A stretch of DNA of 64,000 nucleotides from Mobula hypostoma. Taxonomy: Eukaryota. Of the stretch, positions 1 to 64,000 are shown piece after piece. Positions within the stretch are counted from its first letter, which is position 1, and each line of letters starts with the position of its first letter. The DNA lies in contig NC_086125.1 of NCBI RefSeq assembly GCF_963921235.1, forward strand, positions 26,908,001 through 26,972,000, read 5' to 3'. The notes beneath the pieces are model-generated. The model was not told the origin of the DNA and ran no database searches. It worked only from the letters and a program-made list of their open reading frames with translations. Position numbers and translations under genes: made by a program.

Positions 1-1054
1 GGAGCCTGCAACCCAACACTTAAAGACTTAGAAACAGCTTGTTCCCCTCTGCCGTCAGATTTCTAAATGGCCCATGAACTCACAAACACCGTCTCGCTAT
101 TCCTCTTTTACACAATTTATTTATGTTATTTCTTAGCGTAGTTTGAGGGCTGTGCATGTGCATGGGTGGGTGGGTGGGTGGGAGGAAAGGAGATATGCCT
201 TTTGTTGCTTTTTCCTTGGTATGTTCTGCATTGTTCTTCTGAGAATTGATGGCACCAGAATGTGGGGTGACATTTGTGGGCTGCTGGCAAGACACCCTTG
301 GGTGTGTTGGTTGTTACCTCAAATGATGCATTCCTCTGTACATTACAAATAAATCTAAATCTGATTCTATTATAACTTCTAGTGATTTTTATGTCTTGTT
401 TTGTACTGCTGCCACGAAACAACACATTTCACAACATATGTCAGTGATTCAGGTTCAGATTCTCTCCCTGATTCCTCTGATTTCCCTGCTGGATCTGTTG
501 CTAACTCTCTTAAACTGACACCCTCTAGTCCTGCTCTTCCCTAGAACTGGATTTACAGCCAGTGGTGACGACATTACAAGCCTATTGAGGAAGTGAAGCA
601 TAGAGGGGATGCTGATTTCCGTGATGTGCTGAGCCGTGTCCACAACTCGCTGTAGTTTCGTGCGGCCTCAGCCGGAACAGTGCCGTAGCGCTACAGGATC
701 TGACTGTGAACAAATTATCTGTGGCTTTTCCCAGCAATGGGGAATTGTGACTGGAACTCCAGGGTACTCGAGTAGCGATATTCAGAATAACTTCCCCTCT
801 ACCATCAGACTTCTGAACGGACCATGACCCTGTGAGCACTGCCTCACTTTCCTGCTCTCTTTTTGCAGTACTTGTTTTTTGTATTCCTTGTTGTAAATGA
901 ATGTAATTTTTTATTTTGCATTGCACTGTACTGCTGCTGCAAAACAACACATTTCACGACATACAGCGTGTCAGTGATAATTCTAAACTATTGAGTAGGT
1001 TATAGCTTAGAATTATAGTGAAAACAGCACCATCTCTCATAGTAGCTTGGGGCA

Positions 1055-1215
1055 AAAACTATTGGCTCCCAACCCAGATTCGAGAGTGGGTCTACTTCAA
1101 TTAAGAAAGGTTTCATCAGATTAAGGAAGTATTGAAATTGCTTCTCAGCAATGGATTGGAAGGTTTGGTTCTCTACTCCTGGCTCCGCCTCCAATTGACA
1201 CAACCCCACCCCCCC
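1055..1215 (+). promoter_or_regulatory. Candidate EPOR proximal promoter
   Basis: Non-repetitive stretch upstream of exon 1 with CCAAT/ATTGG boxes, a CTCCGCC GC-box-like site and CCCCACCC (KLF/Sp type). Motif inspection only. Confidence 0.3.
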
Positions 1216-1332
1216 GACTCAAACTCCTTCCCTCCAGATCTCAGAGATTGGAAAACAGTCTTGATGTGTTTACTTGGCTCAGAAGCCTTTCAGGAACAGT
1301 CAGAGCCACTCCAAAGCAAGAATCTGCAGATC

Positions 1333-1435
1333 ATGATTAGTGCCAACTGCCTGTGGAAACTGGGACTGTACCCCTTGCTGTTGAGTGCAGTTGCTGCTGT
1401 CCTGAAGCCACGACCCTCCAACCTGGATCTCAAAA
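1333..1435 (+). CDS. EPOR: EPOR exon 1 (signal peptide MISANCLWKLGLYPLLLSAVAA-VLKPRPSNLDLK)
   Basis: ATG has A at -3, followed by a hydrophobic core and an AVAA-type cleavage region. The phase-1 donor a|gtgagt at 1436 joins exon 2 in frame (a+tc = Ile). Confidence 0.85.
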
Positions 1436-4400
1436 GTGAGTTCATTACTGTGCATACGAGGTCTTGATAATTACAAATCATTCACCTCTATTTTAGCAGA
1501 TGAAATTTCAAACACCAATATGTTAATTTTACTAAATCTAGGTATATGTATATATAAAACCATTGGCAGTATGAGTTAGTTTAAAGAAAAATGTAATTTT
1601 TCCCCACTTTTAAGTATACTCCGTTTTCCTTTGTGTGAATGACATTGCCTGTGTGATACAGTGAGCTGCAGGTGAGAGGAAAGCTATTCGCGAGTCCTGA
1701 TGAAGGCTCAGCCCAGAACATCGACTGTTTATTCCCCTCCATAGATACTGCCTGACCCACAGAGTTCCTCCAGTATTTCATGTGCAAGTTTCCAACATCT
1801 GTAGAATCTCTTGTGTTTATTCTTGTTCATTAGCTGTTTTTCTCAATGAGTTTACAACATTAATCTTTCAATCTTGTGTGTGATCCAAAGTGTTGTTTCT
1901 GCTCTATAGTTACATTGCTGAGTATTTTAAATTTGCAATCATCATTTCTCTAGGGAGGACTACATCTTTTGAATTTACACTGTTAACGGGTCTATCGTTG
2001 GAAGTCATAAAGCTGAATAAAATCTTGTGTAGTTTGTACAGAATCCAACCAAAAGACCACTTGGCATAGGAGCAGAATTAGGCCATTCAGCCCATTGAGT
2101 CTGTTCCATTATTCAATCATGGCTGACTTATAAGATCCTTCTCATATTCTTTAACAAGTCAACATGTTTTGTATTAATGTATTGTCAATGTGTTTTCAAT
2201 TGACATATTGAGGTGTGTGGTAATATAGTAGTTACCTAACTAGCAGCCAGAACTATGGCATATTGATTCAGAGGTGTAAGTTTGGATTCAACCAGGACAG
2301 CTTTGGGATTTAAATTTGGGTAATTACGTAAACCCAGAATTAAAATAAGATGAATTAGTCTCAGTAAAACTATGAGACTGTTGGATTTTCATTAAAAAAC
2401 TGTCTGGTTTTCAAGAGGAGAGATGTGTTATCCTTACCCATTCTGGTCCATGTGTGACCAGTGAGGTTGACCCTTAACTGAAAATTATCTGACATCCACC
2501 ATGTCAACATATTTTAAGAAATATGTTTTAGAAGTTATTTTGAGGAATTGTTTTAGTTAGTTTAAAGATTTAAACAATTTGTTGGATGATTCAGTCTTGG
2601 GTTTTTGTTTAGTTCCCCAATGAATGGAACACAATTGTGTCCTTTGAAATATGATGACAGTTGCATGTAGGGGTATTTTTCTGTGACCTAGTTGAGGTTC
2701 TGACTACGGAGTACCACACGACATTTCAGTCACATGGTAACACACTCACTTCTGAATGTCAGGATCAAAGGTCCACACTGGGCCAACAATACAAGGGTCA
2801 AAGCAGAACAACCAAATACTAGGTTAGCTTCTTGAGAGAAAGGCTGCTGGATGATATTCCAGGCAACTGGACAATATTCCAATAAAATTATTAATCGAGT
2901 GCTTAATCCTTTATTCCTTGGAGTAGGAGGCTGAGGGGGTGACCTTATAGATCAAGAGGAATATAAAAGGGGTGAATGTGCACAATCTTTTTTCCCAGGG
3001 AAGGGAACTAAAACTGGAGGGTACAGGTTTAAGGTAAGAAAGAACATGTTCAAAAGGGACTTGAGGGGCAATTTCTTCACGCAGAGGGTGGTGTGTTTAC
3101 AGAACAAGTTGCTAGTGGAAATGCTTGAAGAAGTGCATTTGGATTTGGATTTGGGTAAGTGTGTGGATAGGAGAGGTTTAGAAGGATATGGGTCAAAGGC
3201 AGGCAACTGGTTCCAGCTTGGCGGGCACTATGACAGGTATGGGCAAGTTGAGCCAAAGGCCCGTTTCCGTGTTGTAGGAGCAAAAGGTTACCCATTCTAG
3301 CTGCTGGACCTGGAGACGGGAATATCACAAACTGAAGTGGAAGTTAGCCCTAGAAAATTATTGACTGGTTCTCAGTCATATCCAACAATGAAAGTGGAAC
3401 CTGTGTGGTAGAGTTTTTAAAGTGGAAAAGCTATTATACTGGGATAGTTCCATTCTCTTGACCTTGGAAGTCCAGGTCCACTGGTACAAGTAATTGCCAC
3501 AACTGGAGTCTTCCTTGCTCGTGGTGGATGACCACAACTTCTTCTACGCTTTGTCATGTCCTTCATGCAGAGCCACCTTCCCAGCTGTTGGATCTTACTG
3601 TTGGTCTCATTCACCCAGCTGTTGGATCTTACTGTTGGTCTCATTCACCCAGCTGTTGGATCTTACTGTTGGTCTCATTCACCCAGCTGTTGGATCTTAC
3701 TGTTGGTCTCATTCACCCAGCTGTTGGATCTTACTGTTGGTCTCATTTACTGTCTGTTGGAGCTGACTTTGCTTGCTAGGACAGGCATGTCCCTATCTCT
3801 CTTATGGGACTCTCCGCACCTGTCGAAACATTGTACCAGGGTGTTTTTAATTCAAAGTGCAAGCAGCATACATGTATGTCACCATATATTACAATGATAT
3901 TCATTTTCTTGTAGAAATTCACATGAAATTAATGAAATACGATAGAATTTATGAAAAACTATGAAGACTGACCAATAACCAAGTGCAAAAGAAAACAAAT
4001 CATACAAATAATAAAACAAGTACATAAATAATAGTGAGAACATGAGTTGTAGAGTCCTTGAGAGCGAGTCTGTAGATTGTAGTCAGATCAGAGTTGAGGT
4101 GAGTGAAGTTATCCATGCCAGTTCAAGAGGCTGATGGTTGTAGAGTAATAACTATATTTCCAGATCCCCATCACCCTTGCTTTGACAGCACAGCAACAAC
4201 CTGCATTTACATTGTGCCTGAGTAAACCATAAACCTTAACCACAAGAGATTTTGCCGTTGCTGGGCATCCAGAGTAACACACACACACACACACAAAATA
4301 CTGGAGAAACTCAGCCGCTTAGCCAGTGTCTGTGGAGAGGAATAAACAGTGGAGATTTTGGGCTGAGATCCTTCTTAAAGCTTAAATGCTTATTGCCACA

Positions 4401-7400
4401 TTTAACAACACAACGTTTAACTGTCATCCTAAAGGAACATAAACCTAATTGCATTTATTCAACTGTTTTACAATTAAATTCTGGGGAACTCAGATGCAAA
4501 ATCTACAGGACCGATTTGAACCGCACCACAACCCTGTTCCCTGCAAAAACACAAACATCTGGCTTGCAGAAAAGTTTTCTTTCTGCGGCAGCAAGATAAC
4601 ATTATTAACTGCAAGTGTGGTACAAACTGTCACCCAGTCTTGTTTGTCACAGGATTTACCAGCAGTGAAGTTAGCACTGTGTCTTATCTTTCCAAACACG
4701 TGTTTGAGTTGATGGGCTGGGAATGGGCACTTGGAGCCCCAGGATAAGTGCTTACTCACAAGGGCAGGCTGCACCATATTTTATGATTTTGTGCATGTGA
4801 CACTGGAAGATTAGCATTCACCCTACCGTTTAAAGACACAGAAACCAGTAATTAGCATGTCCTTTTCTGTGGCATACTAGAATTGTCAATTTAAAAAAAA
4901 AAGACTGCTGGGGGATCTCAGTGGGATGGGCAGCATCTGTGGAGGGAAGTGGACATTGGGGGCTTTGGGTGGAGACCCTTATCTGGCCAACCTGGAGCGT
5001 CAACTCTCCATTTCCCACTATCGATGCCTCCAGAAGACACGGTACATCATTAAAGACCCCTCACACCCTCTCCATGAACTGTTTGTTCTTCTGCCATCAG
5101 GCAGACGTTACAGGAGCATCAAAACTAAAACCACAAGGCTACTAAACAGCTTCCTCCCACAGGCGGTCAGACTGCTAAGCAGCTGCTCCACCCGACTCTG
5201 CTTTGGACACTTTTAACTTGCACTGGACACTTATAACTGATTTTAACTGACATGTGGCTGTTGTGTTTTACTATTTATTGTTATGTTTATTATTTAGCGT
5301 TGCGTTTGATATGCTATGATTGCACTGCCCCTGAGAAATGTTGTCTCATTCTGCCCTGCAGAGCTGATGTATGGTTAGAATGACAATAAAGTTTTTTGAA
5401 TCTTTGAATCTTTGTTTCTGCCTGACCCACTGATTTCCTTCACTTTCTTGTGTACTGTCCCAGTTGACCAAGTTGCCTCAGTTTCCAGTTTCACCAGATG
5501 CCCTTGTTCCTTCAGTTATTCCAGCTTCCAGAGCTGCCTCTGTTGCCCAGCTCCTCCAGTTCCCCAATTGCCACATTTGCCCCAGCTGCCCCATTTACCC
5601 CAGTTGCCTCAGGTTTTCGGTTTCCTCGGTTGACCCAATTCCCCAGTTTCCCTACTTGTTCCAGTTTCCTCAGTTTACCCAGTTCCCCCGGTTGCCCTAG
5701 TTGTTCCAGTTACTCCAACTTCCTTTGCTTCAGATGCCAGTATCTTTTGCCTCCAAGAGTCAGGGTTATTTTATGTCACGGGTGAGTAAACAGGCCCTTT
5801 CCAACTTCCTATGTGAGGTTTCAGGGAAACATCCTTGTAGATAAAAGCAGATTTGCCCTGTTAGTTCAGGCAAGTTTCTTCCCTCATTCAATAAGGCTAA
5901 TGATGAGATTAATTGTTCACTTATCTTATTATTGGTTGCACGACCTTCTCGTCCGTGAGTCGGCTGCTGCACTTCCCTGAAAGTGGCACCACAGGTAGAC
6001 GGGACGGTGAAGGAGGTTTTGCCCTTTATCACTCGAGGCAGAGAGAATAGATGTTATTTTGCAGTTATTTAAGACATTGGTGAGGCTGCACTTGGAATAT
6101 TGTGCTCAGCTTTGGAAAGATGCCATTAAGTTTGAAGGAGTATAGAGGAGATTTACAAGGATGTTGCCAAGACATGAAGTTCTGAGTTGTTGGGAGAGGT
6201 TGAGCAGGTAAGGGCTTCGTTCATTGCAATGAGGGGTGACATTTTAGAGTCACAGAAGTCATGAGGAGCATATACAGGGTGTATGAACTCATCCTTTTTC
6301 TTAAGTTTGGAGAATCAAGGGCATAGGTTTAAGGAGAGAGGGAAGAGGTTTAATAGGAACCTGAGCGGTAAATTCTCAGTTTCACCCAGAGGGTGGTCTG
6401 TTGATTGAACAACCTACCCTATGAAGAGTTTAAGGCAGGATAGAAAATGTTTTGGAGTATAGGCCAAACACAGGCAAATGGGACTACCTTAGATAAGCAT
6501 CATAGTCAGGAGTGGGCTATGGAGGCCAAGTCATTGAGTTCAGTTAAAGCAGCGACTGTTAGATTCTTGTTTTGATTGTTGAGGGTGCAGGGAGAAGGGA
6601 GGATAATGGGGCTGAGAGAAAGAAATTAGCTGCAGTTAAACGGTGGAGCAGATTTAGTTGACTGAATGGCCTAATCATGCTGTTTGGCCCATTGGCCACA
6701 GCATCAGCCAGTGTGTAATGGAATTAGGTTTATGTTTGACATACTGTACCTTGGGATATTTTCCGATCAACAGCGTTATCTAAATTCAAGCTAACAAATT
6801 AGTATTATGCCTGGAAAGTATTCCACAACATTTTATTCTGTTCATAAATCTCAAGAGGAACATGCAAACTCCACACAGACAGCATTGAACCTGGGTCTTC
6901 AGTGTTGCGAGGCAATGGTTTAATCAGTGCAGTGTTGCTAAAGCATGGTAGTGATTAGAGCTGTGTCACTTGTTTCAAGAACTGAATAGTTGAAGGGAAA
7001 TAGCTCTTCCTGAATCTGTTCTTGAAGCTGTCAGTCAACTGTATTATCTGTCAGCCTGCTCACAAGCCCTTGTGTTAGGGTAACCCCTGTAGAGCCGGCT
7101 ACAAGTGACTTACACTAGTCTTTCTCACTAGTCCTCCAGGTTAACACGGTCGGGTCGGAGAAGTTGAAATGCTTCACTCAAACACTGGAGGATTTCACCT
7201 GTGTCTGGGATGAAAGGAACAACACAAGCATCAGCAGCCGGTACAGATTCTTCTACCAGTACCAATACCAGTAAGTTGTCCGTTTCTCAGCTACAGTGCC
7301 CAACACAGGTTCTGGATCATTGATCCAGGGACATAAGTTTAATTCCCATCACAGCAGCTGGGGCATCTTCTCAAGTCTTTATTAATTCATGTTTGAGGTA

Positions 7401-10400
7401 CACACTCATTGGGGACCATGTCTCTTTCAGAAAATGTGCAGAAAAGTTTTATTACTTAGGAATCCAATTTCTTTCTATGATGATAATATAGACAAAAATC
7501 ATTCCAGGATAATTCTTTGTCCAAGACACATGCAAGTCCTGTGGTACCAGTAGACTGCATCCATAATAATAGGACATCTGTAGAGTTGCAAAATCCTGAC
7601 CTTATTCAAGCAACACACACACAAAATGCTGGCGGAATTCAGCAGGCCAGGCGGCATCTTTGGAAAAGAGTGCAGTCAACATTTTGGGATAAGACCCTTC
7701 TTGGCCCAAAACGTCAAAGTTCTGCTGAAGGGTCTCGCCTGAAACTCAGAGTCCTGTTGAAGGGACTCGGCCTGAGATGTCGAGAGCCCTGCTGAAGGGT
7801 CTAAGCCCAAAACGTCAACTGTACTCTTTTCCACGGATGTTGTCTGGCCTGCATTTTGTGTGTGTTGCTTGGATTTCCAGCATCTGCTGTTTTTCTCTTG
7901 TTCCTGACATTATTCACCATTTTCCTGGAGTGAGATTACCCACCTTACCTGTAATGGCTAAAGTGTAACTTCAGACTCAACAGTACTGTTAATTCTTAAC
8001 TCCTTCTCAGTTCAAGGGTAATTAGGATGGGCAATAAATGCTGGAACTGTTAGTGATGTCCACGTCCCGAGAACCAGAATCAGAACCAGGCTTCTTATCA
8101 CTGACGTATGTTGTGTGAAATTTATCGTTTTGTGGCATCAGTACAATGCCCTACATATAATAAATTATACTTTATAATAACATGAACGTGTGAAATAATT
8201 GGTGCAAAAAGAAAGCAAAAACTGTTGGGTGGTGTTCATGGGCTCATTGTCCGTTCAGTAATCTGTTAGCAGAGGGAAAGAAGCTGTTTCTAAATCATTG
8301 AGCCTGAGTGTTCAGGCTCCTGTACCTCCTCTCTGATGGTAGTCATGAGACGGGGGCATGTCCTGGGTGGTGAGGATCCTTAATGGTGGATGGCGTCTTT
8401 TTGAAGCATTGCCTTTTGAAGATTGAATTGAATTGACTTTATTACATATACATGAGGAGTAAAAATCTTTATGTTACATCTCCGTCTAAATGTGCAATGT
8501 GCAACTTATTGTAATTTGTTAATAAATAGTTTGTATAGCAGGGCAGTCAATATAACATAGAAATACAATTGTATCAGTGTGAATTAATCAGTCTAATGGC
8601 CTGGTGGAAGGAGCTGTCCCGGAGCCCTTTGGCCCCGGCTTTTATGCTGCCATGTCGTTGTTCGTCCATCGTCGTCGTCGATGAAGACCTCGACACCATT
8701 ACGATGATGATGGTGTTGAGACTAGCGCATGATTTGGATTTAAGTGAGGGAGAGTTGCGCAGTGTCAACCTCACTCCCTCTTCCCAATTCCCATCTGGAT
8801 CCAGTGGCAAGACAAGAGTCGAGACGGCTGGAAATGGGACTAGGCGCAGTGGATGACCAGGACGTCTTCTGTGTCTAGCCGTACTCTACGCGTTCCACAA
8901 CGCTTGTAGAGACTGTCTTCTTGACCGTTGGACCTTCCATTGGTCTCGTCCGCTCAATCTGCCGGAGTCTGTCTTCACATGCTGGGATAGACAACTCCCC
9001 ATCTCACCGAGGGTTTGAGACCCGTCGGCTACCCTCACCTGGTTTAGCCGGCTTGTCGAAGCCGTTGCCTGGGCTGTGGCTGCTGTTGCATGCAAACAGC
9101 TACGGGGAGCCACAGGTGAGAGCTGAGTGCCAGGTGGGGACCAAAGGTGGGCTAACCGCCTTAAAAAAGATGCAACATACTCCCCCACCAGAGGTGCTAC
9201 CCCTCCCTGACACCCTATACACCCCTGAATGGTAGCAGCTAGAACAGTTTCTGGTTGGGGTGACTTTAGAGGTGTTGATACCAAAGAACCTGAAACTGCT
9301 CACCATTTCAACTGCTGACTCCTTGATGAGGACTGGTAAAGAATTAATTAAAAATTGCCCTTGTGGAAATGCTAAGCCAAAAGAACTCACTACGGTCAAT
9401 TTTAATCCTTCCCTTCTGGCAGAACTGAATGGATGAGAATTTAAGCAGTTTAAAATCAATCTGGTTTTCTTCTTTAGAAATTTAGAGACAATTGGGCCCA
9501 TTGTCTATGCTTTATTGTCTCTGTCTTCAGTTTTCAGCTGCTCTCCATCATGTTGATAGAGGTGTACAAATGATAAGAGGCATAGATAGAGTGGACAGCC
9601 AGAGACTTTTTCCCAGGGGCAAAGAGCTAATACGAGGGGCCAAAACTTTAATGTGATTGAAGGGAAGCATAGAGGGCAATGTCAGAGGTAGGTTTTTATG
9701 CAGAGAATGGTGGCTGCGTGGAATGCCCTGTTAGGGGTGGTGGTAGAGGCAGATACAATAGGGGCATTTGAAAAACTCTTAGGCATCTGGAGTGAAAGAA
9801 AAGTGGATGGCTATATATGAGGGAAGGTTAGATTGTTCATGGAGTACGTTAAAAGATCAGCACAATATCGTGCCTTAATGTTGTACGTTATGCGATCGAG
9901 AATCTCCGGAGGGAAGACCCCAAAATCCCCGGCTTTGCCTGCTGTTGGCGACCGAGGCTGAGGTCGAATCGTTCGGATAGAGATGGTGCTCGGTACTCGG
10001 TGTCGGAGGGCTGATCAGGGCTCGAAGCTTTCGGACGACTCAGAGTCGGACTGTGGTCGGGCATGGCAGGGAGAGTTTTCTTCCTCTCCCGTCTGCGTGA
10101 GATGTGGGACTTGTGAGAAACTTTGAACTTTTTTACTGTGTCATGGACTGTTCTTCATCAGGTTATGGTATTGTTGAACTGTTGTAACTATATGTTATAA
10201 TTATGTGGTTTTGTTAGCTTTTCAGTCTTTCCTGTGTTTCAGTGATATCACACCAGAGGAATATTGTATCATTTCTTAATGCATGCATTACTAAATGACA
10301 AAGAGGACTGCGTGTCCTCATAATCTAATCTAATCTAATCTAATCTATGTTTTATGTTCAATACTCTTTCTCCTCCAGGGATGACGAGAGAAAGAAAGAA

Positions 10401-13400
10401 TGTCAATTATCCATGGAAGAGATTGCCAACAACACAACACGTCACATCTGTTCCCTTCCAATGATGGAGGTCTCCTTGTTTACCCCACTGGACATTGAGG
10501 TGTTGCTAAACAGAAGTGTTGTCATGAGCAGAAAGGACATGTATATTAACCACATGGGTGAGTGCATTTGCAGAGTCAGAACCAGCTTTATTATTGCTGA
10601 CTTAGATGATGTGAAATGTGTTGTTTTGCATCAGCAGTACAGTATAAAGAATAAAATTGCTGTAAGTTACAAGAATAAATAATGCAGAAAACCTGGGTTC
10701 CTGGACTTGTCAGAGATTTGATGGCAGAGATGGAGAAATTATTCCTAAAACATTGACTGTGTGTTATCAGGCTCCTGCACCCGCTCCTTGATAGTCGTAA
10801 TGAGAAGAGAGCATGTCCTGGACAAGGAGGGTCCTGAATGCTGGATGCTGCCTTTCTGAGGCACCAATTCTTGAATAGGTGCTCGGTGGGGAGGGTTGTG
10901 CCAGTGATGGAGATGGAGACCACATCCAGCTGCAGCCTCATGCAATCCTGTGCATTGGTGCCTCCATACCAGACAGTGGTGCAACAAGTCTAAGGCCTAC
11001 TCTAAGGTTTAGTTAATTTAACCTTATCTAAGATCAATCTAACTCTTCCCCCCTATATACCCTCCATTTTTCTAGTTATCATCCATGTGCCTATCTAAGG
11101 GTTTCCTGAATATTCCTAATGTATCTGCCTCTACCAGGGCGAATTCTGTGCCTCTGTTTATACAGGCCAGTCGTGCATGTCCTCCTGCACACCACTGAGG
11201 AGATCTCTTCACTGTCAGAGGTGATGCATTGGACTAGGGTCCTGCCTGTTCTCTTAGATTGGTGTAAAAGACCCCCTTTCTGAAGAAGAACAGGACACTC
11301 CTGATATTTGTTGAACGATCAATATCACGGACAGGAAGTTCTGATCATTGGCTTTCTTCTTCCCTCAGTTGTCTTGGATCCGCCGTCCAATGTGACCGTT
11401 CGGCCAACCGGGAAACCTGGGCAGCTTCACGTCAAGTGGTCAGCACCTCCGTTTAAATATCTAGACAATTCCTTAATGTACGAAGTCAACTTCTCTTCCG
11501 TTGGATCCAACATACAGCAGGTAGTGAAACGTACAGTTCTTTCAACATGCTCACACTGCACACTCAAGGCAATCACCAACTCGAGATCTTGGTTTGTTCT
11601 CACACTTGGATATTACTGCTCTGTGGTTCAGTGTACGTACAGGTTAATTTACTTGTTTATCACTTGTACGTTGAAACGCATCGTTCGCATCAACAACCAA
11701 CACACCTAAGGACGTGCTGGGGGCAGCCCGCAAATGTTGCCACACATTCTGCTGCCAACATACAGTGCCCAGCAGATCAACACAGAACCACAACAAAACA
11801 GAACAGAACAAGCAACAAAACTGCAGCAAAACAAGCCCTGTCCTTCCCTACCACCCACTCACCCACACACACACACACACGGAGAGTCCTCCAACCCCCG
11901 GACAGCTTTCCCAGCCTCCAGCGCACTCACAAATAACGGGCCTCCAATTTCCCCATCGGACTCCAGACTCACTGACCCAGGCTTTCAGTCATCACGCTTC
12001 GACTTCCCGATTTTCAATTGAAAGTGTGTGAGTGTGTGTGAGTTTCTCTCTGTGTGAAGGTATGCTTGTTTTTCTGTGTGAGTGTATGTGTGACCATGGG
12101 TGAGGTTGTGTGTATTTTTGCATTCTGTTATTGTTTTACCTTATTCTGCACAATGTACTGTGTATTGATTTGATCTGTATGAACAGTATGCAAGGCAAGT
12201 ATTTCATTGTGTCTCAGTACATGCAATAATAATAGACCAATTTCAATTCCTATTCCAAGTGCAAAGTCTCTCTCTCTCTCCTCTTCTCTGCTCTCCCTGC
12301 TCTTCCCCCTCTCCCCCCTCTCCCTGCTCTCACCCCTCTCCTCTNNNNNNNNNNNNNNNNNNNNNNNNNNNNNNNNNNNNNNNNNNNNNNNNNNNNNNNN
12401 NNNNNNNNNNNNNNNNNNNNNNNNNNNNNNNNNNNNNNNNNNNNNNNNNNNNNNNNNNNNNNNNNNNNNNNNNNNNNNNNNNNNNACCCCCTGCCTGATC
12501 GAACGTTGTGAACCTGGTCATTAAGTGATACACATCTCAGTAACATTCCCCTGTCTGTGTAGGTTAACACTGTCAAAGGGAAAACGGAGTGTGTCATTCT
12601 GAAGCTGAAATCACAGACGGAATACGTTATCAGTATCCGTGCGAAGCCGGATGGAGTCTCCATGGACGGATACTGGACCACGTGGTCTAAGCCGGTGTCT
12701 GCTTTCACTGATTCAGGTATTGCAATCATCTCAGGGCACCTGACATGTTCTTCTGGTTGGCAGAGGGCAAGGTGAAGGGGTTCAGTTACTGTTGAAAACT
12801 TGTTAGAGACAAAGAGCATCCCTGTTTCTTGCCCGGAAGTCTCCTGGAGCGGGTCAAGTCTCAGGACTTGACTTTATCCATTAGTGTGGAGGAGATTTCA
12901 CTGAACCACCCAGAAATTCCAACTGCAAGTATGTTTTCAAGGGGATCCTAGATGTCCACCAGCGAGAGAGTACAGGGTTCAATGAAGAAGGGTGGGAATC
13001 CATTTGTTCACACCAAAGACACCAGCAGGGGCTAGATGGGCTGAATGGCATGTTTCTGCATTGAATCTTCCATTGGAACATGAGAAACATCACGTCTTGA
13101 GTATTGTCAAGCATGAAATTCCAAGTGGGAATGGATTTGGGAGCTGATGGATGAGTTTTTATTGGAGTTTTAGTTTTCTTTACACTTGCTTATACAGTCA
13201 GTGGCCACTTTACTAGGTGCCTCCTGTAGCTGAAAGAGTGGTCACTGAGTGAATGCTGAGGTCTTCTGCTGCTGTAGCCCATCCACTTCAAGGTTCGATG
13301 TGTTGTGTATTCAGAGATGCTCTTGCGCACATCCCTGTTGTAACACTTGATTATTTGACTTGCTGTCACCTTCCCGTCAGCTTGAACAAGTCTGGCCATT

Positions 13401-16400
13401 CCCCTCTGACCTTTCTCATCAACAAGGCATTTCACCCACAGAACTGCCCGTTCGCTGGCTGTGTTTTGTTCTTTGCACTGCTCTCTGCAAACACAAGCAA
13501 GCATGCTTACCAGCTAACAGAACACAAGAAAGCAAGCGTGTCTGTATGCCTTTATGCATTGAGTTGCTGCCACATGATTGGCTGATTAGATATTTGTATT
13601 AATAAGCTGGTGTACCTAATAAAGTGGCCACTGACTGTATGTTTGTATAACTACTATTAGTACAAATGTGAGTGTCTGCGTGAACATGTTTACGAATATC
13701 CCTGTGTGGTTGAGTGCATTTTTGTGTTCTGTTATTTAGTTTCTGTTTCTGTTATTTAGTTTCTATTTCTGTTGTTTACCTTATTTAGCTTTTCATTTAC
13801 CTACTTATTTCGAGATGCAGTGTGGATCTCGCCATTGCAGCCAATGAACTGCACCACACACCACATCCCCTATCTAACCCTAGCCTGATCACAGGACAAT
13901 TTACAATGACCAATTAACCTACTAACCAGTATGTCTTTGAACTGAGGGAGGAGACAAGAGCACCAGAGGGAAATCCAGTGCATGCAGGAGGACATACAAA
14001 GTTCTTACAGGAGACACCGGAATTGAATTCTGAACTCTGGAATGCCCAAGCTGTACCAGCTTCACACCAATCACTACACTACAGTGGTGCCTCAGTGCTT
14101 TGACGTTGAACCTTGTTCCACTTCAATGCACTGTGTGAGATTCGATCTGTATAAAATTTAGTACAATTGGCTCTGTACTTCTGTGTTGTGATGAAGTGTT
14201 GTGGCAGTGTAACACAGACAAAGTTATTCCATTAGTTGCCATGCCTGTCTCAGAAAGGCAGCGTCCATTATTAAGGACCTCCAACACCCAGGGCATGCCC
14301 TTTTCTCACTGTTACCATCAGGTAGGAGATACAGAAGCCTGAAGGCACACACTCAGCGATTCAGGAACAGCTTCTTCCCCTCTGCCATCCGATTCCTAAA
14401 TGGACATTGAAGTTTTGGACACTAGCTCACTTTTTTAATGTACAGTATTTCTGCTTTTGCACATTTTAAAAAATCTCTTCAATACATGTAATTGATTTAC
14501 TTGTTTATTTATTATTATGTTTACTATCCATTGTATTGAACTGCTGCTGCTAAGTTAACAAATTTCACATCAGATGCTGGTGATTCTGATTCTGATTCCA
14601 TCAGAAGACCACCTTATCTCTGGCCAGTTTAGGGCTAGGTTTATGGTATAAAAGGTAAAAGGGTTAACATAATGAGGAGAGTTTGATGGTTCTGGACCTG
14701 TACTCACTGGGACTTAGAAAAATGAGGGGAAATCTCTATGAAACCTATTGAATATTGAAAGGCCTAGATAAAATAGATGTGGAGAGGAAGTTATCAATTA
14801 TACAACAGATAACTGGATGATGTAAACTGAACAAATTAAGCAATTCTTCGAAGCCAATAAATTAGCCAATGAAAAGTGAGTGCCAGTGTTACTGAGAGCA
14901 ATATGTGGAAAAGCATTCTTTGCTTAGAAGCTTAAATGCGACAACCAAACCAGCCGAAATGAGCTTTGCTGATATCGTGAACAGAATGCAGGGACAGTTA
15001 GAATCTAAGTAATTGTTCATTGTAGAGTGCTTTAGGTCTCATAAGTGGAATCAAAAGGCACGGGAATCCATTTCAGCTTACAAAGCTGAATTGAAGAAAT
15101 TGCCTGAGCATTGTCGGTTCAGTGATAGGCTTAATGGTGCACTGAGAGATTGTTTAGTTTATGGAATCTTAGAAGAAGAAAGCATTCAAAAACAGTTTCT
15201 AACTGAAGCACAACTCACACTTAAAAGAGCAGTTGAAATCGCTGTATAAATGGAAGCGGCCAGCGGTGCAATTGAGTGTCTGTCAGGAATGAAAGTGATC
15301 ATGAACAAAATTGCAATGACTAAACAGAAACCTGCCTGGCTGAACAAATTGCATTACGTTTGTGGCAGAGGCTCGCATACACCAGACCAACGCAGGTTTA
15401 AAGGCAAAACTTGCGGAAAATGTAACAAAGTAGAACACACACAAAGAGTATGTAGGGCAGACAAACTAAATGGGTTGCACAGAGAAGAGAAAACGATGCA
15501 AAGTCCAGTTACAGTTTCACAAAGAGCACCTATCTGTATGCTGTTGATGAAAAATCTGATAATGATGAGAGTAACGCAGGACTGAGTAGCCTTGAGATTT
15601 ATAATGTGAAAATGAATAATAGACAAACACCAGAAGTGAACAGAAAACTAATTACGATAGAATTGTAGGATGTCTCAGGTGTTTCAGTCATTATACAAAA
15701 TTAGTTTGAAAGGCATTTGAAAGGTACTGAGCTGAAGCCTGCAGATATCCAATTAAGGACTTATACTGGAGAAAAGGTAACTCCAGTGGGATGACTTTTG
15801 TGACGTTGAAATATAACCACCAACAAGCCAAATTGGGCTCGTATGTGGTATAAACAGGAGGGCCGGCATTTTGGGGTTGTGATTGGCTGAGGCAACTACA
15901 ACTTGACTGGAGAACCATCCACCATTTGCATGCCACATCCCCTGCAATGAAGGCAACTGAAAGTGAATTAAGGGTACTGAATAATGCCACAACTATCTCC
16001 ATGGTGTACACCATGAATTGTTCCCCAAAAGAGGACAAACCTCTGTGCCTCTGGTTGGAAAGCATATTGGACCAAGGAAGGGCCATGTTGCAATAGAGTC
16101 GACTGGAAGTGAATTAAGAAAGGTACTGGATGATGCTATAGCAGTGTCCAAGGATGACATTGGAAAACTCAAACATATCAAATGTAAAATAGTGTTAAAT
16201 GAAAATACCACACCCAAGTATTACAAAGCCCATCTAGTTCCTTATACCATCTGTGATGAAGTAACCACAGAGCTAGATTGCATGGAGGCTGAAGGAATTC
16301 TTTACAAGTTTGTGTGAAGCCCATGGGCAGTCCCAGTAGCCAAGAAGAATGGATCTGTCAGGATTTGCGGTGATTTTAAGGTCTGCATCAACCCAGTACT

Positions 16401-19400
16401 GAAAGAAGATCAGTATCCTTTGCCGGGAATAAATCATATCTTTGCAAAACTTTCTGGTAAGAAACACTTCAGCAAAGTCTTTGCTGAGACCTGCCTACAG
16501 ATAGAGATGGAAGAAGATCCCAAAATGGTTCTCACCACATAAATTCACCAAGGATTTAATCACTATAATAAGCTTATTTTTGGAGCAGCATCTGCACCTG
16601 CACGCTGGCAGAAAGCTATGGGCCAGGTGCTGCAAGGCTGCCCAGGCACTCAGTGTTGCCTGGATGACGTCATTGTGAACAGTGAGGACGACGAGGAACA
16701 TCTCCAGAACCTCAAGGCAGTGTTAAAAAAGGATTGGAAGATTATGGGCTCAGGGCATGATGCAACAAGCGTGAATTTCTTAAACCTGGCACTCAACGTC
16801 AGTAAGACAAAAGAGCAGATTGTGGACTACAGGAAGGGTAAGATGAAGGAACACATACCAATCCTAACAGAGGGATCAGAAGTGGAGAGAGTGAGCAGTT
16901 TCAAGTTCCTGGGTGTCAAGATCTCTGAGGATCTAACCTGGTCACAACATATTGATGTAGTCATAAAGAAGGCAAGACAGCGGCTATACTTTATTAGGAG
17001 TTTGAAGCGATTTGGCATGTCAACAAATATGCTTAAAATCTTCTATAGTTGTTTTATATAGAGAGCATTCTGACAGGCTGCATCACTGTCTGGTATGGAG
17101 GGGCTACTGCACAGGACTGAAAGAAGCTGCAGGGGGTTGTAAATCTAGTCAGCTCCATCTTGGGAACTAGTCTACAGAGTATCCAGGACATCTTGAGGGA
17201 GCGGTGTCTCAGAAAGGCAGCGTCCATTAAGGACCTCCAGCAGCCAGGGCATGCCCTTTTCTCACTGTTACCATCAGGTAGGAGATACAAAAGCTTGAAG
17301 GCACACACTCAGCGATTCAGGAACAGCTTCTTCCCCTCTACCATCCAATTCCACTTTGAAGCTTTGGACACTACCTCACTTTTTTAATATACAGTATTTC
17401 TGTTTTTGCTCATTTTTAAATAATCTATTCAATATACGTAATTGATTTACTTGTTTATTTATTATGTTTTATTTATTTTTTTCTCTCTCTGCTAGATTAT
17501 GTATTGCATTGAACTGCTGCTGCTAAGATAAAAAATTTCACGTCACATGCCAGTGATAATAAACCTGATTCTGATTCTGACCTACTGTTCAAAACATCCA
17601 TGCACAAGAATTACACCATTCAAGTAGTGTTGAATGCCCCAAGGTCAAAGGGGGTGTCACAGTTGTCGGCCTGTTTAGGATTTGTCAATTACTCTAACAG
17701 ATTCTAGTCAACCCTGGCTACTGTGCTCCACCCCTTGAACTCATTACTACAGATCGGGAAGAAATGGTGATGGACAAAGCAGTGTGAGGTGGTTTTCAAA
17801 AAGGCAAAAGAAACAGTGATGTCAGATACTGTACTCATACATTATGGTCCACATCAGCCAGTGAAGCTTTCCTGTGATTCCTCGCCTTATAGTATGGGTG
17901 CAGACATGTCACATGTTATGAGTGTTCACATTCCCTTACCGACGCAAAGAAAAAAATACAAACAGATTGACAGAGAGGCCTTGAGTCTAGTTTGGGAATA
18001 AAATGTTTCAACCAGAAGCTGCATGAGAGTGAGATCATTCTCATTAGTGATCACCAAGCACTGGTGTCCATTTTCAATCCACAGGAGCTCCACTAACCGC
18101 AGCAGCATGAGTGCAGAAATGGGCTCTGTTTCGTGGAGGACACAATTGCAAGAACGAATTCAAGAGGACGACTCATCATGGAAATGCTGATCGATTGTCC
18201 TGTTTACCCTTGGAAAAGGAGAATTCATCTCAACTTGAATATGTAACCTAGAGCTCTCCAGTCAATTTCACACACACATTTTTATTTATATATAATATGT
18301 GTGCGTGTGTGCATGTGTGAAATTGACTGGTGAGCTGTAGGTTACATATTTCAGTTGAGATGAATTCCATATTGAGTTGCGGTTCATAGCTAAGCAGGGC
18401 AGAGTATTGTGTATTTAATATTTCAGTAATATTTGAGTTATATTGTAAATATATTGTTTGATTAAGCATTCTTCGTTTCTTTACTGAATTCATTACGGGC
18501 TATACGTAAAAAGTGTGTGAATGGCATACATCATTACACCACCACGTTACATGTCACAAGTATCCCCCAGCTCCCGTGTTTTTCTTTGAATTAGTTTCTG
18601 GAGTTACAGAACATAATAAGCGCAGCAGTGTGGGCCAAAGGGCATGTGTTGTAAAAGCAGAGCACAAGGACACTTCCTTTCTTATTTTGCTGTTCCTGAG
18701 CATCTAATAAAACACATGTATCTGGAAGATTTGCGCCTCCTGGAGGTCCTCTTGGATAACAGCTAACAGAGTTAAACAGTGAACCCTCATATTGTGGGGT
18801 GGGGTTCCCAGAAAACCTTTCACATCACAACTTTCTACAGAGAGAAGTGATTTCATCTGCTCATGTGCCAAGGAATGTAATTTGGAAAAAGAAATTGGCA
18901 CCTTTGAGAGTGAATCTTTATCTAGTATCTCAAAAATTTTGGCTGTGCTTTGTGAACTCTGTGAGGGAGAGTTTCTGTTACCCAGACCGCTGTAATATTG
19001 GCATTGTCTGTAATAACCAAACTCTTCCAACAGAATATCACAGATGCAGCAAAACCTGCATAATTATCTTGAGCACTGATGGGAAGTATCTCATTGAGGG
19101 AACGTAGGCATTGTTCACAACTTACTTATGCCAACTCCCCTACTAGGGCATAGGCCTCTGACAGTAGCTCGTCAGAGCCCCCTGTCCTGGGCCAAAGATT
19201 GATCAGCCCTGTAGCTTCCAATTTCATCACACAACTTCTTACGACTTCTAGACGAAGATCCTTCCTCTCGCAGGGATGTGGTCTTTGGAGCTTCTGTTGG
19301 CTTTTTGTTACTCTGAGTTTTTAGGGGATGGGGTTGCTAGCCCTATACCTAACCCTCCACCTTTCGTAGCTGGGCTTGGAACTGCCTATGGCTGAGTTCA

Positions 19401-22400
19401 TTGTTCACAAGGCTGGTGTTTATTGGCTATCTCTGGATGTTAGCTGGGCCTTCCAAGTTCAGTGTTGGTGATGAGGAGTCACCCACCTGACGTTGGGTTT
19501 GGGTTTGGATGTGGAGTTTAAAATGGAGAAGGTCAAATACTCCCTTCCATGAAGAATATTAGTGACCCTGATGTACTTTGAACTACAATCCAGATGCCAC
19601 CGTGTCGGAGTTATTTATATTATTCCTTACACTCAATGTCAGCAAGACCAAGGAAGTGATGGTGGACTTCAGGAAGGGGAAGTTGGAAGAACACACCAGT
19701 TCTCATTCAGGGGTCAGTGGCGGAAATGGTGAACAGTTTTAAGTTCCGGGGTGGCAACATCTCTGAGGACCTGTCATAGTCCCAACACATTAATACAATC
19801 ACGAAGAAGGCATACCAGTGGTTCTACTGAGGACTTTGAGAAGATTTGCTACATTACCAAAGACCCTTGCAACTAGGGAGGTTTATTGACATGAACTTTG
19901 GTAGAAGGAATAAAAGCATACACTATCTTTTAAGCGGGAGAAAATTCAAAAATCAGAGGTGAAAGTGGACTTGCAAGTCCTTGTGTAGGATTCCCAAAAG
20001 GTTAACTTGCAGGTTGAGTCAGTGGGAAGGAAGGCAAATGCAATGTTAGCATTCATTTTGAGAGGACTAGAACATAACAGCAAGCGTGTGATGCTGAGAT
20101 TTTATAAAGCATTGGTCAGCTTGCACCAGGAGTATTGTGAGAAGTTTTGGGTCCCTGATCTCTGAAAGGATGTGCTGGCATTGGTGAGGGTCCAAGGGAG
20201 GTTCACAAGATTGACTGGCTGGAGTTTAGAAGAATGAGGGGGATCTTACTATCATCAAATATTGAAAGACCTAGAATGAGTGGATCTGAAGAGGATGTTT
20301 CCTATAGTGGGGAAATTCATCACCATGAAGAGCTATGGAGGGCAAGCCATTGGGTATACTTAAGGTGGAGGTTGATAGGTTCTTTATTGGTAATGGTGGG
20401 AAGAAGGCAGGAGATTGGGGTTGAGACGGGTAATAAATCAGCTATGATTGAATGGTGGAGCAGACTTGTTGGAGTGAATGGCCTAATTCATATACATCTT
20501 ATGGTCTTTTCAGGGAAGAGGTACAGGAGCCTGAAGAAACACACTCAATGGTTTAGGAACAATTTCTTTTCCTCCGCTATCAGATTTCTGAATATACCAC
20601 GAACACTACCTCACTTTTTGCTCTCTTTTGCACTACTTATTTTATAAATTATATATTTCTTATTGTAATTGATAGTAATTTTTTATGTATTGCACTGTAA
20701 TGCTGTTGCAAAACAACAAATTTCATGACGTACAGTATGTCAGTGGTAATTAACCCAATTCCCAATTGTGGATTCCAGTATTGTGAGGTGTCCTCGGAAA
20801 GGGTTGGGAAATTCTAAATGAGTGTTCTATTGAAGAAGGTGTCAGAGATTGAGAGGTTGAAAGGAAATTGATTTAAATAAGTCTGCATATGGGTGTTGTG
20901 GGTTATAGAATTGTATTTCTGTCTTTCAGATCTGGATCCCCTGATCTTGGGCCTGACATCCGTTCTCATCCTGATCACCGCTCTGCTGTTATTAACCATC
21001 ATCCTCACCCGCCGCAGGTACACCCTTGACTGGCTGATACAGTGGAAAATGTTTCTATTTGTTTGTTGCCCATCTTAAATCTGAAGAGGTTAGACAATGT
21101 ATCAGCATGTAGCTGGATTTACAGCAATACACACAAAATGTTGGAGGAACTCAGCAGGTCAGGCAGCATCTATGGAGAGGAATATGCACAGAACATGACA
21201 GCACAGTACAGGCCCTTCAGCCCACAACATTGTGCTGACCTACCCTAAGATCGATATAACTCTTCCCTCCTATATAGCCCTCCATTTTTCTATCTTCCAT
21301 GTGCCTATCTAAGAGTTTTTAAACATCCATAATGCATCTGCCTCCAGCACCACCCCTGGTAACGCGTTCCACACATCCACCTCTCTCTGTATAAAGAACT
21401 CAACACTGACATCCAGGACTGGAAAGGAAGGGCGAAGAAGTCAGAATAAGAATGTTGAGGGAGAGGGAAAAATACCAGCCGGCAGATGAAAGGTGAAAAC
21501 AGGTGAGAGGGAAGGTGGGCGGGTGGAATCCAATTTAAAATAATTGCATTAAGCTCGCAATGTCTTCATCACTGAGTCTTATTAGGTAGTCGTCAATCCC
21601 AGAGGATCATGGGTCTGTGCCTCTGGTGGACTGTGTCCTCTCCAGGGTGCAAGCCTGGGTGGAAAGATTTGAAGAACCGGCTGTTGCCCATGCAATGGGT
21701 TCTCTTCTCCATGTCACTGATGTAGTCCCAGGGAAGGGCAAGCGCCAATACAACCTGGCATCAGTGTCGTCACTGGGTCTAAATCCTGGAATCCCCTTCC
21801 TAGCAGTACAGAGGAAGTACTTTCACCAGAAGTGATTCTAGAATGAGGCATTCTGAAGACAATTCATTATTCTTTATTTTAGATGTTATTGAACCTATGA
21901 ATCTATCAAAGATAGTGGACATTCTGTTCTGCCTTACACGATCTCACTACTCTGGTCCACATCCAGCCCTCCACAGATGATGTGGTTTGATGGTCCTTTC
22001 ACAACTGTCTTGAGATAAGGAGGCTGAGGGGAAACGTAAAAGATTAGCTCATGGGTTAGTCTTGCCTCTGAGTTAGAATGTGGTTAGTTCAGGTTCGAAA
22101 GCAAATAATCTCAGCTGCTGCAGTCTTTCAGCGAATCTAGTCCCTGAAGTCACTAGGGTAACTCTCTCTATGCTCTTGGCCTGGCACTGAGGCTTAGCAG
22201 TTGGCGTAATGCTTTACAGTGCCAGAAATCAGGGTTTGATTCCCACAGCTGTCTATATAGTGTTTGTGTGTTCTCCCAGAGAGTTTCTTCCCAGTCACTG
22301 ACACAGACTACGTATTTCACTGTATGTTTTGATGTCCCCTCATATGACAAATGAAGCTAATCTTTCTTTCCTACTCTTTGAGGCTTTCAGATCTGTGTTA

Positions 22401-25400
22401 ATGTGCGATGTCGAGACGTGGACACAATGGTCCAATTTACCAGAACTGATGGTTTATAAAATCTATCAAGAATTTCTTGCTCTTGCATTCGCTACCTCTA
22501 TTTAGGTAGCTCTGTGTGTGTTTTTAACCACTCTGCCACTTTCGATGCCCAAGGACTCCTTTAGAATAGCAAAGAATATGATGGAGGATCTCAGCCGCTC
22601 TAGCAGCATCTGTGGGACAGAGGGAATTGTTCTCATTTTGAGTTAAAATCCTGTACGTTCTGAAACGTCAATGATTTCTTCCCCCCACAGACCCAGTGAG
22701 TTCTTCTGGTAGTTTGTTTCTCCAAATTCTAATATCTGCAGTCCTTGGCGTACTCATTGAGAGTGTTCCACTTTGATATTGATAACAAATTTAGGGTACA
22801 GTAACTCCTCATCTCTTTTCTAAGTGGATGGCCCAGTGACGACAGTCCTTGATGAGGATGGCTTGGACCCAGATGTAGGAGAATCCGAGGCTAGGATCAA
22901 GATACGGTTTCAAACTGGATTGAAAATCTGAGCACAAAACAAACACTAGACAAAATCAAGGGTAGGCTTACGATTGAGCACCGAACCTCAGTTCAGGTGC
23001 TCCTTAAATACTCAATCCTTGGCACCCAAAACATGATTGCCAATTAGTGGAACTGTCCTGAATCTTTAAAGGGGGGTGTGCTAGCTATCCCTACTCTAGG
23101 GAGTTAGAGCGTCTAAACCTCGGAAGATGGCACAGGTGAGTGTGTGTCGTAACCGACCCTCTATTCTGAGGCTGTGCCCTCACATCCTAAACTCCCTTTC
23201 TATAGGAAACATCCTCTCCACATCTGCTCTACCTAGGACTTTCAGTATTTGGTAGGTTTCAATGAGATCCCTCTCCCCGCTGCCCCAATTCTTCTAAACT
23301 CCAGTGAGTACAGGCCCAGAGCCATCAACATTAACCATTTTATTCTTGGAATGATGCTCATGAACCTCTCCTGGACCCTCTCCAATGCCACTACATTTTT
23401 TTTTCAAAGATGAGGGACCCAAAACTTCTCACAATACTCCAAGTGCCATCTGACCAATGCCTTACTAACTCTCAGCATCTCATCTTTTCTCTTATATTCT
23501 ATACCTCTCAAAATGAAGGCTAACTTTGCACTTACCATAGACTTCCCTACACTATATTCCTTGTCCATTCTCCTAATCTGTCTAAGTCCTTCTGCAGACT
23601 AGCTGTTTCCACAACACTAGCTGACCCTCCACCTATCTGCAAAATTGGCTACGAAGCCATCAGTTCCGTCATGTGAAAAGAAACAGTCCCTGTACTAACC
23701 CCTGCAAAACACCACTAGTCACCAGCAGCCAAACAGAACTGCCCCCCTTTATACCCACTCTTTGTCTCCTGCCAGTCAACCAATCTTCTATCCATACTAA
23801 TAACTTTCCTGTTATACCACGGGCTCATATCTTGTTAAGCAGTTCTAAGAGGCCTTCTGAATTGCTCCCAGAAACTCCAGCCATTGCTACTCTGCTGTCA
23901 TCCCTGATAGTGTCTTCTTCTAAACAACATTGGCCAGCTCCTCTCTCAAGCTTCTATAATTCCCTTTACTCCACTGTAATACTGATACATCTGACTTTAT
24001 CTTCTCCCTCTTAAACTGTAGGGTGAATTCTATCATATTGTGATCACTGTCTCCTAGGTGTTCTTTTACCTTAAGCTCCCTCATCAAATCTGATTTGTTA
24101 CACAACACCCAATCCAGAATTGCCTTTCCCTTAGTGGGCTCAGACACAAGCTGCTCTAATAAGCCATCTCATAGGCATTCTACAAATTCCTTTCATTGGG
24201 ATCCAGCACCAACCTGATTTTCCCAATCCACCCTCATATTGAAATCCCCCTTGACCATTGTAAGAGTGCCATTCTTACCTGCTTTTTCTATCTCCCATTG
24301 TAATTTATATCCCACATCCTGGTTACTGTTTGGAGGCCTGTATTTAACACACATCCAGGTCTTTTTAACCTTGTAGTTTCTTAACTCTATCCACAAGGAT
24401 TTGATGTCATCTGATCCCATGCCACCTCTTTCTAAGGATTTGATTCTATTTTTTACCAATAGAGCCATCCAACCCCCTTTGCCTACCTTGTTGACCTTCT
24501 GATACAATGTGTATCCTTGGATGTTAAGCTCCCAACGTTCAGCCAAAACTCAGTGGTACCCACAATTTCATACCTGCCAATCCCTAACGGTGCCACAATC
24601 TAATCTACTTTATTCCATGTACTACGTGCATTCAAATATAACACCTTCAGTTCTGTATTCATCACTCTTTTCAATTTTGTCCCCATGTTACACTTCAACT
24701 CAACGCAGTGGCTGCAATTTTGCCCTATCATCTGCCTGCCCTTCCTTACAGCCTCACTACACAATGCACCAACTTGTATACCAACTGCCCCGTCATCTGC
24801 CCTTTCACATCCGGTTCTCATCTCCTGCCAAATTAGTTTAAACCCTGCCCATCAGCTCTAGTTAACCTGTCTGTAAGGATATTTGTCCCCCTCAGGTTCA
24901 GGTATAACCACTCCTTTTTGTCCAAGTCATACCTTCCCCAGAGGAGATCTGAAAGCTGAAACGCTGCCCCTAGCCACTTGTTCATCTGTACTATTCTATT
25001 TCTACCCTGACGAGTATGTTGTATTGGGAGTAATCTTGGAGTACCTTGGAGTCCCACTCTTCAGCCTCTTGCCTAATTCCCTATACTCACCGCGCAGGGC
25101 CTCTTCCACCTTTCTACCTGTGTCATTGGTGCCAATGTGCACCACGACCTCTGCCTACTCACCCTCCCTCTTGAGAATCTTCTGCAGCTGCTCTGAGACA
25201 TCCTGGACCTTAGCATCTGGGAGGCAACATACTATCCTGGAATCTTTTCTACAGCCACAGAAGCTCTTGTCTGTCCCCCTAAATATCAAGTCTCCTATCA
25301 CTCCTATTCTGCCTGACTTCACCCATCCCCGCTGAGCCCCAGAGCAGGCCACTGTGCCACTAGCCTGGCTGCTGTTGCTGTGCCCTGATTGGTCATTTCC

Positions 25401-28400
25401 CAGAGATATCCAAAGAGGCATACTTATTGCTGAGGGGAATAGCCTCAGGGGAACTGCTTACTCCCCTTACTTCTGGTGGTCACCTATGTATTATCTGCAG
25501 CCTGCTCTCTGGGTGTGACCAGCTCCGTAAATGTGTCATCTTTGATGTTTTCAGCCTCCCAGATGGCCCTGAGTACATTCAGTTCCAGCTCCAGTTCCCT
25601 TGTCTTGTCAGTCAGGAGCCGAAGTTGGGTGAACTTCCTGCAGATATTGTTATCAGGGAGACTGTTAGTTACTCTGAAATCCCGCATTTCATAGGAGGAG
25701 CGTTCCACTATGTTAACTTCATCCTGCCTGCACTTGTTGTACCTCAAACTTCTTAAGCTTAAGTTATAGCCTATGTCTGTTCTCGCCCAAGCCCGACCAC
25801 TCAAACACTGGCCCGCTCTAACAATGGCCACTCTACTTACACCTCACTTCTTTTTATCAGCCCCTGTCGAGTGCCAAAAAGATCATGATGATTGGCATGC
25901 ATCAGACATGTAATGTTGGTGCTAGAAGGATGGCGACACTTGCGGGTTACCCCAGCTCATCCTTGGACTGTGTAGGTTGTGGATGCAAATGACACATTTC
26001 ACTGTATGTTTCGATGTATATGTAACAATAAAGCTAATCATATTTTCAAAAGTAGAATTAAATATTATTGAGGAGGGAGTGTTGAACGAGCTCACAGAGA
26101 CTGTGATTGTATCTTTTCACTGCTGGGTCTGCCCTTCAGGTGAGGGAGCGCACAGAAAACAGTAAAAATGTTTGATGAACTAGTGAAATGTTTACCACAG
26201 TTTAATACTCAGCAACAGTCCAATGAGATATTTATCAGGAGTGCTGAGTGTGCAGGGCCCTTAGCATTGTTGAGGATCCTTTCTGTCCATCCCACATCAG
26301 GCAGGAGGTACCATAGCATTAGGACAAGGGCTGTTAGGATGGGAAACTGCTTCTTCCCCCAGGTCATGAGACTATTGAATTTCCTGCTATCTCCCAGGTC
26401 TCATCACTTATGAAGCGCCAGTAGAATTACATAGTTTATTTTTTAACTTATGTCATAAATGCACCTTATGCTAATTGTCAGTCTTCTGTTATTATTTGCT
26501 CATTTGTTTGTGGTAATATTCCTTTATGTGTTGTGCACCTTGGTTTGCCTGAACGTTGCTACATTTGGTGGTACTTGGTATATGGCTGAATGACAGTAAA
26601 CTTGAACTTGAATTTAACCAGATCCTTTTCACCTACAGGATGATAAAGGAGACAGTCTGGCCGCTGATTCCTTCCCCAGAGAACATGTTTGATGGACTTT
26701 TCACTGTACACCATGGAAATTTCCAGGTAAATGTCTTATGACCTCTGTACTGCACTGCACTGTGAATGCCTTAAACAACTTTTGATAATGTTGTTTACAT
26801 TGTAAATACATGCTGGTATTTATGTATTTATGCACATTTTATTCCATATCAATACTTGTCAATTTATCTTTATATAATTCTTTATAATTATTTAAACCTT
26901 CATTCCTGCACCATCTCTTTAGCCACATATTAAACTGCATTAACTTCCTGTTTTTTTATTTCACTAACATGTGGCACAGGTTTTGATGTACATGTGATAA
27001 ATCTGAATGAATCTGAGTTACACCTGGTGGCCTCTTTATTAGGCCCTCATGCTCATTAATGCAAATATCTAATCAGCCAATCACATAACAGCAACTTAAT
27101 GCATAAAGGTCAAGAGGTTCTGTTGTTATTCAGACCAAACATCAGAATGGGAAGAAGTGTGATCTAAGTTACTTTGACTGTTGAATGATTGCTGGTGCCA
27201 GATGGGGTGGTATGAGTATCTCAACAATTGTTGTTCTCTAGGGATCTTCACGCACACAGTCTCTAGAGTTTACAGAGAATGGTGTGATAAACAAAATACA
27301 TCCAGTTCTGTGCGCTAAAACGTCTTGCTGATGAGAGAGCTCAGAGGAGAATGGCGGGCTGGTGACACAGGTCTATCGTACTCTGTGTTAGAATCTCATA
27401 ATCTTTGACAGCTCAAATAACTTCCAGTAAACAATTCCACTTGGACAGTTTCTGCTTGTAACTACAATTGTTTAACTATGACAATAAAGTTATTCATCCC
27501 CACTTCACCTTCTCCAGAGACAGTCGTGTAGCCAACTGCTTTCTTCATTGTAGGCTGAAAAGGAAGAGGAGAGAGAGACAGTCAGTCGAAAAGAGTAGTG
27601 GGAAGGGGTAGTGCAAGAACTGGCAGGGGTTAGGTAGATCCAGGAGAGGCAGTCATCTGGATCCACATGTCACCTGTCAGCTCTTGCTCCACCTCTTCCC
27701 TCTTATCTTTCCGAGTGTCTCTCTCCCTTCTTCCTTTCCAGCCCAAAATGAAGGGGCCTAACCTAAAACCTCGACTGTCCATTTCCCTTCATTGGTGCTG
27801 CCTGATGCACCGAGTTCCTCCAGCATTTTTTGTGCTGCTCCACGTTCCAGCGTCGGCAGATTCTTGGGTTTTCAGCTGACTATGTTGCTCAGTAGCACTG
27901 GCCGAGTTAGAGATTTATACAGTTCCAGTTAGATCTTCTTGCCCCCGTCCACTTTTCTCGTGGATAGCCCTCCTTTTTACAACTGCATTTTCTCTAAGAC
28001 AATGTTCTACATACTGTTATCGCTTTTCCTTTGTACTGCCTCGATGCAAATGATCCGCGAGGATGACATGCTCTACACTGTACCTCAGTACATGTGAGTA
28101 TATTAAACCAATTACAGTTACAACATTTGAGGTGAAGATCCTTCACGAAAACTGGAAATTGAGAAAACATTAGTTTTAAATTGCCGCACCTGACAGCATC
28201 TTTCAGGAAAGACACTTCTCTGTGGAAAAAACAACTTGCTTTGCACACCTTTGAATTTTTCCCCTCTCTACTTAAGCGCATGTACTCAAGTATTACACGC
28301 AAAATGCTTGAAGAACTCAGCAGGTCAGGCAACATCGATGGAGAGGAAATGGAAAGGAATAAGTAGTCAATGTTTCGGGCTGAGACCCTTCATCAGGAGC

Positions 28401-29834
28401 TGCTATTAGACATTTACCCTCCGGTATTAGACATTATGGCTCTAGGAAAAAGATGGCAGCCATGTACTCCATCTATGCCTCTCGTAATTCTATTAACTTC
28501 TATTAGGTCTCTGCTCAGCCTCTGGCCCTCTGGATAACACAACACAGGCTCATCTAGCCTCTCGTTATAACTCGTGCCCTCTCATCCTGGCACACCTCTT
28601 CTAAACCTCCACATCCTTCCTGTAACAGAGTGACCAGGTGCTGGGAGAGGAGGGAGGATGGGAGGTGAGGCTGAGCAAGGGACAGGGAAGAGGTGGAGGG
28701 GAGGGGAAAAGGAGACGGTCTGGATGATTTTCAACAGATCGATAAGAAATAGGAGCAGGAATAGGCCAATGTACCACCAGACTCAGGGACAGCTTTTACC
28801 TTGCTGTTGTAAGACTATTGAGCAGTTCCCTAGCACAATGAGAAGGACTCTTGACCTCACAACCTACCTTGTTGTGAAGTTGCACCTTACTGTTTACCTG
28901 CGCTGCTCTTTCTCTGTAACTGTTACACTTGATTCTGTAGTCTGTTATTGTTTTACCTTGTACTACCTCAATGCATTGTGTAATGATCTGATCTGCATGA
29001 ACAGTATGCAAGACAAGTTTTTTCTCTGCAGCTAATAATAAAACCAATTTACCGATTTGTTTGCAGGAATGGCTTGGGCGAGGCAATGTACAGATCTGGT
29101 GGAATGTCCAGCTCTTTGGCACTGATGAACCATCTACAGCCCTGGAGATCTTGTCCGAGATAAACACCTTCCCACCAAGCTTTCTGAGGAACAAGCACCA
29201 GGAGATCTTCCCAGAAGATCGGAGATTCCTGATGAGCGGATCAGGTACCTTCAAGCCCCAGCAGGAATGGGTGCCGCTGGACGAGAGCGAGTCACCTGAA
29301 CACTTGCAGCTTGAAGCCCACGCCAGGGAGGCCTATGTTGTCCTGAATCAGAATTCGTTGCTCAATAACGACTTCCTTTCCGGCACTTATAATGTGACTC
29401 ACAGCAGCAGCGACGTTTCGGAGGAAGAAATGCCTTTACAGTTGCTCTTCTGGGGTCCTGAAATGAAGCGACATAGCAAGGCTTCACCTGGAGAGGGGCA
29501 GGAAAACGTTCTGTCACGTGACTCGATTTCGCAGCATTCCTCACAGTCTAGTGGGATTGAGTGTGAAAGCCCAGCATCATTTGGAGCTTTTGACTATGCC
29601 AAATGTGACCCAGCCGGGCACCTGCTGTACCCATCATCTTCAGAGGCTGTGCTAGAAAACACACACCATCCATACCTTCTAATGCTGGATTCTGGCATCT
29701 CTGCTGACTTCAGCCTAACAAACTTCCCATCACTTGTTAGTAAATCTGATGAAGGACTTTACACAAATCTATGCAAAAGGGAGGACCTCCATGAGAACTT
29801 TCCCGTCTCAAGACACCTCCATATAGAAGCTTGA
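1333..29834 (+). CDS. EPOR: Erythropoietin receptor, complete 8-exon CDS: join(1333-1435,7132-7270,10379-10557,11369-11520,12563-12716,20930-21017,26639-26726,29067-29834), 556 aa
   Basis: All introns are GT-AG with compatible phases (1,2,1,0,1,2,0) and the exons sum to 1671 nt. The protein has a signal peptide, 4 conserved D1 Cys, an FnIII D2 with a WSXWS-like motif, a DLDPLIL-TM segment, Box1, Box2 and a DSGIS degron, all collinear with human EPOR. SWSAP1 lies tail-to-tail, as in human. Confidence 0.96.
3580..3747. repeat. Perfect 34-bp minisatellite, ~4.9 copies
   Basis: Unit ccagctgttggatcttactgttggtctcattcac starts at 3581, 3615, 3649, 3683 and 3717. Confidence 0.97.
5458..5725. repeat. 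Degenerate 9-bp tandem repeat (ccagttgcc/ccagtttcc)
   Basis: Recurring ccag(t/c)t.. units with a 9-bp period; the source of the spurious PQL-repeat ORFs. Confidence 0.85.
7132..7270 (+). CDS. EPOR: EPOR exon 2 (LQVNTVGSEKLKCFTQTLEDFTCVWDERNNTSISSRYRFFYQYQY)
   Basis: Acceptor tttctcactag, donor gtaagt. Matches human LLCFTERLEDLVCFWEE...YSFSYQLE. Absent from the ORF track. Confidence 0.93.
7607..7887. repeat. Fold-back Penelope-derived element with tandem hammerhead-like cores in the loop
   Basis: Arms ~7607-7700 and ~7794-7873 are reverse complements. ctg(c/t)tgaaggg...g(a)aa..tc units occur at 7722, 7754 and 7789. Confidence 0.8.
8655..9163 (-). mobile_element. Non-autonomous retroelement, probably RTE-derived; related copy at ~3450-3840
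   Basis: CpG-rich, with a short tandem tail (gacgacgacga on minus). Shares the ...gttgga(c/t)ctt.c..ttggtctc... segment with the 3.5-3.8 kb copy. The family call is tentative. Confidence 0.45.
9894..10346 (+). mobile_element. Young non-LTR/SINE-like insertion with (TAATC)n tail
   Basis: CpG-rich body and a (taatc)5 tail, inserted into a CR1 3' end just upstream of EPOR exon 3. Confidence 0.6.
10379..10557 (+). CDS. EPOR: EPOR exon 3 (DDERKKECQLS...HICSLPMMEVSLFTPLDIEV...YINHM)
   Basis: Acceptor ctttctcctccag, donor gtgagt. Contains the second Cys pair and the ligand-contact SLFTP (human SSFVP). Confidence 0.94.
11369..11520 (+). CDS. EPOR: EPOR exon 4 (VVLDPPSNVTV...LHVKWSAPP...LMYEVNFS...IQQ)
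   Basis: Acceptor ttcttccctcag, donor gtagtg. Start of the FnIII domain, matching human VLLDAP...VLRWLPP...YEVDVS. Confidence 0.94.
12345..12485. other. Assembly gap (141 N) after a CT-rich low-complexity tract in EPOR intron 4
   Basis: Run of n characters. Confidence 1.
12563..12716 (+). CDS. EPOR: EPOR exon 5 (VNTVKGKTECVILKLKSQTEYVISIRAKPDGVSMDGYWTTWSKPVSAFTDS)
   Basis: Acceptor gtctgtgtag, donor gtattg. Matches human GRTECVLSNL...YTFAVRAR...GFWSAWSEPVS. Absent from the ORF track. Confidence 0.94.
13195..13637 (-). mobile_element. Tc1/mariner non-autonomous element (443 bp)
   Basis: TIRs CAGTCAGTGGCCACTTTA(C/T)TAGGT flanked by TA on both sides. Internal transposase remnant MARLVQAD...SISEYTTHRTLKWMGYSSRRP. 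Related copies at 47686-48094, ~27020-27370 and ~35250-35345. Confidence 0.9.
14245..14597 (+). mobile_element. Rex1/Babar-type LINE 3' fragment
   Basis: CLRKAASIIKD..HPGHALFSLLPSGRRYRSL...RFRNSFFP remnant and a (GATTCT)n tail. Near-identical to 17200-17580. Confidence 0.8.
16785..17580 (+). mobile_element. Rex1/Babar-type LINE (5'-truncated) nested in the Gypsy RT
   Basis: LALNVSKTKEQIVDYRK...FKFLGV..SEDLTWSQH..KKARQRLYF; (GATTCT)n tail; Gypsy sequence resumes after it. Confidence 0.88.
18221..18367. repeat. 54-bp inverted repeat (hairpin) at the Gypsy deletion junction
   Basis: Arms 18221-18274 and 18314-18367 with ~4 mismatches. Confidence 0.92.
19121..19398 (-). mobile_element. 278-bp bipartite non-autonomous RTE (Perere-3-like head and tail), 12-bp TSD
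   Basis: TSD cattgttcacaa at 19109-19120 and 19399-19410. The 5' head has gggctagcaaccccatccc.taaaaa. The 3' tail is gcccaggacagg...ggcctatgccc...(taag)2. Confidence 0.85.
19351..19398 (-). ncRNA. Twister ribozyme motif (decayed; 5' P1 strand absent)
   Basis: AACUCAGCC-AUAG-GCAG-UUCCAAGC-CCAG-CUACGAAAGGU-GGAGGG-UU, compared with the RTE twister pattern AACUCCGCC...CCGG-UCCCAAGC-CCGG...GGAGGG-UU. Confidence 0.7.
20930..21017 (+). CDS. EPOR: EPOR exon 6, transmembrane (DLDPLILGLTSVLILITALLLLTIILTRRR)
   Basis: Acceptor ctgtctttcag, donor gtacac. DLDPLIL is identical to human; followed by a hydrophobic helix and a basic stop-transfer. Confidence 0.96.
22835..23153. mobile_element. Probable decayed solo LTR inserted in CR1
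   Basis: Interrupts CR1 sequence (ggatggccc|...|accctctattctgagg) and has imperfect inverted termini gtgacgaca/tgtcgtaac. Confidence 0.4.
23154..25860 (-). mobile_element. Decayed CR1 LINE with ORF1 (zinc finger/leucine zipper + esterase) and an internally deleted ORF2
   Basis: CRKFTQLRLLTDKTRELELEL; IGVIGDLIFRGTD..FCG....RIVCCLP; APE LKVLYLNARS, GDFN..VDW and LGDSDHNMIEF. Confidence 0.9.
26639..26726 (+). CDS. EPOR: EPOR exon 7, Box1 (MIKETVWPLIPSPENMFDGLFTVHHGNFQ)
   Basis: Acceptor ttttcacctacag, donor gtaaat. Matches human [24 protein letters not shown] (JAK2-binding Box1). Confidence 0.97.
29067..29834 (+). CDS. EPOR: EPOR exon 8, cytoplasmic tail
   Basis: Acceptor ttgtttgcag. Contains EWL, Box2 LEILSE (29142-29159), AYVVL (STAT5-type), FDYAKCDP, YLLMLDSGIS and LYTN. 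Stop TGA at 29832-29834. Confidence 0.95.
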   Translation, partial: EWLGRGNVQIWWNVQLFGTDEPSTALEILSEINTFPPSFLRNKHQEIFPEDRRFLMSGSGTFKPQQEWVPLDESESPEHLQLEAHAREAYVVLNQNSLLNNDFLSGTYNVTHSSSDVSEEEMPLQLLFWGPEMKRHSKASPGEGQENVLSRDSISQHSSQSSGIECESPASFGAFDYAKCDPAGHLLYPSSSEAVLENTHHPYLLMLDSGISADFSLTNFPSLVSKSDEGLYTNLCKREDLHENFPVSRHLHIEA

Positions 29835-29898
29835 GCGATTTCGGTTGTCCATCAAGGAAGGTTCCTGTACTTGGGGAAAAGAAGGCTGAACTGATGTT

Positions 29899-30031
29899 AA
29901 CAACAGGAATTCTGCAGATGCTGGAAATTCAAGCAACATACATCAAAGTTGCTGGTGAACGCAGCAGGCCAAGCAGCATCTATAGGAAGAGGCGCAGTCG
30001 ACGTTTCAGGCCGAGACCCTTCGTCAGGACT
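29899..30031 (-). mobile_element. Penelope-derived terminal-repeat insertion in the EPOR 3' UTR
   Basis: Flanked by the direct repeat aactgatgtt (29889-29898, 30032-30041). Highly similar to the copy at 57033-57137. Confidence 0.85.
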
Positions 30032-30032
30032 A
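29995..30032 (-). ncRNA. Minimal type-I hammerhead ribozyme motif, core intact
   Basis: Minus strand UAGUC-CUGACGA-AGGGUCUCGGCCU-GAAA-C-GUC-GACUG: stem I aguc/gacu, stem II, palindromic ACGU stem III, GUC cleavage triplet. Confidence 0.8.
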
Positions 30033-31571
30033 ACTGATGTTGTTGGTACTGAAGGCTTTATTGTGCAAATTGCATCACAGACTTCATTTGTACCGTTGGG
30101 GTGAAGCAGACTAGTCAAAGTTGTTGTGCAGAGTTAACAAGTCAAATGGAGCTCACAAAGGAACATCTACAACTATGAGCAACAGAGGCATCTGCTCAGA
30201 ACCTGCACCTTCCCAAGATAATGCCAAAGAAACGGGCTACTCAACACTAGTCAGTTCACCAGTTTGGAGATGATAGCAAGGCAGACTGAGCAATATTGAT
30301 TGTGGAGAAATAGTTCTTCAGGTATTTCCTATAATGGGGAAGTCGAGAACCTAAGGGCACAGCCTCAGAATAGAAGGACATTCCTTTAAAACAGAGATGA
30401 CAAGTCGTTTCTTTAACCAAAGAGTGGAGAATCTGTGGAATTAATTGCCGCAGATGGCTGTGGAGGCCAAATCATTGGCTTTATGTAAATCGGAAGCTGA
30501 TAGGTTCTTGATTAGTCATTGCATCAAAGGTTATGGGGAGAAGGTAGGAGAATGGGGTTGAAGGGGAAAATAAAACTAGGATGGAATGGTGGAGTAGACT
30601 TGATGGGCCAAATGACTAAATTCTGTCCCGATGTCTTATGGTCTTATGTGTTTGATTCCATGAGGAATTTGAAGGTGATTGGTGGGCTGTTGAGGGTCTT
30701 GGTTGAACCTCAGGGGAAAGAACACGAGCCGTAGATTTGGAACGAACACTTCCAGGGACAAATCCCATCTCTTAAACACCAGTATTCATGATTGATCCCT
30801 TGGAACTTAGGATGTTCTTTCAGATAAGTAAGTGGACGAGTTCACTTTTATAATGTTTAAAGAGAGCTAAGCTTTATTTATCACACGTACATCAAAAGAT
30901 ACAGTGAAATGTATCACTTGCGTCAAATCATGGACTGTGGTGGGTAGGCCACAAGTGTCACCATGCTTCTGGCACTGACATCGCGTGCTCACAACACACT
31001 AACCCTAACCTGTAGGTCTTTGGAATGTGGGAGAAAACCAGAATAAACCCACGTGGTCACAGAGAGAACATACAAACTCCTGACAGACAACGGCAGAAAT
31101 CAAATCCCAACCTTACAGGCAGCGCTGTAATAGTGTTAGGCAAACTGCTATGCTACCGTGCTGCACTACAAACACAAAGAGCAAGATGGCAGAGATATTG
31201 ATACCTGTCAGAGTCTTGAGGTACGAGAGGGCTAAAGCTGGAAGGGGTTCAACTGTTAGGCGACTTTAGATCAATGACATGAAACTATTCAATCTGCTTA
31301 TATGAGGCGCCTCAAAGAAGAAAGATTACTCAGTGATTATGTGAAAGGAGTAAGGTTGCCATGACACCCCACACCAAGAAAATCACCAGATTTCATAGAA
31401 CATTACGGCACAGTATAGGCCTTTCGTCACACGATGGTGTGTTGACCTTTTAACCTACTCTAAGATCATTCTAACCCTTTCTAACATCCATGTGCCTATC
31501 TAAAAGTTCCTCAAATACCTCTAATGTATCTGTCTCTACCACCACTCCTGGCAGGGCATTCAATGCACTCA

Positions 31572-31785
31572 CAATAGTGTAGTGGTTAGCATAACAATCC
31601 ACAGTAAAGGCAACCCGGGTTCATTTCCTGCCACTATCTGCAAGGAGTTCGTAAGTTCTCCCCATGACTGCGTGGGTTTTCCTCCCATATTCCAAAGATG
31701 TAATGGTTGATAGATTAATTGGTCATTGTAAATTGTCCTGTGATTAGGCTAGGATTAAATCGGGGGATTCTGGTTTAAAGGGCCG
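31572..31785 (+). mobile_element. tRNA-derived V-SINE (HE1-like); other copies at ~13830-14090, 30990-31165, 34045-34250 and 50420-50655
   Basis: A box tagtgtagtggttag, B-box-like ggttcattt, V-domain gcgtgggtttt..cctccca..tccaaaga, then taattggtcattgtaaattgtcc. Confidence 0.7.
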
Positions 31786-33886
31786 GTAAAACAAAATAGA
31801 CCTGTTCGACTAGTTTTCCAAGACAGGGATTCCCCATAGGAAAGCCCTACAGTAGAACATGATGAATTAACTCTCCCTGACAAAGGGGGCCAATTACCTG
31901 AACGAGCATCAAAATGGTAAGACCATGAGTCTTGTGACCTCGGAGATCCAGATCAGAACGTGGGAGTAGGCCATCAAACCCACAATTTTTGGGCAGTCTG
32001 CTGTTACACCAGAAACCTTGATCAGGAATACCTGCAGGGACAAGTAAAGGACAGACAGATAGAGGAGGAGAATTGGGAGGGAAACTGAAAAATAGCAAGG
32101 ATAGAAGTAGCCTCTAATGGCTTTATCAAGTTTGTCGTTTTCATACATAGCAGACAAATGCCATGAAAGGTAACCTTTTGCAGCTACAGCAGAATACGTT
32201 ACAAGATGACGAGAAACCACTGTTAACATAAACTGAAATAAAATAAATTATAGATAACTTTCTTCTGACGAAGATGAATATTCAGAATCAGAAACAGAAT
32301 CACGTTTATTATCACTGACATAAGTGAAATTTGTTGTTTTGCAGCAGCAATGCTCCGTTCATACGACTTAGCATCCGTCTTACTTCAGCAAATTAGTGCA
32401 ATTGGAGAGGGTGTTGCTTTCTCCTCAGAACTGACTTCCTACCAAAGTGGCAGGAGCTCTGTTCAACACTGAACACTGGAGTTTAACAACTCTATGACCA
32501 TTCTGCACAAAAATGGATATTTTTGTCCTAATTGTGTTCCTTCTTGTAAAACATTAACGTTTACCATGTTTTTTCTTGTAAATGCTGCTTATATGATGCT
32601 ATGTGCCTGTGATACTGCTCCATGTGTCCCATTGCACTTGTGCACATTATTCCAAATGAGTCGAAAGTCGAGTTTAAAAACGCAAACACAAGGAAATCCG
32701 CAGATTGCTGGAAATTCAAGCAACACACACAAAAAGTGCTGGTGAAAGTGGAGTTTATTGTCATACGCACAAGTATGTGTGTGCATAGGTGCAATTTAAA
32801 AACTAGCAGCAGCATCACAGGCACACAGTGCCTGAGACACAACATTCACAAGAAAGACATAAATTATGCAAAATTATACGAGAAAGACGAGAACAAAAAA
32901 AAAAGTCCATTGTAGTGCAAAGTGATCACTGCGTTGCTATAGTAACAGATTAGGATTGTGTAAATCGGTTCAAGAACTGAATGGTTGAAGGGAAGTAGCT
33001 GTTCTTGAACCTGGTGGTGTGGGATGACACTCCTGTAGCTCCTGCCTGATGGTAGAAGATGGCATAGCCTGGATAATAAGGAGTTTTGATTATGAATATT
33101 GCCTTCTTGACGCAGCAGTGGCTGTTGTTACTACTGATGGTGGAGAAGGATATGCCTGTGCTGTGTCCACTACTCTCTGCAACTTCTTACGTCCTTGAAC
33201 ATTCGAATGGCTGTATCAGACTATCATGAAAACCAGTCAGGATACTTTCAACAGGCCATCTGAGAGGTTTGCTAGATTAATTGGTGACAGGCCAAACCTC
33301 CTAAAGCTTCCAAGAAGGTAAAGATGTTGGCATACATCTGTATGCTGGCCCAGGGCATTTGTATAGCACTGTGCCCGGTCTCTAGCTTGGCATGCTGATG
33401 GAATAATCTAGGGAACTTTAACTGTGTTTCATGTTTCACAGTACCTCACAGACATCTGCAGGAAAAAGTTCCTCCAGAGGGGAAAATGAAGGGCCAAGGT
33501 TTCAGGCAGAGGAGTTGGCACAGGATCAATGTATTCATGTAGCAATAAACAACATTTTATTATCTGTAGGGTGGGGGTGGAAGTGGGTGAGCACATTCTG
33601 TCCTTCTTGCTAAACACTGTGAGATAGCAGAGAACGCAACACTACCACAAATCCAGGAGCAGATGCTTTGGTGAGGTACTCTTCAACCTGATTTAAATGA
33701 CATTATATTTCCCATCCATCAGTGATAGTCATTTGATCTGAAGTGCACATTACTGTAAAATATAATTACTGATCAATATGAATATTTTATTTTTACAGAA
33801 TGTATTTTGTTAGCTTGCTAAAATGTTGTGAATATTTTTTTCAGCTGTTGTCTGAGCCTTATTTTGGGCAGCTATTTTTTTATATA

Positions 33887-33892
33887 AATAAA
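33887..33892 (+). terminator. Candidate EPOR poly(A) signal
   Basis: AATAAA at the end of an AU-rich unique tract, followed by U-rich downstream sequence. Other AATAAA hexamers occur earlier, so this site is tentative. Confidence 0.35.
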
Positions 33893-35350
33893 CAGATTGA
33901 TTTATTTTATACCTTTGTCATTTTTTAAATCCACAAGTTGCATTTTCCTCATCTTAAAAAAAAATTATTGATCAGTAATGTTGGCCCCAGGATGTCAGCA
34001 GCTAGTTTATTTCATTGTGTGTTCATTAATTTAGTGATCTAGCACAGTAACAGACCCTTCTAGCCCAGCAAGCCCACGCCACCCAATTGCATGCACGTGA
34101 CCAATTAACCGACTAATCTGTACATTTTTGGGATGTGGGAGGGAACTGGAGCACATGGAGGAAGCCGGCAGAGTCACGGGGAGAACGTACAGACAGTGGC
34201 GGGAATTGAACGTGGGTCACCGGCACTGTGACAGCATCACGCTCACTGCAGGTTGAATGGATAGCAAAACATTGCGGGCCGAAGGTCTTGTACTGTTCCA
34301 TATTCTAAGTTCACAGACTTGTTTATTTTTTGTAAGTAACTACAACACTGGAGAAAGATGATATATTAGTAGGGGTCACATTTGGGTGTGCACTCAGATG
34401 CAACCAGGCGCAAAGGCTTGATAAGTTTATCTCCTCCCAGCCAGCCATGCGAAGGCCCAAGATGTTTACCAACCCCAGACTTTCGCACTAACTTGTCCCA
34501 TAGTTGACGCACTTAGGGAAACATGTTACTGTGATAAGATTAAAGGCCCCCCGCTTCCACTGGCAAAGTGGCGGGAAAGAGCCTTGCTTTTAGAGCAATG
34601 AAAAACACCAACCTTCTCTGCGAGTTTTTGCCCAGTAGAAAAACCAAAGGATATTTTCAAAACTCCCCAAGGAGTTGGCTGTGGTGCCAGAACACCACAG
34701 AATGCCTGCAACACCAGAGGTAATCAGTTCCCACTTTAAAATGGTAGGTCATTCGTAGAACTTGGTCAGGAAAACTGTGTGTACCAGTGTTTTTCCTTTG
34801 GCACACAACAGTTTGCTACTGTAGATGGAGATAAGGCACTAGAAAAGAAGATCAGTTCTGATGTAGGGCCTCGAGCCAAAACATCAGCCTCTTCTGTCCT
34901 CACAGATGTTGCCGGGATGTGAGCGCCATGTTATAGGGAGAGGTTGAGCAGGCTAGGGTTTAGTCCTTTTCTGTGCAGGAGACTGAATTCATAGAAGTGT
35001 ACAAAACCATGAGGGGAACAGATAGGATCAGCCTTCTTTTCTGAAGCTAAAGCTAGAGGTGATACATATAAAAGTCAAAGTAAATGTATTATTAATCTAT
35101 GTACATGTACTATCCTGACATTCATTTTCTTGCCGGCGTTTACAGAAAAATAGATAAATTCAATAGAATTCATGAAAAATTATACATAAACAAAGACTGA
35201 CAAACAACTAATGTGCAAAAGAGGACGAATCGTGCAAATAATAAAAAAATACACTTAGTGGTCTCTTATTAGTTACATCTGTATAACTGCTCATTAATGC
35301 AAATATCTAATCAGCCAATCATGTGGCAGCAACTCAATGTATGCAGATAT

Positions 35351-38300
35351 AAGACCATAAGATATAGGAGTAGAATTAGCTATTGAGTCTGCTCCACTGT
35401 TTTTTTCATGGCTAATCCATTTTTCCTCTCAGCCCCATTCTCCTGCCTTCTCCCTGTATCCCTTCATGCCCCGATCAATCAAGAATCTATCAACTTTTGC
35501 CTTAAATACACATAAAGAGTTGGCCTCCACAGCTGCCTGTGGCAAAGAATTCCACAGATTCATCACTCTCTGGCTTAAGAAATTCCTTTTCATCTCTGTT
35601 CTAAAAGGACGCCCCTCTATTCTGAGGCTGTGTCCTCTGGTCTTCGACTCTCCCATCATAGGAACCATTCTCTCTACAATCACTCTATCAAAGCTGATCA
35701 CTATTCGATAGGTTTCAAGGAGGTCACTCCTCATTTTTCTGAACTCTAGTGAATACAGGCCCAGAGCCATCAAATACTCTTCACATACCAAGCCATTCAA
35801 TCCTGAAATCATTTTTGCGAACCCTCTCCAGTTTCAGCACATCCTTTCTAAGGGTCCCAAACCTGCTCACAATACTCCAAGTGAGGCCACACCAGTGCTT
35901 TTAAAGTCTCAGCATTACATCCTTGCTTTTATATTCTAGTCCTCTTGAAATAAATGCTAACATTGCATTTGCCTTCCTCACCACAGACTCAACCTGCAAA
36001 TTAGCTTTCAGGGAATTCTGCCTAAGGACTCCCAAATCCCTTTACACCTCAGTTTTTGTATTTGCTCTCCATTTAGAAAACAATCAATCCTTTCATTTCT
36101 TCTACCAAAGAGCATGACCATACACTTCTTGACACTATACCATCTGCCATTTTTTGTCTATTCTCCTAATCTAAGTTCTTCTGTAGCCTCTCTACTTCCT
36201 CAAAACTACCTGCCCCTCCACCCATCTTCATATCATCTGCAAACTTTGCAACAAAGCCATCAATTCCATCATCCAAATCACTTACATATAACATAAAAAG
36301 AATCAATCCCAACACAGACCCGTGGAACACCACTAGTCACCGGCAGCCAGTCAGAAAAGCCTCCCTATATCCCCACTCTTTGCCTCCTGCCAATCAACCA
36401 CTGCTTTATCCATGCTAGATTCATTCCTGTAATACCATGGACTCACAGCTTGTGAAACAGCCTCATGTGTGGCACCTTGTTAAAGCCCTTCTGAAAATCC
36501 AGACACAACATCAACTGATTCTCCTTTGTTCATCCTGCTTGTTATCTCTTCAAACTATTTCAATAGATTTGTTGGGCAAGGTTTTCCCTTGAAGAAATCT
36601 TGTTGACTTCGGCCTACTTATCATGAGCCTCTAAGTACCCTGAGACCTCATCTTTAAAAATCAACTCCAATATCTTCCCAGCCACTGAGGTCAAACTAAT
36701 TGGTCGAGAGTTTCCTTTCTTTTGTCTCACTCCCTTCTTCAAGAGTGGAATGGGATTTGAAATTATCCTGTCTTCCAGAACCAAGCGATTCTTTAAAGAT
36801 CATTACTATGCCTCCACAATCTCTTCAGCCACCTCTTTCAGAACTCTGAAGTGTACACCATCTGGTCCAGGTGACTTATCTACCTTCAGACCTTTCAGTT
36901 TCCCAAGAACCTTCTCTCTAGTTATGGTAATTTCACACACTTCATGCCCCCCGACATCTAGAACTTCCAACATACTGTGAGAGACTTCCACAATGAACAC
37001 TGATGCAAAATACTTAATCAGTTCATCTTCTATTTCATTGTCCCCTATTACTACCTCTCCAGTATCATTTTCCAGCAGTCTGATATTCACTCTCACCTCT
37101 CTTTTACACTTTATGTATCTGAAGAAACTTTGATATCCTCCTTAATATTATTGGCTGGTTTACTTTCATATTCCATCTTTACATTCTTAATTACTTTTTT
37201 AGTTCCCTTCTGTTCGTTTTTAAAAGTTACCCAATCCTTTAAATTCCCAATGATTTTTGCTCTATTATATGTCCTCTCTTTGGATTTTATGTTGGCTTTG
37301 ATTTCTCTTGGTAGCCACGGTTGTGTCATCTTTCCCTTAGAATACTTCTTCCTCTTTGGGATGTATATAACCTACGCCTTCTGAATTGCTTCCAGAAATT
37401 CCAGCCTTTGCTGCTCTGCCATCATCCCTGCCAGTGTTCTTTTCCCAATTATTTCTGGCCAATTCCTCTCTCATGCCTCTGTAATTCCTTTTGTTCCACT
37501 GTAATACTGATATGCCTGTCTTTAGCTTCTCTTTCTCAAATTTCAGGGTGTATTCGATCATATGGTCATTTACTCCTTAGGGTTCTTTTACCTTAAGTTC
37601 TCTAATCAATTCTGGTTCATTGCACAACACCCAATCCAGAATAGCTGATCATCTAGTGGGCTCAACCATGAGCTGCTCTAAAAAGCCATCTTGTAGGCAC
37701 TCCAGAAGTTCTCCCTCCTATCATCGAACACCAATCTGATTTTCCCAATATATCTGCACATTGACATCCCCCGTGACTATTGTAACTTTGCTCTTTTGGC
37801 ATGCAGTTTCTATCTCCCACTGTAATTTGTAGATTTGATATGTCAACAAATACACTCAAAAACTTCTATAGATATACTGTGGAGAGCATTCTGACAGGCT
37901 GCATTACAGTCTGGTATGGGGGGGGGGGGTTGCTACTGCACAGGACCGAAGGAAGCTGCAGAGGGTTGTAAACGTAGTCAGCTCTATCTTGGGTACTAGC
38001 CTACAAAGTACCCAGGACATCTTCAGGGAGCAGTGTCTCAGAAAAGCAATGTCCATTATTAAGGACCTCCAGCACCCAGACATGCCCTTTTCTCATTGTT
38101 ACAATCAGGAAGGAGGTGCAGAAGCCTGAAGGCACACATTCAGCGATTCAGGAACAGCTTCTTCCCCTCTGCCATCCAATTTCAAAATGGTCATTGAACC
38201 CATGAACACTATCCCACTTTTTTAATACCTTGTGACCTTATGTCCCCTCATTTGGTTTCATTTTTTACCAACAGAGAGAGCAACACCACCTCCTCTGCCT

Positions 38301-38800
38301 TCCAGCCTGTCCCTTCGATACTATGTGTATCCTTGGACATTAAGCTCTCAGCTATAATCTTTCAGCCGTGAATCCATGATACCTACAATATCAAACCCAC
38401 CAATCTGCAACTGTGCTGCAAGTTCATCTACCTCATTCCGTGTACTGCACGCATTCAAATACAACACCGTCAGTCTGTATTCACCCTTCTCGATTTTGTC
38501 CATCTTTTATGTTGTAACTCATCCTGTTGACTGCAATTTTGCCCTTTCAGCAGCCTCTCCTCACTACACATTGTCTCTGTTTGTAAACCAGCTACCTCAT
38601 CTTCAGCCCCATTATCGACCTTTCCTACAATACTTCTTCCATTTAAATAAAGGCAGATCCGGACACTCGTCACACCATGCTCAACCTTTTGATTCCTAAC
38701 TTTGTCTGAGGTCTTACCAACATCTGCTTCCACAACCTTTCCACTAATTGTTCTGGCAATCTGGTTCCCATCCCCCTGCAACTCAAGTTTGAAGCCCACC
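35351..38800 (-). mobile_element. Decayed CR1 LINE (ORF2 APE-RT and 3' end) with a nested Rex1 fragment at ~37838-38228
   Basis: LKGLKVDKSPGPDGVH.RVLKEVAEEIVEA; LGLYSLEFRKMRSDLLETY...RGHSLRI...WNSLP; tail tcttatggtctt on minus. Confidence 0.9.
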
Positions 38801-41402
38801 GTGCGGCATTTTAACAAATCTTCTCATAACTGTGTGGGTTTCCTCTGGGTGCTCCAGTTTCCTCCCACATTCCACAGACATACAGGTTAGGTTTAGTAAG
38901 TTGTGGGCATGCTACTTTGGTGTCCCCAGCACTTATTCAGACTGTGAGGTTTGTTGATGCAAAATGACACATGTCATTGTATGTTTCTACGTGCATGTGA
39001 CAAATAAAGCTAATCTTTAATTGGTGAGCCAGAATCAACTGTCGTAGTTTTTGTGTGGTCAGTCTTTAGCTTTAGATTACTAAATGAATGTAAATCCAAG
39101 AGCTGCCGTGATCCAGAATTCGGGCCTCTGTGGTCCATTGATTTAATGACTTCTTATAAACCACTTAACCCCTTAATGGTCAGACCAGTACATAGACACT
39201 GAGCCAGATGGTCCACTTCTCTCAGGAGCCTCCTGCTCATTCTTTCTCCCATCTGCTATTACCTTACACCCACCTCGAACTGCAAAAGTAAACTGTAAAA
39301 TAGTAAATTGGTTTATTATTGTCACATGTATCAAGATACAGCGAAAAGCTTGTTTTGCATACTGTTTAAAGATTAAAGTTAAGTTTTATTTTTGACATGT
39401 ACAGTGAAATGCACTGTCTGTGTCAACAACCAGCGTAATTTTAGATGTGTTGAGCCAGCCAGCAAGTGTCACCACGCATCATTGCATGCCAGCAACTTAG
39501 GAACCCTAACTAGCAGAGCTGAGAAATCTGGAGTGCAGAGTCATGGGGAGAAGGTACAGTGAATTTCCTGACAGTGGCGGAACTTGAGCCCTGATCTTCC
39601 AGCTGGGCTGTAATAGTATTACCCTAACCGCTACCCTGCGGTGTCACCTACAGATCAAATCATTACACAGCGCATTGACAGTGCAGTAAGGTAAAACAAT
39701 AACAACGCCGAATAAAGCAGAAAAGCTACAAAGAAAGGGCAGTGCAGATAAATGAAAAAGTGCAAGAGCAATGAAAAACTTTGTTCTTTCATGTTATCCT
39801 TGCTCATCATTTCATCATATCAGTACTTTGGGGTAGTACAAGGGAAACAATAACAGAATCAATATCAGGTTCACTATCTCTGTCTTACATTGAGTGAAAT
39901 CTGTTGCTCTGTGGCAGCAGTACAGTGCAAAGACATAAAATGAATACGTGGAAAAATACGAATGATGGGGAAGGGCTCAGAGGTTCCTGAACCATTCAGA
40001 AATCTGATGGTGGAGGGTAAGACACTGTTCCTGAATCATTGAATGTGAGCCTTCAGACTCCTGTACCTTCTCCCAATGACAGAGGAGAGAGCATGTCCCA
40101 GATGGCAAGTGTCCTTCGGTGTACAGAATGCAGAATAAAGTGTCACAGTTATGAAGAAAGTGCAGTGCAGGCAGACAATAAGGTGCAAGGCTATGATGAG
40201 GTGAATGATCCATCTTACTCTACTACGGGATCGTTCAATAGTTTCATAAGAGTGGGCAAGAAGCTGTCGTTGAGCTGGTGCTACACCCCTTCTTTTGTTT
40301 GTATCCACTGTCCTCTGGGAAGGGATACAGGAGAGAATGTTTGAGCTGGGTGGGGTCTTTAATTATGTTGGCTGCTCTGGGCACTGGTGTCACTGCCCCC
40401 GCTCCCCCCCATCCACCCTGAGTTCAGGGATGGGATATTGACTGATGGGGGGGAGTTTGTGCAAAAACTGTATCTGCCCTCTCAGGGTGACCCAGGGCTG
40501 ACTAGTGAGCATTACGGTCCCCATTCATTTACTGAAGCCAGCAAATCCCTGAAATGGCAAGATGTCCTTTTCTATTACAACACTGCTGCTTATTTTAATA
40601 CTTTTAATTATCTCATCATTAAATATTTGAATTATAATTTTAAACTACATTTGCTTCCATTTCTTATGACTGCGGCATAGCCAGAGCAATAGATCAACTA
40701 TTATTAAGGATATACAGGACCCCGGAACTGGAATTCTCAGAGATTTATAGAGGCCAAGAGACACCTGAATTAGTTGAAATAGCACTGGGAATATAGGGCA
40801 GCTACATGCTTTTGTATTCGGGGCAGGGGGATGCCTGGTTTGGCACGTCTTGTAGCAGCCACATGCACACACAAACCTCTCTATACTGTATACATGCACA
40901 CACACACACAAACCACAAAAGCAAGAGTGCTACAAAGAGTCATCCAGCCAGGTACTGGAAGTTGGATGCTCAATGTCTGCAAGTCTGGGTCCAAGGACTG
41001 GAAGTCAGAGGCTCGGAGGCAGCCTGCCCTGGGATTGTAGGATTGGAGGTCTGTCTGTCTGTGTGTGTGGGGGGGGGGAGGGGGAAGGGGCTTATTTTGC
41101 TGTTATTGCTTTATTTTGTTGTAGTTGTTGCTTGTGTTGTTCTGCTGAATATCGTGGGCATGCTGTGTTGACAGCAAGAGTTGAGTGGCAGCACTTTGGG
41201 TTGCCCACAGCACATCCTTAATTTGTGTTGGTTGTTAACACAAATGACATATTTCACTGTATGCTTTGATGTACATGTGATAAACAAATCTGAATCTGGG
41301 CATGGAAACAGGCCATTTGGCCCAACTCATCTATGCTGGCCAAGTCTATCTGAGCTAGACTCATTTGCCTCTGTTTGTCCGATATCCCTCTAAACCTTTC
41401 TT

Positions 41403-41715
41403 ATGCAAAGGCATCTGTTAGTCTTGTGAGACCATGGATCTGTGCCTGGAAAGTCTTCACTCTCCAGGGCGCAGGCCTGGGCAAGGTTGTATGGAAGACC
41501 GGCAGTTGCCCATGCTGCAAGTCTCCCCTCTCCACGACACTGATGTTGTCCAAGGGAAGGGCAAGGGCTGATACAGCTTGGCACCAGTGTCGTTGCACAG
41601 CACTGTGTGGTTAAGTGCCTTGCTCAAGGAGACAACACGCTGACTTGGCTGGGGCTCGAACTCACGACCTTCAGATCGCTAGTCAAATGCCTTAACCACT
41701 TGGCTACATGCCCAC
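41403..41715 (-). mobile_element. tRNA-derived SINE; related copies at ~46690-46915 (head) and ~21590-21780 (tail)
   Basis: Minus-strand A box tagccaagtgg and B box gttcgagcc, followed by a ccttgagcaaggcacttaac core. Confidence 0.7.
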
Positions 41716-42129
41716 TATGTGAAGGACCCCAACCATTAACTGAGGGGTTCATGGACCCCAGGTTGGGAACCCCTGTTCTAAACCTTTCCCATCCATATAC
41801 CAAATGTCTTTTAAATGTTGTAATTGCACCTAACACCACTACCTCCTCTGGCAGCTGATTCCATTTACCCACTACCCTCTGTGTGAAAGAACTTGTCCCT
41901 TGTCCCTTCTAAACCTCTCCCCTCTTACATGTCCGACACAGCAGACTGCAAGTCCGCTGATGAAGGATATCACCTACCCCACAGGGAAGTGAGCAGGAAT
42001 GACTCATTTGTGTGGGGAGGACATCCTAGACTGCCATTGTTTGCTGGTCTTCAGAGAACAGACACTCCCTGTTGGTGGCAAAGTGCAAAGAATGCACATT
42101 GACAGCAGAAACACACAAAAAAGTTATTT

Positions 42130-42135
42130 TTTATT
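42130..42135 (-). terminator. Candidate SWSAP1 poly(A) signal (~1.55 kb 3' UTR)
   Basis: Minus-strand AATAAA followed by a U/GU-rich element (ttttttgtgtgtttctg), at the end of a mostly unique 42.1-43.7 kb stretch. Confidence 0.5.
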
Positions 42136-43673
42136 CCAAGGTAGTATAAAAGGCAACATCAAGAAATAATTCTTCAAACTGGCTTGAAAAATAAAACTCA
42201 ATTGGTTTCTTTTAAACCTCTCTTAAAAGAAATGGTTACCATATCCTTCAATGGCAGCTGCTCTTTTTGAATACAGAGACTGGACCCATCCTCAGTATCT
42301 GACCAATGTTTCTGTCTGAACACCGTACATTAGCAACCAGTCAGTCCTGGGGCTGTTATAGAAAAACTTGAATATTTACTGAACTGATACTTATAAACAT
42401 TTCCAAATGGAGATCAATCTGGCAGCAACAGGAAATTGTGATGAATACGACCCTTCCTGAAGAGGAAAACTGTCCTGTCCAAACCTTTCTTGATCACGTA
42501 AAGAAATACATAGCTTGTGCCAAAAGACTTCAAAGCAGATTAATTATCCCCGAGGTGAGGATTTTGGGCCTCGGTTTTCCAACATGGCTTGTGGTGAAGT
42601 TAAAGGCAGGACTGTAATCATAAAATAAATATTTCTTTATTCAGCGCTTATAAGTAAAATTGAAAAGAACTGCGGGAGGGCAGATAAATAAGCCCCTCTG
42701 TGTGCTCTGTAGCAGAAGCTGTGATCTCTAGCATTGAGCCTGTTTGCGACCTGTTTTATTTTGCCTCTGACCATTAGAGCCATTAAGATTTCCCTTTTGG
42801 CTGTGATTAACGATATTGTTATTAACTAATGTGGAGATGGAAGCCTCTTTCCTAAAGCTCATCCTATTGGAATACATTGTCTGATTAGTCACTCGAGCAG
42901 TCAAGACTATCCAAAGGAAATCTAAAACTCAAACAAAAACTGCTGGAAACACACAGCATGTTGTGATACCTATATTGTACATCTCTCCCTCTGCCGCATA
43001 AAATGAACTGACTTTTTTTTCTTTTCCAGTCTTTGCCTTGAAACATTAAACTCTTTCTTTCTGAACTCTTGCATTTTCTGGTGTTGAGGATCTTTGCCCT
43101 CCAAACTTCACTTGCAACTTTGGTCTCAGTCTAAAGGCTTGCCATGGCGTATCTGCCGGGAATTGTCTTTGTTGGGTTAGAAAGGTTGTATACTATAGTA
43201 GTCAACTTTATACACAAGTTGGCAATGGTAACTGATCCACTGAAGATTTTCACTCTTCGGACCTCCTAGCCGAATCACAAAATCCAACACAGTTTGGACA
43301 CCACCGGTACTTTGAGAATAAAGACAGAAAGACATCATCCTGAAATGTTAATAGTGCTATTTTCTCTCCTAACCAGATGAGTGTCTCCCACACTCTCTTA
43401 CCTGATACCCATTAGCAGGGTGACATTTTGTTTTACTATTACCAACACATTAATGACGAACATATCTATTGTCTTGTTAAATACCTGGCACCTTTACTAT
43501 GCGCTAAGTACCTTAGTAAACTGTCTCTTTTACAAATGGAACAGTGGCAACAAAGACAGCATCGGTCCTCAATGTGGAGTTGGGCACTAAAATAGAAAAT
43601 GTCAAATGTGTCTTGAATGCTCTCACATTTGAAAATTGGCCATCAATCAGTCGAACGATCCTTCCTGCTGTCC

Positions 43674-43955
43674 TCACTTGTCCTGGACTACTTCACGTTC
43701 CCTCTCTTCCCTTCTTACACGATGGATTCCTGAAATATTATCACCCTCAAAAAGCAGTTCCCAGGTGTAGTCCTTCTTGATTTGAGGAACATGCACCCCT
43801 CCAATCTCCTTCTTCACCAGTCCAGAGAAAGAAACGAGGTAACTTTGAGCCCCTTCCACGTGACACTGTTGCTCGTTCACCATACACTTCACTGAGAAGT
43901 AACGCTCCAACACTTGGAGGCCCAGATCGGCAGTATTCTCCATTTGAGTTAGAGT
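43674..43955 (-). CDS. SWSAP1: SWSAP1 exon 2 (TLTQMENTADLGLQVLERYFSVKCMV...TWELLF...QDK*)
   Basis: Acceptor ttctaactcctcag, phase 0. Matches human LHLALLQRYFPAQCWL...EWWVTF. Stop TGA. Total protein 383 aa. Confidence 0.9.
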   Translation of the reverse strand, partial: TLTQMENTADLGLQVLERYFSVKCMVNEQQCHVEGAQSYLVSFSGLVKKEIGGVHVPQIKKDYTWELLFEGDNISGIHRVRREEREREVVQDK

Positions 43956-44029
43956 CTGAGGAGTTAGAACACAGAACATAAAACAGTGCAGCACAGGAAA
44001 AGCCCTCCGGCCAAACCATATTAAACTCA

Positions 44030-44609
44030 TGTAAGGGGGTTTCGTCTTTTACGGCGTAGGCTAATTAAAATGGCTTCTTTGTTATGTTATACTTGGAAAT
44101 GCTTCTTTGTTATGTTAAACGCTAAGAAAGTTTTTGCGCTACAGCTTGTTGCGGGTTAGGGGGTGATAAGAGGATGTTACGAACCAATTGGGATAGTTGT
44201 TATGATTTTGGAGTATCTGGAAGATTTGTATGTGCGGGTTTTGGAGGCAGAAGGCGGGAGAGAGAGGAACAGAGGATGGAGCAGGTGCTATGAGTCCGCT
44301 AACGGGGTCGGACCCCGAGCGGGGCGTGCGGCGAGGAGACGGAGACGGACTCGTGTGGAGCGTCTGGTCAACCACCGTTGTTGGTCCCAGGCGGCCGGTC
44401 GAGGTGGTCCGAGGTGTCGCAGGGTGAAGAAGAAGGGTCCAGAAGCAGGGTCATTTAATCGTATCTGGTGTATTGTCTGTTATTTGGGCGGGGTGGGGGT
44501 ACATCACACAGCATCCACACAAACTAATTACCCAGTTTGGCGGGGCCGAGGGCTGTTTCCCTCGACGACAGCGAGCCGAGCGACCTTGAGGGTGGCCAGG
44601 GGGGCTACA
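44030..44609. mobile_element. Solo LTR (580 bp), 4-bp TSD
   Basis: TGTAAG...CTACA termini, TSD ctca at 44026-44029 and 44610-44613. CpG-rich; splits a CR1 3' tail. Confidence 0.85.
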
Positions 44610-45692
44610 CTCAGAAATTAAATGCCCAAGAAACTAATCCCTTCTACCCACACAATGCCAACATCCCTCATTCTCTGCATTCATGTGCCTTTCTAAAAGT
44701 CTCTTAAATACCTCTATTGTACCTGTCTCCACCACCACCCCGGCAATGTATTTAGGTACCCACCGGTCTGTGTTAAAAACTTGACCTGCACGTCTCCTTT
44801 GAAATCCCCCTCTCAGCTGTTCTCTAATATTAGACATATCACAGTTAAAAATGAAAAGCACTCATTAACCAATGTGCATACTGGTACTAAATGAGCAACA
44901 ATCAGAAGGTACTTTCATGGGTTAATGAGCCAATGATTTACCACACAGCCATTCAACCTCTCGTTTGTGGATTGGAGACATGGGAGACTGCCAGGCTAGA
45001 GGAACTCAGCCACTCGAGCAGCACCTATGGAGGCAGAGTGTTGGTCAACGTTCTGTATCCCGATGCAGGGTGCCAACCAAAAGTCAGATTTATTTATTTA
45101 TCACATGTACATCAAAACATGCAGTGAAATGTGTTATTTGCATTAACAACCAACACACCTAAGATTATAGTGGGGCAGACCGCAAGTGTCACCACATATT
45201 CCAGCAACTACAAAAAACAGCAAAATAGCTTACCAAGCAACAAAGCAAAACAAGACCCATTTCTCCCACCCATGCACACACACTCACAATCCTCCAACCC
45301 CAGGACAGGCTATCTTCAGCCTCCAGCCTTCAACGGACTCATAGATTCATAGACCTTTGGCCTTCAACGTCTCTAGCAGACTCACAGACTTGGGGCTCTG
45401 GCCATCGGGCCAAGACTCCTGGGCTTCCAATCGACTTTCAGGCTTTTTCAGTATCGACCCAGGGCTCACTGATAACAGTGAAGAAGAACCCTGGATGAGG
45501 ACTTGAGTCCAGACTGGCTGAAGAAGGGACCCAAACATCAGGCCTCGAACTCCAGTCTTGCCAAAACATCGACAATCCCTCTGTATCTACAGATACTGCC
45601 TGACCCACTGGGTTTCTCCAGATGCTTGCTTCTTACCCTGGTCTGAGGATGATGAGGGATGCCTGACTAAATCTGATCATCCGCGCCTTGAC

Positions 45693-47100
45693 TCATAGAG
45701 CACTATGACACTTCAGCCTATCTAGACTATACCAAACTGTTAATCTGCCTGGACCTATCAACCCACACCTGGACCATACCTCTCCCATCCATGTACTGAT
45801 CCAAACTCCTCTTAAATGTTGAAATCAAACCCACATCTACCACTTCCGATGGCAGCTTGATCCACACTCTCACCATCATCTGAATGAAGAAGTTCCCCCT
45901 CAGGTTTCCCTGAAATATTTTACGTTTCACCCTTAACCTAACTAGATCTTTAGTTCTAGTCACCAAACCTCAATGGAAAAAGCCTGCTTGCATTAACCCT
46001 ACCTATACCCCTCTATTTTGTATACCCCTCTCAAACCTTGTCATTCTCCTGCACTCCAGTGAATAAAGTCCTCAGCCACTGAACCTTTCCCTGTAACTCA
46101 GATCTCCCTGTCAACATTCTTGTAAATTCTCTTTATTCTTTCAATCTTAGTGATATCTTCCTTAACAACCCCAACTACCAATAATGTTAATTTCAAGGAA
46201 TTATTGATTTGTACTCCCAGATCCTCCTGTGCTACCGCATTCCACTGTGCTCTACTGTTCACTTCGTAAGTCGTATCCTGGTTTGTCCTTCCAATCTGCA
46301 GCACCTCACACTCGTCTGCATTAAATTTCACCTGCCAGTTTTCCGGCCATTTTTCCAGCTGGGCCAGATGTTGCTACCAGCTTTCATCATACTCTTCATT
46401 GTCCACTACGCCCCCAATCTTGGTGTCATTTGAAAATTTACAGATCCAGTTTATCACATTATCATCCAGGTTGTTGATATAGACAACAAACAGCAGCGTA
46501 CCCAGCACTGATCCCAGTGGCCCACCACTTGTTGCAGGCCTCCAGTCAGAGAGGCAGCCATCTACGATCACCCTCTGGCTTCTTCTGTGAAGCCAATGTC
46601 CAATCCATTTTACTAGCTCATCCAGGAGGCCAAGCGACTGAACCTTCTTGACCAGCCTCCATGTGGGATTTTGACAAGGGGGGAGGGAGGGGAGGGAACA
46701 TCAACTCAGACCATGAGGCCTGTGTCGGGCATTTTCATGCCTTACAAGGTGCAGATTGGAAGCCTGTGTGGGGCGCTACTCCTCGCACAGACACGAGAGC
46801 AATGTGTGGTTAGGTGGCCTTGCTCAAGGACACAAACACTCTGCCACAGCTGAGGCTCAAACCAGCGACCTTCAGATCACTAGACGAACGCCTTAACCAC
46901 TTGGCCACATGCCCAAACAAAAGCCTTTTGTTTTGACACAAGCCTTGTTAAAGACCATGAAGACAACATCCACTGTCTTTCCTTCATCAACTTTCCTGAT
47001 AAACTCCTCAAAAAACTCTATTTGTTAGACATGACCTACCATGCACAAAGCCATGTTGACTGTCGCTAATCAGTCCCTGTCTATCCTATACTTAAATATC
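45693..47100 (-). mobile_element. Decayed CR1 RT/3' fragments with a nested SINE
   Basis: SDWRPATSG.PLGSVLG.LLFVVYINNLD...KFSNDTKIGG; MKFNADECEV. Confidence 0.8.
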
Positions 47101-47685
47101 CGGTCTGCATCCCTCCATGCCCTGCACATTTAGCAGCTTAAACACCACTAGTATATCTGCCACCACATTATCCCAGGTACCTACCGCTCTCCATGTAAAA
47201 AAAAACCTGCCTCGCACATCTCCTCTGAACTTTCCCCCTCTCACCTTAAATGCAAGTCACCCTCGTATTGACATTTCTACCATGGAAAAAAGATTCCAAC
47301 TGTCCACCTTACCTAGGCCTCTCATAATCTCATCAGATCTCCCCTGAGCCTCCAATGCTCCACGGAAAACAGCCCAAGTTTGTCCATTACATTTTCTAGT
47401 ACGGGGGGTGGGGGGAAGATTCCCAGTACATGCGACATTAGTAAACCAATTAGAAATCTAGAACAAACTCAGTCATAGAGTATTATAGCACAGAAACAGG
47501 CCCTTCAGCCCAATGTGTGCATGCTGACCATAGTGCCCATTAACATAAACTCATCTGCCTGTACTTGGCCTATATCCCTCTAAACCATGTATTTATCCAA
47601 ATGGCTTTTAAATGTTGATATTTACAGAGCAAAGAACAACTGAACTTGTATGAATTAAGGAGAAATCAGTTAGTTCTATATGATA

Positions 47686-48094
47686 CATTCAGTGGCCACT
47701 TTATTAGGTACATTCTCCTCTGACCTCTCTCATTATCAAGGCGATTTCACCCACAGAACAGTCACTCATGGGGTGTTTCTCGCTTCTCGCACCATTCTTT
47801 CTAAACCCTTGAGCAGGGGTCCATGGACCCCAGGATGGGAACCCCTGCTCTAGAGACTATTGTGCATGAAAATCTCAGGAGACCATTCTGTTTAGCACTA
47901 ACAATCATTCCACAGCCAAAGTAACTTAGATCACATTTCCTTCCCCATTCTGAAGTTTGGTCTGAACAACAACTGAACCTCTTGACCACGTTTGCATGAT
48001 TTTCTGCATTGAGTTGCTGCCAGATGATCAGCTGATTAGCTACTTACATTAACAAAGGTGTACAGATGTACCTAACATATGTGCCCACTGAGTA
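47686..48094 (-). mobile_element. Tc1/mariner non-autonomous element (same family as 13195-13637) with a small nested caggggt...acccctg MITE
   Basis: TA-flanked TIR cattcagtggccactttattaggtac; degenerate right TIR. Confidence 0.75.
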
Positions 48095-49293
48095 TAAAGG
48101 AACAGAATTAGGCCATTTAGCCCGATGAATCTGTCCTGCCATTCAATCATGGCTGATTTTTTTTTTTCCTGACCTTTTCCCTGCAACCAACCAAGAACTT
48201 ATCAGTCTCTGCCTTAAATACACCCAATGACTTGGCTTCCACAGCCCTCCTTGGAAAGAAATCAACAACGATAAGATAGATCCTTGGCCTTTGCACCTTA
48301 TTGTCTACCTCGACTGCTCTTTCTTTGTAACTGTAACACTCTATTCTGCATTCTGTTAATATCTGTACTTTGTACTAAGTCAATGCACTGTTGTAATAAA
48401 TTAATCTGTATGAATGGTATGCGAGACAAGTTTTTCACTGTACCTCGGTACATGTTATAATAATAAACCAGTTTACCTCTGGTGGAAGAAATTCCTCCTC
48501 ATCTCTGTTCTAAAGGGCACCCTTGCATTCTGAGGCTATGCCCTCGAATCCGAGACTCCTCCACTCTAGGAAATATCCTCTCCATCTGGACCTTTCAATA
48601 TTCAATTGGTTTCAATGAGATCTCCACTCCCTCATCCTTCTGAGCTCCATCGAGCTCAGGCCCAGAGATATCAAACACTCCTCATATATTAACTGCTAAA
48701 GGTACATCTCTTTATTTTGAGGCTGTGAAGTGTAATGCAAAACAAAGGGGTTATGTTCATCTATAGATGATACAAAGATAGGTGGAGGGGCAGCTAGTGT
48801 TGAAGAAGCAGGGAGGCTACAAGAGGACGTGGATAGCTTGGAAAAATGGGCAAAGAAGAGGCATATAGTATACAGAGCAGGGAAGTGTATGGCCATACAC
48901 TTCAGTAGAAGGAATAATGGCATTGACTCTAAGACCATAAGACTAGGGAGCAGAGTAGGCCATTCCGACAATCGAGTCTGCTCTGCCATTTCATCAAGGC
49001 TGATTTAATAATCCTCTCAATCCCATTCTCCTGCTTTTTCCTTGTAACATTTGAAATGCTGATTAATCAAGAACCTATCCACCTCCACTTTAATTACACT
49101 CAATGGCTTGGCTTCCACAGCCAAGGCTGTTTTCTAAATAAGGAGAAATTCCAGAAATCCAAGGTGCAAAGGGACTTGGGAGTCCTAGTGCAGCATTCCT
49201 AAAAACTAACGTGCAGGTTGATTGGTAGTAAGGAAGACAAATGCATTCATTTCGAGAGGACTAGAATATAAAAGCAAGGATTTAATGCTAAGG

Positions 49294-50300
49294 ATTGGTT
49301 CCTTAAGGTTGTCATAGCTGGGGGTAGTGGGGATAAGCTCGCACTTCCTATTAAATGCTCCAATGGCATGCATCTCAAATAGCCTCTGACAACCAAGTCC
49401 AACTCCTGGCCTTCAAGTGTAGCTTAGCTACTAAACCCGGTGGAACCATTTTTACTGACAGGAGAAAGGGCAAAGGGAGGTTGCTGGCACCTTAAGGCTG
49501 ATATATACTTGTGCATCAAATGTACGCCGTAGGTTATCGTGTACCCTACGCTATAGGGTGACATGCACCTCCCAAAAAATGTAACTCACACATCGTGGCG
49601 AAGCAGACCGCAACAACTGTGATTGGTTCGCTTGGTAGCATCGCATTTCCTCATACTCATTTCCGGTTGCTTCTCTCCGTTATGTCTGTACACTGATGCG
49701 AAATAAATGGTTGGAGACGATGAACCAAATCGTCAAATCTACCTGCTGACATCAGAAAATATTTGAAATGCATTTCCTCCTCCATGCCTGTCACGAAGGA
49801 AGTCGACATGGTGGCATAGAAACCCCACCACTAACTAGCGTTTTGGCGGTGAATTGCAGAGCAACACAGACACAACTATGCACGCTCGCTACGGCGTAGG
49901 GCTACGCAAGAGTATAAATCAGCCTTTAAAACCAGTCACTTCAGGCAGACGGGGCTCGTCAGCTTGGTTGGCAGATCATCTAGACGGAACACTCTGATCT
50001 GAAATCTCCACTGCCTGGTGGTTATACCCACTGATGGGAAAAGTTTTGGGAGTAAACCTTGAGGAAAAATCCGGAGCTGGAGATTCTAAGGCAGTCCTAC
50101 GTTGAGTTCAACATGACTGGCATCACTGGTGCCAAACCATATCAGTCTCTGCTGTTCCTTTGGATTCATCAGCTGCGTGGATAGGAGCAGCCTGCTGCAC
50201 GGGCAGCAACTTGCTCTCCATATTGTACAGCCCTGGCTTACGTATCAGCTAGGATGCAATATCCATGGTTGACCCCGACCAACGAAGGGCCTCAGGAAGT
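49294..50300 (+). mobile_element. RTE-like non-autonomous element inserted in CR1
   Basis: Direct repeat ctaagg at 49288-49293 and 50301-50306; CR1 resumes after it. Confidence 0.6.
49495..49925. mobile_element. PIF/Harbinger-type MITE (431 bp)
   Basis: TIR AGGCTGAT(A/T)TATACT, TSD TTA at 49492-49494 and 49926-49928. Confidence 0.85.
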
Positions 50301-50977
50301 CTAAGGCTTTATAAAACGTTGGTCCAACCACATTTGGAGTATTGTGAACAGTTATGGGCCCCGTGTTTTAATGATTTTATTTTATTCATCAATTTTTAAA
50401 TATTATTTATTCGGTGCGGAACAGGCTCTGCTGTCTCTTTGAGCCGTGTCGCCTAGCAAACCACCTTATCATAGCCTAATCATACAATTTACAATGACCA
50501 GCTAACTGGGTATGCCTTTGGACTGTGGAAAGAAACTGCAGCACCAAGAGGAAACCCACACGCAAAGGGGCATGAAATGTACAAGCTTGCTTACAGAGCA
50601 TGCCAGAACTGAACTCTGAACTACAACACCCTGAGCTGTAACAGCATTCCGCTAACATGGAGCTCTAAAAAAGGATACGCTGGCATTGAAAAGAATCCGG
50701 GTGTTCCTGAGAATAAAAGTGAACATCCAGACTTAAGAAAGTACTAACATACGAGTAGTGTTTTATGTCTCTGGACCTGTACTCACTAAAATGTAGAAGA
50801 CAGTTGGGGGATCACTTGGACACCCACTGAATATTGAAAGGCCTAGGTAGAGTGGAAGTGGAGAGCGTTTCCAGTAGTGGGAAAATCTAGGACCAGAGAG
50901 CACAACCTCAGAATAAAGGGGTGACTCTTTACTGCAGAGATGAGGAGGAATTTCTTTGGCCAGGCGTGGTGAATCTG

Positions 50978-51182
50978 ATGGTGTTGTGATATTATGGTCT
51001 TGTAGTATTAAAGTCTTCTGTTATTATGGTCTTGAGGTATTATGAACTTGTGGTCATGGTGTTGTGATATTGTCGTATTAGGGTCTTCTGGTCTTGTAAT
51101 ATTATGATCTTGTGGTAATATGGTCATGCGGTGTTGCTGTCTTGTGGTATTATGGACGCGCTACTATGGTCTTGAAGTATTA
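50978..51182. repeat. ~16-bp degenerate minisatellite (tatggtcttgtggtat) at the 5' end of the SWSAP1 intron
   Basis: Repeated ggtcttg..gtattat units, read directly. Confidence 0.85.
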
Positions 51183-51183
51183 C

Positions 51184-52053
51184 CTGCAGGGTTACAATGA
51201 CCTGGCACTGGGTGCTGGGGGAATGCCTCCCGTTGGCCCAGGCCGCAGTGTCCCGCAGCAGGGCAGCGAGCAGGGCCGCCTCTCCGCCCACGTCCCGGTC
51301 CCCCCGCAGGAACTCGTCGGCGCCGTCCAGAAGGATGAGGGCGGGCGGCCTGGCCGGACTTTCGTGTATGGAGGCCACGGCGTGCAGCAGCTGCCGGGCC
51401 GAGCGGGGGTACACCAACTGCAGTCGTCGCAGGCCGGGGGGCTCCAGCTGCAGCAGGGGGGCGGGCAGCGCCCGTACCGGGCGGGGGGCGAGTAGGAGCA
51501 CCCGCCCCCCGTCTCGGCCCGCCACCGCGGCGGCCGCCTGGAACAGTAGCCAGGTCTTGGCCTGGGACCTGGTCCCCAGCAACAGGCAGCCCCCCATGTC
51601 CGAGCCGCCCCAGATCCCGGGATCCACCGAACTCACGGGACCCTCAGCTTCACCGGGACCTACAGTCTTCTCCGGATCTTCAGTATTCCCGAGGTTTACA
51701 GCATTGCCGGGATCTTCAGTGTTCCCGGAGTTTATAGTAGTCCTGGCGTCTCCATTGTCTCTGGAATCTACGGCTTTCCCGGGATCTACAGCAATCTTGG
51801 AATCTCCAACATTCCTGGGATCTTCAGAGTTCCCCGAACTTCTAATGTTCGTGAAATCTCCAGTCTTCACAGTATCAACAGAACTCCTGGGATCGCAGGG
51901 TGGTGTGTTCGCAGAATCCCCCAAACCACTGGGGTTTCTATTATTCCCGAGACTTCCAGCGGTCCCGGGGCTTTCGGCATTCCTGGGACCGCCGCGGTTC
52001 CCCGCATCTCCAGGCCTGAAGGCGCCAAGAACGTGCAGCAGCACCGCGGCCAT
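51184..52053 (-). CDS. SWSAP1: SWSAP1 exon 1 (SWIM-type zinc finger 7-associated protein 1; RAD51-paralogue-like Shu-complex subunit), 290 codons
   Basis: Strong Kozak context (gcgATGg). LLLGTRSQAKTWLLFQAA...VLLLAPRP...YPRS...PALILLDGADEFL...AALLRDTAAW...CQVIVTLQ matches human LLLGTPGSGKTALLFAAA...PSLLLLDGLEEYL...ALLLDTAAHF...CGLMVALQ. Donor cag|gtaata. CpG-rich. Confidence 0.93.
51616..52011 (-). repeat. Coding 18-bp/6-aa tandem repeat in SWSAP1
   Basis: GNSEDP RNVGDS KIAVDP GKAVDS RDNGDA RTTINS GNTEDP GNAVNL GNTEDP EKTVGP GEAEGP VSSVDP. Confidence 0.85.
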
Positions 52054-53394
52054 CGCCGCCGAACCTGTTCCTCTTCCTGGTTCAGAAGCTGCAGGTTCCC
52101 GCTGTCATTTGAAACACTCACCAGCAACCGCGTCTATTTACTTAGCGGCCGGTGCAGTCTTCAAGCCGCTTCGATGGACCCTGACAGAACTTTAACAGCG
52201 AGCCCGAGAGGGAAATGCTTTTTTTTAAAAAAAACACGTTTATTTCTGGGCTGCGGGTGATACTGGTCAGACTGACATTTAATCGTCACGTTTTGGTAAA
52301 GACTAGCAATGGCACATTTACCCCCAAAACATTTCAGTGAAACAGAATTTTTTTAAACACAGTCTGGTTGTTGCATGACTGCCGTCAACACTCCACAATC
52401 ATTTAATTTAACCTACTGAGCCCACTATTCCTTTGTCTGGCTAACAGAAAACCGAAGTGCAGGTTTAAATGGGCCATGATCTGGAGGACAAAATATAATG
52501 TGTCAGGTGAATTGGTTCTGCGTTTCTCAATTTTTAAGCATTTGTGTGAATGATCTTACTGAAAGGACGCACGTAGACAGTCAGGGTGCCTTAGGGTAGT
52601 GGTAGTCGTGAGATCACTCGAGTTGATACTAAAGGGTTATCTGTTTATGGGTCCTCAGGCGGCTGGAGAAGCTGATTCACGATCCACATAGCCGGGATGT
52701 TAGGGTGAATTCCCCGAATGGAGACCCTTCAAGGGTCCCGAAGAAGGGTCTCAGCCTGAAGCGTCGACTGTTTACTCTTTTCCATAGATGCTGCTTGGCC
52801 TGCTGAGTTCCTCCAGCACTCTGTATGTGTTGCTTGGATTTCCAGCGTTTGCGAATTTTCTTTTGTTTGTGATCGGACTACCACACTGCCAAGTCTCCTC
52901 CAAGGATGCCTACCCTGAAGAAGATTAAATCTTCCCTTTGATGGGAGTTCAGTGAAACCCTCTCTCACCGCTCCTCCTCTGTGACCTCTACTGCCCTCCG
53001 GCCATGTCCTCACCCAAACCTGCTACCACAGCCTGGGAACATGCCTTCACTGCCATCTTGTACCACATGGCTTCAGGATTGTTTTTCAAGCTTCTCGATT
53101 CCGACCTTCTGAGGAGCCCAGGTACTCACATTCAATCGATAACTTCTCTCTCCAGTTTCTCCGTGCTACGCTTTCCGCCATGGGGTACCTGGGGTCCCTA
53201 TCCCACTTCCACCACTCCACTTTCTCTCTCCACCACCTGCAATTTTATAAGACCTGATGAAGAAAAACATTGACTGTTTACTCTTTTCTATAGTTCCTCC
53301 AGCATTTTGTGTGTTGTACCTCCTAGTTTTGGACCGTCTTACCATTGGGAATAGACTCCATCCTATCAAATCTATGCCTTCCGTAAATTGATAT

Positions 53395-55395
53395 AAAGTT
53401 CAAAGTATATTTATTATCAAAGTACATATATGTCACCATATACAAGCTTAAGATTTATTTTCTTGCAGGCATCATGGTAAATACAAGAAACACAATAGAA
53501 TCAATGAAGGAGAGTGCCCAACAGGACAGACAAAACAAACAGTGTGCAAAGGATACAAACTGTGCAAATACAAAAAGAAAGACAGACAAGAAAATAATAA
53601 TAGTAATATAAATAAGTAAGCAATAAATATTGAAAACATAAGATGAAGATTTCTTGAAAGTGAGTCCATAGGTTGTGAGAACAGTTCAGTGGGTGAAGTT
53701 ATCCCCTTTGGTTCAAGAGTCAGGTGGTTGAGGGGTAATTGCTGTTCTTGAACCTAGTGGTGTGGGTCCTGTACCTTCTTCCTAATGGCAGCAGTATGAT
53801 GAGAGCATGATCTGGGTGGTGAGGGGTCCTCGATGATGGATTCTGCTTTCCTGCGACAGTGCTCGGTATAGATGTGCTCAATGGTGGGGAAGGCTTCACC
53901 CATGATGGACTGGGCTGTATCCATGAGTTTTTGTAAGCTTTTCCATTTAAGGATATTGGTATTTCCATACCAGACCTTGAAGCAACCAGTTTCCACCACA
54001 GAAGTTTGTAGAAGTTTTAGAGTGACATGCTGAATCTTTGTAAACTTCCAAGAAAGTGGAGGCATTGCCTTGCTTTCTTTGTAATGACACGTATGTGCTG
54101 GACCCAGGATAGATCCTTCGAATAACACCAAGGAATTTAAAATAGTTGACCCTTTCCACCCTTGATTCCCACCAATAAGGACCCCCCGGTTTCCTCTTCC
54201 TGAAATCAATAATAGCTCCTTATTCTTGCTGACATTGAGTGAGAGGTTGCTGTGGCACCACCCAGCCAGATTTTCAAACTCCCTTTTATATGCTCATTCA
54301 TCACCGCCTCTGATTTGGCCAATGACAGCAGTATCATAAGCAAACTTAAAAATGGCACTGGAGCTGTGCTTAGCCTCACAGTCATAAATATGAAATGAGT
54401 AGATCAGGGGGCGATGCACATAGCCTTGTGCTACATCTGTGCCGATGGAGATTGTGGAGGAGATGTTGTTGCCAGTGTCAGAGCATGTAGAGGAGGCTTG
54501 ACCCAAAAGCAGAGACGATTTAGCAGTAAATGATATTTTACTAATAAACTGCAAAGTAACAAACCACAAAACAAGACAGAACAGATACTTCATATAACAA
54601 GGTGCCTGAAGTCTAAGAGTAACTGGTTGAGTTTGGCTGTTTCGATGGGTGAACAAAGGACTGCGGATTTGTGCTGGGTTTAAATTGGCTGCAGGTGATG
54701 AGTTGGAAACGAGTGGTATGTGTCTCCTGTTAGCTGGGTTGAGACTGGGAAGTGCCTTTGTGTGCAGGCCTGACAGCCAATCTAAACTGACTGCAGTCTG
54801 CAAATGAGATAATCGAGGATCCAGTTGCACAAGGAGATATTGAGGCTTACTGATTAGTTTTGAAGGGATGATGGTATTAAATGCCAAACTGTAGTCAATG
54901 AAGAGCATTCTGATGTATGCATCTTCACTCTCCAGATGTTCCAGGATTGAGTGAAGAGCCAATGAAATGGCATCTGCTATTGACCTGTTGAGACACTAGG
55001 CAAATTGGAGCTGATCTAAGTTTCTTCTCAGGTGGCAGCTGTTACCAGCCTCTCAAAGCACTTCATCAGGGTGTTGTAAGTGCTACTGGCTTCATCAGAA
55101 TGGACGTAAGTGCTATTGGATGATACTCATTTAGGTAGATTGCCACGTTCCTCTTAGGCACTGGTATAATTGAAGCCTGCTTAAATTAGCTAGGTACTTC
55201 AGACCACCAAAGCAAGCGGTTAAATATATCGGAGAACACTCCAGCCAGTTGATCAGCACAGGTCTTTCGTACTCAGCCAGTTACCCTGTCTGAGTCAGAT
55301 GCTTCACCCTCCTGAAGAATGCGCTCACATTGGCCTCAGGGACAGAAATCACAGGGTCATCGAGAGTTGTGGGTGTTCGTGAATATGCCTCCATG
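53395..55395 (-). mobile_element. Decayed Rex1/Babar LINE (RT and 3' end)
   Basis: [33 protein letters not shown]; QG.V..PLIYS; [12 protein letters not shown]. Confidence 0.85.
54476..54775. mobile_element. Solo LTR (300 bp) nested in Rex1
   Basis: Inverted termini TGTCAG...CTGACA; flanks gccag/gccaa. Confidence 0.7.
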
Positions 55396-56450
55396 TAATA
55401 TCTTTATTAGGCACACCTCAGCCTCCAGTTCCATCATTCCATAGGCTACTTCTGAACCCTCGTAATTTACTTTCTACTTTATACTGCAGTGTTGGTTGGA
55501 CTGCATCTGGAACATCATGAGCAATTCTTGGCCTTGTACCCAAGGAAAGATGTGGTGGCCCCACAGGGGCTGCCGAGGAAGTTTGCAAGAATGGTCTTAG
55601 GAATGGAAACCTAAGGAGCATTGGATATCTCAGGGCCTTACTCAAGTTCAGAAGGGTGGAGGGGTATCTCTTTGAAACCTGATGAATATTGGTAGTTTTT
55701 AACTGGAGTGAGTGGTTGTGACATGGGAGCAGAATTAGGCCATTGGGCCCATTGAATCTGCTCTGTTATTTCATCATGGCCGATCCATTTCCCTCTGAAC
55801 CCCATTCCCCCCCATTTCTTACACCCTGACTAATCAAGAACCGAGCGACCTCCGCCTATAATACACCTGGCCTCCACATCTGAGAGGATGTTCCCTATAG
55901 TGGGAGAGTCTAGGGCCAGAGAGCACAGCCTCAGATTACAAGGACGTCCCTTTAGAACACAGATGAGGAGAAAGTTCTTCAGCCAGAGGGTGGTAAACCT
56001 ATGAAATTTATTGCCACCGATGGCTGCAGAGGTCACATCATCAAATATATTTAATACAGAGGTTGATAGATTTACGATTGAAATCTGCAGAAGCGGGGAT
56101 GGGGTTGGTAAAGGGCTGAAGAAGAAACCAATCCCTTCCCAACTTCTAAGTTTATCCACCCTCCCCAACCCACCCACTTTACCCCTCATCTGCCAGCTTG
56201 TACTTCTTTCCCTCACATTGTTATTCTGCCTTCTTCCCTTCCTGCCCTGCAGAGATGCCGGCTGACTGGTTGAGTTACTTCAGTATCTAGTGTGAGAAGC
56301 CGGGGTAAACTTGACTTTCTATTGGTCCGAGTGGGCTGTTTCTGTGACGTATAACTCTATTTTATTTTAGTCTACTTCTTTCCATACCCCTTTTACCCGT
56401 GAGACTTTCCTCCCCCGTTTCTTTTTCCCTCTCGTTGCCCCACTGCGAGC

Positions 56451-56490
56451 ATGAATGAATGAATGAATGAATGAATCAATCAATTAATCA
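56451..56490. repeat. (GAAT)n/(CAAT)n microsatellite
   Basis: atgaatgaatgaatgaatgaatgaatcaatcaattaatca, read directly. Confidence 0.9.
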
Positions 56491-56620
56491 GGGCGGCGGA
56501 GGGAGGCGCATGCGCGGCGCGGGGCGGCCGGGCACGGCGTCCAATCAGGTGGCGCAGGAGCGGTGATGACGCGTCACCCGGGCAGCGGCTCAGTCGGAGG
56601 GCGGTGCGAGGGTCCTCAGC
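56491..56620 (+). promoter_or_regulatory. PRKCSH CpG-island promoter
   Basis: GC boxes (56491, 56522), NRF1-type GCGCATGCGC (56506-56515), CCAAT (56541-56545) and palindromic TGACGCGTCA (56567-56576); dense CpG. Confidence 0.75.
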
Positions 56621-56746
56621 GCCTTGGTTCGTCGCGGTAACGTAGCCCGGAGCTTCGGTCGATTCTCCCCTTTGCCCTCACCCGTCCCTCTGGCCGCCCC
56701 GGCATCTCGCAGCAGCAACAGCCGTTTGGACTCGCTCGCTGATCGG

Positions 56747-56855
56747 ATGGCGCTTACATCCGTGCTCGAGGCCCCGAGCCTGGGCCTGTTGCTGCTACTT
56801 GCCGTGGGCGCCAGCGCCGTGGAAGTGAAGCGGCCCCGCGGCGTCTCCCTATTGA
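56747..56855 (+). CDS. PRKCSH: PRKCSH (glucosidase II beta subunit) first coding exon, MALTSVLEAPSLGLLLLLAVGASAVEVKRPRGVSLL; the rest of the gene was not found in the window
   Basis: Signal peptide followed by AVEVKRPRGVSL, identical to human PRKCSH. Phase-1 donor a|gtgagt. PRKCSH is an EPOR neighbour in human. Confidence 0.92.
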
Positions 56856-58620
56856 GTGAGTACCCGGCGCAAATCGTGCAATGCTTTTCATACAGCGAGC
56901 GCCAAACCTTGCTTTTAGTGACCGTGCAACAAGTGTTTATTTTAAAGCGCGGTACCTAGCAACACATTTAAAATGCAGACCAAATGTTGGAGAATACCGC
57001 TGCTGCTTTCAAATCTCTTACTAGCTCTTCCTTCAGTTAGTCCCGACGAAGGGTCTCGGCCCGAAACGTCGACTGTACCTCTTCCTAGAGATGCTGCCTG
57101 GCCTGCTGCGTTCACCAGCAACTTTTATGTGTGCTGCAGGAAATGATCCCGTATTTCTGCGAGTGAGGGACCATTAGGGCAATAACATGCAGTGCAACTC
57201 GTTATACACTACAACTCATTTGGAATGCAATACAACATGTGGCGGAAAATTCCTGTATATATTGTTCTTAGTTTCAACAACAATTATACTTTGGATACAG
57301 TGTAGATATTGGCAAGCAACAGTATGAGGAATATTTAGCAGTTCCCCGCAAAGTATAGAGCAGTACCCACAATTTTGTGTGAACTAATTGTGAGATTGTG
57401 CAGATGCTGGAAATCCAGAGCAACACACGCAAAATTGCTGGAGGAACTCAGCAGGTCAGGCAACATCTATGAAAATGAATAAACAATGAATAAAATTGTT
57501 TTGGATAGAGACCCCGAAGGACTGGAAAGGAAGGGGGAAGACAATAAAATTAAAAAGATGGGGGAAGGAGGTGATAAATGGAACCAGGCAGGTGGGAAAG
57601 GGCTGGAAAAGAAGTATTCTGAAAGAGAGAGTGGACCATGGGAGGAAGGGAAGATAGAAGGGCACCCAGGGGAGGTGATAGGTGAGAAGAGAGAGGCTAG
57701 AATGGGGAATTGAAGAAAATGGAAGGGGTGAGGATAAAAAGAGAAAAAAAAGTACTGGAAGGAGAAATTGATGTTCATGCCATCAGGTTGGAGGCTACCT
57801 TGATGGAATAGGTGGTGTTGCTCCTCACCCTCATGGTAGAAGGTAGGAGGATCAGCATCTTGTATTCTATTTAGGTAGCTTCCAACCTAATGGCATGAAC
57901 ATCGCTTTCTTCAACTTCCTTTAATTTCTCTGCCCTCCCCGCTCTTTTTCTATTCCCCATTCTGGCTTATTTCTCACCTGGTCATGACCTCCCTCTGGCT
58001 TCCCCTCTTTCTGTTCTCCTGTTGTCCTCCCCTATCAGATTCCTCCTTCAGCCCTTCACATCTTGCACCTATCACCTTCCAGCTTCCCCCACACACCCTC
58101 CCCTCTTGGTCAGATCAGCCATGATTTTATTGAATGGTGGAGCAGGCTTGGCGGGCCAGATGGCCGACTCCTGCTCCTATTTCTTACGTTCTTGTGTTCT
58201 TACGTGTTTTTACCTATCACCTACCAGTTTGTACTCCAACCCCTCCTCCCACCTCCTTATTCTGACTTCTGCCCCCTTCCTTTCTAAACCTGATGAAGGG
58301 TCACAGCCTGAAACGTGGACTGCTTATACCATTCTATACATGCTGCCTGACTTGCTGAGTTCCTCCAGCATTTTATGTACGTTCATCAAGATTTCCAGCT
58401 TCTGCATAATCTCTTGTGTTTATGAAAAGAAAATTGTTATGAGGCGTGTGAGTGGTGTTAAAACAATGTTTCACTTTGGCCACTTTGTTCTGTGTATGCA
58501 TAATTAGCCTTTGAATTTGACATATCCAGTTGTTACTGGGAGATCAAGAGCCACACAGCCAATATTAGTGCTGGACAATGCCAGTAGGTATTGATTGAGG
58601 AAAAATAGTTCAATGGTTTA

Positions 58621-60365
58621 AACAAGAAAAAAATCTGCAGATGCTGGATATCAAAGTAATACACACAAAATGCTGGAGGAACTCAGCAGGCCAAGCAGCA
58701 TCTATGGAAAAGAGTAAAGAGTTGACGTTTTGGGCCAAGACCCTTCATCAGGACTGGAATGAGAAGGGTAGAGATGAAAAGTCAGAGTAAGAAGGTGGGG
58801 GGGAAGAGAGGAAGAAGTTCAGGGTTGTAGGTGATAGCTGAAACCGGGAGGGATGAAGTGAAGAGCTGGGAAGTCAGCTGGTGAAGGAGATGAAGGGCTG
58901 GAGAAGGGGGAATCTGATAGAAGAGAACAGAAGGTCATGAAAAAAGGGAAGGGGGAGGAGCACCAGAGGGAAGTGATGGGCAGGTATGCAGATGAGGTGA
59001 GAGAGGAAAATGGGAATGGTGATGGGGGGGGAGGTGGGGGTAAGTTATCGGAAGTTCGAGAAATAGATGTTCATGCCAACAAGTTGGAGCTGACCCAGAT
59101 GATTCCAGGTGTTGCTCCTCCAATTCAAGTTGGGAATGGGAAGTAGAATTGAAATAGGTGGCCGCTGGGAGTTCCCACTTTTTCTGGCGGATGGAACATG
59201 GGTGCTTGGCGAAGTGGTCTCCCAGTCTGTTGGGTCTCACCGATAGACAGGAGGTGACAACTGGGAGTACCGGATACAGCAGTTCACTCCAACAGAACAG
59301 GTGAAGTGTCGCCTCAGGTGGAAGGACTGTTTGGGGCCTGAATGGTAGTGAGGAAGGAGGTGGAGCACTTGTTCTGCTTGCAAGGGTAAGTACCAGGAGC
59401 AAGATCAATGGGGAGGGACAACTGGACAAAGGAGTCACACAGGGATCCCTGTGGAAATCAGAAAGTGGAGGCAGGGGAGGGAAATGTGCTTGGTGGTGGA
59501 ACCCCATTGGAGATGGCAGAAGTTACTGAGAATAATGTGCTGTACACGGAGGCTGGTGGGCTATTATGTGAGGACGATAGGAGCCCTATCCCTGGTGAGG
59601 TGGCAGGTGGATAGGGTGAGGGGAGACGTGTGTGAAATAGAAGAGATGCGGGTGAGGGCAGCATTGATGGTGGAGGATTAAAGCCCCTTTCTTTGAAAGA
59701 GGACAGCTCGTTAGTTCTGGAATGAAAAGCCTCATCTTGAGTGCAGATGCATTGGAGATGGAGGAATTGAGAGAAGGGGATGACATTTTTACAGGTGATT
59801 GGGTGGAAGAGGTATAGTCCAGGTAGCTGTGAGAATCAATGGGCTCATAAAAGATGTGAGAAGATAAACTGTCTTAAGAGATAGAGACAGAGTGATCGAG
59901 AAAGGGGAGGGAGGTGTCAGAAATGGACCGGATAAATTTGAGGGCAGGGTGGAAGTTGGAGGCAAAGTTGAAGTCGACGAGCTCAGCCTGGATGCAGGAA
60001 GCAGCACCAATGTAGTCATTGATGTAGCGTAGGAGAAGTTGGGGAGTGATACCGCTATAGGCTTGGAACATAGAATGTTCCACGTCGCCCACAAAAGGCG
60101 GGCATAGCTGGGATCTGTACAAGTGCCCATGGCTACACCTTTTGTTTGAAGAAAGTGGAAGGAGACAAAGGAGAAATTACTGAGCGTAAGGAGCAGTTCT
60201 GCCAGATGGAGGTGGTGGTGGTGGAGGGGAACTGGTTGGTTCTGGTGTTCATAAAGAATCCGGGGAGGGTTTTGCTGCCTTCCTGATGAGAAATGAAGGT
60301 GTATAGAAACTGGGCAACTATAGTGAACATGAGATGGCCGGGGAACTTGAAGTCATTGAAAAGAT
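58621..60365 (-). mobile_element. Decayed Penelope-like element (RT + GIY-YIG) with a hammerhead-bearing terminal repeat
   Basis: KGVAMGT..PSYA, LLRYINDYIG (YIDD), FHPALKF..SISD.SLPFLD and YLDYTSSHP across frameshifts; endonuclease remnant near 59200-59340; HHR-like motif at 58720-58756. Further terminal-repeat copies at ~57395-57830 (-) and ~57840-58420 (+). Confidence 0.85.
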
Positions 60366-61661
60366 CAAACTGCAGATCAACTGCAAATGTTGCGTTCAGG
60401 TTGGGTGTACTAATGAAGTATTTCTGTTTGAGCTGAGGCAGCCTGACTCGGGAACCGTTCAGATCAGATGAGATGTATCCTGATAGGTGGCATGGTAGAA
60501 TAGTGATTAGCACAATGTTTCATAGTTCACATATATTGTCTGTTCTTTTTTGTTGATATTGTACTTACAGCATTGAAAGTAGTTACAGTACAGTACATGA
60601 CCTTTGGCCCACCATGTTGCACCGACCTTTTAACCTATTCGAAGACCTGCCTCTCGGTTTTTTTGCACTACTTTACTTCCCATTTTTCTATTTTCTATTT
60701 ATGATTTATAATTTAAATTTTTAATATTTACTAATTTTTACTATTTTTAATATTTATAATCCAGGGAGCGGGAAGTGCAGAATCAAATATCGCTGTGATG
60801 ATTGTACGTTCTAGTATCATTTGTTTGGCGACAATAAAGTATAAAGTATTTAACCTTTTCCTCCCACATCGACCTCCATTTTTCTATCATTCATACGTCT
60901 ATCTGAGTTTCTTGTATGTCTCTAATGTATCTGCCTCTACCACCATTCTCTGTGTAGAGTTTACCTGTGAAATGCTCCACCTTATATTTTCCTCCGATCA
61001 CTTTAAAATTATGCCTCCTCGTATTAGCCATTTTTGCCCTGGGGAAAAGTCTCTGGCTACCCACTGTTTCTAAGCCACATCTATCAAGTCACCTCTCATC
61101 CTCCTTCACACCGAAGAGAAAACTCCTAGCTCACTCAATCTCTCCTCATGAGTCATGCTCCTTAAACCAGGCGACGTTTCAGCAGAGCCTCTAGTGTGGT
61201 ATGGGAAATATCCCAAGTCCTTCAGAGTCAGGGTTATTATTATGGATATATGTTATGAAATTTGTTTTGCAATGGACTATATAAAAATTACTGTAATGAA
61301 TAAGATATATAAAATATACAGGCCAGCAGGAGAACAAAAGAGTGAGATTGTGTTCGTGGGTTCATGGACTGATGTTGGAGGGGGAAGAAGCTGTTCATAA
61401 AATGTTGAGTGTGCATCCTCAGGCCTTTGTACCTCCTCCCTGATGGTAGCCATGAACAGAGGGCATGTTCTGGATGGCGAGGGTCCTTTTTGCAAATCTC
61501 CTTGATTGTGGGGAGACTAGTACCTGTGATGGAGCTGGCTGCGACTACAGCCCTCTGCAGCTTTCCCCGCCCCCCCCCGCCCCGCCCCGCCCCGCCCCAC
61601 CCTTTGGCTTGGATTGAATTGTAACTTTATCCCTAAACAGACTTCGATATTTTAAAGTTTC

Positions 61662-63760
61662 TGTTATGTTTTGTAACTTGTATACAGACATCCATAGCAT
61701 AGTACATCTTAAGTGTCCCATTCAGGCCTAAGGATTTAATTGATGTAGACGATTTCATACTTTTGGGATAATGTTTTTCTTGACAAGGTGGATCACTCTA
61801 CTTGGCAGGTGAAACTTGTGGCCATGGAACGATCTCAGGTTCTGGGCCGGCCTTTATGCTGGTTGTAGGAGATGACTCTGAAACTGCTGGAAGTAGTTCT
61901 GACAGTGGTAGCTGCCTTTCTGTGCATTTTGATCTTGAGAAGATGCATTTAGTTAACCGGAGTATTCTCTTATCCTTCCGATTGCTCCCCTTGCAATCTG
62001 GTCCCTCTTGTTAAAGCTCGCAAAGTAAATTCTGGTTCTTTGTACTCACAAAAGCCGAATGCTTACAACTTTCCTGAAGCTCCTTGAACTCCCTTCCAGC
62101 TTAAAACCAAGCCACATTTTGTAAGTAACTGCCTGATAAACATCGGAAGCTTTCTCAGATACGTTGCCTACAAAAACTCTTATAGTCGAACCCCTGCTTT
62201 TGGCGCTTTCACACTTCCTCTGAGCAACATGGCCCTTCGTTGGTCTAATATGCTTTCTGACCAGAGGCACACGGTTGTTACCAACACCTGTTTGTCCTCT
62301 GAGGAATAGTTCACGGTGTACACCATGGAGATAGTTGTGGCATTATTCAGTATCCTTAATTCACTTTCAGTTGGCTTCATTGCAGGGGATGTGGCATGCA
62401 AATAGTGGATGGATCTCCCATCAGGTTGTGGTTGTCTCAGCCAGTCATGTCCCCACAATGCTGGCCCTCCTGTTTTGCCATATACAAGCCCAATGTGGCC
62501 TGTTGGTTGTTCTATTTCACTGTCATGAATGTCATTCCCGCAGGAGTTATCTTTCCTCCAGTACAAGTTCTTAGTTGAATATCTGCAGGCTTCAGTTTGT
62601 TATCTTCGAAATGCCATTCACTGATTTTCTGTAATGACTGAAACAGCTGAGCCAGTATCCAATTCCATTTTAATTAATTTGGTGTTCACTTCAGGTGTAC
62701 GCCATATTGTTTGTCTGTTGTTAGTTTTCACATTCTAAATCTCAAGGCTACTTACTCAGTCTTGTGTAACTCATTATCAGATTTTTCATCAACGGCATGC
62801 AGATTAGTGCCCTTCTCTGTGCAGACCATTTATTTTTGTTTGCCTGACATGCTCTTTGGGTGTGTGTGTCCCACATTGTTACGTTTTCTGCAAGTTTCAC
62901 CTTTAAATCTGCCTTTGTTTGATGTATATAAGCCCCGGCCTCAACAGAAACACAATTTGTTCAGACATGCCATTTTTCTGTTTAGACGTTACAATTTTGT
63001 TCATACACACTTTCTTTTTTGATTGCAATTCAATTGCATCTTCCTCTGTGGTTTCACTGTAACAGCAATTTCAATTCTCTTTTAAAATGTGAGTTGTGCT
63101 TCAGTTAGGAGTCATTTTTGAATGCTTTCTTTTAAGATTCCACAAACAAGATGATCTCTCAGTGAATCACTAAGCCCGTTACCAAACTGACAGCACTCAA
63201 TTCAGCCACCTCTACTGAGATGGACTTCCGTTCCTTTTGATTCCGCTTATGAAACCTAAAGCGTTCTGCAATAATCAATAGCTTCAGTTTGGTTGGTGCA
63301 ATCAAACTGCAAAGCAAACTGTACGCCTTTAAACCCAATGAAGTCAGCAAAATTGGTACTCATTTCTCATTGGCTATTTCGTTTGCTTCAAAATATTGTT
63401 GAATTAGCACAGTATACATATTCTAGTTACCTTGTGGATAATTAAATGCATCAATCTTTCTGATGTTGCCAGCCAGTTACGCTTTTCTTTATGATTATTA
63501 TTACCAGGTATTCACACTTTATGAACTGTAAATTCTTCCATTTTCGGACCTTAAAAAAACTCGATCATGTCTTCCCTTCCAAAGAACTTGTGCTGCTTTT
63601 TGTAACTCGACTGTCTCAGTTTCATTTTAAAAATACCTCGTCACCAATGTTATGTTTTGTAACTTCAAAATATTAAACTAATTCAAAGTAAGACACAAGT
63701 CCGGGAATGTACGTTTAACTTTGAGTTTACTGTAAATGAGGCGGATGAGTGTCATGTGGT
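61662..63760 (-). mobile_element. Non-autonomous Gypsy derivative (gag-PR only), same family as 14796-18618
   Basis: LTR end ...gttacaaaacataaca followed by PBS tggtgacgag (63637-63646); gag AERFRFHKRNQKE; protease ELDTGSAVSV; no RT/RH/IN. Only ~18 bp of the 3' LTR remains (61662-61679). Confidence 0.85.
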
Positions 63761-64000
63761 AACCTGAAGTCACTGATTGTACTGTTGCCTCTGTGTCAGA
63801 AAGTTCCATTCCTACTCCAAAGAGTCCAGCACAGAGTCAGTGTTCTGGTATGGTACTGTGGAAAGTTCTGGCCTTTCAGTGAAAATGTCGCAGTGAGATC
63901 ATGTATGCCAGTTCAGGTTGTAATACAGGGTATAGTCGTACAATCGCTTCGTTCAAATTTGATCTATTGAATTTGTCAGATCCAGATGTTACTGGGGTAT

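Follow-up and report, generated by a model that had tools for sequence, protein, structure and literature searches.

Introduction

Twister ribozymes are widespread, and to our knowledge the one documented role of a eukaryotic twister is the 5' processing of the retrotransposon Perere-3 in schistosomes. Two kinds of non-coding element, the short LINE derivatives that arise by internal deletion and the SINEs with an RTE tail, keep the 3' end of a LINE for recognition by the reverse transcriptase of the partner. Perere-3, a member of the RTE clade in Schistosoma mansoni, carries a 'T-variant' twister ribozyme at its 5' end, and GTAA repeats are present at its 3' boundary (Liu et al. 2021, NAR, PMC8501958). 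A statement in de la Pena et al. (2020, Cells, PMC7761336) announced, as work in preparation, that RTE-superfamily retrotransposons carry conserved truncated twisters at their 5' end. As in the element described here, these twisters have no P1 5' strand of their own, and 5' processing out of upstream transcripts was proposed for them; the statement itself gives no sequences, hosts or non-autonomous derivatives. Among the papers searched, none of later date deals with these truncated RTE twisters, and none deals with twisters in RTEs of sharks or other vertebrates. In the promoterless non-LTR elements R2, RTE, baggins, and L1Tc, an HDV-like ribozyme at the 5' end likewise cuts the element free from a co-transcript with the host, but it belongs to another ribozyme class, which had no Rfam match in the element described here.

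This element, referred to as the EPOR element, lies in a window of 64,000 nt, i.e., the whole stretch of DNA analysed. Like that of Perere-3, its head starts with AA at the twister cleavage site and the target-site duplication (TSD) directly adjoins the AA. A 16-nt Perere-3 sequence (AAAGGAGGAGGGUUGG) is identical in the EPOR family majority, and the repeat unit of the tail is the same, (GTAA)n being equal to (TAAG)n. However, the EPOR element lacks the endonuclease/reverse-transcriptase ORF of Perere-3 (approximately 2.9 kb deleted) and the P3 hairpin, in place of which the strand from P4 to AAA has 3 nt more. The copy is decayed, and it comes from a vertebrate. Similar to short LINE derivatives and RTE-tailed SINEs, it is non-coding and has a LINE 3' end; whereas classical SINEs have a Pol III head, it is headed by the 5' UTR of the LINE itself, ribozyme included. 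We consider it probable (approximately 0.8) that the EPOR element represents an old and now inactive member of a family of short non-autonomous retroposons, which was derived from a Perere-3-type RTE LINE by internal deletion, has a twister-cut 5' end, and was mobilised in trans.

Results

Position and anatomy of the EPOR element

A sequence-only reading of this DNA had described a 278-bp element bounded by a perfect 12-bp TSD, and both were confirmed. The element occupies 19121-19398 of the window on the minus strand. The TSD (cattgttcacaa on the plus strand) is found at 19109-19120 and 19399-19410, with no third occurrence in the window. Since the AAC of the element begins at 19398 and the TSD edge is at 19399, the TSD directly adjoins the AA of the predicted cleavage site. 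The minus-strand letters are as quoted earlier, i.e., AACUCAGCC..GCAGUUCCAAGCCCAG..GGAGGGUU followed by GGGCUAGCAACCCCAUCCCCUAAAAA, with the 3' end ..GCCCAGGACAGG..GGCCUAUGCCC..UAAGUAAG. No second copy was detected within the window by blastn. The features are as follows, in the order in which they are read along the element; R1 is a covariance model built from 19 intact twister heads of other organisms, and the L numbers denote related loci.

19399 to 19410, no strand: TSD copy at the 5' end (AAC) of the element, a perfect 12-bp repeat of 19109-19120
19348 to 19398, minus strand: twister-derived head, element positions 1-51 (model R1 match, 39.5 bits, E 1.4e-9)
19324 to 19351, minus strand: conserved hairpin directly 3' of the twister, positions 48-75, overlapping the P1 3' strand
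19200 to 19323, minus strand: remaining RTE 5' UTR and ORF-start remnant, positions 76-199 (alignment to L015)
19193 to 19199, minus strand: internal-deletion junction, approximately 2.9 kb of ORF missing relative to L015 (alignment break)
19129 to 19192, minus strand: 3' module, remnant of the last approximately 22 RTE ORF codons (homology to L015, L004, L009, and L084)
19121 to 19128, minus strand: terminal (TAAG)2 repeat, the same unit as in the Perere-3 (GTAA)n tail
19109 to 19120, no strand: TSD copy at the 3' end of the element, a perfect 12-bp repeat of 19399-19410

Three plus-strand segments are taken to be EPOR exons on the model of human EPOR: near 12674 one with WTTWS (WSXWS-like), near 20944 one with the transmembrane segment (SDLDPLILGL..RRR), and at 26553-26738 one with Box1 (WPLIPSPENMFDGLF). 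Since these presumed exons are all on the plus strand around a minus-strand element, the element is antisense in EPOR intron 5, as had been proposed. The dead copy has no evident effect on EPOR.

The statement that the element has no ORF was essentially right. One open frame of 64 codons (19129-19320, minus strand) was considered as a coding remnant in that frame and rejected, since it has no homologue: there were no word-sharing candidates, and among 1.84 billion representatives the sole match was a tandem-repeat pseudo-protein (P0001). The alignment shows it to be a chance frame spanning the deletion junction.

Homology to full-length Perere-3-type RTEs

In the full-length relatives L015, L085, and L004 (3.2 kb), the twister head is followed by an endonuclease and reverse-transcriptase ORF of approximately 1000 aa and then by a tail that terminates in (TAAG)n. 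L015 has the head at nt 1 and a 1003-aa ORF with Exo_endo_phos, RVT_1, and DUF6451, and there is no 3' UTR between the ORF and (TAAG)n. This ORF is 67-70% identical to Schistosoma proteins, and proteins of the Perere-3 lineage are 60-74% identical across flatworms, snails, amphioxus, and fishes.

Element positions 1-199 align with nt 1-214 of L015, whose ORF starts at nt 163, and positions 207-278, comprising the last codons and the tail, align with nt 3103-3175; the local alignments break off at position 199 and restart at 207. The codons of the 3' module (AQDRGL*RATVRGLCPS..) correspond to AEDRGAWRTLVGGLCPS.. of L015. From the 5' UTR of the LINE, the element retains a P3-less type-P1 twister, the hairpin, and the remaining UTR stretch, followed by an ORF-start remnant; from the 3' end of the LINE it retains the last approximately 75 nt, made up of C-terminal codons and the (TAAG)n tail. 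Positions 1-177 are 72% identical to full-length L085 (E 4.5e-19), and positions 207-278 are 75% identical to L004 and L009 (E 3e-7) and match L085 at E 1e-7. In blastn, the head matched L017 (E 7e-15), L084 (E 3e-11), and L085 (E 4.5e-19).

L084 is a Perere-3-type copy of Schistosoma rodhaini, with a twister of 75.6 bits, above the Rfam gathering score. Its architecture is that of the full-length relatives, it has the head, post-twister hairpin, and tail in common with the EPOR element, and the hairpin and the 3' end are homologous. Its start, AUGACGUCUCAUGAU, is listed by Liu et al. as a predicted Perere-3 AUG (PMC8501958). Longer (TAAG)n runs terminate L015, L085, and L084. TSDs adjoin AAC also in L004 (11 bp, one mismatch), L084 (11 bp), and L067. 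The proposal that head and tail match twister-bearing Perere-3-type RTEs was thus largely borne out by direct sequence comparison (model R1, E 1.4e-9; blastn, E down to 7e-15 for the head and 3e-7 for the tail).

Since the endonuclease/reverse-transcriptase ORF is deleted, the EPOR element is a non-autonomous derivative rather than an autonomous member. The sequence-only reading had proposed a search for an autonomous RTE partner; none was recovered from this genome. No RTE ORF was found by Pfam among the ten longest ORFs of the window. The same search returned a LINE C-terminal ALKBH8_N domain at 16618-17061 and nothing of RTE type.

The twister head

The head has the order of a 3' cleavage product: AA, the P2 5' strand, GC, P4, L4 (GUUCCAAGC), AAA, the P2 3' strand, GAGGG, and the P1 3' strand (UUAGG). 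The twister core is all present and in order, i.e., A1A2, G7C8 (L2), C20-C25 CCAAGC (L4), A35-37, and G42-G46 GAGGG; one L4 base is U for C, as in the published Sma-1-119 twister. The head is collinear, without gaps, with the 19 intact twister heads. Model R1 matched the window at 19348-19398 only, aligning its positions 1-51 from the first base of the element, and the second-best match in the window was 10.9 bits. Furthermore, in the whole window the element holds the single instance of the twister 3'-half motif CCAAGC-N6-16-AAANNNNGAGGG, which none of 100 shuffles contained.

A comparison with the Rfam twister models had also been proposed, and in it the EPOR copy fell below the gathering score: twister-P1 (RF03160) scored 14.8 bits (E 0.66) over a 91-nt stretch, compared to a gathering score of 67.2. 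Twister-P1 was the top family for this stretch among 4227 Rfam families, and a search over 1.5 kb gave no twister match. In the register of the 19 intact relatives, which was adopted, the P2 and P4 helices are not intact and have standard pairs at three of eight positions (P2 2/4, P4 1/4); the Rfam register of P4 would give 5/8. P4 is GCAG/CCAG compared to the consensus CCGG/CCGG, two of the differences being CpG-to-CpA changes, and P2 is mismatched at two positions, so the earlier view that the copy looks dead holds. By inspection, the letters would allow the pseudoknots T2 (L2 with L4, G7C8 with G24C25) and T1 (L4 with GGG, U19C20C21 with G44-46, one G-U). The minimum-free-energy fold of the head was not a twister and was no better than shuffles (z -0.77), nor was the folding of the tail (z -0.80). 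Taken alone, the EPOR copy is a poor twister; its origin is settled by homology.

Intact heads are found in relatives. In a metagenome scan, intact twister heads beginning with AACUCCGCC were found at 82 loci, 19 of which supplied the heads for model R1; the relatives' heads scored 38-68 bits against Rfam twister-P1, with E from 7e-5 to 2e-13. Their P4 is CCGG/CCGG, with U-A covariation in L019 and L066. There are 24 distinct flanks ahead of AACTCYGCC in these loci, and no sequence is common to them. A preference for U at position -1 was too weak to call (T before AAC in 12 of the 24 flanks against a 37% T background). No twister was found upstream of the full-length copy from loach (L083).

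The post-twister hairpin

The hairpin reads UAGG-UAUAGGG-CUAGCAA-CCCCAU-CCCC, and the EPOR copy keeps 7 of its 10 pairs. Over 40 sequences, 81% of the cells were paired, compared to 41-61% when the partners were slid; there were 23 double-sided changes, and the observed value was reached in none of 500 shuffles. This conserved hairpin pairs with UGG of the P1 3' strand, which is a caveat to the earlier claim that the P1 5' strand must come from the insertion flank.

A repeated family of short copies

In each DNA run, 1,600-2,350 contigs with at least 80% likeness fell on the element, and the contig depth was back to single copy beyond 19125-19409. The summed depth peaked at 19245-19305, the most highly repeated part of the element, and was flat over the tail, without the rise toward the 3' end that an abundant partner LINE would give. 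In family copies the similarity ends at AAC; in runs of four organisms, loose contig ends fell most often at 19398, and the flanks beyond were unrelated. Moreover, several distinct contigs that are 80-90% alike, in three runs, span the junction at 19193-19199 (X5 records 18-20, X13 records 10-12, and X6 records 26-27). Since contigs of other copies cross the same deletion junction, the short form itself has been copied. The proposed repeated family is thus supported, the EPOR element being one member.

The family-majority letters restore P2 (U at position 6, A at position 40) and give UUGGG, and in the wider family majority P2 is intact and the core nucleotides are kept. The head-restricted mapping comprised few contigs, was biased toward the subfamily of the EPOR copy, and gives positions 7-27 without a full family consensus. 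The copies closest to the EPOR copy carry the same CAG at positions 15-17, so its immediate source may already have had a weakened P4.

Discussion

The first base of the EPOR element lies exactly at the predicted twister cut site, which suggests that the mechanism known from schistosomes may also act in a short non-coding repeat of a vertebrate. By homology with Perere-3, a source copy would be transcribed by read-through from an upstream host promoter, and its twister would cleave itself just 5' of AA, giving an RNA that starts with AAC. The RTE endonuclease and reverse transcriptase, provided in trans, would then recognise the common 3' end and carry out target-primed reverse transcription, by which the RNA would be inserted. 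The expected outcome would be an 11-12-bp TSD adjoining AAC.

A fixed 5' end on its own would also fit a transcription start. We therefore considered that the head, though derived from an RTE twister, no longer sets the 5' end: the AAC start would be inherited, or arise from transcription initiation or other processing, and the head would serve translation or recognition by the reverse transcriptase. The subfamily nearest the EPOR copy appears to have a weakened P4 (CAG at positions 15-17), yet its copies end at 19398; part of the P1 3' strand is paired by the conserved hairpin; and the cleaved head supports translation according to Liu et al. (PMC8501958). Nevertheless, the boundary coincides with the cleavage site to the base, both in this family and, in other organisms, in no fewer than 24 independent insertions; P2 is intact and the core nucleotides are kept in the wider family majority, and no promoter feature was identified. 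This explanation is thus regarded as improbable.

Still smaller is the chance that a full-length RTE was inserted at EPOR and cut to 278 bp by a deletion in place, with no mobile short family. Internal deletions do recur in the lineage, and their breakpoints differ in L009 and L067, but distinct 80-90%-alike contigs from three runs cross the very junction (19193-19199) found at EPOR. If the element were an ordinary SINE of the Pol III type, its head would derive from tRNA, 5S or 7SL and resemble a twister by chance; GUUCCAAGCC is loosely like a B box. ARAGORN found no tRNA, Rfam gave no tRNA, 5S or 7SL match at E <=10, twister-P1 was the top Rfam family, and the head, matched by model R1, is collinear with 19 intact twister heads without a gap; this explanation is effectively refuted.

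In the preferred reading, a twister-cut, trans-mobilised RTE derivative, the EPOR element shows the head, UTR, and tail architecture of Perere-3 in a vertebrate, in the form of a short, non-coding derivative that is repeated in the genome; close full-length relatives are present in many other animals. The post-twister hairpin is a candidate second structured domain, and a search model for annotating twister-headed mini-RTEs is now at hand. We tentatively speculate, as a possibility against the odds, that vertebrates may harbour abundant promoterless SINE-like mini-RTE families whose RNA 5' ends are made by twisters, with younger copies still cleaving; the hairpin might render cleavage independent of the flank or irreversible, and the Perere-3 lineage might have spread among aquatic animals by horizontal transfer. 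The family and its relatives provide a natural sequence set with which to ask whether SINE-like elements can take their 5' end from ribozyme cleavage in place of one defined by a promoter.

Boundaries of the element and its position in EPOR

The sequence-only reading of a 278-bp element bounded by a perfect 12-bp target-site duplication (TSD) was confirmed. The element occupies window 19121-19398 on the minus strand, and the direct repeat at 19109-19120 and 19399-19410 has no further occurrence in the window. Positions 1-278 are counted from the AAC at its 5' end. By comparison with human EPOR, we take three exons of the window to belong to EPOR:

near 12674, plus strand: WSXWS-type exon (..YWTTWSKPV..)
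near 20944, plus strand: transmembrane exon (SDLDPLILGL...RRR)
26553-26738, plus strand: Box1 exon (WPLIPSPENMFDGLF)

Because of the positions of these exons, the element is placed antisense in EPOR intron 5, in agreement with the location proposed earlier, and host transcription would therefore not yield its sense RNA. A run of 141 N (12345-12485) lies just upstream of the WSXWS-type exon. Two fragments unrelated to the element lie at 15985-17384 on the plus strand: a piece of Ty3/gypsy-like reverse transcriptase and, after it, the C-terminal portion of another LINE (Pfam ALKBH8_N, E 4e-9).

The copy in the window is a decayed twister

On its own, the copy is a weak twister. An Rfam search of 1.5 kb with E up to 10 found no twister. 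For a 91-nt stretch, none of 4227 Rfam families did better than twister-P1 (RF03160), whose full model was covered, at 14.8 bits versus a gathering score of 67.2 (E 0.66), with the model's U^AA falling on G|AA at the first base of the element. The minimum-free-energy fold of the head was not a twister. A Pol III-type head was also considered and rejected, as ARAGORN found no tRNA and Rfam no Pol III-type head.

Stem pairing was then scored in the register of intact relatives. In P2, C3-G41 and C5-G39 were kept, and U4xU40 and A6xG38 were mismatched. In P4, the copy has GCAG/CCAG versus CCGG/CCGG in the intact relatives, leaving G17-C26 as the sole pair; two of the changes are CpG-to-CpA, which bears out the CpG decay suspected in this stem. 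All twister core nucleotides are present. The copy is a relic.

Metagenome relatives of the head

Metagenomes were scanned with a pattern consisting of L4 and the 16-nt stretch AAAGGAGGAGGGUUGG, which is common to the family majority and the published Schistosoma mansoni twisters. The pattern matched 82 loci, whose heads start AACUCCGCC and occur in two forms, with and without a P3 hairpin. Rfam twister-P1 matched 12 of 12 loci searched (38-68 bits, E 7e-5 to 2e-13). The P3-less heads align gap-free along element positions 1-51, and the likeness runs on into the same downstream hairpin. In blastn, the element head (positions 1-81) matched 28 loci with E down to 7e-15, and the tail (positions 207-278) matched two, L004 and L009 (E 3e-7).

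A covariance model, R1, was built from 19 distinct intact P3-less heads with the Mobula hypostoma genome excluded. Over the whole window, it matched 19348-19398 along model positions 1-51 with 39.5 bits (E 1.4e-9), the second-best score being 10.9 bits; the scan pattern dictates the 3' half of R1, and at the 5' 19 nt, which the pattern leaves unconstrained, the element agrees at 14 of 19. These relatives settle the origin of the element.

The hairpin immediately 3' of the twister, UGGG-C-GUGGGG-CUAGCAA-CCCCAC-CCCG, is conserved with covariation:

19324-19351, minus strand: post-twister hairpin (alignment A3, 39 loci and the window)

Of its cells, 81% were paired, compared with 41-61% when the partners were slid. 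It carries 23 double-sided changes, and none of 500 shuffles attained the observed value. Since the outer pairs involve UGG of the P1 3' strand, we hypothesize that the hairpin may compete with or replace pairing of that strand with the flank.

Full-length RTE relatives and the internal deletion

One metagenome locus, L015, is a 3.2-kb element with the head at nt 1, a 162-nt 5' UTR and a 1003-aa ORF (Exo_endo_phos, RVT_1, DUF6451) ending ..GGCCUAUGCCCC..GGCGUAAG, followed by (TAAG)n. The nearest Atlas protein clusters were auto-named 'Craniofacial development protein 2', a name which reflects an RTE-1/BovB-derived endonuclease. The ORF of about 1000 aa shared 60-74% identity with proteins of several Schistosoma species, Littorina, Batillaria, Branchiostoma, reedfish, lungfish, loaches and a goby, a level unusually high for a comparison between phyla and suggestive of horizontal transfer. 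Two of the matches carry bacterial MAG labels (Cetobacterium, Kangiellaceae); they are probably misbinned host DNA.

The Schistosoma rodhaini locus L084 has, about 108 nt before its ORF, an Rfam twister-P1 match of 75.6 bits, which exceeds the gathering score; an 11-bp TSD adjoins AAC and the tail is (GTAA)n. The ORF begins AUGACGUCUCAUGAU, given as a predicted Perere-3 AUG by Liu et al. 2021 (PMC8501958). A full-length Logan contig, L085, matched element positions 1-177 (E 4.5e-19) and 207-278 (E 1e-7). These full-length relatives belong to the Perere-3 type of RTE element and, having both head and tail, they support, together with the R1 match, the twister-bearing RTE architecture read from the window.

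A loach locus (L083:900-1200 and 4120-4220, GCA_030506205.2) is a full-length member of the same lineage with no twister upstream of the ORF and with (GAT)n in place of (TAAG)n at its 3' end. It retains a hairpin-like GGGCCAACAACCC and an AAAAAAC stretch, which suggests an exchangeable 5' module.

Relative to L015, the element lacks about 2.9 kb of ORF: its positions 1-199 align with nt 1-214 and its positions 207-278 with nt 3103-3175. Read in the L015 frame, the tail gives AQDRGL*RATVRGLCPS versus AEDRGAWRTLVGGLCPS. The short loci L067 (about 180 bp, with its own TSD) and L009 (about 290 bp) are independent internal-deletion copies of twister-headed RTE in other organisms. As their breakpoints differ, mini-elements have formed repeatedly in this lineage.

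A repeated family of related copies

Contigs of four public runs were aligned to window 19050-19470 at 80% likeness, and 1,610-2,348 contigs per DNA run aligned to the element. The depth returned to the single-copy level outside 19125-19409, matching the TSD bounds, and at 19245-19305 was far above that of head or tail. Many contigs connect the tail to the core with varying skipped lengths, which indicates that the family comprises relatives with different deletions. Several contigs of other copies span the element's own deletion junction; the short form itself has therefore been amplified. Summed depth was flat over the tail and so gives no evidence of an abundant partner whose 3' end is closely similar.

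At three head positions the family majority departs from the copy: 6 (U), 40 (A, yielding AAAGGAGGAGGG) and 49 (G, yielding UUGGG); G occupies position 28 in about one third of the depth. For contigs aligned to the head alone, a small sample biased toward the copy's own subfamily, depth fell steeply after 19398. This position was the commonest loose end in runs of four organisms (8, 2, 3 and 7 contigs), and the flanks there were unrelated. The remaining loose ends were recognisable heads too divergent to align. T precedes AAC in the loose-end consensus of each of the four runs and in 12 of 24 distinct metagenome flanks, where the background frequency of T is 37%; either a weak target preference or noise may account for this.

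Organism B carries the orthologous insertion, with 4-5 differences in 421 nt, and so does organism D, in which a contig spanning 19362-19460 shows 4 differences. The insertion must therefore be old. In run X1 (record 4), a 1,855-nt contig of depth 365 contains another family copy (window 19253-19398), with similarity stopping exactly at 19398 and ..GUCAACAU|AAC upstream. It could be an expressed copy, the run type being only guessed to be RNA.

Proposed mechanism

Perere-3 twisters are co-transcribed with the element, and their variants cut at U^AA both in vitro and in reporter constructs; the TSDs adjoin AA, and the P1 5' strand comes from the TSD (Liu et al. 2021, PMC8501958). By homology, the family described here would follow the same cycle, with the enzyme provided in trans. 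A 2020 review, citing work in preparation, describes truncated twisters conserved at RTE-superfamily 5' ends (PMC7761336). The twister-headed RTE is a kind already known. Our literature search found no paper on a vertebrate host, a short amplified non-coding derivative or cross-phylum relatives. What is new here is the vertebrate host, the amplification of a short non-coding derivative, and relatives that extend across phyla.
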